Shown: in pieces, positions 1-64,000 of the stretch | Layout of the letters: every line of letters starts with the position of its first letter | Position numbering within the stretch: the first letter of the stretch is position 1 | Origin: Azolla caroliniana | Lineage: Eukaryota; Plantae; Polypodiophyta | Direction of reading: 5' to 3' | NCBI GenBank assembly: GCA_043228905.1 | Contig: JBHGNT010000002.1 | Coordinates: forward strand, 5,952,001 to 6,016,000 | DNA: 64,000 nt | The notes under the pieces: model-generated | What the model saw: the letters and a program-made list of their open reading frames with translations, nothing else | Database searches by the model: none | What the model was told of the DNA's origin: nothing | Position numbers and translations under genes: made by a program

Positions 1-16
1 TCGCTTTGATACCAAA

Positions 17-566
17 TGTTGAATAATATGAAGTTATTGCGGAATGTTGAGAACCTATGAGTGAACCAATGAAGACAAGGAATAGTATGAAGAACAAGAG
101 AAGTAGACCATTACACAGAGTTGTTGCTCAAGAGACTATCTTCTTATTTTCACCTGCAAAATTATGTTACAATACTTAGTCTCTCACATATATAGTTAGG
201 GTAACTTAGCCCTCATTGTGAGGACATGTTCACACTAGGATAGAAATGGGTGGAGTGCGACTTTTAGCCCAACAATGAATATGCTATACAAATTTGGTAG
301 GACAGATTGTCAATCCATCATGACTCCTCTGGACAAGAACGAAAAGCTTCGCCACAATCTACTGTTGGCTTGCGATCCAACAAGATTCTAGTAGATTACC
401 GGAAGCCTCATCTGTATGACGATCACGTGGCTAGACCTCAATCATCTGGTCCGCGTGATAAGTCAATTCTTGTCGATGCCGACGCTCGAGCACCTTCAAT
501 GTGTGCATCGAAGATTGCGTTATGTCAGTAGCACAAAGAACCGTGGGTTGCTGTGTCGGCCCAACA
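17..566 (-). mobile_element. Probable 5' LTR of a minus-strand Ty1/Copia element that continues left of the window
   Basis: GCTTTGATACCA at 3-14 is the reverse complement of the tRNA-iMet PBS TGGTATCAAAGC. The segment is bounded by TGTTG (17) and CCAACA (566), and Copia RNase H sequence begins right after. The far end is uncertain (alternative AACA at 274). Confidence 0.6.
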
Positions 567-574
567 TAACCGAA

Positions 575-1269
575 TAGTTAGCTAGCTATACGGACGCCGA
601 TTGGAGTGGAAATGCTAGCAATCACTGATCAACATCTGGCTATGCCTTCTCCTTGAGGAGTGTGGTGATCACTTGGTGCAACAAAAAGTAGCTGACAGTA
701 GCACTATCGAGCATTGAGGCCGAATATAAACGAGCGGTTGTCACTTCATGCAAGACCATATAGCTCAAGTGGCTATTGAAGGATGTGCAAGTGGAGGTTG
801 TCGATCCAGTGTCGATCTATTGTGACAACTTGAGTAGCATCAAGCCTGCGAAGAACCCAGTCTTCCATGCTCGCCTAAACACATACAAGTAAATTATCAC
901 TTTGTGCATGATCGCGCTCTCAGTTGTAAAGTCGAACTAAGTTATATTCATACCTATTGGCAAGTGGCCGATATCTTCACCAAGCCCCTTGGACTCAACA
1001 AGTTACAACACTTCTTGGAGATGCTTGTTTTGCAGCATCTTGATGCGTTGTACTTCAGTGGGAGAGAAGAAGAAGTTGATAAGAGGAGAATAGAAGGAAG
1101 CACACTGGCTAGGAAGAGACTTGCTCACAAGGGAAGCAACAGAGAAGATGGGCCAAAGTTGGAGCCAACAAAAGGCAAGGGGAGAGCCGATGGAGAAGAT
1201 GAATTGGAAACAACCGATTCAGATAAAGGTGATGATTCGGATGAGCCAAATCGTGTAAGCGCCAGATAA
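575..1269 (+). pseudogene. Degenerate Copia RNase H with charged C-terminal tail
   Basis: Translations show YTDADWSGN...STSGYAF, VALSSIEAEY, IYCDNLSSI, NPVFHAR and QVADIFTKPLG, broken by stops and frameshifts. Confidence 0.85.
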
Positions 1270-1466
1270 AGAAGAGGGCACCAAAGCCGTAGAGGTGGGA
1301 AGAAGGCTGATGAAGACCTAAGGAGCAAACAAGCCGACCAGACGAGTCGAGGAGCGTAGGACTAGACAAGTCGTGGAGCATGGGCCAAGAGGGGAGTTAA
1401 CAAAAGGAGCTGGAGTGGAGGACCGGTTGTAGCGAATGGCAACCTCAAGTTGAGCTTGAGGGGGAG

Positions 1467-2591
1467 TGTTGAGTGACAAGCTCAACATGAGCCGAATCGG
1501 CTAAAGGCAAAAACTCTTAGTCAACTGAAGAAGCTAAAAGCTGGATTGGCTAAAGCCGTTGACAGGCTGTGTATGCTAGATCGACAAATAACTGGACATG
1601 CTACTAGGGCCTATATTCTTTTTTTTTTACAAAAAAAAATACTACATTAGTATTAGAAAACGCCATAAGGCTAAACATACAAGATATACCACCGATCCCC
1701 TATGTTTTTCTAAATTCTAACCATCGGCTTAAATAAACACTTCGGTGTTGAGCAAAACCACTCCGGGTGAAAGCATGGGAATGGGAACAATTAGCTATGT
1801 CCTTGACATAGCTAATTAGCTATCTAAAAAGCTACATGTAATCTGTATATTTTGGCATTTTTAGGGATGATTAGAATTTGATCTCAAATAAAGACTAGCT
1901 AAACGGTGGACCATAAATGGTAATATTTCCATCCCCATCATAAATGATATGTATCTTTAAGATCTTCCAACTAAAAATTAGCTATAAAAAAAACTATTTA
2001 GCTGTGGTCAATTTACCAGCTAAATAGCTATAATAGTGTTTCCATTCGCATGCTTTCACCCCTCCACCTTATCAAAACGTCGTCTATAAAATATAGGTAT
2101 GTCCCAAATGGCATGAAACTCCACATGCCTAAGCTCCGCTTGATGCGTATTACCTTTTCTACTATCCAAAATCCCTTTGAGATTATGCACAATCTCTATC
2201 CAAATTGCCGAAATAATTTGGGCAGGTCTTTCAGTCACATTTAGAAATATCTTCAAACATCGAGCCTTCCAAATATACCAAATTGTAATACGATTTACCA
2301 ATTGTAGGGCCTATATTCTTATTTTGGTAATAGGAATATTATAGACAAGTTAGTGTCAGAGCTCACTTATGAGCATTGAAGTACTAGTCAATACTTGTGT
2401 CAGCCACTGTGAGGGGCTTGTATATAAGTGCTTTGTGAGCACATTGTATGTACTAAGCATCTTTTGTAATAGAATTTTTTGTTCTCAGCTAAGACAATCT
2501 CTCTCTCTCTCAATCTCTATGTGCTTCATTCTTTGTGTATTGTTGTTCGGCTGAACCGGCTATGTCTGGTGTGTACAAGCTTCTACAAACA
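1467..2591 (+). mobile_element. 3' LTR of that Copia remnant, interrupted by a LINE
   Basis: PPT GAGGGGGAG (1458-1466) is followed by TGTTG. A TATA-like TATATAAG and a CT-rich stretch lie downstream of the LINE. The right end is approximate. Confidence 0.55.
1621..2304 (-). mobile_element. 5'-truncated L1-type LINE insertion
   Basis: 16-bp TSD TAGGGCCTATATTCTT at 1605-1620 and 2305-2320; T-tract (minus-strand poly-A) at the left junction. ORF 2056-2301 has the L1 ORF2 C-terminal motif IWYIWKARCLKIF. Confidence 0.85.
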
Positions 2592-2910
2592 ACTCTTTTG
2601 AAAATGTCATAAGTTTTTGCTAATATAAAAAATTTCTTTTCCACAAAAATGAAATAGTGATTATGTAACCATATACAAAAGCTTTCCTTTTCTTTAATTT
2701 TCTATGCTAATGATGAAACGAACTTATACACCATCTATGCTAATATATTAATTCCCTGAAAATGAAAAAGTTGAAAGTTATTAGGAAACATTAACGAAGG
2801 CAAAACAGTTATTGCTTCTTAACAATTATTTCTATGGATGTTGTTATCACTAATCATTTATAAAATATTTCATTGATTTTATATAATATTTGAAGACTCT
2901 AAAGGTAGAC

Positions 2911-2918
2911 TATAAATA
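2911..2918 (+). promoter_or_regulatory. TATA box of the Pro/Thr-rich gene
   Basis: CTATAAATAG about 100 bp upstream of ATG 3011, followed by an A/C-rich leader. Confidence 0.65.
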
Positions 2919-3010
2919 GGCTAAAGGAATAGCTTATGTGCAACAACAAACAAACGTATTTACACATTCTATATAGTGTAAGTGACATCTAGTGCATATA
3001 TTATAACATC

Positions 3011-4312
3011 ATGGAAGAGAAGGGTTTGCAAAATTTCCTAATTTTGTCAATTCTACTTTTTTCGACCACCTTAGTAATTCATGTGCCGTTAACGACCTAT
3101 GCTATCTCCCCTTCTTCACTTCTATATCCAAATCCAATTATAGCTCCAATTCTTGCTTCAACTCCAACAACAATTCCGACAATTCCACCAACTCCAGCAA
3201 TTCCAGCACTTCCACCAATTCCATCAATTCCAACAATTGCAACAATTCCAACAATTCCAACAATCCCACCAATTCCAACAATTCCACCAATTCCAACAAT
3301 CCCAACAATTCCAACAGTTCCAACAGTTTCAGCACTTCCAACAATTCCACCAATTCCACCAATTCCAACAATTCCAACAATTCCAACAATCCCAACAGTA
3401 CCAACTGTTCCAGCTGTTCCAACTGTCCCAACAGTTCCAACAGTTCCAACGGTCCCAACAGTCCCAACGGTCCCAACTGTTCCAACAGTCCCAACAGTCC
3501 CAACAGTTCCAACAGTCCCAACAATTCCAACAGTTCCAACAGTTCCAACAGTTTCAACACTTCCACCAATTCCACCAATTCCAACAATTCCAACAATTCC
3601 ACCAGTTCCAACAGTTCCAACAATTCCAACAATTCCACCAATTCCAACAATTCCAACAATTCCAACAGTTCCAACAGTTTCAGCACTTCCAACAATTCCA
3701 CCAATTCCAACAATTCCAACAATTCCACCAATTCCAACAATTCCAACAATTCCACCAGTTCCAACAATTCCAACAATTCCAACAATTCCAACAATTCCAC
3801 CAGTTCCAACAATTCCACCAACTCCAACAATTCCAACAATTCCACCAGTTCCAACAATTCCACCAACTCCAACAATTCCAACAATTCCACCAGTTCCAAC
3901 AATTCCAACAATTCCAACAGTTCCAACAGTTCCAACAGTTCCAACAGTTTCAGCACTTCCAACAATTCCACCAATTCCAACAATTCCAACAATTCCACCA
4001 ATTCCAACAATTCCACCAATTCCAACAATTCCAACAATTCCAACAATTCCAACAATTCCACCAGTTCCAACAATTCCAACAATTCCAACAATTCCACCAA
4101 TTCCAACAATTCCAACAGTTCCAACAGTTTCAGCACTTCCAACAATTCCACCAATTCCAACAATTCCAACAATTCCACCAGTTCCAACAATTCCAACAAT
4201 TCCAACAATTCCAACAATTCCACCTATTCCAACAATTCCACCAGTTCCAACAATTCCAACAATTCCACCAACTCCAACAATTCCAACCACTCCAGCACCA
4301 ACTAATGCATAA
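3011..4312 (+). CDS. Secreted proline/threonine-rich tandem-repeat protein (HRGP/PRP-like), 433 aa, intronless
   Basis: Hydrophobic signal-peptide-like N-terminus (NFLILSILLFSTTLVIHVPLTTYA), then (P-T-I/V)n. Good ATG context, upstream TATA box, AATAAA at 4393-4398. Confidence 0.8.
   Translation: MEEKGLQNFLILSILLFSTTLVIHVPLTTYAISPSSLLYPNPIIAPILASTPTTIPTIPPTPAIPALPPIPSIPTIATIPTIPTIPPIPTIPPIPTIPTIPTVPTVSALPTIPPIPPIPTIPTIPTIPTVPTVPAVPTVPTVPTVPTVPTVPTVPTVPTVPTVPTVPTVPTIPTVPTVPTVSTLPPIPPIPTIPTIPPVPTVPTIPTIPPIPTIPTIPTVPTVSALPTIPPIPTIPTIPPIPTIPTIPPVPTIPTIPTIPTIPPVPTIPPTPTIPTIPPVPTIPPTPTIPTIPPVPTIPTIPTVPTVPTVPTVSALPTIPPIPTIPTIPPIPTIPPIPTIPTIPTIPTIPPVPTIPTIPTIPPIPTIPTVPTVSALPTIPPIPTIPTIPPVPTIPTIPTIPTIPPIPTIPPVPTIPTIPPTPTIPTTPAPTNA
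3160..4300 (+). repeat. 9-bp coding minisatellite (CCAACAATT/CCAACAGTT/CCACCAATT) with higher-order units
   Basis: Directly visible. GTTTCAGCACTT (VSAL) interruptions recur near 3326, 3677, 3947 and 4127, with a VSTL variant at 3551. Confidence 0.97.
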
Positions 4313-5229
4313 ATTATAACACATTTCAATTCCATGGTTTATCATGCTCCATAACGCACTATGCAATTCATATTGTATCAATTGCATGTCTAAATAAAGT
4401 CATATCAATAAATTAATAAATATATGAGTATGAAAAACAATGTCTTTTGATTTTTACTATGATACAACAAAATGTGTTATATGGTGTAGTCATTGCTTAA
4501 TGTGTTCTAAGTATTTCTTAAGTGTGTTTCCTCTAAAAGAAAAATGTCCAAGATATTCACTACAGTGTTAGGCTCATAAAGTTAGAAACAATTTGTTATC
4601 CATATATATGTTTGTGTATTGATTCTTCTCTCATTCTTACTCCTTGTATTCTTATATGTATCCCCTCTACGGGATGAATTGACAAGATCCGAAACGGAGT
4701 AACCTCCAAGATTTGGAAACAATGTAACTTCCAAGATCCGAAACGGCACAACTGTTCTAATATCTAATTCAATACTAGAACTTACAATATTATTTAATAA
4801 ATAATGCTAGGAATGATCATACCATTGACACATGACACACTCGTGAGCATGGATATGAAGTCCATCCGAACTCATAGAATCACAAAAATGATTCTATGAT
4901 TCAAGCTACCAAAACATTTGATTCGACATGATCATTGATGTAATAAACATTGTCCTTGAGGTTTCTTCCTTGGAACTTGAGAATAGGTTTGGTGGTATCT
5001 TTTTTAGTACGGCTTCAATCAGTAGTTGTTAACTCATTTTTCGACCACTTTAGCTCAGATTGTCAATGACTCATACAATCCAATATGGTCTTGCCCATTG
5101 CAATTTGAGTTTTCCTGTTTTAATTCCATTATTGTTTGGAAATCTAATATTGCCTTGCCCACTTTAGTTCGTTGTCACGCTTTCATCGATGCCTTTGAGC
5201 TGGTGCCTCCAAAATAGCTTTTACCTTAT

Positions 5230-7230
5230 TTGGATATGCCACAATGCCCTCTTCACTGATGATATGGCCAAGTAATGCACCACTAGTTACGTGGAGCACG
5301 CATTTTGCGAGATTAAGACTTTAGTGGACTGTCCGACACTTCTCTAAGCATAGCTGAAGATGATCCAAGTGGTTAGTTCATTTTTTATACACGACGAAAT
5401 CATCTAAAAATACCTGCAGAAAGCCTGGAATGTACTCGCCAAAAATGTCCATGATTATTCTTTGAAACATCGCTAGTGCAATATTCGATCTAAACATCAT
5501 TACTTAAAACGACAAATACTCCCCATTCCATCACATATGTCATCTTTTCCTGATCAGCTGGGTGCATCAGGATCGAATTATACCTGCTAAAGCTGTTGAT
5601 GAAACTGTACACCTCGTGTCCGACTATGGCATCTTGTAACCCGTCAATAAGTGGTAACAGAAATGCATCTGTAATTATCGTCGCGTTCAATTTCCTCTAA
5701 TCCACGCATACCTGGATATTCCCATTTTTCTTTGGCACCATGACAATTGGGCTTAGCCATGTTGGTTGCTTGACCGGCCAAATAAAGTCGACTCCCAACA
5801 ATTTGTCAATCTCCTCTTTTACTTTCGCAACGTAATTTGGGTTCATCCGGTACCATCTTTGCTATAATGGATTCGCATCCTTACTCAAGTGGATCCGATC
5901 CTAATAAAATTTCGGCACGAGCCCCTTCATGTCTTCGTACGACCAAGCAAAGACATCCTTGTACGCCGTCAACAATTCGATCATCATCGTCGTCTCTTCT
6001 AGCTTCATTTTCTTCACAATCTACAACGGTCGAGATGCTATGACGGCTTTCGGATACGGCTCCTGTAATTCTTTGTCCATCTCTGTGTCCTTCCCGAACA
6101 CGTTGTCGTGCCTTTCGGCGATAGGTTGTTGCATGAGTCGTGTGGAAAATGCTAAGGTTTTAGATTAGGATGAGGAGGAGGAGATTTAGATCGATAGGAT
6201 TAAGAACAAATTGAAAGAGAGAGAAATAGGAAATTCGTTAATTCAATGAGTATAGTGTATTATAATAATCAACTCTTTTTAACCCTAATAAATTCCCAAA
6301 GATTCAACAACCAATTACATTTTGCTCCCCTCCTTATATAGTGATAGGAGAGGCTAACTATAGCTTACCACATGGCAAGCATCATGCTTTTTCTTCTAAC
6401 TAAAGTGTTCATGCACACTAGATGTGCATGAGTAGCTTTTTCCTAGAATAATTTCTCTAACTATAGTACTCATGCTTTTTCTAAGTATGTAATTCATGCT
6501 TTTTCTCACTATAGTACTCATGCACCCAATATCCTAGTTGTGCATGACTATGTTTCCTAGAATATATGAGAATAAACTTTTGTACAGCTAAAATCTATTA
6601 TATTAATATTCATGATGTGTTAGTACAATCGTAAGGCATGGGATTTTAACATGGAGGTACAGGGTTTGAATCTTGCCCTGTGCATGTAACATACATTTTT
6701 AATATTTTCTTCTCTTTCTACATACTTATTCAATTAGGTACTCTGTACGCATTTCACATAGTGTGTGAAGTACACTACGACAATGTATGGTGTGACCATC
6801 TCCACCACATCGATTTTGAACAATGAAACTATCTTAGGATTTTCTTCGAGGTACCGGTCCACCTCGTTGGCTAGCCCTTCCATTATATGAATTCCCTCAA
6901 CGTAAAGTGGGGTTTTGTTGCCACGTGATCCTACGTTGGCAATTGAACCTTTGTCTTCCCTTGGTTGAAGCTAATTACGTTTTTTTGCCAATTCTATTTT
7001 ATGTGCGCCGTGTGCAACCAATGTCGACATAACCGTAGTGGGTAAGCTCCCAATGCATCCAATTGTAGAACCACCACCGAAATTTGGAATGGGTATTGTT
7101 GAGAGACAACCTCAACATGAGCGGAATGGTTAAAGCCTAGCAGACTAGATTGGTTGAAGACGCCAACAGTCGAGTCAACGAAGGAGTGAGTGATGCAGCA
7201 CCGGATTCGACACATAGAGATTTCCAAGCC
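5230..7230 (-). pseudogene. Degenerate Gypsy pol remnant (protease to RT) related to element D
   Basis: TDAFLLPLIDGLQDAIVGHEVYSF and QEKMTYVMEWGVFV match D's RT. AYPLRLCRHWLHTAHIK matches D's AYPLLLGRPWLKTANIK. Split by a solo LTR. Confidence 0.8.
6104..6782 (-). mobile_element. Solo LTR of the element-E family
   Basis: Ends TGTCGTGCCTTTCGGCG...TACACTACGACA are the reverse complement of the E LTR termini. Flanks are ACGT and ATGT (4-bp TSD with one C>T change). Confidence 0.85.
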
Positions 7231-7426
7231 TTGGAACAACTGGCGAGTAGAGTGTTGTACTAGTTCACGTCCTGTGTGAGCAACCAACTATTGAGCTACA
7301 TCTGATACTCTAAGACACAAAAGGATGCTTCGGAGAATGTGAAGAGGATCTTCACAACAAGCACAATGGACAGAAAGTTGTAGCTCTAACAAGAGTTGAA
7401 TAACATCTGATAGAGGGACATGACGG

Positions 7427-10400
7427 TGTCGCGAAGATGCGCGCGTGTGTAGCTCGAACGGGACCACCGGGGTCTCTGACTAGCAAGGACGTTTACCAAG
7501 TTATCGAGAAACAATGTTACCTTGACAAGATCAAAAGATTGATGATTATAAGAAGTAGAATAAGAAGAATCAAAGATGAAAGAAGATGAACAATAGAAGT
7601 ATAATTAGAAGAAGAATTTTATATTGATGATGACGATGGTGATGGTGATTATCACCAATTGACCCCCCCAATACTCAAGCCCAACTAGAGGCTTTTATAG
7701 GTCTCTCCATGCTTGTGACATGCACAAAACCATGGGCTAAAACCATGGTTTTGTGTACACGGTTTTGACTTTTTGTTACCTGTGAAATACTGAATATGAA
7801 AAGAAAATATACGAAATGTAAAGCATGTAGTAGTAGCTTTAGTGGTATGATAATTGTTTTTTATCTTAGACGTGCAAGGTTCAAATCCTACTTGCAACCC
7901 TCAAGATGCACTCAGTGCCATCATGTACTAGGTTTATTTATTATTATTTTCACTTTTACAAGTATTTGTGTAATGTGCATGTATCCTCAAATTTTCATTT
8001 TTTCTCGAATTAAACACGCCACATCACGACATCCACCCCCACCAAACTGCACATCCTCTGGCATGTGCCAAGAAGGAAAAGAGTGATGTGGTGGGGCCAA
8101 AGGTTGTCAACATTCAATTTGCTCATTTCTTGTGCCTTGCCCGCACTGTCTTTGTCCCTCCCTTTTGAGCTCGTCCATTCCTTCCAACCGAACCATCATT
8201 GTCAGCCGATCCACCATATCATTCTCTCGCACTTCCCAATGCTATGACCGGTTGACATGCCCCCCTTGGCCCCTCCTCAGCATAACCTTTCACAATTTTT
8301 GTATGTGCCACATTCATCCCGTCTATCTCCTTGGTCAAGAAACTTTGATCCTTCATTCTTTCTCGTCCCCTGCTTGCCTTCACAAGACCTCATTCGAATG
8401 TCGATGTTGACTACCCATTGTAGTTCCTTCAAGCGCATGCTCATCTGGGGGTCTCTAAGAGACCATATTGCATGCCTCTCTTTCATCCATTTGTTGTGGT
8501 AAACTCTCGCATTTGAGTTGATCATCGTACCTTTGATCTTCACACTAGTGTCCTCCCTCATGTTAGAAGACATGATCACTTTCCGAGGTACACCTTTCAA
8601 ATCCTCTTGGCTTGCTTCGCTGTCATTGTCCATTGTCACACTTTCTTTGGCCTCTTTGTTGTGCACATTTGCTTTCGTCGTTGTGCTTCGTTTGGACTCT
8701 TCATCACACACACTGGCTTCATTCTTCGCTTCCTCATAGCCACCTTCCATCTCTGTGGTCTAATGTTGGCTCTCGGGCGCTGCCGAGGTCTCTAGAACAA
8801 GTGTGGAGGAATCCTCTCCATGGTCCTTGCTCGTTCTTGCCATCTTTGGGCCAATGTCATTGTCTATGTTTCCATCATGTGCATCAGCTCTGACCTTCGC
8901 TTCCTCTGTCGCTTGGGTCCCACGTTAATTCTCGGATGCAACTGCCCAAGTCTCTAGAACAAGTGTGGAGGATTCCATACGCCTTTGGACGATCACCTTT
9001 GCCATGTTGTTCATAGCCACCTCCTTGATGTCGTTTTTCGTGGTTACCTCCTTAATCATGTGGGCCTCACACTCTTTATCCTCCTTTATCGTGCAAGGTT
9101 CTATTAGGCTTGCTCCTTCACCACCCGACGTTTCGAACATGACGCGTGTTCTGAAAGATTCTTCGTCCCTTGGACTGGCGTTTGTGTCCTCGATTCATTG
9201 GTTTCATCCTTCCAAGATGAGAAGATGATTTGTTCTGCATTTTCTCTCCTGTGGTACCGCCGTACCGAACTTGAGCCTTTGAATCCACCACTTCCTTAAT
9301 TTGCATTTGTGGAGAGGTCTCTTCTTCCTCAACCATTGTTCGCCTCAGTTTTTGTCCCTTTTGAAGTTTCTCTTGAGCCTCACTTGCGCCTTTAAGTTCA
9401 TGAATGCCTCTTTCATAAAGACTTCTATGTTGAGCATTGTCGAACCTTCCCTCTTCGAGCTTGTTTCCTTCGGTGGTGGCATGTTGCTGCATCTTGTCCT
9501 CCTTCTATCGTCCCTCATCGGCTGTGACATTGTCAACAAGATTCCTATCCTCCTCTTGTCATGTCGTTGGCTTTTCACTTCGGCCCAATTTTCAGTGAGG
9601 CCATTCAGACCATCGTCGTCCTCGAGTTGGACTCCAATGGCCGTCCTTTTCTTCCGATCAATCGACTTGACGAACATTAAGACTTTATTCATCCCCACCA
9701 ATCCTTGTTCCCGCTCCGAGAGTTGAGCGAACCAACACTCAAACTCAATGAATGCATGCATAGCACTCTGATGGGTCTTCCTCGATGACACCCATTGGTC
9801 AAACTTGTATAGACCTCGTCGCTTCGGCTCTTCATGATCATATGCCTCTCGTAAAGCTTCTTCGAAGGACACCCACGAATCGTGAGCTTTTTGATGCTCT
9901 TTCATATCTTTGCAGATTGGTTCAGCCACCACTCGACAAAAGTACTCTAGCCTCATTGCTTCATTTACACATCTTGAATCCATTTCGGCATTGTAGGCCT
10001 CTAGAAAATTTTGGACTTTGCCTCCGTCGAAACAACCGACTTGCTCAACCATGCTTTCAATGGCTTGTTGGGCCGCATCTCGTCTTTTCCCTTCTCTTGA
10101 AAAATCCATTATCATCTTTGACATTGCCTCCATGAGCGATTCCTCGTCCATCTTCATCCTCCTCTGCCGCTCTTCACGTCGGGTTCACGAGAAGATGTCG
10201 CGAAGATGCGTGTGCGTGTGTCGCTCGAACGGGACCACCGGGGTCTCTGACCAGGGAGGACGTTTACCAAGTTATCGAGAAACAATGTTACCCTTGACAA
10301 GATCAAAAGATTGATGATTATAAGAAGTACAATAAGAAGAATCAAAGATGAAAGAAGATGAACAATAGAAGTATAATTATAAGAAGAATTTTATATTGAT

Positions 10401-10859
10401 GATGATGATGACGATGGTGATTATCACCTATTGACCCCCCCATACTCAAGCCCACCTAGAGAATTTTATAGGTCTCTCCATGCTTGTGACATGCACAAAA
10501 CCATGGGCTAAAAACATGGTTTTGTGCACACGGTTTTGCTTATGACATGCACAAAACCATGGGCTTAAAACCATGGTTTTGTGTACACGGTTTTGACTGT
10601 TTGTTACCTATGAAATAATGAATATGAAAAGAAAATATACAAAATGTAAAGCATGTAGTAGTAGCTTTAGTGGTATGATAATTGTTTTTTGTCTTAGACG
10701 TGCAAGGTTCAAATCCTACTTGCAACCCTCAATATGCACTCAGTGCCATCATGTCCTAGGTTTATTTATTATTATTTTCACTTTTACAAGTATTTGTGTA
10801 ATGTGCATGTGTCCTCAATTTTTCACTTTTTCTCGCATTAAACACACCACATCACAACA
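7427..10859 (-). mobile_element. Element F: non-autonomous gag-only LTR retroelement
   Basis: Direct repeats at 7427-8031 and 10196-10859 (the latter has an internal ~55-bp duplication); TSD ACGG on both sides. tRNA-Trp-type PBS at 10174-10190 with one mismatch; G-rich PPT-like tract at 8032-8044 on the minus strand. No RT or integrase. Confidence 0.88.
9345..10157 (-). pseudogene. Gag-like ORF of element F, continuing in broken frames to about 8277
   Basis: Clear homology to the E ORF (FEEALREAYD, FDQWVSSRKTH, VLMFVKSIDRK, LEDDDGLNGLTENW). The FDG motif near the N-terminus is typical of retrotransposon gag. Confidence 0.75.
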
Positions 10860-11089
10860 ACGGTGGCCGATTACACCTCCAAGGTCAAGGAGATCTGCGA
10901 CTCACTCAGTTCCATGAATGTAATGGTGGAAGAGGACGAGATGGTGTAGATCTGCCTTAGAGGGTATGTGGATTACAATGCATCGAGCCACAAGGAGCGG
11001 TTCTCGACTCTAGAGTAGCCGAAATAGCCGGGGGTTGTCGAAAATGGAGACGATAGCCCTCATCCCATCGAGCACGAGTCGGCGTGGTA

Positions 11090-12215
11090 GTCGATTGTAC
11101 TGGATTGATGATCCAAGTGAAAGAATAGGTCGACTAGTTGGGCCAACCTGATGGTTGAAGACAAGGCCCACTAGTCGGGCCCACCTTATGGTCGAAGACA
11201 AGGCCGACTGATCGGGCCAACCTAATGGTCAAAGAAAAATTTTGCTAGTAGGATTGAGTAGATAATCGACATAGGAGTTGTCTAATCGAATCGACTACAC
11301 TGTTGACCTGTGGGTCGAAAGATCGAGTTGACCAGTCGGCCGAATAATTTTATAATTATAATATAATAATAGCTTATTGCTTCTACGAATATGTGAAGGT
11401 AGGGCAAACTTTTAGTGTGGTGTGTGCAACTGTAGAAGAAGTAGAGAAGGTGTGGAGCAAATATATCTAACAATGATAGTGTAACAGAGAGAATGTAGGA
11501 GTCAAGAGACTTCGTAGTACAGGCATAACTAGGTGTACTTGCCAGAAAGAAAAACTTAAGTGGTGAATACTCAATTCAGTAGAGCATTTGTAATCTGATT
11601 TTCCTCTTGTATCTTTGTAATATAGTGAAGATTTGTTTGCCCTGTGGTTTCCCCTCACTTTAGGGTTTCCACAAAAACCTGGTATATTGTGTATTCTTTC
11701 TATTTTGTTGTCTTGTGTTTTCTGTTTGGTATATCTTTAGAGTCTATCTGTCTTGCCGATTTATGACCTATATCTTGTCAAATTGGTATCAGAGCTTGAG
11801 GTGCAAGAATGGAAGGAGGTGTGAGCCGTTTTCTAGGAATGATAGTCTTGAACTCACACAACTACTTAGATTGGAAGATCAAGATGGAAGATCTTCTAAT
11901 AGTCAAAGAGTGTTGGAGTCTGAGTGGAAACTCTTGAATAGGAAGGTAGTGGCCACCATCAGACAATGTGTGGACGTAATTGTTCTATAGCACGTGGCTA
12001 AGGACACAAACGCCTACGAAATGTGGCACAGATTGTCAAGTTTGTATGAAAGGAAAAATGCCCTCAACAAAGCTTCTCTGACGAGAAAGATCATAAGACT
12101 GATGTATAGAGATGGAGAAAGCATAGTAGTACACATCAACACCTTCCTAGGGTTAGTGGATCAGCTTGCAGCAACAAAGTTTCCCCTAGACAAGGCTCTA
12201 CAGGCTTTGATACTA
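11090..12215 (+). mobile_element. Degenerate Copia 5' part: LTR ending 11780, PBS, gag
   Basis: TGTCA, then TGGTATCAGAGC at 11784-11795. Gag (EWKLLNRKVVATIRQ, DTNAYEMW...LYERKNALN) is homologous to C1-C3. The LTR start is uncertain. Confidence 0.75.
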
Positions 12216-12217
12216 GT

Positions 12218-13429
12218 AACTCCCCCTTCACTCCGGCATGGGGTACTTTTTCAATCCAATCTGTTTCCGGCATGTATCCAACTTCTCTGCTGACAACACC
12301 TTTGTTAGCATGTCCGATCCATTCTTAATTATGTGGATTTTTACCAAGGAAAAATCCTTTTCTTCTACCCGATCGCAAAGCCAATGGTATCTCCTCTAGA
12401 TGTGCTTGGTCCTCGCATGGTTGGTGGCGTTCTTCGCAAGGTGGATGGTACTTTGGTTATTGTAGTAGAGTTAGAATTCGTCTTGCCGAATTCCCAGCTC
12501 TCCAATAAACTTCTTCATCCAGATTATCTTCTTGTTGGCTTCAATAGTAGCCATGTACTCCACTTTTGTGGTCAATAGCGCGACAACCTTCTGCAACCTC
12601 GATTGCCATGAGACAACTCCCCCTACATATGTCATTAAATATTTGGACATGGACCGGTTGGTACCCACATCAACCAACATGTCTGAATCAGTAAAACCTT
12701 CTAATATGGGGTAACTTGAGCCAAATCAAAGGCACATGCTCGAGGTGCCTCTCAAGTACCGGAGTATTCACACTTGACTGCTGCCCAATGCTCTCTTCTT
12801 GGATTACTCATTCACTGGTTGACGACTCCGACTAAGTATCCAATGTCTGGTCTAGTACATACCATTGCGTACATCAGGCTTCCAACTACTGAGGCATATG
12901 TGACCTTACTCATCTCAAGTTTCTCCATCTTCATCTTCGAACATTGTCTACCGGACAACTTTCTGTTAATCGACAGGGTCGAGTCGACCGGTTTTGTGCT
13001 TTCCATGCTAAACTTCTGGAGCACTTTTGTCACGCTTCTTTCATGTGACAACCATAATAATCTCTTTGTCCGGTCCTGGATGATGTGCATCCCCATGATC
13101 TGTCTTGTTAGACCCATATGCTTCATGGAGAAGGACCTACTCGAGGCTTTCTTCAGCATTCCGATTTTCGTATGGTCTCGTCCAACAATCAGCATGTCGT
13201 TCACATACAACAACAGGACAAGGAAATCTCCTCTGTCAAACTTCTTCACAAACACACAGGGCTTGGCCTACGTTTTGAGGTACCCTTGGTCAGCCATGAT
13301 GGATTCGAACTTCCGATACCATTGCCAGGGAGCCTGCGTTAGTATATAAAGGACTTACTCAACTGGCATACTAGGTTCTCCTTTCCTTTCTTGACGAATC
13401 CTTCCGATTGTTGTATATAGATTTCTTCT
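12218..13429 (-). pseudogene. Degenerate Copia RT-RNase H plus PPT, inverted relative to the adjacent gag
   Basis: LLLYVNDMLI, VGSLMYAMVCTRPDI, VSWQSRLQK motifs. PPT (AACTCCCCCTT on +) at 12218-12228 has no LTR beyond it. Confidence 0.85.
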
Positions 13430-13652
13430 TCTCTAAGCTATTCTATAGGAACCTATAAATAAGCGCATACGTGTATTCTCAAATCAATTCGAATCAACAC
13501 CAGTCTTTAGCTCTCATTACATATCTTGTATCCATTCTCTTTCTTTCTCTATCTTATACATCCATTCTTCTCTTAGTATTTGGTTCCTTTCTTCTCGTGT
13601 TCTCTAATATCCTTCTTCCATCACTCTACCTTTTATCCTTGGTTCTGACAGT

Positions 13653-13659
13653 TTGATTC

Positions 13660-13664
<5 letters not shown>
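13653..13664 (+). promoter_or_regulatory. Self-priming PBS of element A
   Basis: TTGATTCGAATT is the exact reverse complement of LTR 13486-13497, which starts 32 bp after the TATAAATA at 13454. Confidence 0.85.

Positions 13665-13708
<44 letters not shown>
13664..13708 (+). repeat. (CT)n microsatellite in the A leader
   Basis: Directly visible. Confidence 0.95.
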
Positions 13709-13711
<3 letters not shown>

Positions 13712-13736
13712 CCTCCTTTGTAACCATCCTGAAACC

Positions 13737-14665
13737 ATGGCTGCCATTAACTCAAAAGAATATCTCACCCTTGTTGCAGAAATGGAGAACCTTAAATCCA
13801 AGTTCGCATCTCTTGAAGTAGAGAATCAACGTCTACTTGGGGATCTACAAAAGGTTACTATAGAGAAGCAACAACAACAAGAGGAGTTCACGCGACGAGT
13901 GCAACAGTTAGAGTCAACAATCGTCGTGTTACAACAACAAAGGGTTGAAGGTCAGGGACTTATCAAGGAGCCCAAAATTAGCCTCCCAACTAAATTTGAT
14001 GGGTCAAGGGCACATTTCCGAGGTTATTTGAATCAAGTACGGTTGGTGATTCAAATGCATCCCGCACGTTATCCAACAGATGCATCACGAGTCGGGCTAG
14101 TGGGCACTTTATTGACTGGCATAGCGTTGTCGTGGTTTGCTCCATTGCTAGAGACCAATTCTCCTCTACTGAATAATTTCGAGGAATTTATCAAGGAATT
14201 TAAGGCTTGTTTCGGAGATACTGATGGAGCGAGAACAACTATCAACAAGATTCGTACACTTCGTCAAGGTGATCAACCAGCTTCAACATATGCTGCCAAT
14301 TTCCATCTCATCGCAAGCAATATTCCTTGGGATGAACAAGCCCTAATGGAGCAATTCCGTTCAGGCCTTTGTAGTGATGTCAAAGACTTACTTCTTACCT
14401 TCCCCGAGGATCCAAGGTCACTTACAGAAGCTGTTAGTCGAGCAATACGGTGTGATAATCGCATTTTTGAGCATCGATGTGAGCTACAACAACAAATAAC
14501 AAGATCTAGATTCACACCAACTTATGCATCAGTAACGGCGCAATCATCCCTAAGGCAAATGTATAGCCCTGCTCCAACTCCAAGGCAAACACGTAGTCCA
14601 GTCCCAATGGATAGTCCTACACCCATGGAGATCGATATGACTCAACAACGAGGACTGTTGTCAGA
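13737..14665 (+). pseudogene. Element A gag, N-terminal part
   Basis: Coiled coil, EPKISLPTKFDG, LRQG..ASTYA..F and PTPMEID motifs. Resumes at 35295 with the zinc knuckle CLYCGGPGHIAIHC. Confidence 0.9.
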
Positions 14666-15341
14666 TGTTAAGCGTTGGGATAACAACACAACCATTCACG
14701 AATAAGAACGCATCAACAAGGACGTAGTACGAAGAGGAAACGGCAAGAGGAAAGGAGAGCAAAGAGACAGCCAAATGTGAAAGGCCCATAACCTAAACGT
14801 GAAAGCTATATAAACCACATAGTAGTGGCTTTGTGGGGGTTCTCCCATTTGTAAAGATCTCCTATTGATTAGAGCTAGAGCTTCCTCTCCTCCTTCTTGT
14901 AACCTTTGAGCTTAAGAGAGATTAGTGAAGTGTTGAGTTAGAGAACACTAATCTCTCTCCTTGTTGGTGCTAGACCTCTTAGCAAAGAGGGTTAATAATA
15001 GACATACTCTTTCTTCTTATTGTCTATATCTATTAATCTATTGTCTATGAGAGAGAGCTTGAGAGAGTGAGAGAGATATCGTGCTTAATCATTTACTAAT
15101 CGTTGAGTGAGTGTGAGGCTCGGAGGTATCCGACAACCATCTCCGCCCGATTCGCCATCAAGAGGGTATACGACGGTCCGAATCCCGCCACGACATCGAG
15201 GAGCTTACTCCATCGATACATAGATCCTTAACATCTATTTGGCGCCGCTGCCGGGGATACGACCGACGCTTGAAGCCTATTTCGAGTAGTCGAAAACTCG
15301 AAGGCAACCCACTTAACGAAGGAAGAAAGCAAAAGAGAACC

Positions 15342-15562
15342 ACTATTTTCTGTTTTTCTTACTATTTCATAGTTTAATTAAGTTGATTTTCTGTTTTCCT
15401 CACTATTTCATAGTTTAATTAAGTTAATTTTCTGTTTTCCTCACTATTTCATAGTTTAATTAAGTTGATTTTCTGTTTTTCTCACTATTTCATAGTTTAA
15501 TTAAGTTGATTTTGTGTTTTTCTCACTAATTCATAGTTTAATTAAGTCCCATTTTCTGTTTT
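15342..15562 (+). repeat. 41-bp tandem repeat, about 5 copies, in the B leader
   Basis: Unit TTTTCTGTTTTCCTCACTATTTCATAGTTTAATTAAGTTGA. Confidence 0.92.
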
Positions 15563-15705
15563 TTCGCTCGGTTGACATTAAACATTGTGGAGGTTTAGGC
15601 CGTTACGGGGCAAGCATAATCACCGCGAGTCTCGCGGCTTATGATCACTCCACGGGTCACAAAGCGACCGTTGGCGCCAAAAAATTTGAATTTCCCACGC
15701 AAAGC

Positions 15706-16045
15706 TCGACGAAGATTCAACCTTCGACGAACATTCAACCTTCGACGAACATTCATCCTTCGACGAAGATTCATCCTTCGACGAAGATTCATTCTTCGAC
15801 GAACATTTAACCTTCGACGAAGGTTCAACCTCCGACGAACATTCACCCTCCGACGAAGATTCATCCTGCGACGAAGATTCATCCTTCGACGAACATTCAA
15901 CCTTCGACGAACGACGAAGATTCATCCTTCGACGAACATTCAACCCTCGACGAAGGTTCGCCCTTCGACAAAGATTCATCCTGCGACGAAGATTCATCCT
16001 TCGACGAACATTCAACCTTCGACAAAGATTCATCCTTCGACGAAC
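15706..16045 (+). repeat. 18-bp minisatellite in the B leader
   Basis: Unit TCGACGAA(G/C)ATTCA(T/A)CCT, head to tail. Confidence 0.95.
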
Positions 16046-16115
16046 CTATAAAAAATTTATAATAATAATAATAAATAAATAAATAAATAAATAAATAAAA
16101 ACTTGACCAGAAAAT

Positions 16116-19100
16116 ATGGCCGGATCCTCATGGACAGAAATGTTCAAAACTCGACCTGCACGCCTGGAAGAGTCCACGCAAACCGACCAAACCCACGATG
16201 CTGGCCCGCCTAACCCAACTCAATACCACGAAGGGTGGCTAACTCCGGGGATACTACCAAACATGAACCTCCCATCGAGCCCAGGACCTAAAGCACTGCT
16301 CAACACACCCCCACTACAGGAGAGCCCAATGGCAGACCCACTCAGTGTAGAACGACATATACGAGACGCAGCGCAAGAGTTTTGAGTGATAGAACACGAA
16401 ATCAATCTATGGATGGTACAACTTGCGAAAGGAGGACAACCGGAAAGCACCACTCGAGATATCAAAGCTGCTTTGGCCGAAAGGAAGGATAGATTCACAC
16501 GAGTGCAACAAAAACTTCACCACCTAGAAACATCATCGCACATACACCGCCGAAGTCAGGAGCACAGCCCCGTACTGCGTTTGAGCACAACGGGCGATAG
16601 CCCGAACGAAACCCGCGCACAATGACACCCGGCACCACCATGCATGGGCACAATCCCTACACCTGACCAAGCTGCACCTACACCTCCAAACCCCGAACTC
16701 GCACTCGCGCTACAATCCATACAAACTCTTGTAGCATTGATGGAAAAAGAGCGAGCACCCATAGACCATCCAAGAAACCTCACAAATGACAGTGGGAAGA
16801 GTGCTTCCATTTCTAAACTAGTACCCCGTTTCCTCGGTTTCGGCGATGCCTATGACCATGTCGAGAGGTTCAAACAGATTTGCCACGCTTACGAACCCCT
16901 CACAGAGATCACCAAGGTAGCTGCGTTTGGACTCACACTTAACGACCAAGCTGGCATCTGGTTTCGAACCTTGAATGAAGACATCACCGCCGATTTCGAG
17001 TACGTCATCGAGGATTTCTTGATAAACTTCGCTCGTCGAGGGAATAAATGGAACCCAATTGACCAACTTTTCGCCCTCAAACAAGAAGCAAACGAAACGG
17101 TCAGGGACTACATACATCGCACGAAAAGCTTGCATCATTGTTGTAGTCCGAACGACAAGATGTCAGATGACAAGTTGATGAGCCGTTTCATTAATGGGTT
17201 GTTCGATACGACACTCCAAAATTTCCTGATTGGCCGGATGTGTCGATCGTTTACTGAATCCTGCACAGTAGTGATGACCTTTGAAGATTTGATGAGTGGA
17301 TTACACATGCCCACTCACGCACCCACGAACAACCGCGAGAAATCCTCCGACCCCACCCCTGCTCTACCCACACCGCGAACACCCCGTATAGAAAGACCCC
17401 AAGCATACGCCCAACGAGAAAATGTAAGGTGCACGGTATGTCACGGACACCACACGGGACATGAATGTCCTCTCCTTCATCAACGACGGCCGCAATACTG
17501 TAAGTGGTGCAAAGCTTTTGTAATGCATACGCAAGAGAACTGCTGGCAAGCCCCCACTGGAAGGTACGGCCAAACGCCAATGGTGGAACACCCACGCTCC
17601 CCCCCACCCCTTAGCCGCCCACCACTACCAACGATACTCCCTCAACAACCCCCACTACCGCGCATCTGTGCCCGCCTCGCTGATATGGAGTATACCACAG
17701 ATAACCAAACCCAGGCCGGAACGAGAACCCCCGAATATGAAGACCCGTATAGGGAGTATGGCATTGAAGAAGAGGTGTTATCCCATTTCGTGGATTTTGA
17801 AGGCCACCAAATACCAGTGTACGTCCTGAGAGGGGAACAACGTGGACCCCCTATGGGATACCGCAACAACAATGGTCTCAGGAGGTCAGAATTGAAATGC
17901 TTCAACTGCCAAGGCCCGCATATGGTTAGCGAGTGCCCAACCAAACATGAGTACTACAACCGGATGGCCCAACAACCACGACACCTCCCACTCGACACGC
18001 CCCCACAACCATTGGCGCAAGGGCCCACCCAACAGTCACAAGACCTCATCGAATGGTTCCAAAGAGAAGCATCATGCCCAGGGTGCGGTAAAGAACACCT
18101 AGTATCTGATTGCCCGGAAAAGAAGAAAAGGGTCGGCACAAATCTGTTGTCCATTGTGCCATCCACGATTGGTGCCAATGTGATCACACGAGCCCAGCGA
18201 GTAGCGCACAATTTAAAATACCAAGATCAAGGTCTCCCCGTGACCGCGCGTAAGATACGCAAATCTAGGAAGAATAATTCCACGCAGACCTCAAAACACG
18301 ATCAAGAACCGGAGGGAGACACAGAAACATTACCCGTCAATCCGAATCAAGAACTATTGGCACACCTAGCGGCATACCCAAATCCAGTAGCCAAGAAACA
18401 AAAAGTAGAAGAATACATCAAACTCATACACCACGAACAGTTTGAAAAATCGCGTAGCCTCCCCAGCTTGAACTTCGAGCAACTAGAAGAATAGGTAAAC
18501 CCCTCACCTCCCCCCTTCGTCACACGAACCGACACTCCTGTTTGCCATCCTACCTCGATCAAAAAAGTCAACACAACTCTACTCCAACAAATCTTAAATT
18601 TAAGATTGCGACTCACATTACGCGAAGTGCAGAGCTACATTGGCACCTTCACCATTGACAACCCCCTGCTACGACCACTACTCGCCAAAGAAATAGAGTT
18701 CACACTCGAAGAACTACTCAAACTCGACGTTCAACCGTGGCATGACGTCCTCCAACGCCTCATTGGTGGCCTATCGGCGGGATATGGTGAAGGGATACAC
18801 ACCCCCACTCCTCGCACGTCCACAGTCCTCAAACAACCCGAAGGACCGCCAGTCGATGTCCACGAAGCCCATTTCGAGAGCGACGACACTAGTTTCACTC
18901 TACCAGTCTGTGTCAATGGTAAGACGTGTGATGCCATCATCGACACCGGAGCAGGGGTAATTATCGTTAGTTACGAATGTTGGCGCAAGTGGGGGAGCCC
19001 AAAAATGATGCCTTCCGAGGTCAAACTACGAATGGCAGACGGGTCCATCCAAAGACCGGAAGGCATGATTCCTTCGCATCACTTCACTATACACGGAGTG

Positions 19101-21434
19101 GAGTTCAATCTCACCTTCGTCGTCACAAGATCGTCCAACCATGTAGCCTACGAGTGCTTACTAGGAAGACCATTCCTACGTATAAGCAGCCTGGTCATGG
19201 ATTTTGGGAACGATATAATCTATATGCGAAAGGACAACAAAACCTTTCGCATCAAAGCGTACACAAAAAAAGTGCATGAACAAGAAGGCAACCCTCTCGT
19301 AGACGATTGGTCAGAGACCACTGAGTTCGAGACCAACCTCCTAGCGTGCAACCCCGCGAAGACAGTTCAACTCTTGACCAGAGGCCAACACTTTCCTCAA
19401 AGCCTCACCACTTCCAAAGAGGAGAACGCACGTGAGAGAGACGACCAATCCATCACCTCCGAGACGTCAGAAATGAATTGGGTGCACGCTCTCGCCACAA
19501 CCGACGCAATGTATCCTATAGGTACAAAGTGTTGCGACGAGAACGGAGAGACAATCTCGTGCTTCACCGTCGCCACCCTAGGTCCCCGGCGAAAAGACGT
19601 AGACGTAGAGGACAAAGAACGGGCACAACGAGTCACACGTCCAGGTGACGTCACGACCACTCAAGAGGCGGTGACGGAAGCGGACTTCCCAGAGCATTTC
19701 AAACTCTATGAACAAGGGACTAGGGCAGTGGCTTGTAAGAGACCGCAACACAACCCCCAAGGCCTGGGAGAAGTCTACGATGGACCAGCAAGGGTGAAAG
19801 AAATCAACCTTGGGAAAGGGACAGACTCTAAACCGGTGTTCATAGCTACAGATCTCCAACCGGACGAGGAGGTGTCCTTGATCACTCTCCTCACGGAATT
19901 TAGCGACGTGTTTGCATGGTCGTACGTCGACATGAAGGGAGTGCCAGCCGAGGTCGTCACATATAGTATCCCCATGCGAGCCGACGCCCGCCCAATGCGG
20001 CAAAGGCCACGTCCAATGAATCCTAACTACGCCCAACAAGTGAAAGCCGAAATCAACAAAATGTTAGCTGCAGGCATTATCTACCCAATCGAACGGACTA
20101 CTTGGGTCTCCCCAATTGTGGTCGTCCCAAAGAAAAACGGTCAGATCCGCATATGTGTAGACTACCGCCAAGTTAATGAAGCCACTATCAACGACAATTA
20201 CCCGATACCCTACATCGAACATTTACTCGAAAGAACCGCGGGAGCAGAAGCGTATAGCTTCATCGACGGGTTCTCCGGGTACAACCAAATCTCGGTGGTC
20301 CCTGAGGATCAACACAAGACAGCTTTCGCCATGGAATTTGGTACGTTCGTGTATAAACAGATGCCTTTCGGACTCACGAGCGCCTTGAGCACCTACCAAA
20401 GAGCAGCAGACCATATCTTTGCCGCAAGGTTACGCCAAGGGGTGGAGTCTTATGTTGACGACTTATGTTGCAATTCGAAATGGCATGACCACTTGGGGCT
20501 ACTCCGTTTGACGTTCGAAAAATGCAGAACCTATCAACTCTCTCTCAACCCGCTCAAGTGTCAGTTCTGGGTCAAGCACGGAATAATATTAGGACACGTC
20601 GTGTCCCAGCACGGGATCTCGACCGACGAGGCAAAAGTAAAACTCATCCTCGACATGCCACCCCCCACGAACGAGAAACAACTACAAGGGTTAATGGGAT
20701 ATGCGGGTTACTATAGACGCTTCATTAAGATGTTCGCGGACAAGGCTAGACCACTCTACTCCCTATTAAAGCAGTTCGTATGGACAGAGGAATGCACACA
20801 CTCCTTCAAACTCTTGAAAGAGTGCCTAACTAAGGCTCCCATCCTCTGGCCTCCCGACTGGGCCAAAGAATTCCACGTGCACACCGACGCTTCCGCCTTC
20901 GTGATTGGTGCAGTGCTAGCCCAACCCGGTGAAGGGGCACTCAACCTACTGGTCACCTTCGCTAGTCGCCAACTAAATGCCGCGGAACGAAATTACTCCA
21001 CGATGGAACGGGAGGCTTTGGCCATGGTCTACAGCGTAAAGAAATTCCGCCACTACCTGTTGGCGTCCCGGTTCTCGTTTTTTGTAGACCATCAGGCCCT
21101 ACTCTACTTAGTAAACAAAACTCATGCCACTGGATGCATCTCACGATGGATTGTAACGTTACTCGAATTCGACTTCAAGGTAGTAGTGAGAAAAGGGAAA
21201 GACCATGTACTCGCCGATCATTTCTCCCGAATTCCCAACGGAGAAGAAGCCATTGGGGTCGATGATGAAACACCAGATGCAACATTATTTGCGATCGATA
21301 CCGTACCAACATGGGCATCAGACATAGTTCGCGTCCTAACTGAAGGAGCGTCCTTCCTAAAACAACTACCACGAACACACGCGCGCGCCTTGCTAAAGAA
21401 ATGTGGCCCCTTGATGATGCTCCGAGGCAATCTG
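16116..21434 (+). pseudogene. Element B gag-protease-RT-RNase H, one frame with three in-frame stops
   Basis: ORFs 16116, 16386, 16644 and 18606 share one frame. Motifs: several CCHC-type knuckles, IIDTGAG, RICVDYR, YVDD, VHTDASA. Confidence 0.9.
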
Positions 21435-21910
21435 AGAGGGATTTCGGTGTAGCGCCACCCTTCACGTCCAAAATACTCGGCGTAGGCGACAAGAATGATG
21501 ATGGGGACAACCCCCAGGGTCCGCGCGGTGCGGAAGGGGGCGCCCTCGAGGGGTAAATGCAGCGTAGCACAAACATCGGCCGCGGTGAACTGGAATGCGA
21601 CGGGAGGGGAGTCTACGAAAGGCTGCATATTGACGTGGCCCGTATTGGGGTTGTACCCGATGAGGAAACAGTTGACCAGTTCAGGTAGGACGCCCGACGG
21701 CCCGATCCCGAGGAAGAACTTGAGGCCAAGTCGTGAGAGCGTGGCGAACACGTCGGGTTCGAGGTACTTGAGCTGCGTGGCGGCCGTGGGAACCCGGTAA
21801 GTACATCGGGTATTGTTGAACACCGCTGGAATGACTAAGGAACCGCACCCTGCGTCGGGGTAGTAGGCGTGGAGGAGTTTGATAAATTGGGGAGGCGTCA
21901 TCGTTGGCAA
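21435..21910 (-). pseudogene. N-terminus of the B accessory ORF, inside the inverted segment
   Basis: MPTMTPPQF...LPELVNCFLIGY...FTAADVCATLHLPLEG...GWRYTEIP. Lies downstream of the integrase in the inverted orientation. Confidence 0.65.
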
Positions 21911-22214
21911 CCTGCGAGGAAAAATATTAGTATAGGTAACTGTGGTGATGAATCAGCAAGTATGGGTAGTTTCAATAGATTCCCCGGCTGGGTTTTTCTT
22001 TTTTTTTTCTTTTTCTTTTTTTTTTCCTTTTTTTTTTTTTTTGGGAGCGGGACGTGGAGTCCTAACTATGGGGTAACTCGGGTAAATGTGGTGACGAAGC
22101 AGCGAGTTCGAGTAGTTGCCATAAATTCCTAATTTGGTCCCTTTTTTTTTTCTTTTTTTTTTTTTGGGTCCTAATTTCGTAATAACGTTACAATGAAGGG
22201 GTACGTGGTCTAGG

Positions 22215-22430
22215 AGTGGGACTCCTCGAACTACGCGTGGTTCGAGGGGTTGGGCCCCCCGAACAATGGGGAGTTCGAGGGGTTGGGCCCCCCGAACAAT
22301 GGGGAGTTCGAGGGGTTGGGCCCCTCGAACACTGTGTAGTTCGAGGGGTTGGACCCCTCGGACAACGGGGAGTTCGAGGGGTTGGGCCCCTCAAACAACG
22401 GGTGTTTCGAGGAGTTGGGTCCCTCGAACC
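22215..22430. repeat. 33-bp GC-rich tandem repeat in the B pol-ORF3 spacer
   Basis: Unit approximately GGGAGTTCGAGGGGTTGGGCCCCCCGAACAATG, about 6 copies. Confidence 0.9.
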
Positions 22431-23099
22431 ACGCGGTGGAGTGGGCTGGAAACGGCCAATGACGTGGGGAGGGTGAAACGACGAGGCGGCTGTCGCAACC
22501 ACCTTGGGGGGAATGAAAGAAAGAAGAGAAAGGGAGAGAAACGTCGAGATGGTGGGGCAGCGTGGACGGGCAGCGCCACGGGGAGGGGTGGCGGCAACGT
22601 GGCAGCGGCGAGGGCCGCCGCGGGAGTAGTGTAGACGTAGGGTGTCGGCGATGGCCGCCACGGTTGGGAGGCCCATAGTGTGTTAGCCATGGCCGCCACG
22701 ACTGGGAGGCTCGTAGTGTGCCGGTGACAAGGGGAGGAAGACAGCGTCACGGCGGCGGCCATGGCCCCCGCAGAGGAATGAAGGGCAGGTACGAGGGGAG
22801 TGCAGTGTGGTGTGTAAAAACGAGAGAGGGGGGGGGGGGGGGAGCAAGGGCCTACCCGAGGCGTGGGAAAGCAAGGCGTGGGGGAGGCGAGGCGGCGACC
22901 GGCGCAGGCAACCGGTGGAGGAGGGGCGGGGCTGTTGAGGGTGGGAGAAAGCCACAACAGAGATTGGGGGGCAAGGGGGGGAATAGTGTGAGCGGGGAGG
23001 AGGGAAAGACTGTTGCAGAGCGTGGAAGCGTGGAGTGAGAAGGGAGGGGACACCAGAAAGAGGAGGGTGAAAAAAAAGGAGGGAGGGGAGGTAGAGCAA

Positions 23100-23555
23100 A
23101 GAAGAAGGAGAAAAAAGAAGAAGAAGAAGAAGAAGAAGAAGAAGGCGAAAAAAGAAAAAGCAAAACATTAATAAAAAATAAAATTAAAAATAAAATTAAA
23201 ATTAAAATAAAAATAAAAATTTAAAATTTAAAATTTAAAAAAAAAAAAAAAAAAAAAGAAGATAAAATAAAATAATAATAAAAGTAAAAATAATAATAAT
23301 AAATAATAAAAATAAATTAATTAATTAATTAATAAATTAAACTAAACATAAATTAAAATAAATTAAAATAAAATCTATAAATAAATAAAATAAATAAATA
23401 AAATAAATAAAACTAAATAGATAATAAATAAATAAATAAAATAAATAAAACTAAATAGATAATAAATAAATAAATAAAATTAACAAACAACAAAAATAAT
23501 AGAAAATAAAAAATAAAACAAAATATAAAAATTAAAATAAAAAAAAACTAAAAAA
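23100..23555. repeat. (GAA)n followed by a ~390-bp almost pure A/T low-complexity tract
   Basis: Directly visible. Confidence 0.9.
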
Positions 23556-24237
23556 GGATTCGGATACCGATGGTGAGGGTGGTCTAAACGGGGGTCTCCG
23601 GGGAACGTGGTAGGGGATTGGGTAAATTAAGGGCTTTTGAGGAACCTTGAGGATGCGACTGTGGAAGGAGTGTCACTCGGATATCGTGTGAGGTTCCGGA
23701 TCCATGACTTTTAAGGATCCAAACCTGCGACATGTTTGTTAAGGGGGTGGGGAGGATTTGCGAAACCTTCCTACGGGGTGTTCGGTCTCTCCGTTGTTTA
23801 GGCTTGTCTCTTCCTATGGCTTTAGCCTGGGCGGGATGCCGGGTTGATGTGTGTGTTTTTCGGGTGTCCCTTGCAGGCGTGGTATGATCGTGACTGGGGA
23901 GTCGGCTTCGTTTCGGGACCCAAAAGCTAGTGGCGCCTTTGTACCAACCTTGTGCTGTTGTGAGTGTCTTCTTGACTCGCCAAATGGCGGGTTCTCCACA
24001 ATGTTGCCGGTCCGCAAAAACAGCGTGAACATTCACCCATTCCCGTGGTTTGGGTGCCCGTGTTCTGACGTCAACGTCGTGCTGGTCTTGGGTGGCCAGT
24101 GGGTGTTGGCATTTGGTTTGGTTGAGCGACTCCGCGTCTTGGGGTTCATCGATGTCCCGTGCAGGCGTGGTATGATCAAGACTGGGGAGTCGACTTCGTT
24201 TCGGGACCCAGAAGCTAGTGGCGCCATTGTGCAACCC

Positions 24238-27200
24238 TGTTGGGATTACGGTCCCTCCGAATGGGATGGTCAGATGTCCGGGAATCGGGAATGAAGACCC
24301 GAATGAGGAGTACCCGGTATCGGAACCGGATGATGAAGACCCGGTTTCGGATCCGGATGATGAAGACCCCGGCTACGGAGCCGGATGACGAATGTACCCG
24401 GAGAGAGATCCGGATGCGGGGACATATTTGTGAATATGTTTGCCAAGGGCCCTCTAGGCTATATTTGTAAATAGCCCGAAAGTCATATGTGTATAAATAT
24501 GACTTAGGGCAAACAGTTTTGTTGTTGTTGCTCATTTTTCTGTTTTCCACTTAGAGGGAGCGAAGTGAGAGCAGCCGAGAGAGAGAGTGAGAGAGAGAGA
24601 AAGGAAGAGGTCGACGCCTCTGTGTAATACCGCCGCCTGTGGCGAGGACAGCGAGCTCAAGGTCGTCGCCTTGCAGCTCGCCATTGTACATTCCCTGCGT
24701 ATAGTGATAGTTGGAGTCTTGCACTCCCGTGGTTTTTCCCGTCTAGGGTTTTCCACGCTAAACCCTGTGCATTCGAGTCTCTCTCTGTGTTTTCGATTTA
24801 CTGCTGCATTGACTCGTGTTTCCTCGGTTGTGGCCGAGAGGTGAAGGTTTTGAAAGCGTCAATCTCTAACAATCTAGTATCAGAGCGACTGCAGTGCAGA
24901 AAATGGAAGGCGGCAGCAGCGGGCAGCCGGGGATGATGGTGCTGAATGCGCAGAACTACGCCGACTGGAAGATAAAGATGGAGGATCTGCTCATTGTTCG
25001 GGACCTGTATGAACCGATCGACAGGTCGGAAATACCCAAGGGGGTACTTGAGACGGAATGGAGGCTTCTGAACCGGAAAGCCGTTGCAACCATTCGGCAA
25101 TACGTCGAAGTGAGCGTTCTACAACATGTGGGGAACGACACCAACGCATATGAGATGTGGCAGAAGCTGTCGGGCCTCTATGAGAGGAAGAATGCGTTGA
25201 ACCGGACCTCCCTGATGAGGAAGATAGTGAACCTCAAGTACCGGGACGGCGAGAGTATGGTGGAACACGTAAGCACGTTCATGGGATTCGTGAACCAGCT
25301 TACGGCGATCAAGTTCCCGTTGGAGGATGCAATGCAAGCCATCATGCTGATGTGTACATTGCCGGAAAGCTGGGAGAACTTGGTGGTGACTCTCAGCACC
25401 TCCTGCACCGAAGATAACTTGTCCCTACAAACGGTAAAGACAAGCATTTTGAACGAAGAAGCGCGTCGGAGAGATAAAGAACCGGCCTCCGATCCGAAGA
25501 TGCTGCTTACCGAATCGGATCGGGGAAGACAACGGAACCGGAGTCCACAAAGACGGGAGAAGTCGGGGACCCGGTCGCAGTCAAGAGGAAGGCCCACATG
25601 CTTCCACTGTGGGAAGCCGGGGAACTTCCGAAAGAATTGTCGGCATTACCGAAAAGACAACGGAGCCGACGACACCGATTCGAAGAAGTCTTCGGAACGG
25701 AACGGTGCTTACCGGGGAGCCACGGACCGGAATGGTTCGGATCGGCGAGGGCAGGACCGGAAAGGAACGACGGCACTCGCGGCAAGTGAAGAGGAGATCA
25801 TGCTGATCACCGAAGAAGGTGAACTAAACATTGCCGGCGATGAGACTACCTGGGTGGTCGATTCCGGAGCGTCGTTCCACCTGACCCCGGAAAGAAGATA
25901 CTTCTCATCCTACACAGCCGGTGAGCATGGCTGTGTTCGGATGGGAAATGAAGGTACGTGCCGGATTGCCGGCATAGGAGATGTGTGGTTGACAACCTCG
26001 ACCGGATGCAAAATGTTGCTGAAGGATGTCCGACACGTTCCGGAGGTTCGATTGAACCTGATTTCGGCCGGGAGGCTAGACGATGAAGGCTACACAGGTA
26101 GCATCCGGAACTGCGTAATGAAGTTCAGCAAGGGGAGCCTGATAGTGGCTCGGGCCCGGAAAGTCAACACACTGTACCTTATAAATGCCTGGTTGTGTTC
26201 GGAGGAGTTGAACGTGGCAGCCGACACTGCCGGTGAGCTGTGGCACAAGAGACTGTGCCACATGAGTGAGAAGGGGATGAAGAGGCTTGCAGAAGACAAC
26301 CTTATTCCAGTGAAGCATGTGCACCTGGAGAAGTGCACCGATTGCCTGGCCGGTAAGTAGAACCGAACCTCCTTCCACTCAAGGCCACCGACGAGACGTA
26401 GCGCACCATTGGAGTTGGTGCACACTGACGTGTGTCAAGTAGAAACGAAGTCACATGGCGGAGCCCAGTACTTCGTGACATTCATTGATGACCATAGCCG
26501 GAAGCTGTGGACGGCACCGTTGAAGACAAAGGACCAAGTGTTGTGCGTCTTCAAAGAACTCCACGCGAGAGTGGAAAGGGAATCCGGCAAGAAGCTGAAA
26601 GCGATACGAGCGGATAACGGAGGGGAATACCGGGGGCAGTTCGAGGAGTACTGTCGCTCGAAGGGAATCCGGCTCGAGTTTACTGTGCCGAAGACGCCGC
26701 AACTGAACGGGCTGGCCGAGAGGATGAACCGGACCATAATGGAGAGGGTCCGGAGTATGCTAGCGCATGCGAAATTACCCAAGGGGTTTTGGGCTGAGGC
26801 AATGTCGACGGCGACATACGTGATAAACAGATCACCCTCAGTACCTTTGGACGGAGACACGCCGCAGAGAGTGTGGACCGGTAGGGAAGTATCCTACCGG
26901 CATCTGAAGGTGTTCGGGTGTCTCGCATATGTGCATGTGGCAAAGGACCGAAGAGGAAAGCTAGATCCAAAGAGCCGGCCATGCAAACTCCTCGGTTACG
27001 GCGATGACGAGTTCGGCTACCGAGTATGGGACCCGGTCGACAAAAAGATATTCCGGAGTCGTGATATCATCTTCATGGAGGACAAGACACTCGCCGACTG
27101 GGAGTCGGAGAAGAAGATGAAGAGCTCCAAGTCGACCGGTGAGGATCAACTCTACGAGGAGCAGTCCCGACCGGCAAGGGACCGGTTAGCACTCGAGGAT

Positions 27201-29647
27201 CTGGCCGAAGATGGTGAAGAAACAGAACCGGCCGAGGAAGATGAAACTGATACCGGAACCGGCCCCGATCCCAAAATGGATTCGGATGAAGAGGAAACGG
27301 AGGAGCCGGTTACCGAAGCTCCGGAACGGAGATATCCTCTAAGAGAGAGAAGGGCCCCCCGGAGATTTCCGGAACCAGAGCACGTGCTGCTAACCGACGA
27401 GGGGGAGCCGGAGAGTTTTGAAGAAGCAAAGCTTGACACCCATAGCCGCAGGTGGTTAACTGCCATGCAGGAGGAGATGGATTCCCTGCATGAGAACCAC
27501 ACATATGAACTTGTGGAGTTGCCGAAAGGAAAGCGGGCACTTCGAAACAAGTGGGTGTTCAAGCTGAAACCGGGAGATGCCGGAAACCCCCCGAGATACA
27601 AAGCCAGGATCGTGGTGAAGGGGTTCCAGCAGAAGAAGGGCGTCGACTTCGACGAGATATTTGCCCCGGTAGTGAAGATGACCTCCATCCGGACGGTGCT
27701 GAGCATAGCGACAAGCAGGGACCTCGAGGTAGAACAGATGGACGTGAAGACGGCATTCCTTCACGGTGACCTCGAAGAAGAGATCTACATGCAGCAACCA
27801 GAAGGATTCTAGAAGAAAGGGAAGGAGCACCTGGTATGCCGGTTGAAGAAGAGCCTTTACGGACTGAAGCAGGCTCCCCGGCAATGGTACCGGAAGTTCG
27901 ACTCTTTCATGACCGACGAAGGGTACCACAAAACGCAGTCCGATCACTGCGTGTTTGTGAAGAAGTTCGAAGGAGGAGACTTTCTAATACTCCTCCTGTA
28001 CGTGGACGACATGTTGATCGTCGGACGGGACCAGGGCAAGATACGGATGCTGAAGAAAGCGCTTCACCGAACCTTCTCAATGAAGGACCTGGGTCCGGCG
28101 AGGCAAATACTAGGGATGCACATCATCCGGGACCGGAAGAAGAAGCAGTTGTGGCTATCACAGGAGAAGTACGTGACAAAGGTGCTTCACCGGTTCAACA
28201 TGTCGGAAGCAAGACCGGTCGGGTCAACCCTCCCGGCAAACTGCAAGTTGTCCAGCAAGCAAAGCCCCAAGACAAAGGCTAAGAAGGAGGACATGATGAA
28301 AGTTCCATATGCCTCTGCCGTCGGAAGCTTGATGTACGCAATGGTGTGTACAAGACCGGACATAGGATATGCAGTCGGAGTGGTGAGCCGGTACATGAGC
28401 AATCCTGGCAAAGAGCTCTGGAACGCGGCCAAGTGGATACTCCGATACCTGAAGGGCACGGCAAACGTGTGCCTCCGATTCGGCTCCGGTAAGCCCGAAC
28501 TCGACGGCTTTACCGATTCGGATATGTCGGCTGATGCAGATACCAGCCGGTCCACATCAGGGTATGTGATGACGTATGCAGGGGGAGCTGTTTCGTGGCA
28601 GTCGAGGCTGCAGAAGACGGTTGCGTTGTCAACCACGGAGGCGGAGTACATGGCGGCTGTTGAAGCCGGCAAGGAAATAATATGGATGAAGGACTTCATT
28701 AGAGAGCTCGGTATCCGGCAGGAGGAGTACCGACTCTACTGCGACAGTCAGAGTGCCATCCACCTTGCGAAGAATGCGGCCTATCACTCCCGGACGAAGC
28801 ACATCCAGCGAAGATATCACTGGATCCGGGAAAGGATAGAAGACCAGGAGTTCGTGCTGACGAAGATCCACACGGACGAGAACGGGTCAGATATGCTGAC
28901 CAAAGTGCTCACACCCGACAAGCTGGAAGCGTGCCGGAAGAGGGTCGGACTGGAAAGACATCCCATGCCAAAGTGAAGGGGGAGTTTGTTGGGATTACGG
29001 TCCCTCCGGATGGGATGGTCAGATGTCTGGGAATCGGGAATGAAGACCCGAATGAGGAGTACCCGGTATCGGAACCGGATGATGAAGACCCGGTTTCGGA
29101 TCCGGATGATGAAGACCCGGTTTCGGATCCGGATGATGAAGACCCCGGCTACGGACCCGGATGACGAATGTACCCGGAGAGAGATCCGGATGCGGGGACA
29201 TATTTGTGAATATGTTTGCCAAGGGCCCTCTAGGCTATATTTGTAAATAGCCCGAAAGTCATATGTGTATAAATATGACTTAGGGCAAACAGTTTTGTTG
29301 TTGTTGCTCATTTTTCTGTTTTCCACTTAGAGGGAGCGAAGTGAGAGCAGCCGAGAGAGAGAGTGAGAGAGAGAGAAAGGAAGAGGTCGACGCCTCTGTG
29401 TAATACCGCCGCCTGTGGCGAGGACAACGAGCTCAAGGTCGTCGCCTTGCAGCTCGCCATTGTACATTCCCTGCGTATAGTGATAGTTGGAGTCTTGCAC
29501 TCCCGTGGTTTTTCCCGTCTAGGGTTTTCCACGCTAAACCCTGTGCATTCGAATCTCTCTCTGTGTTTTCGATTTACTGCTGCATTGACTCATGTTTCCT
29601 CGGTTGTGGCCGAGAGGTGAAGGTTTTGAAAGCGTCAATCTCTAACA
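24238..29647 (+). mobile_element. Copia C1, full length, nested in B
   Basis: LTRs at 24238-24871 and 28987-29647 differ by one 27-bp unit; TSD AACCC. PBS is mutated (TAGTATCAGAGC); PPT AAGGGGGAG. Confidence 0.96.
24903..28976 (+). pseudogene. C1 gag-pol with two premature TAG stops (26358-26360 and 27810-27812)
   Basis: Collinear with intact C2; motifs WVVDSGAS, LVHTDVC, YVDDML, FTDSD. Confidence 0.93.
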
Positions 29648-30895
29648 AACCCTTGTGCGGTTGTGAGTATTTTCCTGACTCGCCATACCGCACGCTCTCC
29701 GTAGCGTGGGCCATTCGGCCTTTGGAGGCTTTAAGTTTGGCCTCTACCTCTCGTTGTCGAGCCATGAGTAGAGCCTCGAGTGTGAGGGGTCCATAGTAAC
29801 GTTTGAGCTTGCTCCCATTAATGAACCCGAGGATGTCAAAACCTTCGATCGTGCGTAGGCGACATGCTCCTGTCTTGGTAACCTCCGAAACCACATACGG
29901 GCCTTCGCCCCGTAGCTTCAACTTTTTCTTGTGTCGTTGAGAGGAGAATTTGAGGGCCATGTCGCCTTCTGCGAGGTCTTTGTTCTTGACTTTATTGTCG
30001 TGCCACACCTTTCTATTGGCTTTCTTTGCCAAGAGTGCCTGGAATGCGAGAAGGCGAGTTTCTGTCAGTCGTTCTAGGTTCTCTAGTCGTGACGGGAGGG
30101 GGTCCCCTTCCCATCATTCCTGTACGGCGATCCTGAGGCTGGGGACAAGGAACTCGATGGGTAATACTGCTTCTTGCCCGTACACCAGTTTGAATGGTGT
30201 GTGGCGAGTTGCGACTTTGTAGGAAGTACGGAAGGCCCATAATGCTGCTTGGAGTTTGGTGCTCCAATCAGATCGGGAGGCAACGACTATCTTTGTGAGT
30301 ACTGCACATAGCACCTTATTCGTGCTTTCCGCTTGTCCGTTGCATCGAGGGTAATAAGGAGAACTTTTGTGGTTTGTCACCATAAACTCGCCTAATAAGT
30401 GTGCTATCACCTCGTTCAAGAAATGTGAGCCTTCGTCACTAATAATTTCGAGCGGACATCCAAACCGTACGATGACATTTTCATATAGGAATTTGGCAGT
30501 ACTATGTGCGTCGGCGGTAACGCAAGCTTTCGCTTCAACCCACTTGGTGGTGTAGTCGGTGGCGGTTATTATGTATCGGTTGAGATTGGAAGCTGGGCTG
30601 ATTGGGCCGATAAAGTCGATACCCCATTTCTCGAATGGTTGCCATGCCACCACCGAGTTTAACATATTAAATCCGCTTTTAGCGGGTGTTTGAAACATTG
30701 GCACTCATCACAGCGACGTACGTACGCGTATGTGTCTTTGAAGAGTGTTGGCCACCATAGGCCGGACTGAAGGATCTTGTGCGCAGTGGTCTCGTGATTG
30801 AAATGACCACTTCCGCCCCCGCAATGAGCTTGTTCGAGGGTGGTGACGACATCATGGTCTGTTATACACCTCCGAAGTAGATCGTCATTGTAGCG
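29648..30895 (-). pseudogene. Element B integrase, inverted and degenerate
   Basis: HCGGGSGHF, CDECQ, WGIDFIGP, ISDEGSHF, NGQAESTN and GPY motifs on the minus strand. Confidence 0.92.
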
Positions 30896-30899
30896 CCAT

Positions 30900-33800
30900 A
30901 GCCCAAATCGGCGACACCGCATCTACCGATGCCACCGCTCGTATCACCGGTGAGTACCTCAAGTGGGCACATGATCCACAACTAGTCCAGTGGGCTCACG
31001 AGCTTGTCCGTCGGGTCCGAGAATGGCACACACGGCCCAAATCGACTGTCAATTTCGCGTGGTTCCTCACCCGCTACTTGTGCGCAAAGTTCAACATCGG
31101 ACCCCCCGCCCCTCCCTTCGTACGTTGCCAAGAACGCTTCCGCAAGATCACTGTCCCAGGTCAACTCGAACGCCTTCGTCTACCTGAACGCGACTTTTTA
31201 CGACAAGTGCACCAAGGCGAACAGGCACGGCCACCAGCACACAAACAACCCCCGATCACCCACGTGTCAGCCGAAGCTAACCTCGACACCCCTGAGGATA
31301 TCACGAACCGTGTCAAGGAATTCCAGACACACGAGTTCACCCCCACCGAAATCCAAGCCTTGTCCACCACTTTCCACTATGTGTCACATCAGACCACAAC
31401 CACAACTCCGCGTTCCCGCAGCTGCACCATTGAGTCAATCTTACGCGACCAACGGAACTCGCCAACCCCGCCTCCACCCACCTCGCCAACCCCTCCACCC
31501 CACGAATCCTCTCCCCCCGCTCCGGCCACAACTACCCCACCTTTCTCGTCCACCACCACTGATGACACCCCGCAACCCCGACCCCATAAACTCACCCTCC
31601 ACACCGCTCCCGACACCGACACCCCCGACTGACCCCCGACCGCAACCTCGGCAGTTCCTCTCCAACCCACCCTCGCCCCCGCCCAAATGACAACCCCGCT
31701 TCCACCACCCCCCCTCCCGACCTCCGTGCCCCACCCGACCTCCCTCACTGCAGTTCCTACCCACCCTACCTCCTCGCTCGCCGTCCCCCCCAAACCCTTA
31801 ACCGACATGGTGGCCGACCTCCTAAAGATGACTGCCGTCGTGAACCGCCGCCTACTTCAAGTTCAGGCACAGGCCCAACAGACCGCCACCGACCAACACG
31901 AGACGTCTACACGGAACGAGATCTTGGTCGCTGAGGTACGGAGCGCCCTCCATACCAACGCATGCCAAGCGGCCACCCACGACCTCCTCAAGCAAGAACT
32001 CTTGACAACGCAAACCCGACACCAACAACTCGCTGACGAATTCCAACAAGCTCGGACAACTTGGCACCACGACCAGGAACACGCTATGCAAACACATGCC
32101 GAACTTTCGGTCGAGTACATTCGCCTCACCACCCAACACCAACTGACCGAGGCCCGCCTCGCAGCCGTGATGGCTGATCTCTCTGAACGTTCCGAGGCCC
32201 TTGCCGCCGCCATGGCCACCACTCACCAACTCATGAGCGAGATCACCACCCTCAAGGCTGAACAAGAGGCCATGATCCATCAAGTCGAAGTCGCCAATGA
32301 ACGCAATCGATGTCTCCTCACCAAACACCGCCGCCAATGCGCCGACCTCGAAAAGGACATCCTTCAACTACGCACGTCCAAAGCTGCCCTTGAACATGCC
32401 CTCACCCCCGGTGCGACGGACCCCTCCACCGGTCAGACCCCTCTCCTTACCCCAGCTGGCTCTCCGAATATGATCCAGGCACTCTCGGTGTACATGACCT
32501 CGACCTCCCTGCTCTCCGAACTTTTCACTGCACCATGCACACCACGCACCCTCCTCATCCAAGCAACATGCGTCCTTCGGTCGTTAGCCGCCACGCGTCG
32601 CGTATTCTTTGATGAAACCACACCCCCAGACCGGCAGACCTTCATCCGAGTACTCCCCGAAGACAACCACGCCCTCGCCCTGTTCATGTTATACTAGGAA
32701 GCCACCGAAGAACCCGCTCCCCCAGCCGGCGACCTCTTCCCCCAACACCTCCCCATTTTGTTCCTCGAAGGTATGGCCTACCTTCACACCGTCCTCACAC
32801 CCGACTTGGATATCGCCAACCTGATCTATTTCACCTACCCTTCTGATGTCACGATGCAAGTCACCGAAGACCAGTTGGCCCACCTCTTCACAACACTGGT
32901 GCGCTTACACCACATCGCCGACACCCTCACCCGCACCCTGTTGGAAAACACAACGACCTCCGTACCCCCTTTCGGTTTCCTCTGGCTAGTACGCGCTTGG
33001 CAAACCGCCTGGGACGTTGGGGTTCGTACTCACATATTCAGCATCGAATACGCCACGTTCAACTGGCCCACTGACCTCGAGGCTGATGACATACCAGAAT
33101 TAGCCCTATACCTCGACGTTTCCCACGAGTATCAACTCATGACGTTTGACAAGGCTCGTGCTCGTGCCCTCCTACCCCCGCACCCCGCTTCTCCCCCCCC
33201 CAGAGATCGACCTAGAGGGGGACCACAACTCACCTAATGAACCCGACACCCAGTCACCTCCTCGCCCTCCCTCCTCCCCACCTCCAAGCCCCCCCCCACC
33301 TCCCCCACCCACTTGCCCACCTCCCTTCCCCCCTCACCACTCGCTCCCACACCCTCACCTCAGTGAGCACCACGTCCCCGACCACACACATCCCATGTTC
33401 GGTGACAACCCATTTCGCACACCCCCCTCGGCTCACCCCCTTCCCCCCCCACACACGGGTCGTCACCCAACCCGGTCGGACATTCACGGAGGCCATCCTC
33501 CGCAAAGCTCTCCCCTTCAACCAACCCCTCGCACACCTCATGCTCCACCAACAACTACCCCTCCCCATCTTCACTACACCTCCCTTACTCCACACCCCGA
33601 GCGCCCGCTTCAACGCTGCGACCTTCTACGTTGATTTGGTCGACCGCTACCAACTCACCCACGGCCTCCAAACCGCCCTTGATTGCATCGAAAGTGGTAC
33701 CAGTTGGGACACTCGTCTCGACAATCAGTCTACCGCCCCTATTCCATGGGAGTTTGACTTCTGCGAGACCCCCCTCCTCCTCACCCGCCTCTACAACTAT

Positions 33801-34715
33801 TACCCCGAAGTCGCCTTTGAACCCCAAGTCGACGTCTTCCTTTACCCCCATGTTTACCGTGATAAGATGTCTACTTGGGCCGCCGCACACCCCACCCCCA
33901 CTCGCGTGTGGCACCACCCCGTCGCCGACCCCCTCCTTGAACCTCCCGGCACCCAACCTCGATGGTGTCTCCCTTGGTTCGCACACACATCCTTCCGTGA
34001 ATGGCTCGCCCGCCACCCCCCCGAGTTGCGCACCAACCCCACCTTTTTTCCCCTTCCTTGTCGTTGGCCATGGCCCGATTTCCGCGCTACACAAGCACGC
34101 CTACCCACCCTTCAATTCAACTGGCCGTTGTTCCCCCGACCCCCGCGCACATCCCCGACTGAACCCGACATGATCCGGGTCATGCGACGATTCCTACGTA
34201 CATACCTCGACGTCCCGGACCCCGACATTCAAGCCAACCTTCGTTTTCTACAACTTCTACTCATTCTCCTCGACTCTGGCCCATACGAAGCTCCCCCCTT
34301 CCAACGGCACAACCACCCAGCGTGGGGCCTCGCCTTCGATTTGAACAAAGGTCCAAGTCGCCACCAACTGGTCGGCCTCTGGACCTGCGTCAACATCCTC
34401 CCCGCAAGCTACAAACGGGATTTTGAAACCATGATTGACACACGTTTTTTCCCCGCTTACATAAGCTTTAGTCGAAACCCCCCTTCTCCCTTCGCTGGCC
34501 ACAACACCTGCACCTGGCTCACCGGCCCCAAGAAAGATTTCTTCACAACAACCGACCAACTGCAGGAAATTCGGCTACCACCACTGAACATCCGTCGTCT
34601 TCGCCATCATCTCCGCCGCCACCCACCCCCCGACGAACCCCCCTACTCAATTCTACTCACCCCCGACACCCGAAGCTCCCCTCCCATAGTGCACTCGGGA
34701 GTGTGCACTCATTAG
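30900..34715 (+). pseudogene. Remainder of the B accessory ORF (Pro-rich, coiled-coil and aromatic-rich domains)
   Basis: ORFs 31078, 31687 and 32758 share a frame. ORFs 33146 and 33237 can be joined by shifts in C-runs. The last one ends at the PPT. Confidence 0.7.
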
Positions 34716-35294
34716 GTTGGGGGAGATGTTAAGCGTTGGGATAACAACACAACCATTCATGAATAAGAACGCATCAACAAGGACGTAGTACGAAGAGGAA
34801 ACGGCAAGAGGAAAGGAGAGCAAAGAGACAACCAAATGTGAAAGGCCCATAAACTAAACGTGAAAGCTATATAAACCACGTAGTAGTGGCTTTGTGGGGG
34901 TTCTCCCATTTGTAAAGATCTCCTATTGATTAGAGCTAGAGCTTCCTCTCCTCCTTCTTGTAACCTTTGAGCTTAAGAGAGATTAGTGAAGTGTTGAGTT
35001 AGAGAACACTAATCTCTCTCCTTGTTGGTGCTAGACCTCTTAGCAAAGAGGGTTAATAATAGACATACTCTTTCTTCTTATTGTCTATATCTATTAATCT
35101 ATTGTCTATGAGAGAGAGCTTGAGAGAGTGAGAGAAATATCGTGCTTAATCATTTACTAATCGTTGAGTGAGTGTGAGGCTCGGAGGTATCCGACAACCA
35201 TCTCCGTCCGATTCGCCATCAAGAGGGTATACGACGGTCCGAATCCCGCCACGACATCAAGGAGCTTACTCCATCGATACATAGATCCTTAACA

Positions 35295-35710
35295 TCAGAC
35301 GAAGAGAAGCAACGTCGTCGAGCAAACCATCTGTGCTTATATTGTGGAGGTCCAGGACATATAGCCATTCATTGCTCCCGTAGGCCGAGACGTCAGGTAA
35401 ATCAAATTCACTATGACAATAAAAATGAGTCCAACATTTTAGAAGTAGTTAGTGAATCTAATATTATGAATAATCCACCGTTGTCCAATAAATTTGAAGT
35501 CGTAAGCCAATTAGAAGAGGAGTCAAACGAATAAGTCTGGCCAAAATAGGAGCCATTTGATTGGACAACCCTAGATATGTACAACCTAGTGTGGGTTCCA
35601 TTTCTTCCAAGCATGTTAGTAGAGTCTTCTCAGCCCTAGTACAAGTTAGGACACCCAGTTGTCAACTTCAAGTCCAAGCCCTCTTAGATACTGGAGCCAA
35701 TTCTTGTTTC
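35295..35710 (+). pseudogene. Element A gag zinc knuckle and protease N-half
   Basis: LCLYCGGPGHIAIHC; ALLDTGANSCF continues as MDRDFAQKH after C2. Confidence 0.88.
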
Positions 35711-38700
35711 TGTAAGGAATAGGCCCTTCTATCCACCTTCTTATCTCGGCCACAACCGATTAATCGCGGATCAATGGAGCAGAAAATAGGAAACACACGT
35801 AGAAACAAAACGAAGAAACGCGAGTACACAAGGATTAACGTGGAAAACCCTAAACGGGGAAAAACCACGGGAGTACAAGACTCCAAACAACACTATACAG
35901 AGAAGTATACAATGACGAGCTCCAAGGCGACGACCTTGAGCTCGCTGTCCTCGCCACAGGCGGCGGAAATACACAGAGGCGTCTACCTCATTCTCTCTCG
36001 CGCTCTCTCTCTTTCTCTCTCTCACGGCTGCTCTCTCTTCACTCCTCTAAAGTGGAAAAACAGAAAAATGAGAAGCAACAGAAAAACTGTTTGCCCTAAG
36101 TCATATTTATACTTATATGACTTTGGGCTATTTACAACTATAGCCTCAGGGGGCTCGTAGCGAACATATTCACGGATATGTCCCTGCATCCGGATCGCTC
36201 TCCGGGTACATTCGTCATCCGGCACCGAAGCCGGGGTCTTCGTCATCCGGATCCGAAACCGAAACCGGGCTTGTCGGCATTCATCTCCGATATCCGACCA
36301 TCCCATCCGAAAGGGACCGAAATCCCAACAAACTCCCCCTTCACTTCGGCATGGGATGTCTTTCCAATCCGATCCTCTTCCGGCATGCTTCCAGCTTGTC
36401 GGGTGTGAGCACCTTGGTCAGCATATCCGACCCGTTCTCGTCGGTGTGGATCTTCGTCAGCACGAACTCCTTGTCTTCTATCCTTTCCCGGATCCAGTGA
36501 TATCTTCGCTGGATGTGCTTCGTCCGGGAGTGATAGGCTGCGTTCTTCGCAAGGTGGATGGCACTCTGACTGTCGCAGTAGAGTCGGTACTCCTCTTGCC
36601 GGATACCGAGCTCTCTAATGAAGTCCTTCATCCATATTATTTCCTTGCCGGCTTCAACAGCCGCCATGTACTCCGCCTCCGTGGTTGACAACGCAACCGT
36701 CTTCTGCAGCCTCGACTGCCACGAAACAGCTCCCCCTGCATACGTCATCACATACCCTGATGTGGACCGGCTGGTATCTGCATCAGCCGACATATCAGAA
36801 TCAGTAAAGCCTTCGAGTTCGGGCTTACCGGAGCCGAATCGGAGGCACACGTTTGCCGTGCCCTTCAGGTATCGGAGTATCCACTTGACCGCGTTCCAGT
36901 GCTCTTTGCCGGGATTGCTCATGTACCGGCTCACCACTCCGACTGCATATCCTATGTCCGGTCTCGTACACACCATGGCGTACATCAAGCTCCCGACGGC
37001 TGAGGCATACGGCACTTCCATCATATCCTCCTTTTCAGCCTTTGTCTTGGGACTTTGCTTGCTGGTCAGCTTGCAGTTTGCCGGGAGGGTCGATCCGGCC
37101 GGTCTTGCTTCCGACATGTTGAACCGTTGAAGCACCTTTGTCACGTACTTCTCCTGTGACAGCCACAACTGCTTCTTCTTCCGGTCCCGGATGATGTGCA
37201 TCCCTAGTATTTGCCTCGCCGGACCCAGGTCCTTCATTGAGAAGGTTCGGTGAAGAGCCTTCTTCAGCATCCGTATCTTGACCTGGTCCCGTCCGACGAT
37301 CAACATGTCGTCCACGTACAGGAGGAGTATTAGGAAGTCTCCTCCTTCAAACTTCTTCACAAACACGCAGTGGTCGGACTGCGTTTTGAGGTACCCTTCG
37401 TCGGTCATGAAGGAGTCGAACTTCCGGTACCATTGCCGGGGAGCCTGCTTCAGTCCGTAAAGGCTCTTCTTCAATCGGCATACCAGGTGCTCCTTCCCTT
37501 TCTTCTCGAATCCTTCCGGTTGCTGCATGTAGATCTCTTCATCGAGGTCACCGTGAAGGAATGCCGTCTTCACGTCCATCTGTTCTACCTCGAGGTCCAT
37601 GCTTGCCGCTATGCTCAGCACCGTCCGGATGGAGGTCATCTTCACTACCGGGGCAAATATCTCGTCGAAGTCGACGCCCTTCTTTTGCTGAAACCCCTTC
37701 ACCACGATCCTGGCTTTGTATCTCGGGGGGTTTCCGGCATCTCCCGGTTTCAGCTTGAACACCCACTTGTTTCGCAGTGCCCGCTTTCCTTTCGGCAACT
37801 CCACAAGTTCATATGTGTGGTTCTCATGCAGGGAATCCATCTCGTCCTGCATGGCACTCAACCACCTGCGGCTCTGGGTGTCATGCTTTGCTTCTTCAAA
37901 GCTCTCCGGCTCCCCCTCGTCGGTTAGCAGCACGTGCTCTGGTTCCGGAAATCTCCGGGGGGCCCTTCTCTCTCTTAGAGGATATCTCCGTTCGGGAGCT
38001 TCGGTAACCGGTTCTTCCGATTCTTCTTCTACATCCGAATCCATTTCGGGATCGGGGCCGGTTCCGGTATCATTTTCATCTTCTTCGGCCGGTTCTGTTT
38101 CTTCACCGTCTTCGGCCGGATCCTCGAGTGTTAACCGGTCCCTTGCCGGTCGGGACTGCTCCTCGTAGAGTTGATCCTCACCGATCGACTTGGAGCTCTT
38201 CATCTTCTTCTCCGACTCCCAGTCGGCGAGTGTCTTGTCCTCCATGAAGATGATGTCTCGACTCCTGAATATCTTCTTGTCGACCGGGTCCCATACTCGG
38301 TAGCCGAACTCGTCGTCGCCGTAACCGAGGAATATGCATGGCCGGGTCTTAGGATCTAGCTTTCCTCTCCGGTCCTTTGCCACATGCACGTATGCGAGAC
38401 ACCCGAACACCTTCAGATGCCGGTAGGACACTTCCTTACCGGTCCACACTCTCTGCGGCGTGTCTCCGTCCAAAGGAACTGAGGGTGATCTGTTTATCAC
38501 ATATGTCGCCGTCGACATTGCCTCAGCCCAAAACCCCTTGGGTAATTTCGCATGCGCCAGCATACTCCGGACCCGCTCCATTATGGTCCGGTTCATCCTC
38601 TCGGCCAGCCCGTTCAGTTCCGGCGTCTTCGGCACAGTAAACTCGAGCCGGATTCCCTTCGAGCGACAGTACTCCTGGAACTGCCCCCGGTATTCCCCTC

Positions 38701-41066
38701 CGTTATCCGCTCGTATCGCTTTCAGCTTCTTGCCGGATTCCCTTTCCACTCTCGCATGGAGTTCTTTGAAGACGGACAACACTTGGTCCTTTGTCTTCAT
38801 CGGTGCCGTCCACAGTTTTCGGCTATGATCATCGATGAATGTTACGAAGTACTGGGCTCCGCCATGTGACTTCGTGTCTACCTGACACACGTCAGTGTGC
38901 ACCAACTCCAATGGTGCGCTACGTCTCGTCGGTGGCCTTGAGTGGAAGGAGGTTCGGTTTTGCTTACCGGCCAGGCAGTCGGTGCACTTCTCCAGGTGCA
39001 CGTGCTTCGCTGGGATGAGGTTGTCTTCTGCAAGCCTCTTCATCCCCTTCTCACTCATGTGGCACAGTCTTTTGTGCCACAGCTCACCGGCAGTGTCGGT
39101 TGCCACATTCAGCTCTTCCGGACATAACCGGGCATTCATCAGGTACAGTGTGTTGACCTTCCGGGCCCGAACCACTATCAAGCTCCCCTTGCTGAACTTC
39201 ATGACACCGTTCCGGATGCTACCCGTGTAGCCTTCATCATCTAGCCTCCCGGCCGAAATCAGGTTCAATCGGACCTCCGGAACGTGTCGGACATCTTTCA
39301 GCAGCATTTTGCATCCGGTCGAGGTTGTCAACCACACGTCTCCTATGCCGGCAATCCGGCACGTACCTTCATTTCCCATCCGAACACAGCCATGCTCGCC
39401 GGCTGTGTAGGATGAGAAGTATCTTCTCTCCGGGGTCAGGTGGAACGATGCTCCGGAATCGACCACCCAGGTCGTCTCATCGCCGGCAACGTTTAGCTCA
39501 CCTTCTTCGGTGATGAGCATGATTTCTTCCTCACTTGCCGCGAGTGCCGTTGTTCCTTTCCGGTCTTGCCCTCGCCGATCCGAACCTCTCCGGTCCGTGG
39601 CTCCCCGGTATGCACCGTTTCTCTCCGGTGACTTCTTCGAGTCGGTGTCGTCGGCTCCGTTGTCTTTTCGGTAATGCCGACAATTCTTTCGGAAGTGCCC
39701 CGGCTTCCCACAGTGGAAGCATGTGGGCCTTCCTCTTGACTGCGACCGGGTCCCCGACTTCTCCCGTCTTTGCGGACTCCGGTTCCATTGTCTTCCCCGA
39801 TCCGATTCGGTAAACAGCATCTTCGGGTCGGAGGCCGGTTCCTTATCTCTCCGACGCGCTTCTTCATTCAGAATACTTGTCTTTACAGTTTGTAAGGACA
39901 AGTTATCTTCGGTGCACGAGGTGCTGAGAGTCACCACCAAGTTCTCCCAGCTTTCCGGCAATGTACACATCAGGATGATGGCTTGCATTGCATCCTCCAA
40001 CGGGAACTTGATCGCCGCAAGCTGGTTCACGAATCCCATGAACGTGCTTACGTGTTCCACCATACTCTCGCCGTCCCGATACTTGAGATTCACAATCTTC
40101 CTCATCAGGGAGGTCCGGTTCAACGCATTCTTCCTCTCATAGAGGCCAGACAGCTTCTTCCACATCTCGTATGCGTTGGTGTCGTTCGCCACATGTTGCA
40201 GGACGCTTACGTCGACATATTGTCGGATCGTCGCTACGGCTTTCCGGTTCAGGAGCTTCCACTCCGACTCAAGTACCCCCTTCGGTATTTCCGACCTGTC
40301 AATCGGTTCGTACAGGTCCCGAACAATCAGAAGATCCTCCATCTTGATCTTCCAGTCGGCGTAATTCTGTGCATTCAGCACCATCATCATCGGCTGCCCG
40401 CTGCCGCCGCCTTCCATTTTCTGCAACAGTCGCTCTGATACCAGTTTGTAAGGAATAGGCCCTTCTATCCACCTTCTTATCTCGGCCACAACCGATTAAT
40501 CGCGGATCAATGGAGCAGAAAATAGGAAACACATGTAGAAACAAAACGAAGAAACGCGAGTACACAAGGATTAACGTGGAAAACCCTAAACGGGGAAAAA
40601 CCACGGGAGTACAAGACTCCAAACAACACTATACAGAGAAGTATACAATGACGAGCTCCAAGGCGACGACCTTGAGCTCGCTGTCCTCGCCACAGGCGGC
40701 GGAAATACACAGAGGCGTCTACCTCGTTCTCTCTCGCGCTCTCTCTCTTTCTCTCTCTCACGGCTGCTCTCTCTTCACTCCTCTAAAGTGGAAAAACAGA
40801 AAAATGAGAAGCAACAGAAAAACTGTTTGCCCTAAGTCATATTTATACTTATATGACTTTGGGCTATTTACAACTATAGCCTCAGGGGGCTCGTAGCGAA
40901 CATATTCACGGATATGTCCCTGCATCCGGATCGCTCTCCGGGTACATTCGTCATCCGGCACCGAAGCCGGGGTCTTCGTCATCCGGATCCGAAACCGAAA
41001 CCGGGCTTGTCGGCATTCATCTCCGATATCCGACCATCCCATCCGAAAGGGACCGAAATCCCAACA
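35711..41066 (-). mobile_element. Copia C2, structurally intact
   Basis: 620-bp LTRs at 35711-36330 and 40447-41066 are nearly identical; TSD GTTTC. iMet PBS at 40432-40443; PPT at about 36331-36341. Confidence 0.97.
36341..40417 (-). CDS. Copia gag-protease-integrase-RT-RNase H polyprotein, uninterrupted
   Basis: Single ORF from MEGGGSG with CCHC knuckle, DSG, HHCC-like and DDE integrase motifs, YVDD and RNase H. Confidence 0.96.
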   Translation of the reverse strand: MEGGGSGQPMMMVLNAQNYADWKIKMEDLLIVRDLYEPIDRSEIPKGVLESEWKLLNRKAVATIRQYVDVSVLQHVANDTNAYEMWKKLSGLYERKNALNRTSLMRKIVNLKYRDGESMVEHVSTFMGFVNQLAAIKFPLEDAMQAIILMCTLPESWENLVVTLSTSCTEDNLSLQTVKTSILNEEARRRDKEPASDPKMLFTESDRGRQWNRSPQRREKSGTRSQSRGRPTCFHCGKPGHFRKNCRHYRKDNGADDTDSKKSPERNGAYRGATDRRGSDRRGQDRKGTTALAASEEEIMLITEEGELNVAGDETTWVVDSGASFHLTPERRYFSSYTAGEHGCVRMGNEGTCRIAGIGDVWLTTSTGCKMLLKDVRHVPEVRLNLISAGRLDDEGYTGSIRNGVMKFSKGSLIVVRARKVNTLYLMNARLCPEELNVATDTAGELWHKRLCHMSEKGMKRLAEDNLIPAKHVHLEKCTDCLAGKQNRTSFHSRPPTRRSAPLELVHTDVCQVDTKSHGGAQYFVTFIDDHSRKLWTAPMKTKDQVLSVFKELHARVERESGKKLKAIRADNGGEYRGQFQEYCRSKGIRLEFTVPKTPELNGLAERMNRTIMERVRSMLAHAKLPKGFWAEAMSTATYVINRSPSVPLDGDTPQRVWTGKEVSYRHLKVFGCLAYVHVAKDRRGKLDPKTRPCIFLGYGDDEFGYRVWDPVDKKIFRSRDIIFMEDKTLADWESEKKMKSSKSIGEDQLYEEQSRPARDRLTLEDPAEDGEETEPAEEDENDTGTGPDPEMDSDVEEESEEPVTEAPERRYPLRERRAPRRFPEPEHVLLTDEGEPESFEEAKHDTQSRRWLSAMQDEMDSLHENHTYELVELPKGKRALRNKWVFKLKPGDAGNPPRYKARIVVKGFQQKKGVDFDEIFAPVVKMTSIRTVLSIAASMDLEVEQMDVKTAFLHGDLDEEIYMQQPEGFEKKGKEHLVCRLKKSLYGLKQAPRQWYRKFDSFMTDEGYLKTQSDHCVFVKKFEGGDFLILLLYVDDMLIVGRDQVKIRMLKKALHRTFSMKDLGPARQILGMHIIRDRKKKQLWLSQEKYVTKVLQRFNMSEARPAGSTLPANCKLTSKQSPKTKAEKEDMMEVPYASAVGSLMYAMVCTRPDIGYAVGVVSRYMSNPGKEHWNAVKWILRYLKGTANVCLRFGSGKPELEGFTDSDMSADADTSRSTSGYVMTYAGGAVSWQSRLQKTVALSTTEAEYMAAVEAGKEIIWMKDFIRELGIRQEEYRLYCDSQSAIHLAKNAAYHSRTKHIQRRYHWIRERIEDKEFVLTKIHTDENGSDMLTKVLTPDKLEACRKRIGLERHPMPK

Positions 41067-42185
41067 GTTTCATGGATAGAGATTTTGCCCAAAAACACCA
41101 AATATCCTTGCATATACTTCCTTGTCCAGTTTCCGTAGTAGTGATTGATGGACGCCCCATAGCTTTCGGGAAGATATTTGAAGAATCTGAGCCAATACAC
41201 ATACTCTTGGGTGATTTAGGATGTGTAGTTTCCTTTAACATAATCCGTAGTCCTGAGCATCCAATTGTCCTCGGTTTGCCATGGTTTGAGCTACATAACC
41301 CTAGAATTGATTGGAGGAAGTGAGAAATTAGGTACCCTTTAGCAGAAAATATCATTGTCAAGGATCGAACTCGGGATTATCCTCCCAAAGTATATAGTTC
41401 TACCGATGCACCATATCCTTCTCATCAAATTTCAGCCATCACATTGCAACAATTGCACCAAGTGGGAGGCAAGGAGGACCTTTTCTTATTTGCAGTATCA
41501 TTGACACCTTCTAGTGTCACTCAAGGGAATTCAAACATCCAAATTCCCAAAAAATATCAAGACTATGCTGATGTTTTCGACAAAGTCAAAGCTAGTGTTC
41601 TTCTAAAGCATCGGCCGTAAGACTGTCCTATTGATCTCCAACCAGGAAAAGAGCCTCTGTGGGGTCCGATTTACAATTTATCACCCACTGAGCTTGAGGT
41701 TCTTCGAGCATACATCGAGGAAAATCTTGCACATGGGTTTATTCGACATTGAAAGTCTCCAGCTGGTGCTCCTATCTTTTTTGTGAAGAAAAAGGACGGC
41801 TCCCTTCGTTTGGTCGTGGACTATCGAGGCTTAAATAAAGTCACCATAAGGAATAGGTATGCTTTACCTTTAATCTCCAATCTCTTAGAACACATTGGTG
41901 GGGCAAAGCATTTTACCAAAATTGATCTAAGGGGTGCATATAATCTTGTTCGAATTCGTCTGGGAGATGAGTGGAAAACAACATTTCGTACTCGGTATGG
42001 TCATTTTGAGTATACAGTTATGCCTTTCGGGCTCACAAATGCACCTGTCGTATTCCAACATATGGCAAATGACATCTTCTGAGATTTCTTGGATATTTTT
42101 CTAATCATCTACCTAGATGATCTATTGATTTACTCTAAAACACAAGGGGAGCATGATATACATGTGCGGCAAGTACTTGAACGCC
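41067..42185 (+). pseudogene. Element A protease C-half and RT
   Basis: [33 protein letters not shown] and YLDD motifs, with several stops. Confidence 0.9.
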
Positions 42186-43094
42186 TGTTAATCGGCTAAT
42201 TACTAACTACTACTGATACAGAAGAGTGAACGTCGCTACTCAACGTTCTAACAAGGAATTGTGTTTTACGAACGGAATTATGCTATATTAATCGGTAATT
42301 ACCGTGATCGTTACTTAGTTATAAATTAGGAAGCTTGCACTTAAGATCATAAACAATAGAAGGAACACAGAATCCGTACAAGATATTCCTAACTTAAACT
42401 TATATTACTAAATAAAACGACCTTTCTTACAATGCCTTCGGTTCCCTTTTATAGGTATACCGAAGGTCTTTTCTCATCAAGAACTATTCCTACTTACTAT
42501 CAAGATTTACAAAATTATCTAACTAACTTAGTTCTCTTCGTTTACTGCTGAGTCATTGATCCGAACAGTCGATCCGAACCGACTCTGTTTTCGACGCTTT
42601 CCCACTTGTTCGGTAAAACTGACTGTCCGGGTCCGGGTAACACTTGGCACGTCCGTGGGCCAGGACCTTGTCCAGCGAACCCACGCCTATTCCTGTAGCT
42701 CTTCATCCGAATCGTTCAGAATATCAAAAATCGAAGGCTCATCTGGCCTTGGATGTATTCCACCTATATCTTCCTCTTCATCTTCATCTGTGTCACAGTC
42801 GTCCTTCGGAGCAGGTTGTGATTCGGTTGGCTGCTCTGGTTCGCTTCTTCCGGAAGCTTGAATACCAGGAGTCTTGCTGGTTCTTTCGGCTTCGATTTTA
42901 TCCAACAGGACGGAAGTGCCTATATCATTTTTGTCGAATTCTTGCATAATACGTTGAATTTCTTCTCTGTAAAATGCCGCAATTTCGTCCATATCTTTCA
43001 TGATATCCTCTTGGATATTGTCAATATCCTTTTGTGCCATTTAAAAAAAACCTGCACCTTGGACCTGACGGTTATTTTTGTCGGCACGCAATAA

Positions 43095-45347
43095 CTATAA
43101 TTCCGCCGCTTGTGCTGTCCATAACTTCCATCCTTGCGCAAGGGATTCATCGATCATTTTCTTTGCTAGGTTTCGATGTTTCCCTATGATGTGCTGCACT
43201 TTGTCCCTAGTGATGCTTGCGACGTATTGGGCGGTCTGCAACTCTTTCTGTAAATCCGTAATAGTGGTTCGGTTCTCACTTTCAGCTCGCATTAGTTTGG
43301 ATTCGACTACATATATATCCAGCCGTCTTTGTTCCGATATCTTCCGAATTTCGTCCAGTTGTTGTTCGAATGCCGATTTCTCTTTACTCCATTCCTCCTG
43401 CTGTTCCGTCATTCTTCTGTTGACTTCTTCAAGACTCCGCTCTTTTTCTGTCAATTGACTTTCCTGTGACACTATATACCTTTCGAATTCTTCAATTTGT
43501 TCGGTATATGTATGATTGGCCGTCTTAGCTTCTTCTAGATCTTTCTGTAATTCGTTTATTACTTGATTTTTTTCTTCGAGAACTTTGTATTGACCATTCT
43601 GAATGGTTTCTATTTGTTTTTCTAATTCTGTAGTTCGAAATACAGCATTGTTGGCCCTTGTTGTTTCTGCTTGATGTGCTTTCTCAGCGTCCTCCAATTT
43701 CTGCTGCCATTCTGACTCCGACACCATAAGCCGTGCCTGTGTTTCCCATTTGTTTAGACTTTCCTTTAGTTCTTTATTTTCTGCCTGTATGTTACAAAAC
43801 TGATGTTTCAGCACCTCCGCCGATGCTGATACACTTTTGTATCTTTCAGCCATATCACTGGCTTCTTTGCGTACCGTTTCATATTCTTTATGAATTTCGA
43901 CCAGTGCTCCATGTAATGGTGGCATTTCAATAGCCTCCCCTTTATTCTGTGCACTTCTTTTCCGGCCTATTTTTTCTATCTCTGCTTTTTCTTGAGGTTC
44001 CAACACTCCTCGTAAGGCTTTCTGTATCATTATTCGGTCATTATGTTCTTGAGCCAGCCGTTCTGATACTTCTGTCAGTCTTTTAGCCAACCATTCAACC
44101 AGTTCGTATGAAGTTCCGAACTGTAAAATGGCAGCTAATTCATGTGCTGCTGGTGGGATATCCAAGTACCCATGTGCTTCCCGAATTGCTACTTTTGAAG
44201 ATTGTCCTTGGTGAGGTTGTGTCGAAACGCTCTCATTCCCTGGTTTTAGTACTTCTGTTACCACAGGCGTATTCGAATTTTCATTTGTGCGTTGCCTTTT
44301 CGGTGCTGATCCCTCACTGTTTTCTGGTTGGAATTGCCGATTAGCCTTTTGTTTAATCTTTGTTCTTTGTCGCATCTTCTCTGCTTGTTGTCGATTTTCT
44401 GTCGGCTGTTGCTTGTTTATCAAATTGTCAACTGTTTCTTGTTCTGCTGCTGGTTGCCTGTTTTCGGAATTCTCTGGTCTTGGTGGTTCCGACTGAGGCA
44501 TATTTGTTTGTATATTATCGGCATGTGCCGATTCTTCTTCTATCCATTCTTCATGTACTACCTGTCGGTGTCTTCGTGGTGCTTGTACTATCGGTGGTCT
44601 TCTTGCCTGAACAGGAGTTTCCGATTCTTGAATCGGAAACAATACTGATAACCAACGACCAAAAATTTGCTTCATCGGTTTTCCTGTTTTTACCCCTTGT
44701 AGCTGCTCTCTCAGAGCTTCCCCCGACAATAGTGGCCAGTTGAAATCCTCTTTTTCGTATGCGGCTATGATAAACCCAGCCCTTTTTTTCGGCATACAAT
44801 AAAAACGAGGACTGACAAATCCCACCTCTAATAAAAATCTAGCCACTTCATGAAAAAACTCATCCCGACCTCCATAAGTCTGATATGCTTTTGCCGAGGG
44901 TGAGTATTCCCCGAAATACGATTGGAGTGCTTCTGATGAAGGTTTTTTAACTGCCTCAAAGCCCCCTCTTGGCATCTGTAATGCATTTCGTATTTTCTTT
45001 GTGGTGATTTTGGTGATGTCTATTTGTTGTACCAATTCTTCCGCCTGCGAATGAGGTTCCGCTTCTGCTACTTTGATGAAACCTTGTAAGTTTCTCTCAT
45101 GAAGCCACAATCGCAGTTCTTCAGATACAGGAATCGGCATGACTTCTGTGTTTCCTTGTTCTGAATCACTTGTCGATGACAGTTGCAGATCTGCACAGTT
45201 TCTGTAGCGATGAAAATCAGAAAAACAGAGTTTGGGCGAACTAGGGCACGAAGGAGGCTCAGACTGTTTCGATATCTGCACTCGTTTCTGTTGTTTTGGT
45301 GACACAGACGATACAGAAATATGCTTTAAAGATATTAACTTATGCAT
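43095..45347 (-). CDS. Element D accessory ORF3 (globular N-domain, disordered linker, long coiled coil); probably once extended to 42687
   Basis: 750-aa ORF between the integrase and the 3' LTR. Acidic ORF 42687-43040 follows a stop and an A-run. The true start may be MPIPVSEE. Confidence 0.75.
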   Translation of the reverse strand: MHKLISLKHISVSSVSPKQQKRVQISKQSEPPSCPSSPKLCFSDFHRYRNCADLQLSSTSDSEQGNTEVMPIPVSEELRLWLHERNLQGFIKVAEAEPHSQAEELVQQIDITKITTKKIRNALQMPRGGFEAVKKPSSEALQSYFGEYSPSAKAYQTYGGRDEFFHEVARFLLEVGFVSPRFYCMPKKRAGFIIAAYEKEDFNWPLLSGEALREQLQGVKTGKPMKQIFGRWLSVLFPIQESETPVQARRPPIVQAPRRHRQVVHEEWIEEESAHADNIQTNMPQSEPPRPENSENRQPAAEQETVDNLINKQQPTENRQQAEKMRQRTKIKQKANRQFQPENSEGSAPKRQRTNENSNTPVVTEVLKPGNESVSTQPHQGQSSKVAIREAHGYLDIPPAAHELAAILQFGTSYELVEWLAKRLTEVSERLAQEHNDRIMIQKALRGVLEPQEKAEIEKIGRKRSAQNKGEAIEMPPLHGALVEIHKEYETVRKEASDMAERYKSVSASAEVLKHQFCNIQAENKELKESLNKWETQARLMVSESEWQQKLEDAEKAHQAETTRANNAVFRTTELEKQIETIQNGQYKVLEEKNQVINELQKDLEEAKTANHTYTEQIEEFERYIVSQESQLTEKERSLEEVNRRMTEQQEEWSKEKSAFEQQLDEIRKISEQRRLDIYVVESKLMRAESENRTTITDLQKELQTAQYVASITRDKVQHIIGKHRNLAKKMIDESLAQGWKLWTAQAAEL

Positions 45348-45520
45348 GATGACTTAAAGAATAGTAATTGCTATTAATGTAGGAATTAATTAGTATTCAC
45401 TCTACGTGTAGTGGTTGTACTCCTTACTAATAATCATGCAATTCCTCTTTCTATTTATAGTCGATTCATACTGTTATGGCAAGATTGTATTTCTGCATTT
45501 GACAAGAACTATTGAGTGAG

Positions 45521-45880
45521 TTAGTTAGTTTTTTTTTTTTTTTTTTTCTCTTCCGTTTGAATAAACGGATTTACCGGCATATCTCCCAAATACGGTTTAA
45601 GCTGAAATCCATTTACCCATTTCGGTAAAACCTCTCCGGTTAATGATCCCAGTTGGTACGTACCATTTTTACTATTAATTATCCATACTGGACCTGTCCA
45701 TCTATACCGGAGTTTCCCAGGCATAAGTCCCATTCTCGTCTGGAATACCAATACCGGTTTCCCAATTTCGAATTGCTCTTCCGATTTCCTTCGATGTCGA
45801 TTTACGAATGCCTTGATTTGTCTCTGCTTGTGTTCTAGTGCTGACATTGATTGAATCCGTTCTTCTTCTAATACTAATAA
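45521..45880 (-). pseudogene. Element D integrase C-terminus
   Basis: GKLRYRWTGP...VNGFQLKPY; joins the 51280 segment across C3. Confidence 0.85.
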
Positions 45881-48800
45881 TGTCGTAATTCCGTGCTCGG
45901 CCACAACCGAGGAACAGGATCGATTCACAGAAAACGGGAAATACAACAATGCACGAAAAACAATAGAGAGAAGGGCACACTGGATGTTTTACGTGGAAAA
46001 CCCTACATGGGAAAAACCACGGGAGTGCAATACTCCAACTATCACTATACGCGGAAATGTACAATGGCGAGCTGCAAGGCGACGACCTTGAGCTCGCTGT
46101 CCTCGCCACAGGCGGCGGTATTATGCAGAGGCGTCGACCTCTTCCTTCCTCTTTCTCTCTCACTCTCTCTCGGCTGCTCTCACTTCGCTCCCTCTTAGTG
46201 GAAAACAGGAAAAATGAGCAACAACATAATCTGTTTGCCCTAAGTCATATTTATACACATATGACTTTCGGGCTATTTACAAGTATAGCCTCAAGGGCTC
46301 TTGGCAAACATATTCTCAAATATGTCCCCGCATCCGGATCTCCCTCCGGGTATCTTCGTCATCCGGCTCCGTAACCGGGGTCTTCAGCATCCGGCTCCGT
46401 AGCCGGTGTATTCATCATCCGGCTCCGTAGCCGGGGTCTTCGTCATCCGGCTCCGTAACCGCAACCGGGCTTGCCGTCATTCATCTCCGGACATCCCATT
46501 CGGAGGGACCGAAATCCCAACAAACTCCCCCTTCACTTCGGCAAGGGATGTCTCTCCAATCCGATCCTCTTCCGGCATGCTTCCAGCTTGTAGGGTGTGA
46601 GCACTTTGGTCAGCATATCTGAGCCATTCTCGTCCGTGTGGATCTTCGTCAGCACGAACTCCTGGTCTTCTATCCTTTCCCGGATCCAGTGATATCTTCG
46701 CTGGATGTGCTTCGTCCGGGAGTGATAGGCCGCGTTCTTCGCAAGGTGGATGGCACTCTGACTGTCGCAGTAGAGTCGGTACTCCTCCTGCCGGATACCG
46801 AGCTCTCTAATGAAGTCCTTCATCCATATCATTTCCTTGCCGGCTTCAACAGCCGCCATGTACTCCACCTCCGTGGTTGACAACGCAACCGTCTTCTGCA
46901 GCCTCGACTGCCACGAAACAGCTCCCCCTGCATACGTCATCACATACCCTGATGTGGACCGGTTGGTATCTACATCAGCCGACATATCCGAATCGGTAAA
47001 GCCGTCGAGTTCGGGATTACCGGAGCCGAATCGGAGGCACACGTTTGCCGTGCCCTTCAGGTATCGGAGTATCCACTTGACCGTGTTCCAGTGCTCCTTG
47101 CCGGGATTGCTCATGTACCGGCTCACCACTCCGACTGCGTATCCTATGTCCGGTCTTGTACACACCATTGCGTACATCAAGCTTCCGATGGCAGAGGCAT
47201 ATGGTACTTTCATCATGTCCTCTTTCTCAGCCTTTGTCTTGGGGCTTTGCTTGTTGGACAACTTGCAGTTTGCCGGGAGAGTTGATCCGACCGGTCTTGC
47301 TTCCGACATGTTGAACCGGTGAAGCACCTTTGTTACGTACTTCTCTTGTGACAGCCACAACTGCTTCTTCTTCCGGTCTCGGATGATGTGCATCCCTAGT
47401 ATTTGACTCGCCGGACCCAGGTCCTTCATTGAGAAGGTTCGGTGAAGTGCTTTCTTCAGCATCCGTATCTTGCCCTGGTCCCGTCCGACGATCAACATGT
47501 CGTCCACGTACAGGAGGAGTATTAGAGAGTCTACTCCTTCGAACTTCTTCACAAACACGCAGTGATCGGACTGCGTTTTGTGGTACCCTTCGTCGGTCAT
47601 GAAGGAGTCGAACTTCTGGTACCATTGCCGGGGAGCCTGCTTCAGTCCGTAAAGACTCTTCTTCAACCGGCATACCAGGTGCTCCTTCCCTTTCTTCTCG
47701 AATCCTTCCGGTTGCTGCATGTAGATCTCTTCTTCGAGGTCACCGTGAAGGAATGCCGTCTTCACGTCCATCTGTTCTACCTCGAGGTCCATGCTTGCCG
47801 CTATGCTCAGCACCGTCCGGATGGAGGTCATCTTCACTACCGGGGCAAATATCTCGTCGAAATCGACGCCCTTCTTTTGCTGGAACCCCTTCACCACGAT
47901 CCTGGCTTTGTATCTCGGGGGGTTTCCGGCATCTCCCGGTTTCAGCTTGAACACCCACTTGTTTCGTAGTGCCCGCTTTCCTTTTGGCAACTCCACAAGT
48001 TCATATGTGTGGTTCTCATGCAGGGAATCCATCTCGTCCTGCATGGCACTCAACCACCTGCGGCTCTGGGTGTCATGCTTTGCTTCTTCAAAGCTCTCCG
48101 GCTCCCCCTCGTCGGTTAGCAGCACGTGCTCTGGTTCCGGAAATCTCCGGGGGGCCCTTCTCTCTCTTAGAGGATATCTCCGTTCCGGAGCTTCAGTAAC
48201 CTGCTGCTCCGTTTCCTCTTCATCCGAATCCATTTCGGGATCGGGGCCGGTTCCGGTATCATTTTCATCTTCTTCGGCCGGTTCTGTTTCTTCATAGTCT
48301 TCGGCCGGATCCTCGAGTGTTAACCGGTCCCTTGCCGGTCGGGACTGCTCCTCGTAGAGTTGATCCTCACCGGTGGACTTGGAGCTCTTCATCTTCTTCT
48401 CCGACTCCCAGTCGGCGAGTGTCTTGTCCTCCATGAAGATGATGTCTCGACTCCTGAATATCTTCTTGTCGACCGGGTCCCATACTCGGTAGCCGAACTC
48501 GTCGTCGCCGTAACCGAGGAATATGCATGGCCGGGTCTTTGGATCTAGCTTTCCTCTCCGGTCCTTTGCCACATGCACGTATGCGAGACACCCGAACACC
48601 TTCAGATGCCGGTAGGACACTTCCTTACCGGTCCACACTTTCTGCGGCGTGTCTCCGTCCAAAGGTACTGAGGGTGATCTGTTTATCACGTATGTCGCCG
48701 TCGACATTGCCTCAGCCCAAAACCCCTTGGGTAATTTCGCATGCGCCAGCATACTCCGGACCCTCTCCATTATGGTCCGGTTAATCCTCTCGGCCAGCCC

Positions 48801-51279
48801 GTTCAGTTCCGGCGTCTTCGGCACAGTAAACTCGAGCCGGATTCCCTTCGAGCGACAGTACTCCTGGAACTGCCCCCGGTATTCCCCTCCGTTATCCGCT
48901 CGTATCGCTTTCAGCTTCTTGCCGGATTCCCTTTCCACTCTCGCGTGGAGTTCTTTGAAGACGGACAACACTTGGTCCTTTGTCTTCAACGGCGCCGTCC
49001 ACAGCTTCCGGCTGTGATCATCAATGAAAGTCACGAAGTACTGAGCTCCGCCATGTGACTTCGTTTCTACCTGACACACATCCGTGTGCACCAACTCCAA
49101 TGGTGCGCTACGTCTCGTCGGTGGCCTTGAGTGGAAGGAGGTTCGGTTCTGCTTACCGGCCAGGCAATCGGTGCACTTCTCCAGATTCACATGCTTCACT
49201 GGAATGAGGTTCTCTTCTGCAAGCCTTTTCATCCCCTTCTCGCTCATGTGGCACAGTCTCTTGTGCCACAGCTCACCGGCAGTGTCGGCTGCCACGTTCA
49301 GCTCCTCCGGACATAGCCGGGAATTCATCAGGTACAGGGTGTTGACCTTCCGGGCCCGAGCCACTATCAAGCTCCCCTTGCTGAACTTCATGACACCGTT
49401 CTGGATGCTACCCGTGTAGCCTTCATCATCTAGCCTCCCGGCCGAGATCAGGTTCAATCGGACCTCCGGAACGTGTCGCACATCCTTCAACAGCATCTTG
49501 CATCCGGTTGATGTCAACAGCCACACGTCTCCTATGCCGGCAATCCGGCATGTGCCTTCATTTCCCATCCGGACACAGCCGTGCTCACCGGTTGTGTAGG
49601 ATGAGAAGTATTTCTTCTCCGGGGTCAGGTGGAACGACGCTCCGGAATCGACCACCCAGGTCATCTCTACACCGGCAAGGTTCAGCTCCCTCTCTTCGGT
49701 AATAAGCATTATCTCTTCTTCACTTGCCGCGAGTGCCGTCGTTCCTTTCCGGTCCTGCCCTCGCCGATCCGGACCTCTCCGGTCCGTGGCTCCCCGGTAT
49801 GCACCGTTTCTCTCCGGTGACTTCTTCGAATCGGTGTCGTCGGCTCCGTTGTCCTTTCGGTAATGCCGACAATTCTTCCGGAAGTGCCCCGGCTTCCCAC
49901 AGTGGAAGCATGTTGGCCTTCCTCTTGACTGCGACCGGGTCCCCGACTTCTCCCGTCTTTGCGGACTCCGGTTCCATTGTCTTCCCCGATCCGATTCGGT
50001 AAGCAGCATCTTCTAATCAGAAACCGGTTCTTTATCTCTCCGACGCGCTTCTTCGTTCAAAATACTTGTCTTTACCGTTTGTAGGAACAAGTTATCTTCG
50101 GTGCAGGAGGTGCTGAGAGTCACCACCAAGTTCTCCCAGCTGTCCGGCAATGTACACATCAGGATGATGGCTTGCATTGCATCCTCCAACGGGAACTTGA
50201 TCGCCGCAAGCTGGTTCACGAATCCCATGAACGTGCTTACGTGTTCCACCATACTCTCGCCGTCCCGGTACTTGAGGTTCACTATCTTTCTCATCAGGGA
50301 GGTCCGGTTCAACGCATTCTTCCTCTCGTAGAGGCCCGACAGCTTCCGCCACATCTCATATGCGTTGGTGTCGTTCGCCACGTGTTGTAGAACGCTCACG
50401 TCAACGTATTGCCGAATGGTTGCAACGGCTTTCCGGTTCAGAAGCCTCCACTCCGTCTCAAGTACCCCCTTGGGTATTTCCGACCTGTCGATCGGTTCAT
50501 ACAGATCCCGAACAATGAGCAGATCCTCCATCTTTATCTTCCAGTCGGCGTAGTTCTGCGCATTCAGCACCATCATCCCCGGCTGCCCGCTGCTGACGCC
50601 TTCCATTTTCTGTGTTACCGTCGCTTTGATACCAAATTGTCGTAATTCCGTGCTCGGCCACAACCGAGGAACAGGATCGATTCACAGAAAACGGGAAATA
50701 CAACAATGCACGAAAAACAATAGAGAGAAGGGCACACTGGATGTTTTACGTGGAAAACCCTACATGGGAAAAACCACGGGAGTGCAATACTCCAACTATC
50801 ACTATACGCGGAAATGTACAATGGCGAGCTGCAAGGCGACGACCTTGAGCTCGCTGTCCTCGCCACAGGCGGCGGTATTATGCAGAGGCGTCGACCTCTT
50901 CCTTCCTCTTTCTCTCTCACTCTCTCTCGGCTGCTCTCACTTCGCTCCCTCTTAGTGGAAAACAGGAAAAATGAGCAACAACATAATCTGTTTGCCCTAA
51001 GTCATATTTATACACATATGACTTTCGGGCTATTTACAAGTATAGCCTCAAGGGCTCTTGGCAAACATATTCTCAAATATGTCCCCGCATCCGGATCTCC
51101 CTCCGGGTATCTTCGTCATCCGGCTCCGTAACCGGGGTCTTCAGCATCCGGCTCCGTAGCCGGTGTATTCATCATCCGGCTCCGTAGCCGGGGTCTTCGT
51201 CATCCGGCTCCGTAACCGCAACCGGGCTTGCCGTCATTCATCTCCGGACATCCCATTCGGAGGGACCGAAATCCCAACA
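45881..51279 (-). mobile_element. Copia C3, full length, nested in the D integrase
   Basis: 642-bp LTRs at 45881-46522 and 50638-51279 look identical; TSD AATAA; iMet PBS at 50623-50634. Confidence 0.97.
46533..50606 (-). pseudogene. C3 gag-pol with a single in-frame TAG at 50013-50015
   Basis: Two ORFs in the same frame, collinear with C2. Confidence 0.92.
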
Positions 51280-53638
51280 AATAAAGCCTCTTTGCGTATC
51301 TGCTCCGATTCTATTTCATTTAACTTATTCGTTGCTTGGATACGAAGTGTCGGAATTTGAAATTCGATCGGCATAACGGCTTCGAGTCCGAATGCCATTC
51401 GGAAAGGTGTTGATTTAATGGATGTTTTGTACGAAGTACGATATGCCCATAATGCACTATTTAACTTTTGATCCCAATCAGTACGATTTTCATTCACTAT
51501 CTTCTTTAAAATTGTTTGAATTGTTTTATTTGTCGATTCTGCCAATCCATTAGCTTGGGGATAGTAAGGCGTACTTTTCTTATGAACTACGGCATAGTAA
51601 TTGGTTAATTCGTTAATTAACTTGTTAATAAAATGAGTGCCTTGATCGCTTACCAATTCTATTGGGCAACCGAATCGACACCATATATTCTCATACAGGA
51701 ATTTTGCTGTGGATGCTGCTGTATTGTCCCTGAGAGCTTTTGCTTCAACCCATTTTGTGCAATAGTCAGTCGCAATTATGATATATCGATTACCGGTTCT
51801 TGCAGCTGCTGGTTTGAATGGGCCAACAAAATCTAAGCCCCATTTCTGAAATGGCTCAAGAGGTAAAACCGGTTGAAAAGGCATTCGATCCTTTTCGGTT
51901 GGTTGCCCCATTCTTTGACACAAATCGCATTTCTTACAGTATTCGTTAGCATCTTTCATCACCGTTGGCCACCATAACCCGCTATTCCATATTTTTCTGG
52001 CTGTTGCTTCTCCTGCGTAATGACCGCCAGCAATTCCACAATGTGACTCTGTTAATATGGCTGATTTTTCAAATTTTCGTACTGCCCTTCGCCATATTCC
52101 ATCCGCTCCTTTATGATACAACATGTCATTAAAGAAACAAAAATTCCGACTTCGTACTGCAATTCTTTTTCTTTCATCTGTCGACATGTGTTCGGCCGGA
52201 ATTCCTGTTGATAGAAATATCGTCATTTCGGAAATCCATTCATCCTCTTTTTCCTCATTCACTTCATGTGCTTTTACTGCCTCAACCCGAAATAATTGAG
52301 TATCTGGAAAATCATCTTTAACCCCAACCGCTTCTTCTCCAGACTCAAGCCGACTGAGATAGTCAGCAATCGCGTGCTGTGCTCCTGGTCGATGTATAAT
52401 GTCGAATTCAAACTCTTGAAGCAATAACGTCCATCGGGCTAACTTGCCTGTCAATTCTTGTTTGGAAACTAGATACAGTAAAGCCGAATGATCCACATGA
52501 AATGTAAATTTCTTACCCAAAAGGTAATGTCGAAATTTGTTCACACTATAAATCATTCCCAAAGCTTCTCTTTCGGTTGTTGAATAGTTTCTTTCGGCCG
52601 ACGAAAGTTTCCTATTGGCATAGTATACCGGCCTATACCAGTTTGGTTCGGATAATTGCATTAAAGCACTGCCTATGGCAATGTCCGACGCATCGACGAA
52701 AACATGAAATGGTTTGTTCCAGTCCGGTGGTTGAACTACCGGAACCTTCGTCAGCATCTTCTTGAGACATTCGTATGCATCTTGTTCTATACTTGTCCAT
52801 ATAAAAGGAACTTTGTGTACTGGTGTGTGTAACGGAATAGCAATGTCTGCTAGATATCTCATCATTCTACTGTGCCACCGAATTTGACCCAAAAATCTAC
52901 TTAGAGCTTTAGCATTTGTTGGTGGTGTTGCCTCAATAATTGCTTTAACTTTGTCTGGGTCCACTGCAATCCCTTCTTGACTGACAATATGCCCAAGTAA
53001 TGTACCACTCATTACTCCGAATGCGCATTTGGCTGGATTTAAACTAAGACGCCCTTTTCGACATTTTTCTAAACATAGCCGTAAATGCTCAAAATGATCA
53101 GCTTTCCGACTATATAGTGCAAAATCATCTAAAAACACCTGCATGAAGGCTGGAATATATTCCCCGAATATTTCCTGTATTACCCGCTGAAATGTAGCTG
53201 GAGCTGTTTTTAAACCGAACATCATGACTACTGCCACAAAGACACCCCATTCTGTGACGAAAGCTGTCTTTTCCTGATCTTCCGGATTCATCCGTACTTG
53301 GTTGTACGCACTGAACCCATCCAAGAAACTATAAATTTCATGTCCCGCTACTGCATCTAATATTCCATCTGTGAATGGCAACGGAAACGCATCCGTAATT
53401 GTCGCTGCATTCAATTTTCTGTAATCCACACATACGCGAATTTTCCCATTCTTTTTCGGGACTACTACTATCGGACTCAGCCATGTTGATTTTTTGACGG
53501 GTCGAATAAATCCTACTTTTAAGAGTTTATCGATTTCTTCTTTTACTTTCATAGCATAATTCGGATTCAACCTGTACCTGCGTTGTTGTACTGGCTTTGC
53601 ATCTTTATGCAAATTGATTTGATGTTGACAAAAAGCGG
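51280..53638 (-). pseudogene. Element D RT-RNase H-integrase (open frame, cut by E and C3)
   Basis: RVCVDYR, FLDD, FVDASD, WGLDFVGP and VSDQGTHF motifs. Confidence 0.93.
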
Positions 53639-56600
53639 TGTCGTAGTGTATTTTGTACACTACGTGAAAAACGTATATAGTATTAGATTCAATAAAAAAT
53701 GAAGAAATAGAAGAAAATAGCAAAATAAATGGAACATGCATAGGGCAAGATTCGAACCTTGCACCTCCATGTTAATAATGTAATGTCTTACCATTACACT
53801 AGCATTTCATTAGTGTTAAAGCATAGATGTCCCACATAGAAAGGTAAATTCACGCTAGGATAAACATTAGAAAAACGCATAACAAAAGAAAAAGCTACAC
53901 ATACACATCTAGCGTGCATGATAAAAAACGCACAAGTTAGAAAAAGCATGATCACTTTAGATAAAGCATATAGTCTATCTATAGGAAAAGCATGGGGTCT
54001 ATAGTTAGAGAAAAAGCATGGATTACTAAGACTTCCTCATCACTACATAAGGATGGGAAGCACAATGTAATTGTGTGTGAAAAATATTTGGAAACTGGAT
54101 ATGTTTCTAAAAAACACCAATTAATAAACTATACTCGTGGGATTCACGAGAATTCTATATCATTCTCTTTCAACCGAAGTTTATATTCTTATATTCATAT
54201 TGATTAATCTAATACAATACACTCGTGGGATTCACGAGTTTGCTATAACTCTTTCTTACAACATATTTATATTCTTATTAGCCTTAAAACTCTCCTCTTC
54301 CTAGTCCAAAACCCCAGCGGTTCCCACCTGACTCACGCAACGATCTGGCGCCGAAAGGCACGACACAGTTGGTGAACCCGACGTGAAGATGGGTGGCAAG
54401 GAGATGGAGAATCAACAAGAGGCGATGAACATGATGATGATGATGTTCGAGCGGATGCTACAAGAACAACGAGCGATGTCGGAGATCACGGGGGCAGTAA
54501 AGCGGCTCGTACAACGAAACGGGGAATTCAACGGTAAGGGTGTGTCACGCTACCTACGTGAATATAAGGCGGAGATGATGCAATATCGGATACCGGAAGG
54601 ATTGCAAGTGATATCCTTTAACCGGGTGGCCTCGGACGAACTACAAGAGAGAATCCACAAGATACAACAACAAAACTCGACATGGGAGTCCTTTGAAGAA
54701 GCTTTACGAGAGGCATATGACTACGAGAGATCGAAGGGACGAGATCGACGAGAATTCGACGAATGGGTGGCGTCGGAGAAGACTCACCGAAGTGCAACGC
54801 AAGCGTTCCTAGAGTTCGAGCATCGTTTTGCTCGACTCTCGGAGCGGGAACGAAGATTGGTGGGAGGAGATAAAGTCTTAATGTTCGTAAGATCGATCGA
54901 TCGGAAAGAAAGGATGGACATCGGGATCGAACTCGAAGATGATGACGGTGCGAACGGTCTTACCGAGGATTGGGCCAAAGTCGAAAGGGTATGCCGAAGA
55001 CATGATGAAAGGAAGCTGAGAATCTCGTCAACAACGACATGGCCCATGAAGGATGGTCGATTGAGGAAAAACGATGAAGCCAATATGAAGGCCGAAATAC
55101 AACATGATGGTACCACGGGAGAAAGAGTGGAACAAGACACCCACTCGTCTTGTGAAAGAACGATGGCGAAGGATAAGGCCGATAATTCAAGTGTAGAAGG
55201 AAATTTCGGGATACAAGTGCCCGAGACATCGGGTCAAAAAGGGGTAAGCATAATAGATGTTTGCATAATTGATGCAGATAAAGAGTGTGAAGCGGATGTG
55301 ATTAAGGAGGTAGCCACAAAAGACGAAATCGAATCAGAGGTGGCTATGGACGAATCAATGGCGGATTGCCATATCGAGACTTCCCCACCACTGATTCTAG
55401 AGACTCCGGCGGTTGCGTTCGAAAGGCAACGTGAGACCGAAGAGACGGAAAGTGGCGGAGAGAAAACAAAGGTCGAAGTCAATGCATACGACGGAAAGAT
55501 AGCCGAGAATATGGCTATGGGTGAAACAATGGAGGATGATAATACCGAGGATTCCTACCCACTAATTCTAGAGACTTCGGCAGTTGTGTCCGAGAACCAA
55601 CGTGAGACCAGAGAGACGGGAGGTGGCAGCAAGAAAGGTAAAGTCGGAAGCCGGTTCGGATGGAAGGTGATCCGGATGGGATTCCGATCCGAAAGAAAGC
55701 CGAACCGGGTAAAAGAGGATTCGACCGAAAGACGATACAAACGAAAGCCGAACCGGGCAAATGAGGATTCAGCCGAAAGACGACCCGAAAGAAAGCCGAC
55801 CCGAAAAGGGGTCGACTCGGTCAAAACCGATCGACCAAGTCTGACTTGGCCGAACGCGAATATGGATGGAAGCCGACCTAGCCGAAAGCCAATCGGACGA
55901 GACGGATCCGGAAAGAAGCTAATCCGACTCAATCGGAGGTTGGATCGGTCGAGGCTGGTGAAAACGAGGAAAAGAAAGCCAACCGAAACCAAAACCGATA
56001 GATCGAAACCGGGCCGGAAGGAGACCGACTCAATCGAAACCGAACAACCAATTCCGATTCGGCCGAATACGAATCCGATCGGAAGCCGATCAAACCGAAA
56101 GTTGATCAGACAAGAGCGATCCGGAAAAAAATCAAGGTTGATGAAGACAACAAAGAGGCCAGTAAAAGACACTACCACGAATGACAAGGGCCAAGAATAT
56201 GACGAGAGAGAACAAAGAATATGGTGGATCGGATGGCGACAATGGTTCGGGTGGAAAGAATGGGTCAACTCAAAATGGAGAGACAAAGTTGACATAGCGG
56301 GACAAACGGAGGATGAAGGGGAGACAACGAGAATCGGCAACTTCGGCACATACCGGAGGATGTGTGGGTTCGGAGGGGGCGAGTGTCGTATGTTGCGATG
56401 ATGAACCCGACTCTATGCTTAGGCATTGCCGGGAGTCGGGGGTGCACGAACCCGTACTCATGGAGCACACGAGCTACTTCTTGGAACAAGGCGTCATCAC
56501 TGCCCTATGTCCGATACGCTGTCGTAGTGTATTTCGTACACTACGTGAAAAAGTAAAAATAATATAACCGATTTAATTACATATAAATAAATAAAATAAG

Positions 56601-57241
56601 AATATCAAGATATTTATCACGTGCATAGGGCAAGATTCGAACCTTGTACCTCCACGTAGCCAAACCTCAACTTTACCATTATGCTACCTTATCTTTAGTG
56701 TTCTATAAATAGATTTAATAACTATAAGTGCTTTATTTGCGCCTACCTTTATTAAAAGGTAAATCGTGCATTTTTAGAGTGCGTGAATATTTTATAGAAA
56801 AACGCAAGCAACTAAAAAGTGACTCATGCACATCTAGCGTGCATGAGCACTATATTTAGCAAATAAAAGCAAGGATTAGAAAAGCATCACATGCACATTT
56901 AGTGTGCATGAACATATGAGAAAAAGCATGTAGCTATGCTTAGTCTCTCCCATCACTATATAAGGATGGGGAGCACATTGTAGTTTTTGTTGGTTATTTT
57001 TCTATAATGATCAATCAATCTAAAATATTCGTGGGATTCACGAATTTGCTAAAATAATTCTCTCTTACTACCTAAATATTGACTAAATATACTAAACTCG
57101 TGGGATTCACGAGATTCTTATCTTATAACTCTTTATACCTATTCTTTACTAGCCTTATTTGTATTTTTCTTTCTCCTAGTCCAAAACCCCGGTGGTTCCC
57201 ACCCGACTCACGCAAACGATCCGGAGCCGAAAGGCACGACA
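53639..57241 (+). mobile_element. Element E: gag-only LTR-bounded insertion with divergent LTRs
   Basis: TGTCG...CGACA repeats at 53639-54365 and 56520-57241; TSD GCGG; tRNA-Trp PBS TGGTGAACCCGACGTGA at 54370-54386. The host frame GLDPA|FCQHQ is restored on removal. Confidence 0.9.
54389..56401 (+). CDS. Gag-like protein of E with acidic middle and Arg/Lys-rich C-terminal region
   Basis: About 670-aa ORF starting right after the PBS; homologous to the F ORF; no pol domains. Confidence 0.72.
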   Translation: MGGKEMENQQEAMNMMMMMFERMLQEQRAMSEITGAVKRLVQRNGEFNGKGVSRYLREYKAEMMQYRIPEGLQVISFNRVASDELQERIHKIQQQNSTWESFEEALREAYDYERSKGRDRREFDEWVASEKTHRSATQAFLEFEHRFARLSERERRLVGGDKVLMFVRSIDRKERMDIGIELEDDDGANGLTEDWAKVERVCRRHDERKLRISSTTTWPMKDGRLRKNDEANMKAEIQHDGTTGERVEQDTHSSCERTMAKDKADNSSVEGNFGIQVPETSGQKGVSIIDVCIIDADKECEADVIKEVATKDEIESEVAMDESMADCHIETSPPLILETPAVAFERQRETEETESGGEKTKVEVNAYDGKIAENMAMGETMEDDNTEDSYPLILETSAVVSENQRETRETGGGSKKGKVGSRFGWKVIRMGFRSERKPNRVKEDSTERRYKRKPNRANEDSAERRPERKPTRKGVDSVKTDRPSLTWPNANMDGSRPSRKPIGRDGSGKKLIRLNRRLDRSRLVKTRKRKPTETKTDRSKPGRKETDSIETEQPIPIRPNTNPIGSRSNRKLIRQERSGKKSRLMKTTKRPVKDTTTNDKGQEYDEREQRIWWIGWRQWFGWKEWVNSKWRDKVDIAGQTEDEGETTRIGNFGTYRRMCGFGGGECRMLR

Positions 57242-59847
57242 GCGGGATCCAGACCTTTCATATCGTCAAACGACCATGCAAAAACATCTTTATATTGTAA
57301 TAGTAATGTTGTTAATGTCCGTTTGTCATTTACCGTCAAATCTCTAGCAATCAAGACTGTTTTTCTTTCAGCATCCTCTACTCCTGCCAAATCGATCTCC
57401 TCCAATGCTGAGGCTTGCACTCTCTGAGATACCTTCATTTCCTTATCTGTAGCTTCTTGTTGCATTCGTATTTCTTTCATTGTTTGCTCATCGATTGGCA
57501 CTTCTTCGTGTGAGTCTACATATGGTGTTAATGCTTGCAAAATATCTACCTCAAATAGAGGGATGATTTTTTGATTATCATCAAAATACTGACTTTCTTC
57601 TTCCTCGTCCAATCCTTCCATCATATTAACTGCTTCTGCATGTACAGGTAAACTCTGTTTGCTTGTTGTCACTTTGTTGTGCGTCGGAATCCTGACCTTA
57701 TTTTTTCCTTTCCTAAATGTTAGCACATTTTGTTTGCAATTTTGTTTAATATTAGCTGTCTTTAACCATGGTCTCCCCAATAACAAGGGGTATGCTCCCT
57801 GTGTTTCTAACTGCAAAATTACTGCCGAAATCTGAAAACTGTGTCCCCCGATTATTACATCCAGTTGTCGAAGCAAACCAATCGGTCGTACCGTACTTGT
57901 ATCTGCCATTCGTAACCAAAACGGACATGCTTCCCATTCCGTGATTCCCAGTTTTTCACATGTAGTTTTGTTAATCACATTAACACCCGAGCCTCCATCT
58001 ATAATCACATTTCCGATTTCTTGCCCGTAAAGTATTACCTTAATCGACGGATTCTGTTCATCCATGATCGAAGGGTTATTACTTGGCTGATTGTAGTGTA
58101 CTGCTATTTGTTCGGAACCTTTATATGCAATTAATGCTGCCACTTTTTCTGTAAACCTTGGTACTAACTTAAGTAAGCCCGTAAGTGGCAATGACACTTG
58201 GCAATCAGCCAACAGTTTCCAAGTTTCTTCCTGTTCCTTATTCCCCAATGACTGTTGAACAGCGATGTCCTGGTCAATGTTATTGTCTTGTAACATTCGA
58301 TTCACATTACTTTGATTTGCTTCATCCACCCATTCTTTTGCCGCCTTCCGAACTTCTTCCTGAATTTCCCACTCTGATTGTTTGCTTTTGCTGCGTGTCG
58401 TTACTTGCTGAACTTCCGGTATTACCATATTAACTGCTGGACCCTTTCCTTTAACCGGACATTGATTAGCATAATGGCCTAGTTGTCGACAAATGTAACA
58501 AGTGGGCACAAATGTTGCACTGGTCTCTCCATGTGCAAATTGCCCGTTATTAAATTGCTGCTCTTCATTACCATTCGGGTTTTGTTGGTATTGACGTGTA
58601 GCTTTTGGTTTGTAAAATCTCTTGTTTTTATACCGATTCTGCCTAAATTGTTCAGTATTATCATTTGGTTGTGCTATATTGTGTGGTATCCCGAACTCCT
58701 GATTTGGCGGAAAATTACTCTGTTGAAACATTTGATTATTTTGTGGAACGGTTTGAGTATTATGTTGAAAAGTCATATTACCCGGTTGAAATGCCGGATT
58801 TGGTTGAAATGTAGAATTCGGTTGCACATTCGGACAGTTCTGTTGAAACCCTTGAAATGGTGGGTTACCTTGTTGGAAACTTTGATTATTTTGTTGAAAA
58901 TATTGATTCGGATTCTATACGAATGGTGGGTTGGATTGAGCAAAACCTGGTTGAAATGCTTGAGTCACTTGAGTGGGTTGCATATTTTGTTGTGAAAAGA
59001 TCTGATTTGGCTGTAGAACCGGATTCTGTTGTACATTTTGCTGATTTTGTGAAAAATTATTATTTTGATAACCATTGAACAGATTAGTGTTATTTTGTTA
59101 ACCATTGTCAGCAAAAATTTGTCGTATTGACGCCGTAGTCTTATTAAGCAGATTATATTCACATTGTTCTACGGAATGTAATTTTGAATGACATATTGTA
59201 CAATGTGTTCTTAACGTACAGTCAATTGCCGAATGCCCCGTATTTAAACAAGTGGTGCATTGAACTGCTTGTCGAAATTGTAACTCCTCCATTGTTGGTA
59301 ATGTACGGTGTAATGCCGACATGTCCATACTCTGAACATTGACCGGTGGTCGACCCATTTCTATTGCTTTATCAATGACTTGTTCGATAGTCTGATTTCG
59401 AAAATCGAACACTTTCAATGTCGTCCTTAATGGTTCTTTTACAGCTTCTAGAAAGACTTCTTTTAATTCCTTATCCGGAATCGGCCTTGAAATCTGAAGC
59501 TGTAAGTTCTGAAATCGTATCACAAACTGAGATACTGTTTCATTTTTTTCTTGATATAACGCATAAAATTGCGCAATCAAATCCTTCTGCGGAATTTGTT
59601 GATGAAATAATTGTAAAAATTTACTAGTTAATACTTCAAAGGATGGAAATCCTTGAAGACCGTTCTGCGCAAACCAATTAGCAGAATATCCGTCTAATGA
59701 TAAGACGAACTCAGCGATTTTTGACTTATCTTCGGCATCTGCCGACAATCGCTGAGCTCCATGGTTAATCTCCCATGTCGTTAAGAAATCCCTAACATGT
59801 GCTTCTGCATCTGTTCCTTCCCGGAACTTAGAATAAGTATAAGGCAT
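57242..59847 (-). pseudogene. Element D gag (Q/N-rich linker, knuckles) and protease, broken
   Basis: LYQEKNETVSQFVIRF, CTTCLNTGHSAIDC, CYICRQLGHYANQC, IIDGGSGVN and LLLGRPWL motifs. Confidence 0.88.
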
Positions 59848-60533
59848 ATCGTCCCAAATGTCGTAAAACGATACCTCTTCCGTCTGTTTTTCGTCTGAAG
59901 GTAATTGATCGGATAAGTCAGGAAGTTTCGACCACTTTGTGCTTCATTCCGGCTGTTCTTGCGCAATGAACGCTTGCTGCACTACCTTCGTAACTGACCT
60001 TGCACGAGGGCGCTTACAACTGACCGGTGCCTCCTCTTCATACGACATCCATTCGAATTGTTCTCTGCTTAATTGCAGATGTAACCGGGCGTGCCAAAAT
60101 TCTTCTGTGTTAATCGGCTAATTACTAACTACTACCGATACAGAAGAGTGAACGTCGCTACTCAACATTCTAACAAGGAATTGTGTTTTACGAACGGAAT
60201 TATGCTATATTAATCGGTAATTACCGTGATCGTTACTTAGTTATAAATTAGGAAGCTTGCACTTAAGATCATAGACAATAGAAGGAACACAGAATCCGTA
60301 CAAGATATTCCTAACTTAAACTTATATTACTAAATAAAACAACCTTTCTTACAATGCCTTCGGTTCCCTTTTATAGGTATACCGAAGGTCTTTTCTCATC
60401 AAGAACTATTCCTACTTACTATCAAGATTTACAAAATTATCTAACTAACTTAGTTCTCTTCGTTTACTGCTGAGTCATTGATCCGAACAGTCGATCCGAA
60501 CCGACTCTGTTTTCGACGCTTTCCCACTTGTTC

Positions 60534-62797
60534 ATGGACCCGGCAAAAGTCCAAACAATATTGGAATGGAAACCCCCATGCTCAGTTCGGGATGTCCAGT
60601 GTTTCCTCGGATTTGCGAACTTCTATCGCAAATTCATACATAATTATTCAACCATTGTGTTGCCCCTTACTCAACTCACCAAGAAAAATCAAGCATTTTT
60701 TTGGAGTATCGAAGCGGACAAGGCTTTTACGCAGCTGAAAGAGGCATTCACATCAGCACCCATCCTAGCACATATTGATCCTGAAAAGCCATTTACTATT
60801 GAGGCGGATGCATCAGACTTTGCATTGGGGAGTATCCTATCGCAACCAGGCGAGGACGGGCAGATACATCCAGTCGCGTTTCACTCGAGAAAATTTACTG
60901 TTTCGGAGATAAACTATGGGTGCATGACAAGGAGTTCTAGCTGTGGTCGACTCGTTCGAGCAATGGCATCATTTTCTAGAAGGATCACCTCATCAGATTA
61001 TCATTTATAGTGATCACAAAAATTTCACATATTTTCAAACAGCTCGAGTATTAAATAGACGACAAGCTCGGTGGGCCCAATTTCTAACGCGTTTCAATTT
61101 CAAGATCATTTTTTGCCCCGGAAAACAACAAGGGAAAGCAGATGCTCTGTCTCGGCGTTCATATCTAGCACTTTGACCTGGAGATCTGTCCTTTGACAAT
61201 CAAAAGCAAACTCTCCTCGGGCCATCAAAGCTACAGGTAACAACAATTTATGCCACACCACTTGATTCTACCCTTCTTGACACTATTCGGCAACAACTTC
61301 ATTCGCATGATTTTGCTAAGGATGTCTTAGCCCACTGTGGTTCAAGTCGTCCATCTTGCTCCACATTGCCAGGGTCATCTCAACATTATCAGGACTTCAA
61401 GTGGCAAGATGGTTTACTCTTCTACAAGAATCTCCTTTACGTCCCCGACGGATCACCCCGACTTCAAGTGTTGGAACATTGTCATGATGCCCCCATGGCT
61501 GGACATTTTGGTATTTCCAAGACCATTGAGCTGGTGAAACGTTCGTTTTGGTGGCCTCACTTGCAAAAATTTGTCGAAGATTATGTTTGCACTTGTGACA
61601 CCTGCTGTCGCGCCAAAATACCCCAGCATCACCCTTATGGCTTACTACAACCATTACCCCCTCCCAACAAGCCATGGCAGTCTATTTCTATGGATTTCAT
61701 TACCAATCTGCCACCTTCCAAAGGCTTTGATACTATTTTAACAGTAGTGGATCGGTTCACCAAGATGGCACATTTTGTACCATGTGTAAAGACCATCAAT
61801 AGTGAAGAAACTGCAGATCTCATTATGCGTGAAGTGTTTCGCCATCATGGTCTCCTGAATGATATTATTAGCGATCGAGGTCCTCAATTTATCTCACACT
61901 TTTGGAAGCACCTATGGGCAGGCCTCAAAATCTCTTGCAAACTCTCTTCAGCTTATCATCCACAAACTGACGGACAAACAGAGCGCACAAATCAAACGCT
62001 CGAGCAATATCTTGGATGTTTCATTAGTTATCAACAAGATGATTGGAGTAAAATTTTACATCTTGCCGAGTTTGCATACAACAACACGGTCCACTCTTCT
62101 ACCAAAGTTACACCTTTCTTTGCCTACACCGGCAACCACCCTCGATGGTGTATACTGGATCTTCCCGAGGTGTCGCGAAACCCTAGTGCGGTGCATCATC
62201 TCCACCGACTACAACAAATCCAGTTCGAGTTATCGTCACATCTTCAGAAAGTGCAAGCACACCATAAGACCAATGCCGATCGACATCGTCTTAAGTCTCC
62301 GTTTAAGGTTGGTGACCGTGTATGGTTGCTTCGTCGTCACATCAAGACTACCCGACCGTGTGCTAAGCTTGACTATCAACGCTTAGGTCCTTTTGTCATC
62401 ACGGCGCAGATTAATGATGCAACATTTTGTTTTAACCTTCCTACACATGCGGCTTCACCTTGTCTTTCATAGCTCTCTTTTGGAACCTTGCCACACCTCT
62501 TTAATTCCTAATCGTGTCGTGCCACCACCGCCTTCTGTACAACTTGTGGACGGCCCCGAATATGAGGTAGCTGCTATTCTCGATTCTAAGATTGTGCGCA
62601 ATAAGCTTTATTACCTAGTTGATTGGCTTGGTTATCCTCCGAGTGATCGCACTTGGGAACCCATCGATAACGTTTGTAATGTTGAAGCTTTGGTCAACGA
62701 CTTCCATCGTCACTATCCAAACAAGCCCGGCCAAACAATGTTAACGCCGACTTCCACTCGGCGTTCTCGAAGGAGGGATAGTGTCATGAACACATGA
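60534..62797 (+). pseudogene. Element A RT end, RNase H, integrase and chromodomain
   Basis: FLGFANFYR, IEADASD, ISMDFIT, SDRGPQF; chromodomain EYEVAAILDS...YYLVDWLGY...TWEP. Confidence 0.93.
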
Positions 62798-63225
62798 CCA
62801 TTATGGCGTCACCTGGACTTGAACCTCGAACCATGTAATTCATACTTGAAAACCTCAACCATTAAGATAGTTTATTGCTATATGAAACAATAAAAGCTAC
62901 TTCTTATATTACATTGATTATTGTAAAAACTCTAGATTATTCTAGAATGTTCTAGAATGTCCTAGAGCATTCTAGGTCTAGAACATTCTAGAACATTCTA
63001 GAAATCTCTAAGCTATTCTATGGGAACCTATAAATAAGCGCATACATGTATTCTCAAATCAATTCGAATCAACACCAGTCTTTAGCTCTCATTACATATC
63101 TTATATCCATTCTCTTTCTTTCTCTATCTTATACATCCATTCTTCTCTTAGTATTTAATTCCTTTCTTCTCGTGTTCTCTAATATCCTTCTTCCATCACT
63201 CTATCTTTTATCCTTGGTTCTGACA
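62782..63225 (+). repeat. Element A 3' LTR (444 bp)
   Basis: TGTCA...TGACA; the last ~220 bp match 13430-13650. Confidence 0.93.
62930..63005 (+). promoter_or_regulatory. Heat-shock-element-like array in the A LTR
   Basis: Alternating nGAAn/nTTCn units (TTCTAGAATGTTCTAGAA, GAACATTCTAGAACATTCTAGAA) just upstream of TATAAATA. Confidence 0.6.
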
Positions 63226-64000
63226 TAGGGACTCCACTAGTACGGCCATTCTCAATCTCAAGTTGGTGAGATGATATTCTAAGTTGTCCAATGGCAACCC
63301 TTAGTGCATGTGGTAAGAATACATCTACATATTTTGGCCGCGTGATAAAACCTAACTCAGAGAAGTGCATGAAGTGTTTCTTATAGTACAACATTTTAGA
63401 TGGGAGTGGCTCTAGTGGGGTGATCCATTTACACCGAGTGTAAATTTGCCATATTTCTTGGCGTATTACTTTATTGCGGTCCTCATGAGGGATTAAAGTG
63501 TTATCACTTGTGTGGTTGTACCTAAGGGGAGGTAGGTTATTAATGTCTAGACCATTTGCAAGAAGCCAACTCACCATCATGCCATATCATCAGCTAGTAT
63601 AGCCGGACTCATACAATGATCGAGAGGCCTTAAAGGCTTGATGAGATATTCTATCATGTGGTTGGCTATGTATCCTGTGAATGAAGACTACAAGTTGAAA
63701 AAGTGCCTCTACTAACATTGGGGGTAACGTGAACTCAGCCCTAATAATGTCATGTGGTACAGTCGATTTGCTTCAGAGTTGGCGTGATAGCATCATCACC
63801 AATGGTCTCTCTAATTGCGTCCACATGAAAGATGGTAATCCTGGAGCCCAAACCGTTGATGCATACATGAGGGAGGGGGTCACTAATGAGTCAAAGAGCC
63901 ACCCTTTAGTCGGTGGCTCTTGAAAGTGTGCTTGGTGGCATTGTCTCTCTAGGAGTGAGAGGGATGCATGTCCTCTCGTGAGTCTATCCTTCGCTGCCTG
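63226..64000 (-). mobile_element. Degenerate non-LTR retrotransposon ORF2 C-terminal region (RTE-X/CR1/L2-like), target of A
   Basis: The motif LRVAIGQLRISSHQLEIENGR is typical of the post-RT region of these LINEs. It is cut at the A LTR end. Confidence 0.65.

Follow-up and report, generated by a model that had tools for sequence, protein, structure and literature searches.

Antisense tRNA-type A/B-box modules in the LTRs of Gypsy retrotransposons of Azolla caroliniana as candidate TFIIIC sites

Element E and other LTRs of the window

The DNA analyzed here (the window) is a stretch of 64,000 nucleotides from Azolla caroliniana, an organism with a genome of 523 Mb, and consists of a nest of LTR retrotransposons. 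One of these, element E, occupies positions 53639-57241 under a single GCGG target-site duplication (TSD). Its 5' half resembles subfamily E1 (96-98%) and its 3' half resembles subfamily E2 (96-99%), and the element is a chimera of the two. The two LTRs of E differ because of this chimerism, and not because the spacer changes rapidly within one element.

An initial annotation proposed that both E LTRs carry the A and B boxes of a tRNA-type Pol III promoter in U3, on the strand opposite to the element. We refer to this arrangement as the module. Modules were scored by using a weight matrix trained solely on tRNA genes of this genome (91 in total, with organelle-type genes among them), and scores were compared with those of 200 shuffles. 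The relevant features, with LTR limits and the primer-binding site (PBS) as read in the sequence, are as follows.

6104..6782, minus strand: E-clade solo LTR
6621..6672, plus strand: decayed module, antisense to the solo LTR; 15.2 bits, 1/200 shuffles
7427-8031, minus strand (element on minus): A 3' LTR
7834..7887, plus strand: module of the A 3' LTR; 23.5 bits, 0/200 shuffles
10196-10859, minus strand (element on minus): A 5' LTR
10662..10715, plus strand: module of the A 5' LTR; 23.5 bits
53635..53638, plus strand: TSD of E, GCGG (4 bp, NCGN), found again at 57242-57245
53639..54365, plus strand: E 5' LTR (LTR1); subfamily E1, young, at least 40 copies at 99-100% identity
53699-53694, minus strand: T6 run in LTR1
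53722..53725, minus strand: first T4 run in LTR1, 23 nt beyond the B box; possible Pol III stop
53749..53801, minus strand: module of LTR1, from T8 at 53801 to C61 at 53749; span 53 nt
53801-53791 (A box) and 53758-53749 (B box), minus strand: boxes of the LTR1 module; 30.1 bits, 0/200 shuffles
54043..54051, plus strand: TATA-like box of LTR1; predicted Pol II promoter, putative function
54370..54386, plus strand: PBS of E
56520..57241, plus strand: E 3' LTR (LTR2); subfamily E2
56634..56686, minus strand: module of LTR2; 27.8 bits, 0/200 shuffles
62782..63225, plus strand: F LTR, Tcn1-like chromovirus family
62816..62869, minus strand: module of the F LTR, span 54 nt; 23.9 bits, 0/200 shuffles

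Both boxes are present where they had been proposed in LTR1 and LTR2 (30.1 and 27.8 bits). The decayed copy claimed for the solo LTR also exists (15.2 bits), with its decay consisting of G18C, C56T and a 1-nt deletion, and the same antisense arrangement, claimed for families A and F, was found in both (23.5 and 23.9 bits). The antisense strand of family H scores 33.1 bits. With the same matrix, genuine host tRNA genes that we sampled score 11-37 bits, mostly 26-37. Out of 200 shuffles, none reached the score of E1, E2, A or F, one reached that of the solo LTR, and no scored LTR had more than one. By the same comparison, sense strands gave no significant score, and no signal above chance was seen on either strand of LTRs C, D (two copies) or G.

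The TATA-like box of LTR1 lies about 240 nt from the A box, with the two directions opposed. The PBS is one that we take to be of the tRNA-Trp type. The position of the T4 run in LTR1 is not conserved in other families.

Several other features of these LTRs were observed. A third LTR-like sequence of 137 nt (56384-56519) lies between the PPT and the 3' LTR of E, and a conserved inverted repeat occupies the extreme start of E-clade LTRs (window 53642-53665). The E1 spacer (window 53774-53801) resembles the reverse complement of its own A box and can form a 10-bp hairpin. CATGCA repeats are abundant between the module and the TATA-like box in E2, H and K (window 53870-54040; L093:1560-1690; L348:680-880); these resemble RY elements, the targets of B3 factors.

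Carrier lineages and prevalence

Carriers of the module are elements of 3-8 kb with gag or gag-pol ORFs, and they have the module in both LTRs. Families E, A, H and K generate 4-bp NCGN TSDs, and none of four pol ORFs of this group matches Chromo. By these two properties, they match the published description of Phygy, which prefers NCGN target sites (PMC6317226), and we therefore call them Phygy-like. Families F and M have an integrase chromodomain (PF00385, E 1e-13 and 3e-13) and, instead of a TGG-type PBS, a self-priming-type site; on these grounds they match the published description of Tcn1-like chromoviruses. The sequence that follows the M LTR has 12-nt complementarity to the LTR just past the TATA box, and priming is predicted. 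Reverse transcriptases (RTs) of Phygy-like and Tcn1-like carriers are about 25% identical. For the Phygy-like carriers, the named RT relatives come from Riccia and Adiantum. Autonomous carriers that are intact or nearly so occur in both lineages (L348, L349, L347). The carriers are like the Phygy and Tcn1 lineages (PMC6317226, PMC2864245) and RLG1 of P. patens (PMC7466625), of which family M may be the counterpart, in their target sites, their priming signals and their chromodomain state. However, the portions of these descriptions available to us report no tRNA-like or Pol III sequence in the LTRs, whereas the carriers here have the module.

In all LTR families examined, the module is antisense and lies 110-270 nt upstream of the TATA-like box. 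The initial annotation placed it within about 200 bp of the U3 end. E, A, F and M conform to this rule, whereas H (610) and K (about 230 and 396) exceed the limit.

Pattern searches of the genome returned 1,284 matches with a strict pattern (against a reversed control), 813, 324 and, for family M, 2,215, with 0 in the control in each case, and 1,341 matches to the intact E/H-type B-box pattern were counted. In 1.05 Mb of targeted loci, 468 matches reached at least 20 bits, true tRNA genes included, versus 11 on reversed sequence; no free SINE source was seen among these 468 matches. Thousands of LTRs belonging to two Gypsy lineages carry the module, with autonomous elements among them.

To avoid circularity, LTRs for estimates of prevalence were chosen by features outside the module. 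The E-type U5 end was used to pick 30 loci; 5 were truncated or rearranged, and the remaining 25 have an LTR with a recognizable start. Of these 25, 24 carry the module, and the other is deleted through it. LTRs picked by the Tcn1-type LTR end have it in 27 of 30 cases. The module is therefore not a sporadic insertion in either group, a possibility that had been raised at the outset. Among LTRs picked by the U5 end of K, a sense module lies 3' of the TATA-like box in all 25, and antisense modules, one or two per LTR, are present in 24.

Loci picked by the PBS only gave a different result. The module was present within 1,100 nt upstream in 4 of 30, and the dominant, GC-rich family R, the commonest Phygy family (26 of the 30 PBS-picked LTRs), lacks it, which rules out a module that is universal in Phygy. 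Phylogenetically, R is placed with H (98/98), and monophyly of the four module-bearing families is rejected (p-AU 0.0005). Since R lacks the module and is nested among module-bearing families, the module is dispensable, and either R has lost it or it was acquired on more than one occasion.

Metagenome contigs contain 44 pattern loci that are 68-94% like repeats of this genome. These were selected by the module itself and probably come from one study. A PBS lies 423-566 nt away in the antisense arrangement in 5 of the 44, and in the sense arrangement in 0. Viral contigs gave 0 pattern matches.

Several families have unusual arrangements. Family K (L348:283-1380, L307-L331; 389 U5 pattern matches) is autonomous and Phygy-like and has three different modules per LTR: two are antisense in U3 and one, in sense orientation, lies about 130 nt beyond the TATA-like box, such that the promoter is bracketed by outward-facing boxes. 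In the very abundant Tcn1-like family M (L346, L347), the module ends about 15 nt from the LTR end. Other LTR families have their own antisense modules (L018:866-1060, with two in tandem; L130:311; L095:5339; L359; L376). One A subfamily (L160, L161, L164 and L179, near 1456) has a sense A-box-like motif before a near-palindromic B box that, read from the other strand, has a C56 mismatch. Outside LTRs, an A/B module is also carried by a dispersed repeat that is about 860 bp long, has a CTAGT end (L386:1344-2204; L386-L400) and is possibly Helitron-like. Additionally, we observed large tandem tRNA clusters with many degenerate copies, namely Lys(TTT), Arg(TCT), Ile(TAT) and Thr(TGT) (L031, L048, L215, L225, L227-L229).

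Conserved features of the module

The module has the layout of a type 2 Pol III promoter, with A and B boxes at tRNA spacing. As had been claimed, this spacing is tRNA-like: the span is 52-54 nt, versus 53-55 nt in 86 of the 91 host tRNA genes. It is 53 nt in 24 of 24 E-type modules, whose LTRs are 590-1,109 nt long, and 52-54 nt in the 22 scoreable of 23 family representatives.

Across E subfamilies, the boxes are better kept than the spacer, in agreement with the initial annotation. Among 10 E-clade representatives, identity is 0.84 in the A box and 0.89 in the B box, compared with 0.62 in the spacer and 0.52-0.66 in the U3 flanks; it is also high in the 10 nt before the B box (0.83) and the 15 nt after it (0.86). 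The contrast with the rest of U3 depends on how gaps are treated, in that the A- and B-box identity is attained by 1 and 0 of the 286 other U3 windows when gaps count as mismatches, and 33 and 19 of 286 equal or exceed it when gaps are ignored. For 9 representatives of M, identity is 0.94 in the B box and 0.72 overall, and the A box is kept no better than this background (0.74).

The B box offers a separate view of selection, because it contains a CpG whose decay yields C56T or G57A. C56 is invariant in the B box, and G57A is tolerated by tRNA genes; both purines occur at position 57 among the tRNA genes of this genome. C56 is kept in 21 of 22 scored representatives, the exception being a single decayed copy. 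No multi-copy representative has T56, and A57 is fixed in several families. We counted by eye the matches that form both-LTR pairs (same strand, same clade, 2-8 kb apart), leaving out one mixed-subfamily G57A pair, one pair separated by 12.5 kb and three short internal duplications. Among the first 100 matches listed per class, 21 intact, 4 C56T and 14 G57A pairs were present. The difference between C56T and G57A has a Fisher p of 0.011 (0.015 without 14 A-type rows), with the qualification that most G57A pairs come from one E2 sublineage, and the pair counts are thus not independent. These observations suggest that selection acts on the B box in transposing lineages, and we conclude that the module is real and widespread and is probably under selection. 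Genome counts for the three classes are 1,341 intact, 675 C56T and 505 G57A. The C56T change is thus no rarer in origin than G57A, and the decay of the CpG is skewed by strand, despite fixed G57A in some families.

Features that an RNA product would need are kept poorly. Over 22 representatives, the acceptor, D, anticodon and T stems have on average 2.5 of 7, 2.2 of 4, 2.0 of 5 and 3.5 of 5 pairs, compared with 2.9, 1.6, 2.0 and 2.0 expected by chance and 6.5, 3.6, 4.5 and 4.8 in 74 genuine tRNAs. The T stem is partly kept, counting the G53-C61 pair of the box itself, and the other stems are near chance. The cloverleaf is therefore not kept, which rules out a functional tRNA gene. ARAGORN found no tRNA in the window, and Rfam found no tRNA match in the whole window. 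A pseudo-tRNA match to RF00005 had been expected, but the E1 module scores 13.4 bits over model positions 8-63 (cut-off, 29), and the H module has no match to this model. The first T4 downstream of the module lies 3-1,369 nt away among family representatives, such that a terminator is not conserved. Folding gave two hairpins for E1 (z -2.9) and, for M, one long hairpin in which the B box pairs with the spacer (z -4.0); E2, A and F fold no better than shuffles (z -0.2, 0.2 and 0.8). A shared RNA fold is ruled out, because the E1 and M folds differ, and E2, A and F do no better than shuffles. Stems at chance except for the T stem and such variable distances to T4 point to a DNA site rather than an RNA product. 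What is kept are the features read by a DNA-binding factor, not those needed by an RNA.

In H1, K and N, the resemblance to host tRNA-Arg(TCT) or tRNA-Gln extends beyond the boxes into the spacer (1, 2 and 0 of 300 shuffles), suggesting that these modules descend from tRNAs. For the E1 and F spacers, a tRNA origin is indistinguishable from shuffles (56 and 187 of 300). We also considered the module as a self-supplied primer, but its 3' end does not match the PBS.

Candidate roles and known systems

We propose, with a probability of roughly 0.5, that the antisense A/B boxes are a TFIIIC site that keeps the chromatin of the adjacent Pol II promoter open or acts as a barrier. In brief, the boxes in U3 would bind host TFIIIC, and the host does encode TFIIIC B-block domains. 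TFIIIC recruits TFIIIB upstream of the boxes (PMC13578239), and TFIIIB would thereby be loaded on the side that faces the Pol II promoter. Chromatin beside this promoter would be kept open, and the site could serve as a portable barrier against silencing, to the transcriptional benefit of the element. With the boxes antisense, Pol III would be directed away from the element body, and, as reverse transcription copies U3 to both ends, each new copy would have the site in both LTRs. In fission yeast, tDNAs and bare B boxes both block heterochromatin (PMC2040200), and the chromodomain element RLG1 of P. patens resides in heterochromatic islands and is still transcribed (PMC7466625). The two lineages with RTs about 25% identical both place the module antisense in U3. 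We offer more tentatively, as possible rather than probable, the broader proposal that unrelated LTR lineages repeatedly recruited tRNA boxes as portable TFIIIC barriers that shield a Pol II promoter in heterochromatin.

An active Pol III gene, whose outward antisense or small RNA, or whose transcription, matters as in foamy-virus U3, would be consistent with the retention of both boxes at tRNA spacing, the AT-rich DNA upstream of the module, the T4 located 23 nt downstream in E1, and the hairpins of E1 and M. However, E2, A and F fold no better than shuffles, the distance to a terminator ranges from 3 to 1,369 nt, and a transcript of F or M would exit the LTR within about 35 nt into flanking DNA. 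The initial suggestion of an outward-RNA source is therefore weakened, and we regard it as unlikely. A passenger role, in which a tRNA or SINE fragment was captured once or a few times, then spread between families by U3 swapping and was kept through hitch-hiking or as a Pol II factor site, appears quite unlikely to us. The tRNA-like spacers of H1, K and N, the thriving of family R without a module, the similar module in a non-LTR repeat, and the other U3 motifs that are equally conserved when gaps are ignored are compatible with it, but conserved boxes around a diverged spacer, a span fixed among indel-rich flanks and the asymmetry between C56T and G57A are not readily expected of a passenger. 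Moreover, each family has its own spacer with the same boxes, and modules are duplicated in K and N.

Barrier activity in yeast is independent of orientation (PMC2040200), and therefore a barrier alone does not account for the orientation bias of the module. This bias is better explained by direct activation of the divergent Pol II promoter through TFIIIC or TFIIIB, which might, for example, supply TBP or a nucleosome-free region and would not act as a barrier. Such activation fits the head-to-head arrangement of module and promoter, with 110-270 nt between module and TATA-like box, in every LTR family examined. Because this distance varies more than twofold and K has an additional sense module downstream of its TATA-like box, we consider direct activation improbable. 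A landing pad for tDNA-targeting retrotransposons is very improbable: homology upstream of the module is lost within 150 nt at 19 of 281 module sites with at least three family mates, and these 19 breaks have no common distance and, on inspection, no inserted LTR ends.

The predicted TFIIIC site has partial precedents. Helenus/TRIMp3 elements (Kojima 2024, PMC10886601) also have a tRNA-like LTR sequence that is conserved at boxes A and B and is mostly a non-functional tRNA. However, they are non-coding TRIMs of 311-1,263 bp for which transcription from the Pol III promoter is proposed, whereas the carriers here are gag-only or gag-pol elements of 3-8 kb from two lineages, with a TATA-like box and boxes that are antisense in E, A, H, F and M (K has one extra in sense). 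According to the same source, autonomous partners of Helenus must use Pol II promoters, and "not a few" Repbase LTRs contain parts of tRNAs; non-TRIM cases are not described in its available text. Cassandra and Ajax TRIMs (PMC10886601, PMC12786077) likewise have a Pol III promoter in plant or animal LTRs, but they are non-autonomous, and their promoter is of the 5S type and drives their own RNA (shown for Cassandra), whereas the module is of the tRNA type. The miRNA units of simian foamy virus (PMC3993851) are Pol III units in the U3 of an autonomous element, as here, but they have defined hairpins and terminators, whereas neither fold nor terminator is conserved in the module. Fission yeast tDNA and B-box barriers (PMC2040200) place TFIIIC boxes at the edge of a domain, which is the mode proposed here, but they are host loci, and the boxes here are on a mobile element. 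The initial annotation knew of no description of such modules. In the available text of these sources, tRNA boxes in LTRs are known for Helenus and Pol III units for foamy-virus U3, and only the antisense form in autonomous plant elements was not found described, in a literature survey that covered the available main text of articles. The available text of PMC13570524, PMC12786077, PMC9540200, PMC2864245 and bioRxiv 10.1101/2023.05.19.541548 contains no such arrangement.

The module bears on how chromoviruses remain transcribed despite insertion into heterochromatin. Several thousand LTRs carry candidate TFIIIC sites, with pattern matches numbering 1,341 for the intact E/H type and 2,215 for the M type, and the module-less sister family R provides a natural control. 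According to the text available of PMC13578239, no Pol III barrier has so far been described in plants. If the portable-barrier reading is true, then the module would represent an anti-silencing strategy that requires no protein of the element, would be the first barrier of the tDNA type in plants, and would supply mobile TFIIIC sites by the thousands.

What the first reader, a model, noticed from the sequence alone, without database searches (positions are those of the whole stretch)
62804..62876. Chromovirus A also carries an antisense tRNA-like unit ending in CCA
Seen: the minus strand reads CTATCTTAATGGTTGAGG...GGTTCAAGTCCAGGTGACGCCA, about 20 bp inside the LTR start. This gives an A-box with one mismatch (62859-62869), a B-box (62815-62825) and a CCA end. 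A is self-priming and needs no tRNA, and its LTR is otherwise unlike those of E and F. Inference: a convergent or exchanged module, supporting a shared function.
Basis: partly seen in the sequence, partly recalled or inferred. Interest (0 to 1): 0.75.

Follow-up and report, generated by a model that had tools for sequence, protein, structure and literature searches.

The report
Backwards tRNA promoter in retrotransposon ends
Many families of jumping genes in this plant genome, from two distant lineages, keep the two promoter boxes of a tRNA gene back to front at the outer edge of their terminal repeats while the tRNA shape has decayed, so the boxes likely recruit the host's tRNA-gene machinery, possibly to shield the element's own promoter from silencing.

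Summary
The A-box (62869-62859) and B-box (62825-62815) are real, at tRNA spacing, antisense in U3 of the 3' LTR (62782-63225) of a self-priming Tcn1-like chromovirus (25.3 bits, 0/200 shuffles). The CCA is tRNA position 71-73, not a CCA tail, and is not conserved. The unit is not a one-off: 23 of 28 chromodomain-anchored LTRs of other families carry it antisense (0 of 28 sense), as do non-chromovirus LTRs (RT about 30% identical). Copia LTRs, 18 distant chromoviruses and published SM-Tcn1 lack it. Across 17 families tRNA-invariant bases are kept and stems are not, so it is a promoter relic under apparent selection, not a tRNA. No donor is proven (3' arm leans to Val-AAC, post hoc). Best reading: a TFIIIC-binding type 2 promoter that likely keeps U3 open or acts as a barrier 104-257 bp upstream of the Pol II TATA; no expression or binding data. 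Closest known: Helenus TRIMs (sense, non-autonomous). The scan noted similar LTR boxes in two probably fungal genomes.

The parts
62782..63225 (+). 3' LTR of chromovirus A (444 bp, TG..CA)
   Evidence: Ends fixed by alignment to 30 genomic copies; at least 1419 first-look candidates in the genome
62769..62781 (+). Polypurine tract
   Evidence: Sequence directly; shared by 3'-LTR copies
62804..62876 (-). tRNA-derived unit, antisense in U3 (tRNA positions 1-73 by box spacing)
   Evidence: no fold
62859..62869 (-). A-box (T8..G19), one mismatch at position 10
   Evidence: identical in 53 of 57 copies
62815..62825 (-). B-box (positions 52-62)
   Evidence: strict in 47 of 57 copies
62830..62833 (-). 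Variable-loop-like bases 44-47; G46 and T47 invariant in 17 of 17 families though not part of the scoring matrix
62804..62806 (-). CCA = positions 71-73, not a CCA tail; limited to the A subgroup
62849..62852 (-). T4 run between the boxes, a possible weak Pol III stop
   Evidence: present in 3 of 17 families
63029..63036 (+). Pol II TATA-like box, 160 bp from the A-box T8
   Evidence: motif match; function inferred
63061..63072 (+). Predicted start of R, the self-primer
   Evidence: 12-nt complement of 13653-13664
13651..13664 (+). Self-priming PBS after the 5' LTR
13430..13650 (+). Remnant of A's 5' LTR; the first 223 bp, with the unit, are missing in this copy
62561..62713 (+). Group I chromodomain with aromatic residues Y, W, Y
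   Evidence: Pfam Chromo E=8.9e-15; translation
53737..53803 (-). Same kind of unit in a non-chromovirus LTR starting near 53638, antisense to that LTR
   Evidence: 28.2 bits, 0/200
56622..56693 (-). Same kind of unit in the LTR starting at 56520, antisense
   Evidence: 26.2 bits, 0/200
7827..7899 (+). Same kind of unit in a minus-strand LTR (second copy 10655-10727), antisense
   Evidence: 24.9 bits, 0/200
6621..6679 (+). Weaker unit in a minus-strand LTR ending at 6782, antisense
   Evidence: 13.3 bits, 1/200; E=0.005

Best explanation
The unit is a tRNA-derived pair of RNA polymerase III promoter boxes, kept back to front at the outer edge of U3, that likely binds TFIIIC as DNA and would thereby keep the LTR open or shield the element's Pol II promoter from silencing that spreads in from the flank. 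Shown: boxes at tRNA spacing, fixed antisense orientation upstream of the TATA, presence in many diverged families of two distant Ty3/gypsy lineages, loss of all tRNA stems. Inferred: (1) origin from a tRNA gene or tRNA-SINE, gained more than once; (2) purifying selection on the boxes; (3) TFIIIC binding; (4) TFIIIB would load on the TATA side and deplete nucleosomes there; (5) the antisense orientation would spare the Pol II promoter from read-through. Because U3 of the 3' LTR templates both new LTRs, every new insertion would carry the unit at its 5' edge.
For: Unit antisense at <=3/200 shuffles in 23 of 28 scanned LTRs picked by chromodomain, not by box; sense 0 of 28. Present in 4 of 5 close metagenome relatives at 0/200, fifth at 5/200. 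Across 17 families T8 16/17, G18 16/17, G19 17/17, G53 T54 T55 A58 17/17, C56 16/17, C61 15/17, and the unscored G46, T47 17/17. Stems no better than arm-swap controls (T 803, acceptor 557, anticodon 1588, D 1318 of 2000), while host tRNAs give 0/2000 for each. Spacer varies 31-40 nt. One exact A+B pattern hits 4179 places against 7 for the reversed control. TATA-like box 104-257 bp from T8 where one was found. No T4 after the B-box inside the LTR in 11 of 11 families and CAA near +1 in 1 of 17 units versus 7 of 14 tRNA genes, which weakly favours binding over a defined transcript. tDNA and B-box barriers are shown in fission yeast (PMC2040200, abstract and passages); group I chromodomains bind H3K9me per PMC6317226 (passage).
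Against: No binding, chromatin or RNA data. Fission yeast tDNA barriers work in either orientation, so a barrier alone does not explain the fixed orientation. One family in the same clade (L115, L116, L118, L120) has a decayed or no unit, and copia and two other gypsy LTRs of the window have none, so it is not required. In inserted A copies the B-box cytosines in CG/CHG context decay at 85-102 per 1000, no slower than elsewhere, so most copies are not protected. Box conservation is partly built in by the matrix, and 6 of the 17 families were found through box patterns. Families share ancestry and are not independent. Distance to the TATA is not fixed.
Confidence: 0.45

Rival explanations
1. 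The boxes drive real antisense Pol III transcription: outward into the flank from the 5' LTR, and across the PPT into the chromodomain and integrase region from the 3' LTR, giving RNA that would limit or tune the element's own activity.
For: Both boxes are kept, not only B; orientation is fixed; upstream DNA is AT-rich with a TATA-like word in 6 of 17 units versus 6 of 14 tRNA genes. Cassandra is transcribed from its LTR Pol III promoter (PMC10886601, text).
Against: No terminator in the LTR; in the window the first T4 lies 762 nt past the B-box; A has a T4 between its boxes; CAA at +1 mostly missing.
Confidence: 0.22
2. It is a passenger: a SINE or tRNA fragment once inserted in ancestral LTRs and now decaying without function.
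Against: Boxes and G46/T47 stay fixed while the sequence between and around them has fallen to shuffle level between clades whose integrase-chromodomain regions are only 51-62% identical to A; same orientation and region in two lineages with about 30% RT identity.
Confidence: 0.13
3. TFIIIC bound at the cDNA ends or at inserted LTRs steers integration: it tethers the integration complex to Pol III-rich chromatin, or makes LTRs landing pads for other elements.
Against: In non-chromovirus LTRs the B-box is 110-145 bp inside. Only 6 of 60 A copies were interrupted or rearranged in the LTR, at six different places: no cluster, low power.
Confidence: 0.1
4. It works as RNA: the genomic RNA's U3 is complementary to a tRNA and pairs with it or its fragments to help strand transfer or to act as a decoy, as reported for HIV-1 U3-R and tRNA-Lys3.
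For: The sense strand is the complement of a tRNA-like sequence; the HIV-1 case is cited in a review (PMC6468702, passages; the primary paper was not held). A-group 3' arm matches host tRNA-Val(AAC) at 8-9 of 11.
Against: A is self-priming and has no tRNA primer to bridge; only bases common to all tRNAs are kept, whole-unit similarity to any one host tRNA is at chance (214/500); no complement of a CCA tail.
Confidence: 0.07
5. Chance motif match in AT-rich DNA.
For: No Rfam or ARAGORN call; best whole-LTR shuffle reached 23.3 of 25.3 bits.
Against: 0/200 shuffles, recurrence at the same place and strand in 23 of 28 unselected LTRs, 4179 versus 7 pattern hits.
Confidence: 0.02

Closest known systems
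Helenus / TRIMp3 (Kojima 2024, PMC10886601; parts 1-4 of 6 of the text, passages and supplement passages read)
   Same: tRNA-derived sequence in LTRs, conserved around boxes A and B, unlikely to be a working tRNA, not the primer; one plant family (Selaginella).
   Different: Helenus are short non-autonomous TRIMs; in the LTRs shown in the supplement passage the unit is on the sense strand. Here the carriers are protein-coding Ty3/gypsy families with a TATA-like box and the unit is antisense. Kojima argues autonomous partners must use Pol II, but also remarks that 'not a few' Repbase LTRs resemble part of a tRNA, without analysing them.
Cassandra TRIM (as described in PMC10886601)
   Same: Internal Pol III promoter carried in both LTRs of a plant retroelement.
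   Different: 5S-derived type 1 promoter, sense, makes the element's own RNA, non-autonomous.
Tcn1 clade chromoviruses, SM-Tcn1 (PMC2864245 passages and supplement S3; PMC6317226 passages)
   Same: Group I chromodomain (41 of 56 residues identical to A, counted by eye), same R-start and self-PBS layout, 440-bp LTR.
   Different: SM-Tcn1's U3 is a tandem array with no reverse B-box core by eye; no tRNA-like U3 unit is mentioned in the passages found.
tDNA and B-box chromatin barriers of Schizosaccharomyces pombe (PMC2040200, abstract and passages)
   Same: A and B boxes or B boxes alone, bound by TFIIIC, placed between silent and active chromatin.
   Different: Host chromosomal elements, shown by experiment, orientation-independent; here mobile, decayed in structure, binding untested.
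tRNA-Lys3-like sequence in HIV-1 U3-R (seen only as a reference title and one sentence in PMC6468702)
   Same: tRNA-related sequence in U3 of an autonomous LTR element.
   Different: Acts by pairing with the primer tRNA; A has no tRNA primer and keeps promoter bases, not isotype-specific ones.

Membership tests
Functional tRNA gene | Cloverleaf with paired acceptor, D, anticodon and T stems | tested here: not met
Functional tRNA gene | A and B boxes at 30-33 nt spacing | tested here: met
   33 nt
Type 2 internal Pol III promoter | A-box and B-box consensus above chance | tested here: met
   25.3 bits, 0/200; host tRNAs score 14.9-37.0
Type 2 internal Pol III promoter | TFIIIC binding and Pol III initiation | not testable with these tools
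   No ChIP data; no RNA holder listed
Type 2 internal Pol III promoter | T-run terminator shortly downstream | tested here: not met
   None in the LTR in 11 of 11 families (10-58 nt left); first T4 at +762 in the window
Helenus (TRIMp3) | Short non-autonomous TRIM without coding capacity | tested here: not met
   Family A is 5.8 kb with gag, RT, integrase, chromodomain; copies with open frames above 1200 codons
Helenus (TRIMp3) | tRNA-derived sequence in the LTR conserved at boxes A and B | tested here: met
Helenus (TRIMp3) | Unit on the strand that can transcribe the element (sense, as in the supplement LTRs seen) | tested here: not met
   Antisense in 23 of 28, sense in 0 of 28
Tcn1 chromovirus clade | Group I chromodomain with aromatic cage | tested here: met
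Tcn1 chromovirus clade | Self-priming instead of a tRNA PBS | tested here: met
   12-nt complement between R start and PBS; predicted, not assayed
Tcn1 chromovirus clade | Groups with reference Tcn1 elements in an RT/integrase tree | tested here: inconclusive
   No reference was in the tree; 41/56 chromodomain identity to SM-Tcn1 by eye
tRNA-derived SINE insertion | Own target-site duplication and tail around the unit; free-standing family | tested here: inconclusive
   No tail or duplication seen in A; dispersed composite repeats share the unit only with the L104/L114 group, direction of transfer unknown
tDNA/B-box chromatin barrier | Blocks spread of heterochromatin in a reporter, TFIIIC-dependent | not testable with these tools
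   Needs experiment

The most novel reading that the evidence does not exclude
Autonomous Ty3/gypsy lineages in a non-seed land plant have repeatedly captured tRNA-type Pol III promoters, in one fixed antisense orientation at the U3 edge, and use host TFIIIC as a built-in anti-silencing barrier for their Pol II promoter; thousands of such sites would then make LTRs the main TFIIIC landscape of the genome.
Probability: 0.35. Interest if true: 0.8.

Novelty: new variant of a known kind. Interest (0 to 1): 0.6.

Why it matters
Pol III promoters in LTRs are described for short non-autonomous elements, where they make the element's RNA. Here they sit backwards in protein-coding elements that have a TATA-like box, so they need another job. 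If they bind TFIIIC, it would be a self-defence or self-control device of retrotransposons gained more than once, a test case for tDNA-type barriers in plants, and a source of thousands of ectopic TFIIIC sites (4179 matches to one exact pattern). It also warns that box-only tRNA scans of such genomes will be swamped by LTRs.

Tried and rejected
tRNA gene or mimic: ARAGORN, Rfam (window; 20 loci), folding and a structured model gave no tRNA fold; a few sister units score higher with structure than without (L099 25.1 vs 20.1 bits, L104 23.8 vs 20.3) and may be younger captures. CCA tail: rejected by position count and lack of conservation. Donor: whole-unit test against 40 host tRNA representatives at chance for A (214/500); a post hoc test of the 11 bases after the B-box picks Val(AAC) in all five A-group units (6-113 of 2000); the tRNA set lacks several isotypes, and the Ala genes were dropped by the parser. 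Shifted T-arm hairpin: not above arm-swap control (163/2000). Within-family selection: family A is too young; changes are mostly private. Methylation footprint at the B-box: none. Landing pad: 6 of 60 copies interrupted or rearranged, no cluster, low power. Expression: no RNA holder listed; four contig-only runs of uncertain kind cover the LTR and say nothing on strand or start. The first matrix scan used spacers of 29-36; I widened to 28-45 after seeing the L096 family. L111 and L113 were not scanned by matrix (no LTR start found; L111 has an antisense hit at E=0.021); 18 of 41 chromodomain-bearing metagenome loci had no usable LTR start, and LTR starts of the distant ones were guessed by pattern. 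The tree left out L102, L116, L123, L113. Literature searches found no description of antisense Pol III boxes in autonomous moss or Tcn1 LTRs; subscription journals and Repbase entries were not searched, and five DOC supplements of PMC2864245 could not be read.

Full report
Setting. The window is a nest of LTR retrotransposons in a 523-Mb genome of 1503 contigs. Element A runs 13430-63225 in four collinear pieces, 97-99% identical to a full-length copy elsewhere, split by nested insertions. It has gag, integrase and a group I chromodomain. Its 3' LTR is 62782-63225; the 5' LTR has lost its first 223 bp, so this copy holds the unit once. The predicted start of R (63061-63072) is complementary to the 12 bases after the 5' LTR, which supports self-priming. 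These features match the Tcn1 clade, which PMC6317226 (passages) places in mosses and club-mosses and predicts to self-prime; the chromodomain shares 41 of 56 residues with SM-Tcn1 by eye. The host is therefore likely a non-seed land plant (inference); no reference Tcn1 was placed in a tree.

The observation. The quoted minus-strand text is there. A-box 62869-62859 and B-box 62825-62815 are 33 nt apart, as in host tRNA genes. A matrix from 26 host box pairs (nuclear and organelle-type, some near-duplicates) gives 25.3 bits, 0 of 200 shuffles of the LTR, and 0.9 bits on the sense strand. The five best matrix hits in the window (24.9-28.2 bits; next 17.8) all lie in LTRs. A sequence-only model of 21 host tRNAs finds the unit at E=0.0034, the same model with structure only at E=0.34. 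ARAGORN, Rfam and folding give nothing. Counted from the B-box the CCA is positions 71-73, so it is the end of the acceptor arm, not the added tail; most other families lack it.

Within family A. A 22-letter pattern covering B-box and 3' arm hits 288 places, control 0. Of 60 3' LTRs picked by chromodomain similarity, 57 cover the unit; 47 keep a strict B-box and 53 the identical A-box. The family is young (mostly 95-98% identical to the window copy), so this says little about selection. The two B-box cytosines in CG/CHG context change at 85-102 per 1000, against 26-71 in the rest of the LTR, so inserted copies are not protected from methylation-type decay.

Other chromovirus families. A chromodomain codon pattern that excludes A's own codon gave 588 hits; the first 30 were fetched without regard to the LTR. 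LTR starts were found in 28. The unit is antisense at <=3/200 shuffles in 23 and sense in none; misses are L097, L121 (relatives of positive families), L115, L116, L118, and L120 passes only weakly (8.3 bits). A metagenome search returned 79 loci, 41 with a chromodomain, 23 scannable. Four of five close relatives score 0/200 and the fifth 5/200; none of 18 distant ones (about nine families, starts guessed by pattern) does better than 12/200. A tree of integrase plus chromodomain (50 rows, FastTree, midpoint root) puts the carriers in two clades; a non-carrier (L133) is sister to the second and the decayed family is basal within it. SM-Tcn1, close to A in the chromodomain, has no reverse B-box core in U3 by eye. 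Either the unit was gained more than once or lost more than once.

Non-chromovirus LTRs. Five other LTRs in the window carry it, all antisense (0-1/200); three copia LTRs, the 14663 LTR and the 42186 LTR do not. A further family with a PBS read as tRNA-Trp type (label recalled) has RT, RNase H and integrase, no chromodomain hit, about 30% RT identity to A, and the unit antisense. One exact A+B pattern hits 4179 places against 7 for the reversed control; of the first 30 loci, 24 belong to LTR families by their core sequence, 4 are tRNA genes or share a core with one and 2 are unclassified (part was cut from view, so L265-L272 were assigned).

What is conserved. Across 17 families (11 found by chromodomain, 6 through box patterns; one A-box placed by hand) the fixed bases are those fixed in tRNA genes: T8, G18, G19, G53, T54, T55, C56, A58, C61, plus T20 16/17, A44 15/17, G46 and T47 17/17; the last three were in no matrix or selection pattern and point to tRNA ancestry. 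In 14 families of standard spacing no stem pairs better than arm-swap controls, whereas host tRNAs beat 2000 of 2000 for every stem. Outside the boxes A resembles its near sisters (z 3-8) but not the non-chromovirus units (z -0.7 to 1.1); one of 30 pairs between the second clade and the non-chromovirus group is high (L123-E, z 4.5). No whole-unit donor was found (214/500); the 3' arm of the A group leans to host tRNA-Val(AAC), post hoc. Dispersed non-LTR repeats share the unit with the L104/L114 group, direction unknown.

Mechanism. Kept promoter bases, free spacing and lost stems are what a DNA site for TFIIIC would show (established knowledge of type 2 promoters, recalled). The unit faces outward, between flank and TATA-like box (160 bp in A; 104-257 bp for the main TATA-like match in other families where found). 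There is no T4 after the B-box inside the LTR (11 of 11), A has a T4 between the boxes, the first downstream T4 in the window is 762 nt away, and the CAA seen before 7 of 14 host tRNA genes (its role at plant tRNA starts is recalled) is present in 1 of 17 units. I therefore favour binding that keeps U3 open or blocks spreading silencing (0.45) over productive antisense transcription (0.22), passenger (0.13), integration steering (0.10) or tRNA pairing (0.07). Against it: fission yeast tDNA barriers are orientation-independent (PMC2040200), one family has lost the unit, and nothing here measures binding or RNA.

Known and new. Helenus TRIMs carry tRNA-derived boxes in LTRs but are non-autonomous and sense-oriented (PMC10886601); the paper notes other Repbase LTRs with tRNA-like parts without analysing them. 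Searches, and passages of PMC7466625 on moss elements, showed no description of this arrangement. Earlier unchecked notes of this scan report LTR promoter boxes in two probably fungal genomes; none for this feature turned up in this genome. Verdict: real, widespread, apparently selected; a new variant of a known kind with an untested function; interest 0.6.

Noticed in passing
L075, L080, L364 (also L063, L065, L067, L274): Family A copies with the segment between the R start and the self-PBS, or more, inverted; six break at LTR position 291, the end of the self-primer repeat, suggesting template switching at the self-priming hairpin.
   Followed up: partly
L226, L235, L282-L286: Dispersed non-LTR repeats built of one or two tRNA-like units, sometimes facing each other, sharing the unit of the L104/L114 chromovirus group; SINE, MITE or LTR-derived is unresolved.
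   Followed up: partly
L289:537-609 and 1022-1094: tRNA genes called Val(GAC) by ARAGORN whose 5' part matches the host Ala genes' pattern; three such places in the genome.
   Followed up: no
L295-L297 (about 2940-3150): An LTR family with two antisense A/B units in tandem.
   Followed up: partly
L300:4900-5800: Tandem array of about 260-310-bp monomers made from the start of a unit-bearing LTR, a possible young satellite.
   Followed up: no
window 62941-63002: Palindromic TCTAGAA array in U3 between the unit and the TATA, seen in several chromovirus families; gives a sub-threshold miRNA-family match.
   Followed up: no
SM-Tcn1 record, PMC2864245 supplement S3: By eye it has a complement between the R region and the bases after the 5' LTR like A's, although that paper reported no evidence for self-priming.
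   Followed up: no
L257, L260 (about 1480-1570): A further non-LTR repeat with a tRNA-like head (28.3 bits), possibly a SINE family.
   Followed up: no
G000:C18:8.83-8.85 Mb, C11:16.0 Mb, C16:4.04 Mb, C15:13.09 Mb, C5:17.9-18.0 Mb: Long tandem arrays of tRNA-gene-like units (Ala-pattern, Ile, Lys).
   Followed up: no
window 2993-4338: 9-bp tandem repeat of about 1.3 kb with open frames on both strands.
   Followed up: no
window 13430: The 3' end of a copia internal region joins directly to the middle of A's 5' LTR, with the copia 3' LTR and the first half of A's LTR missing.
   Followed up: no
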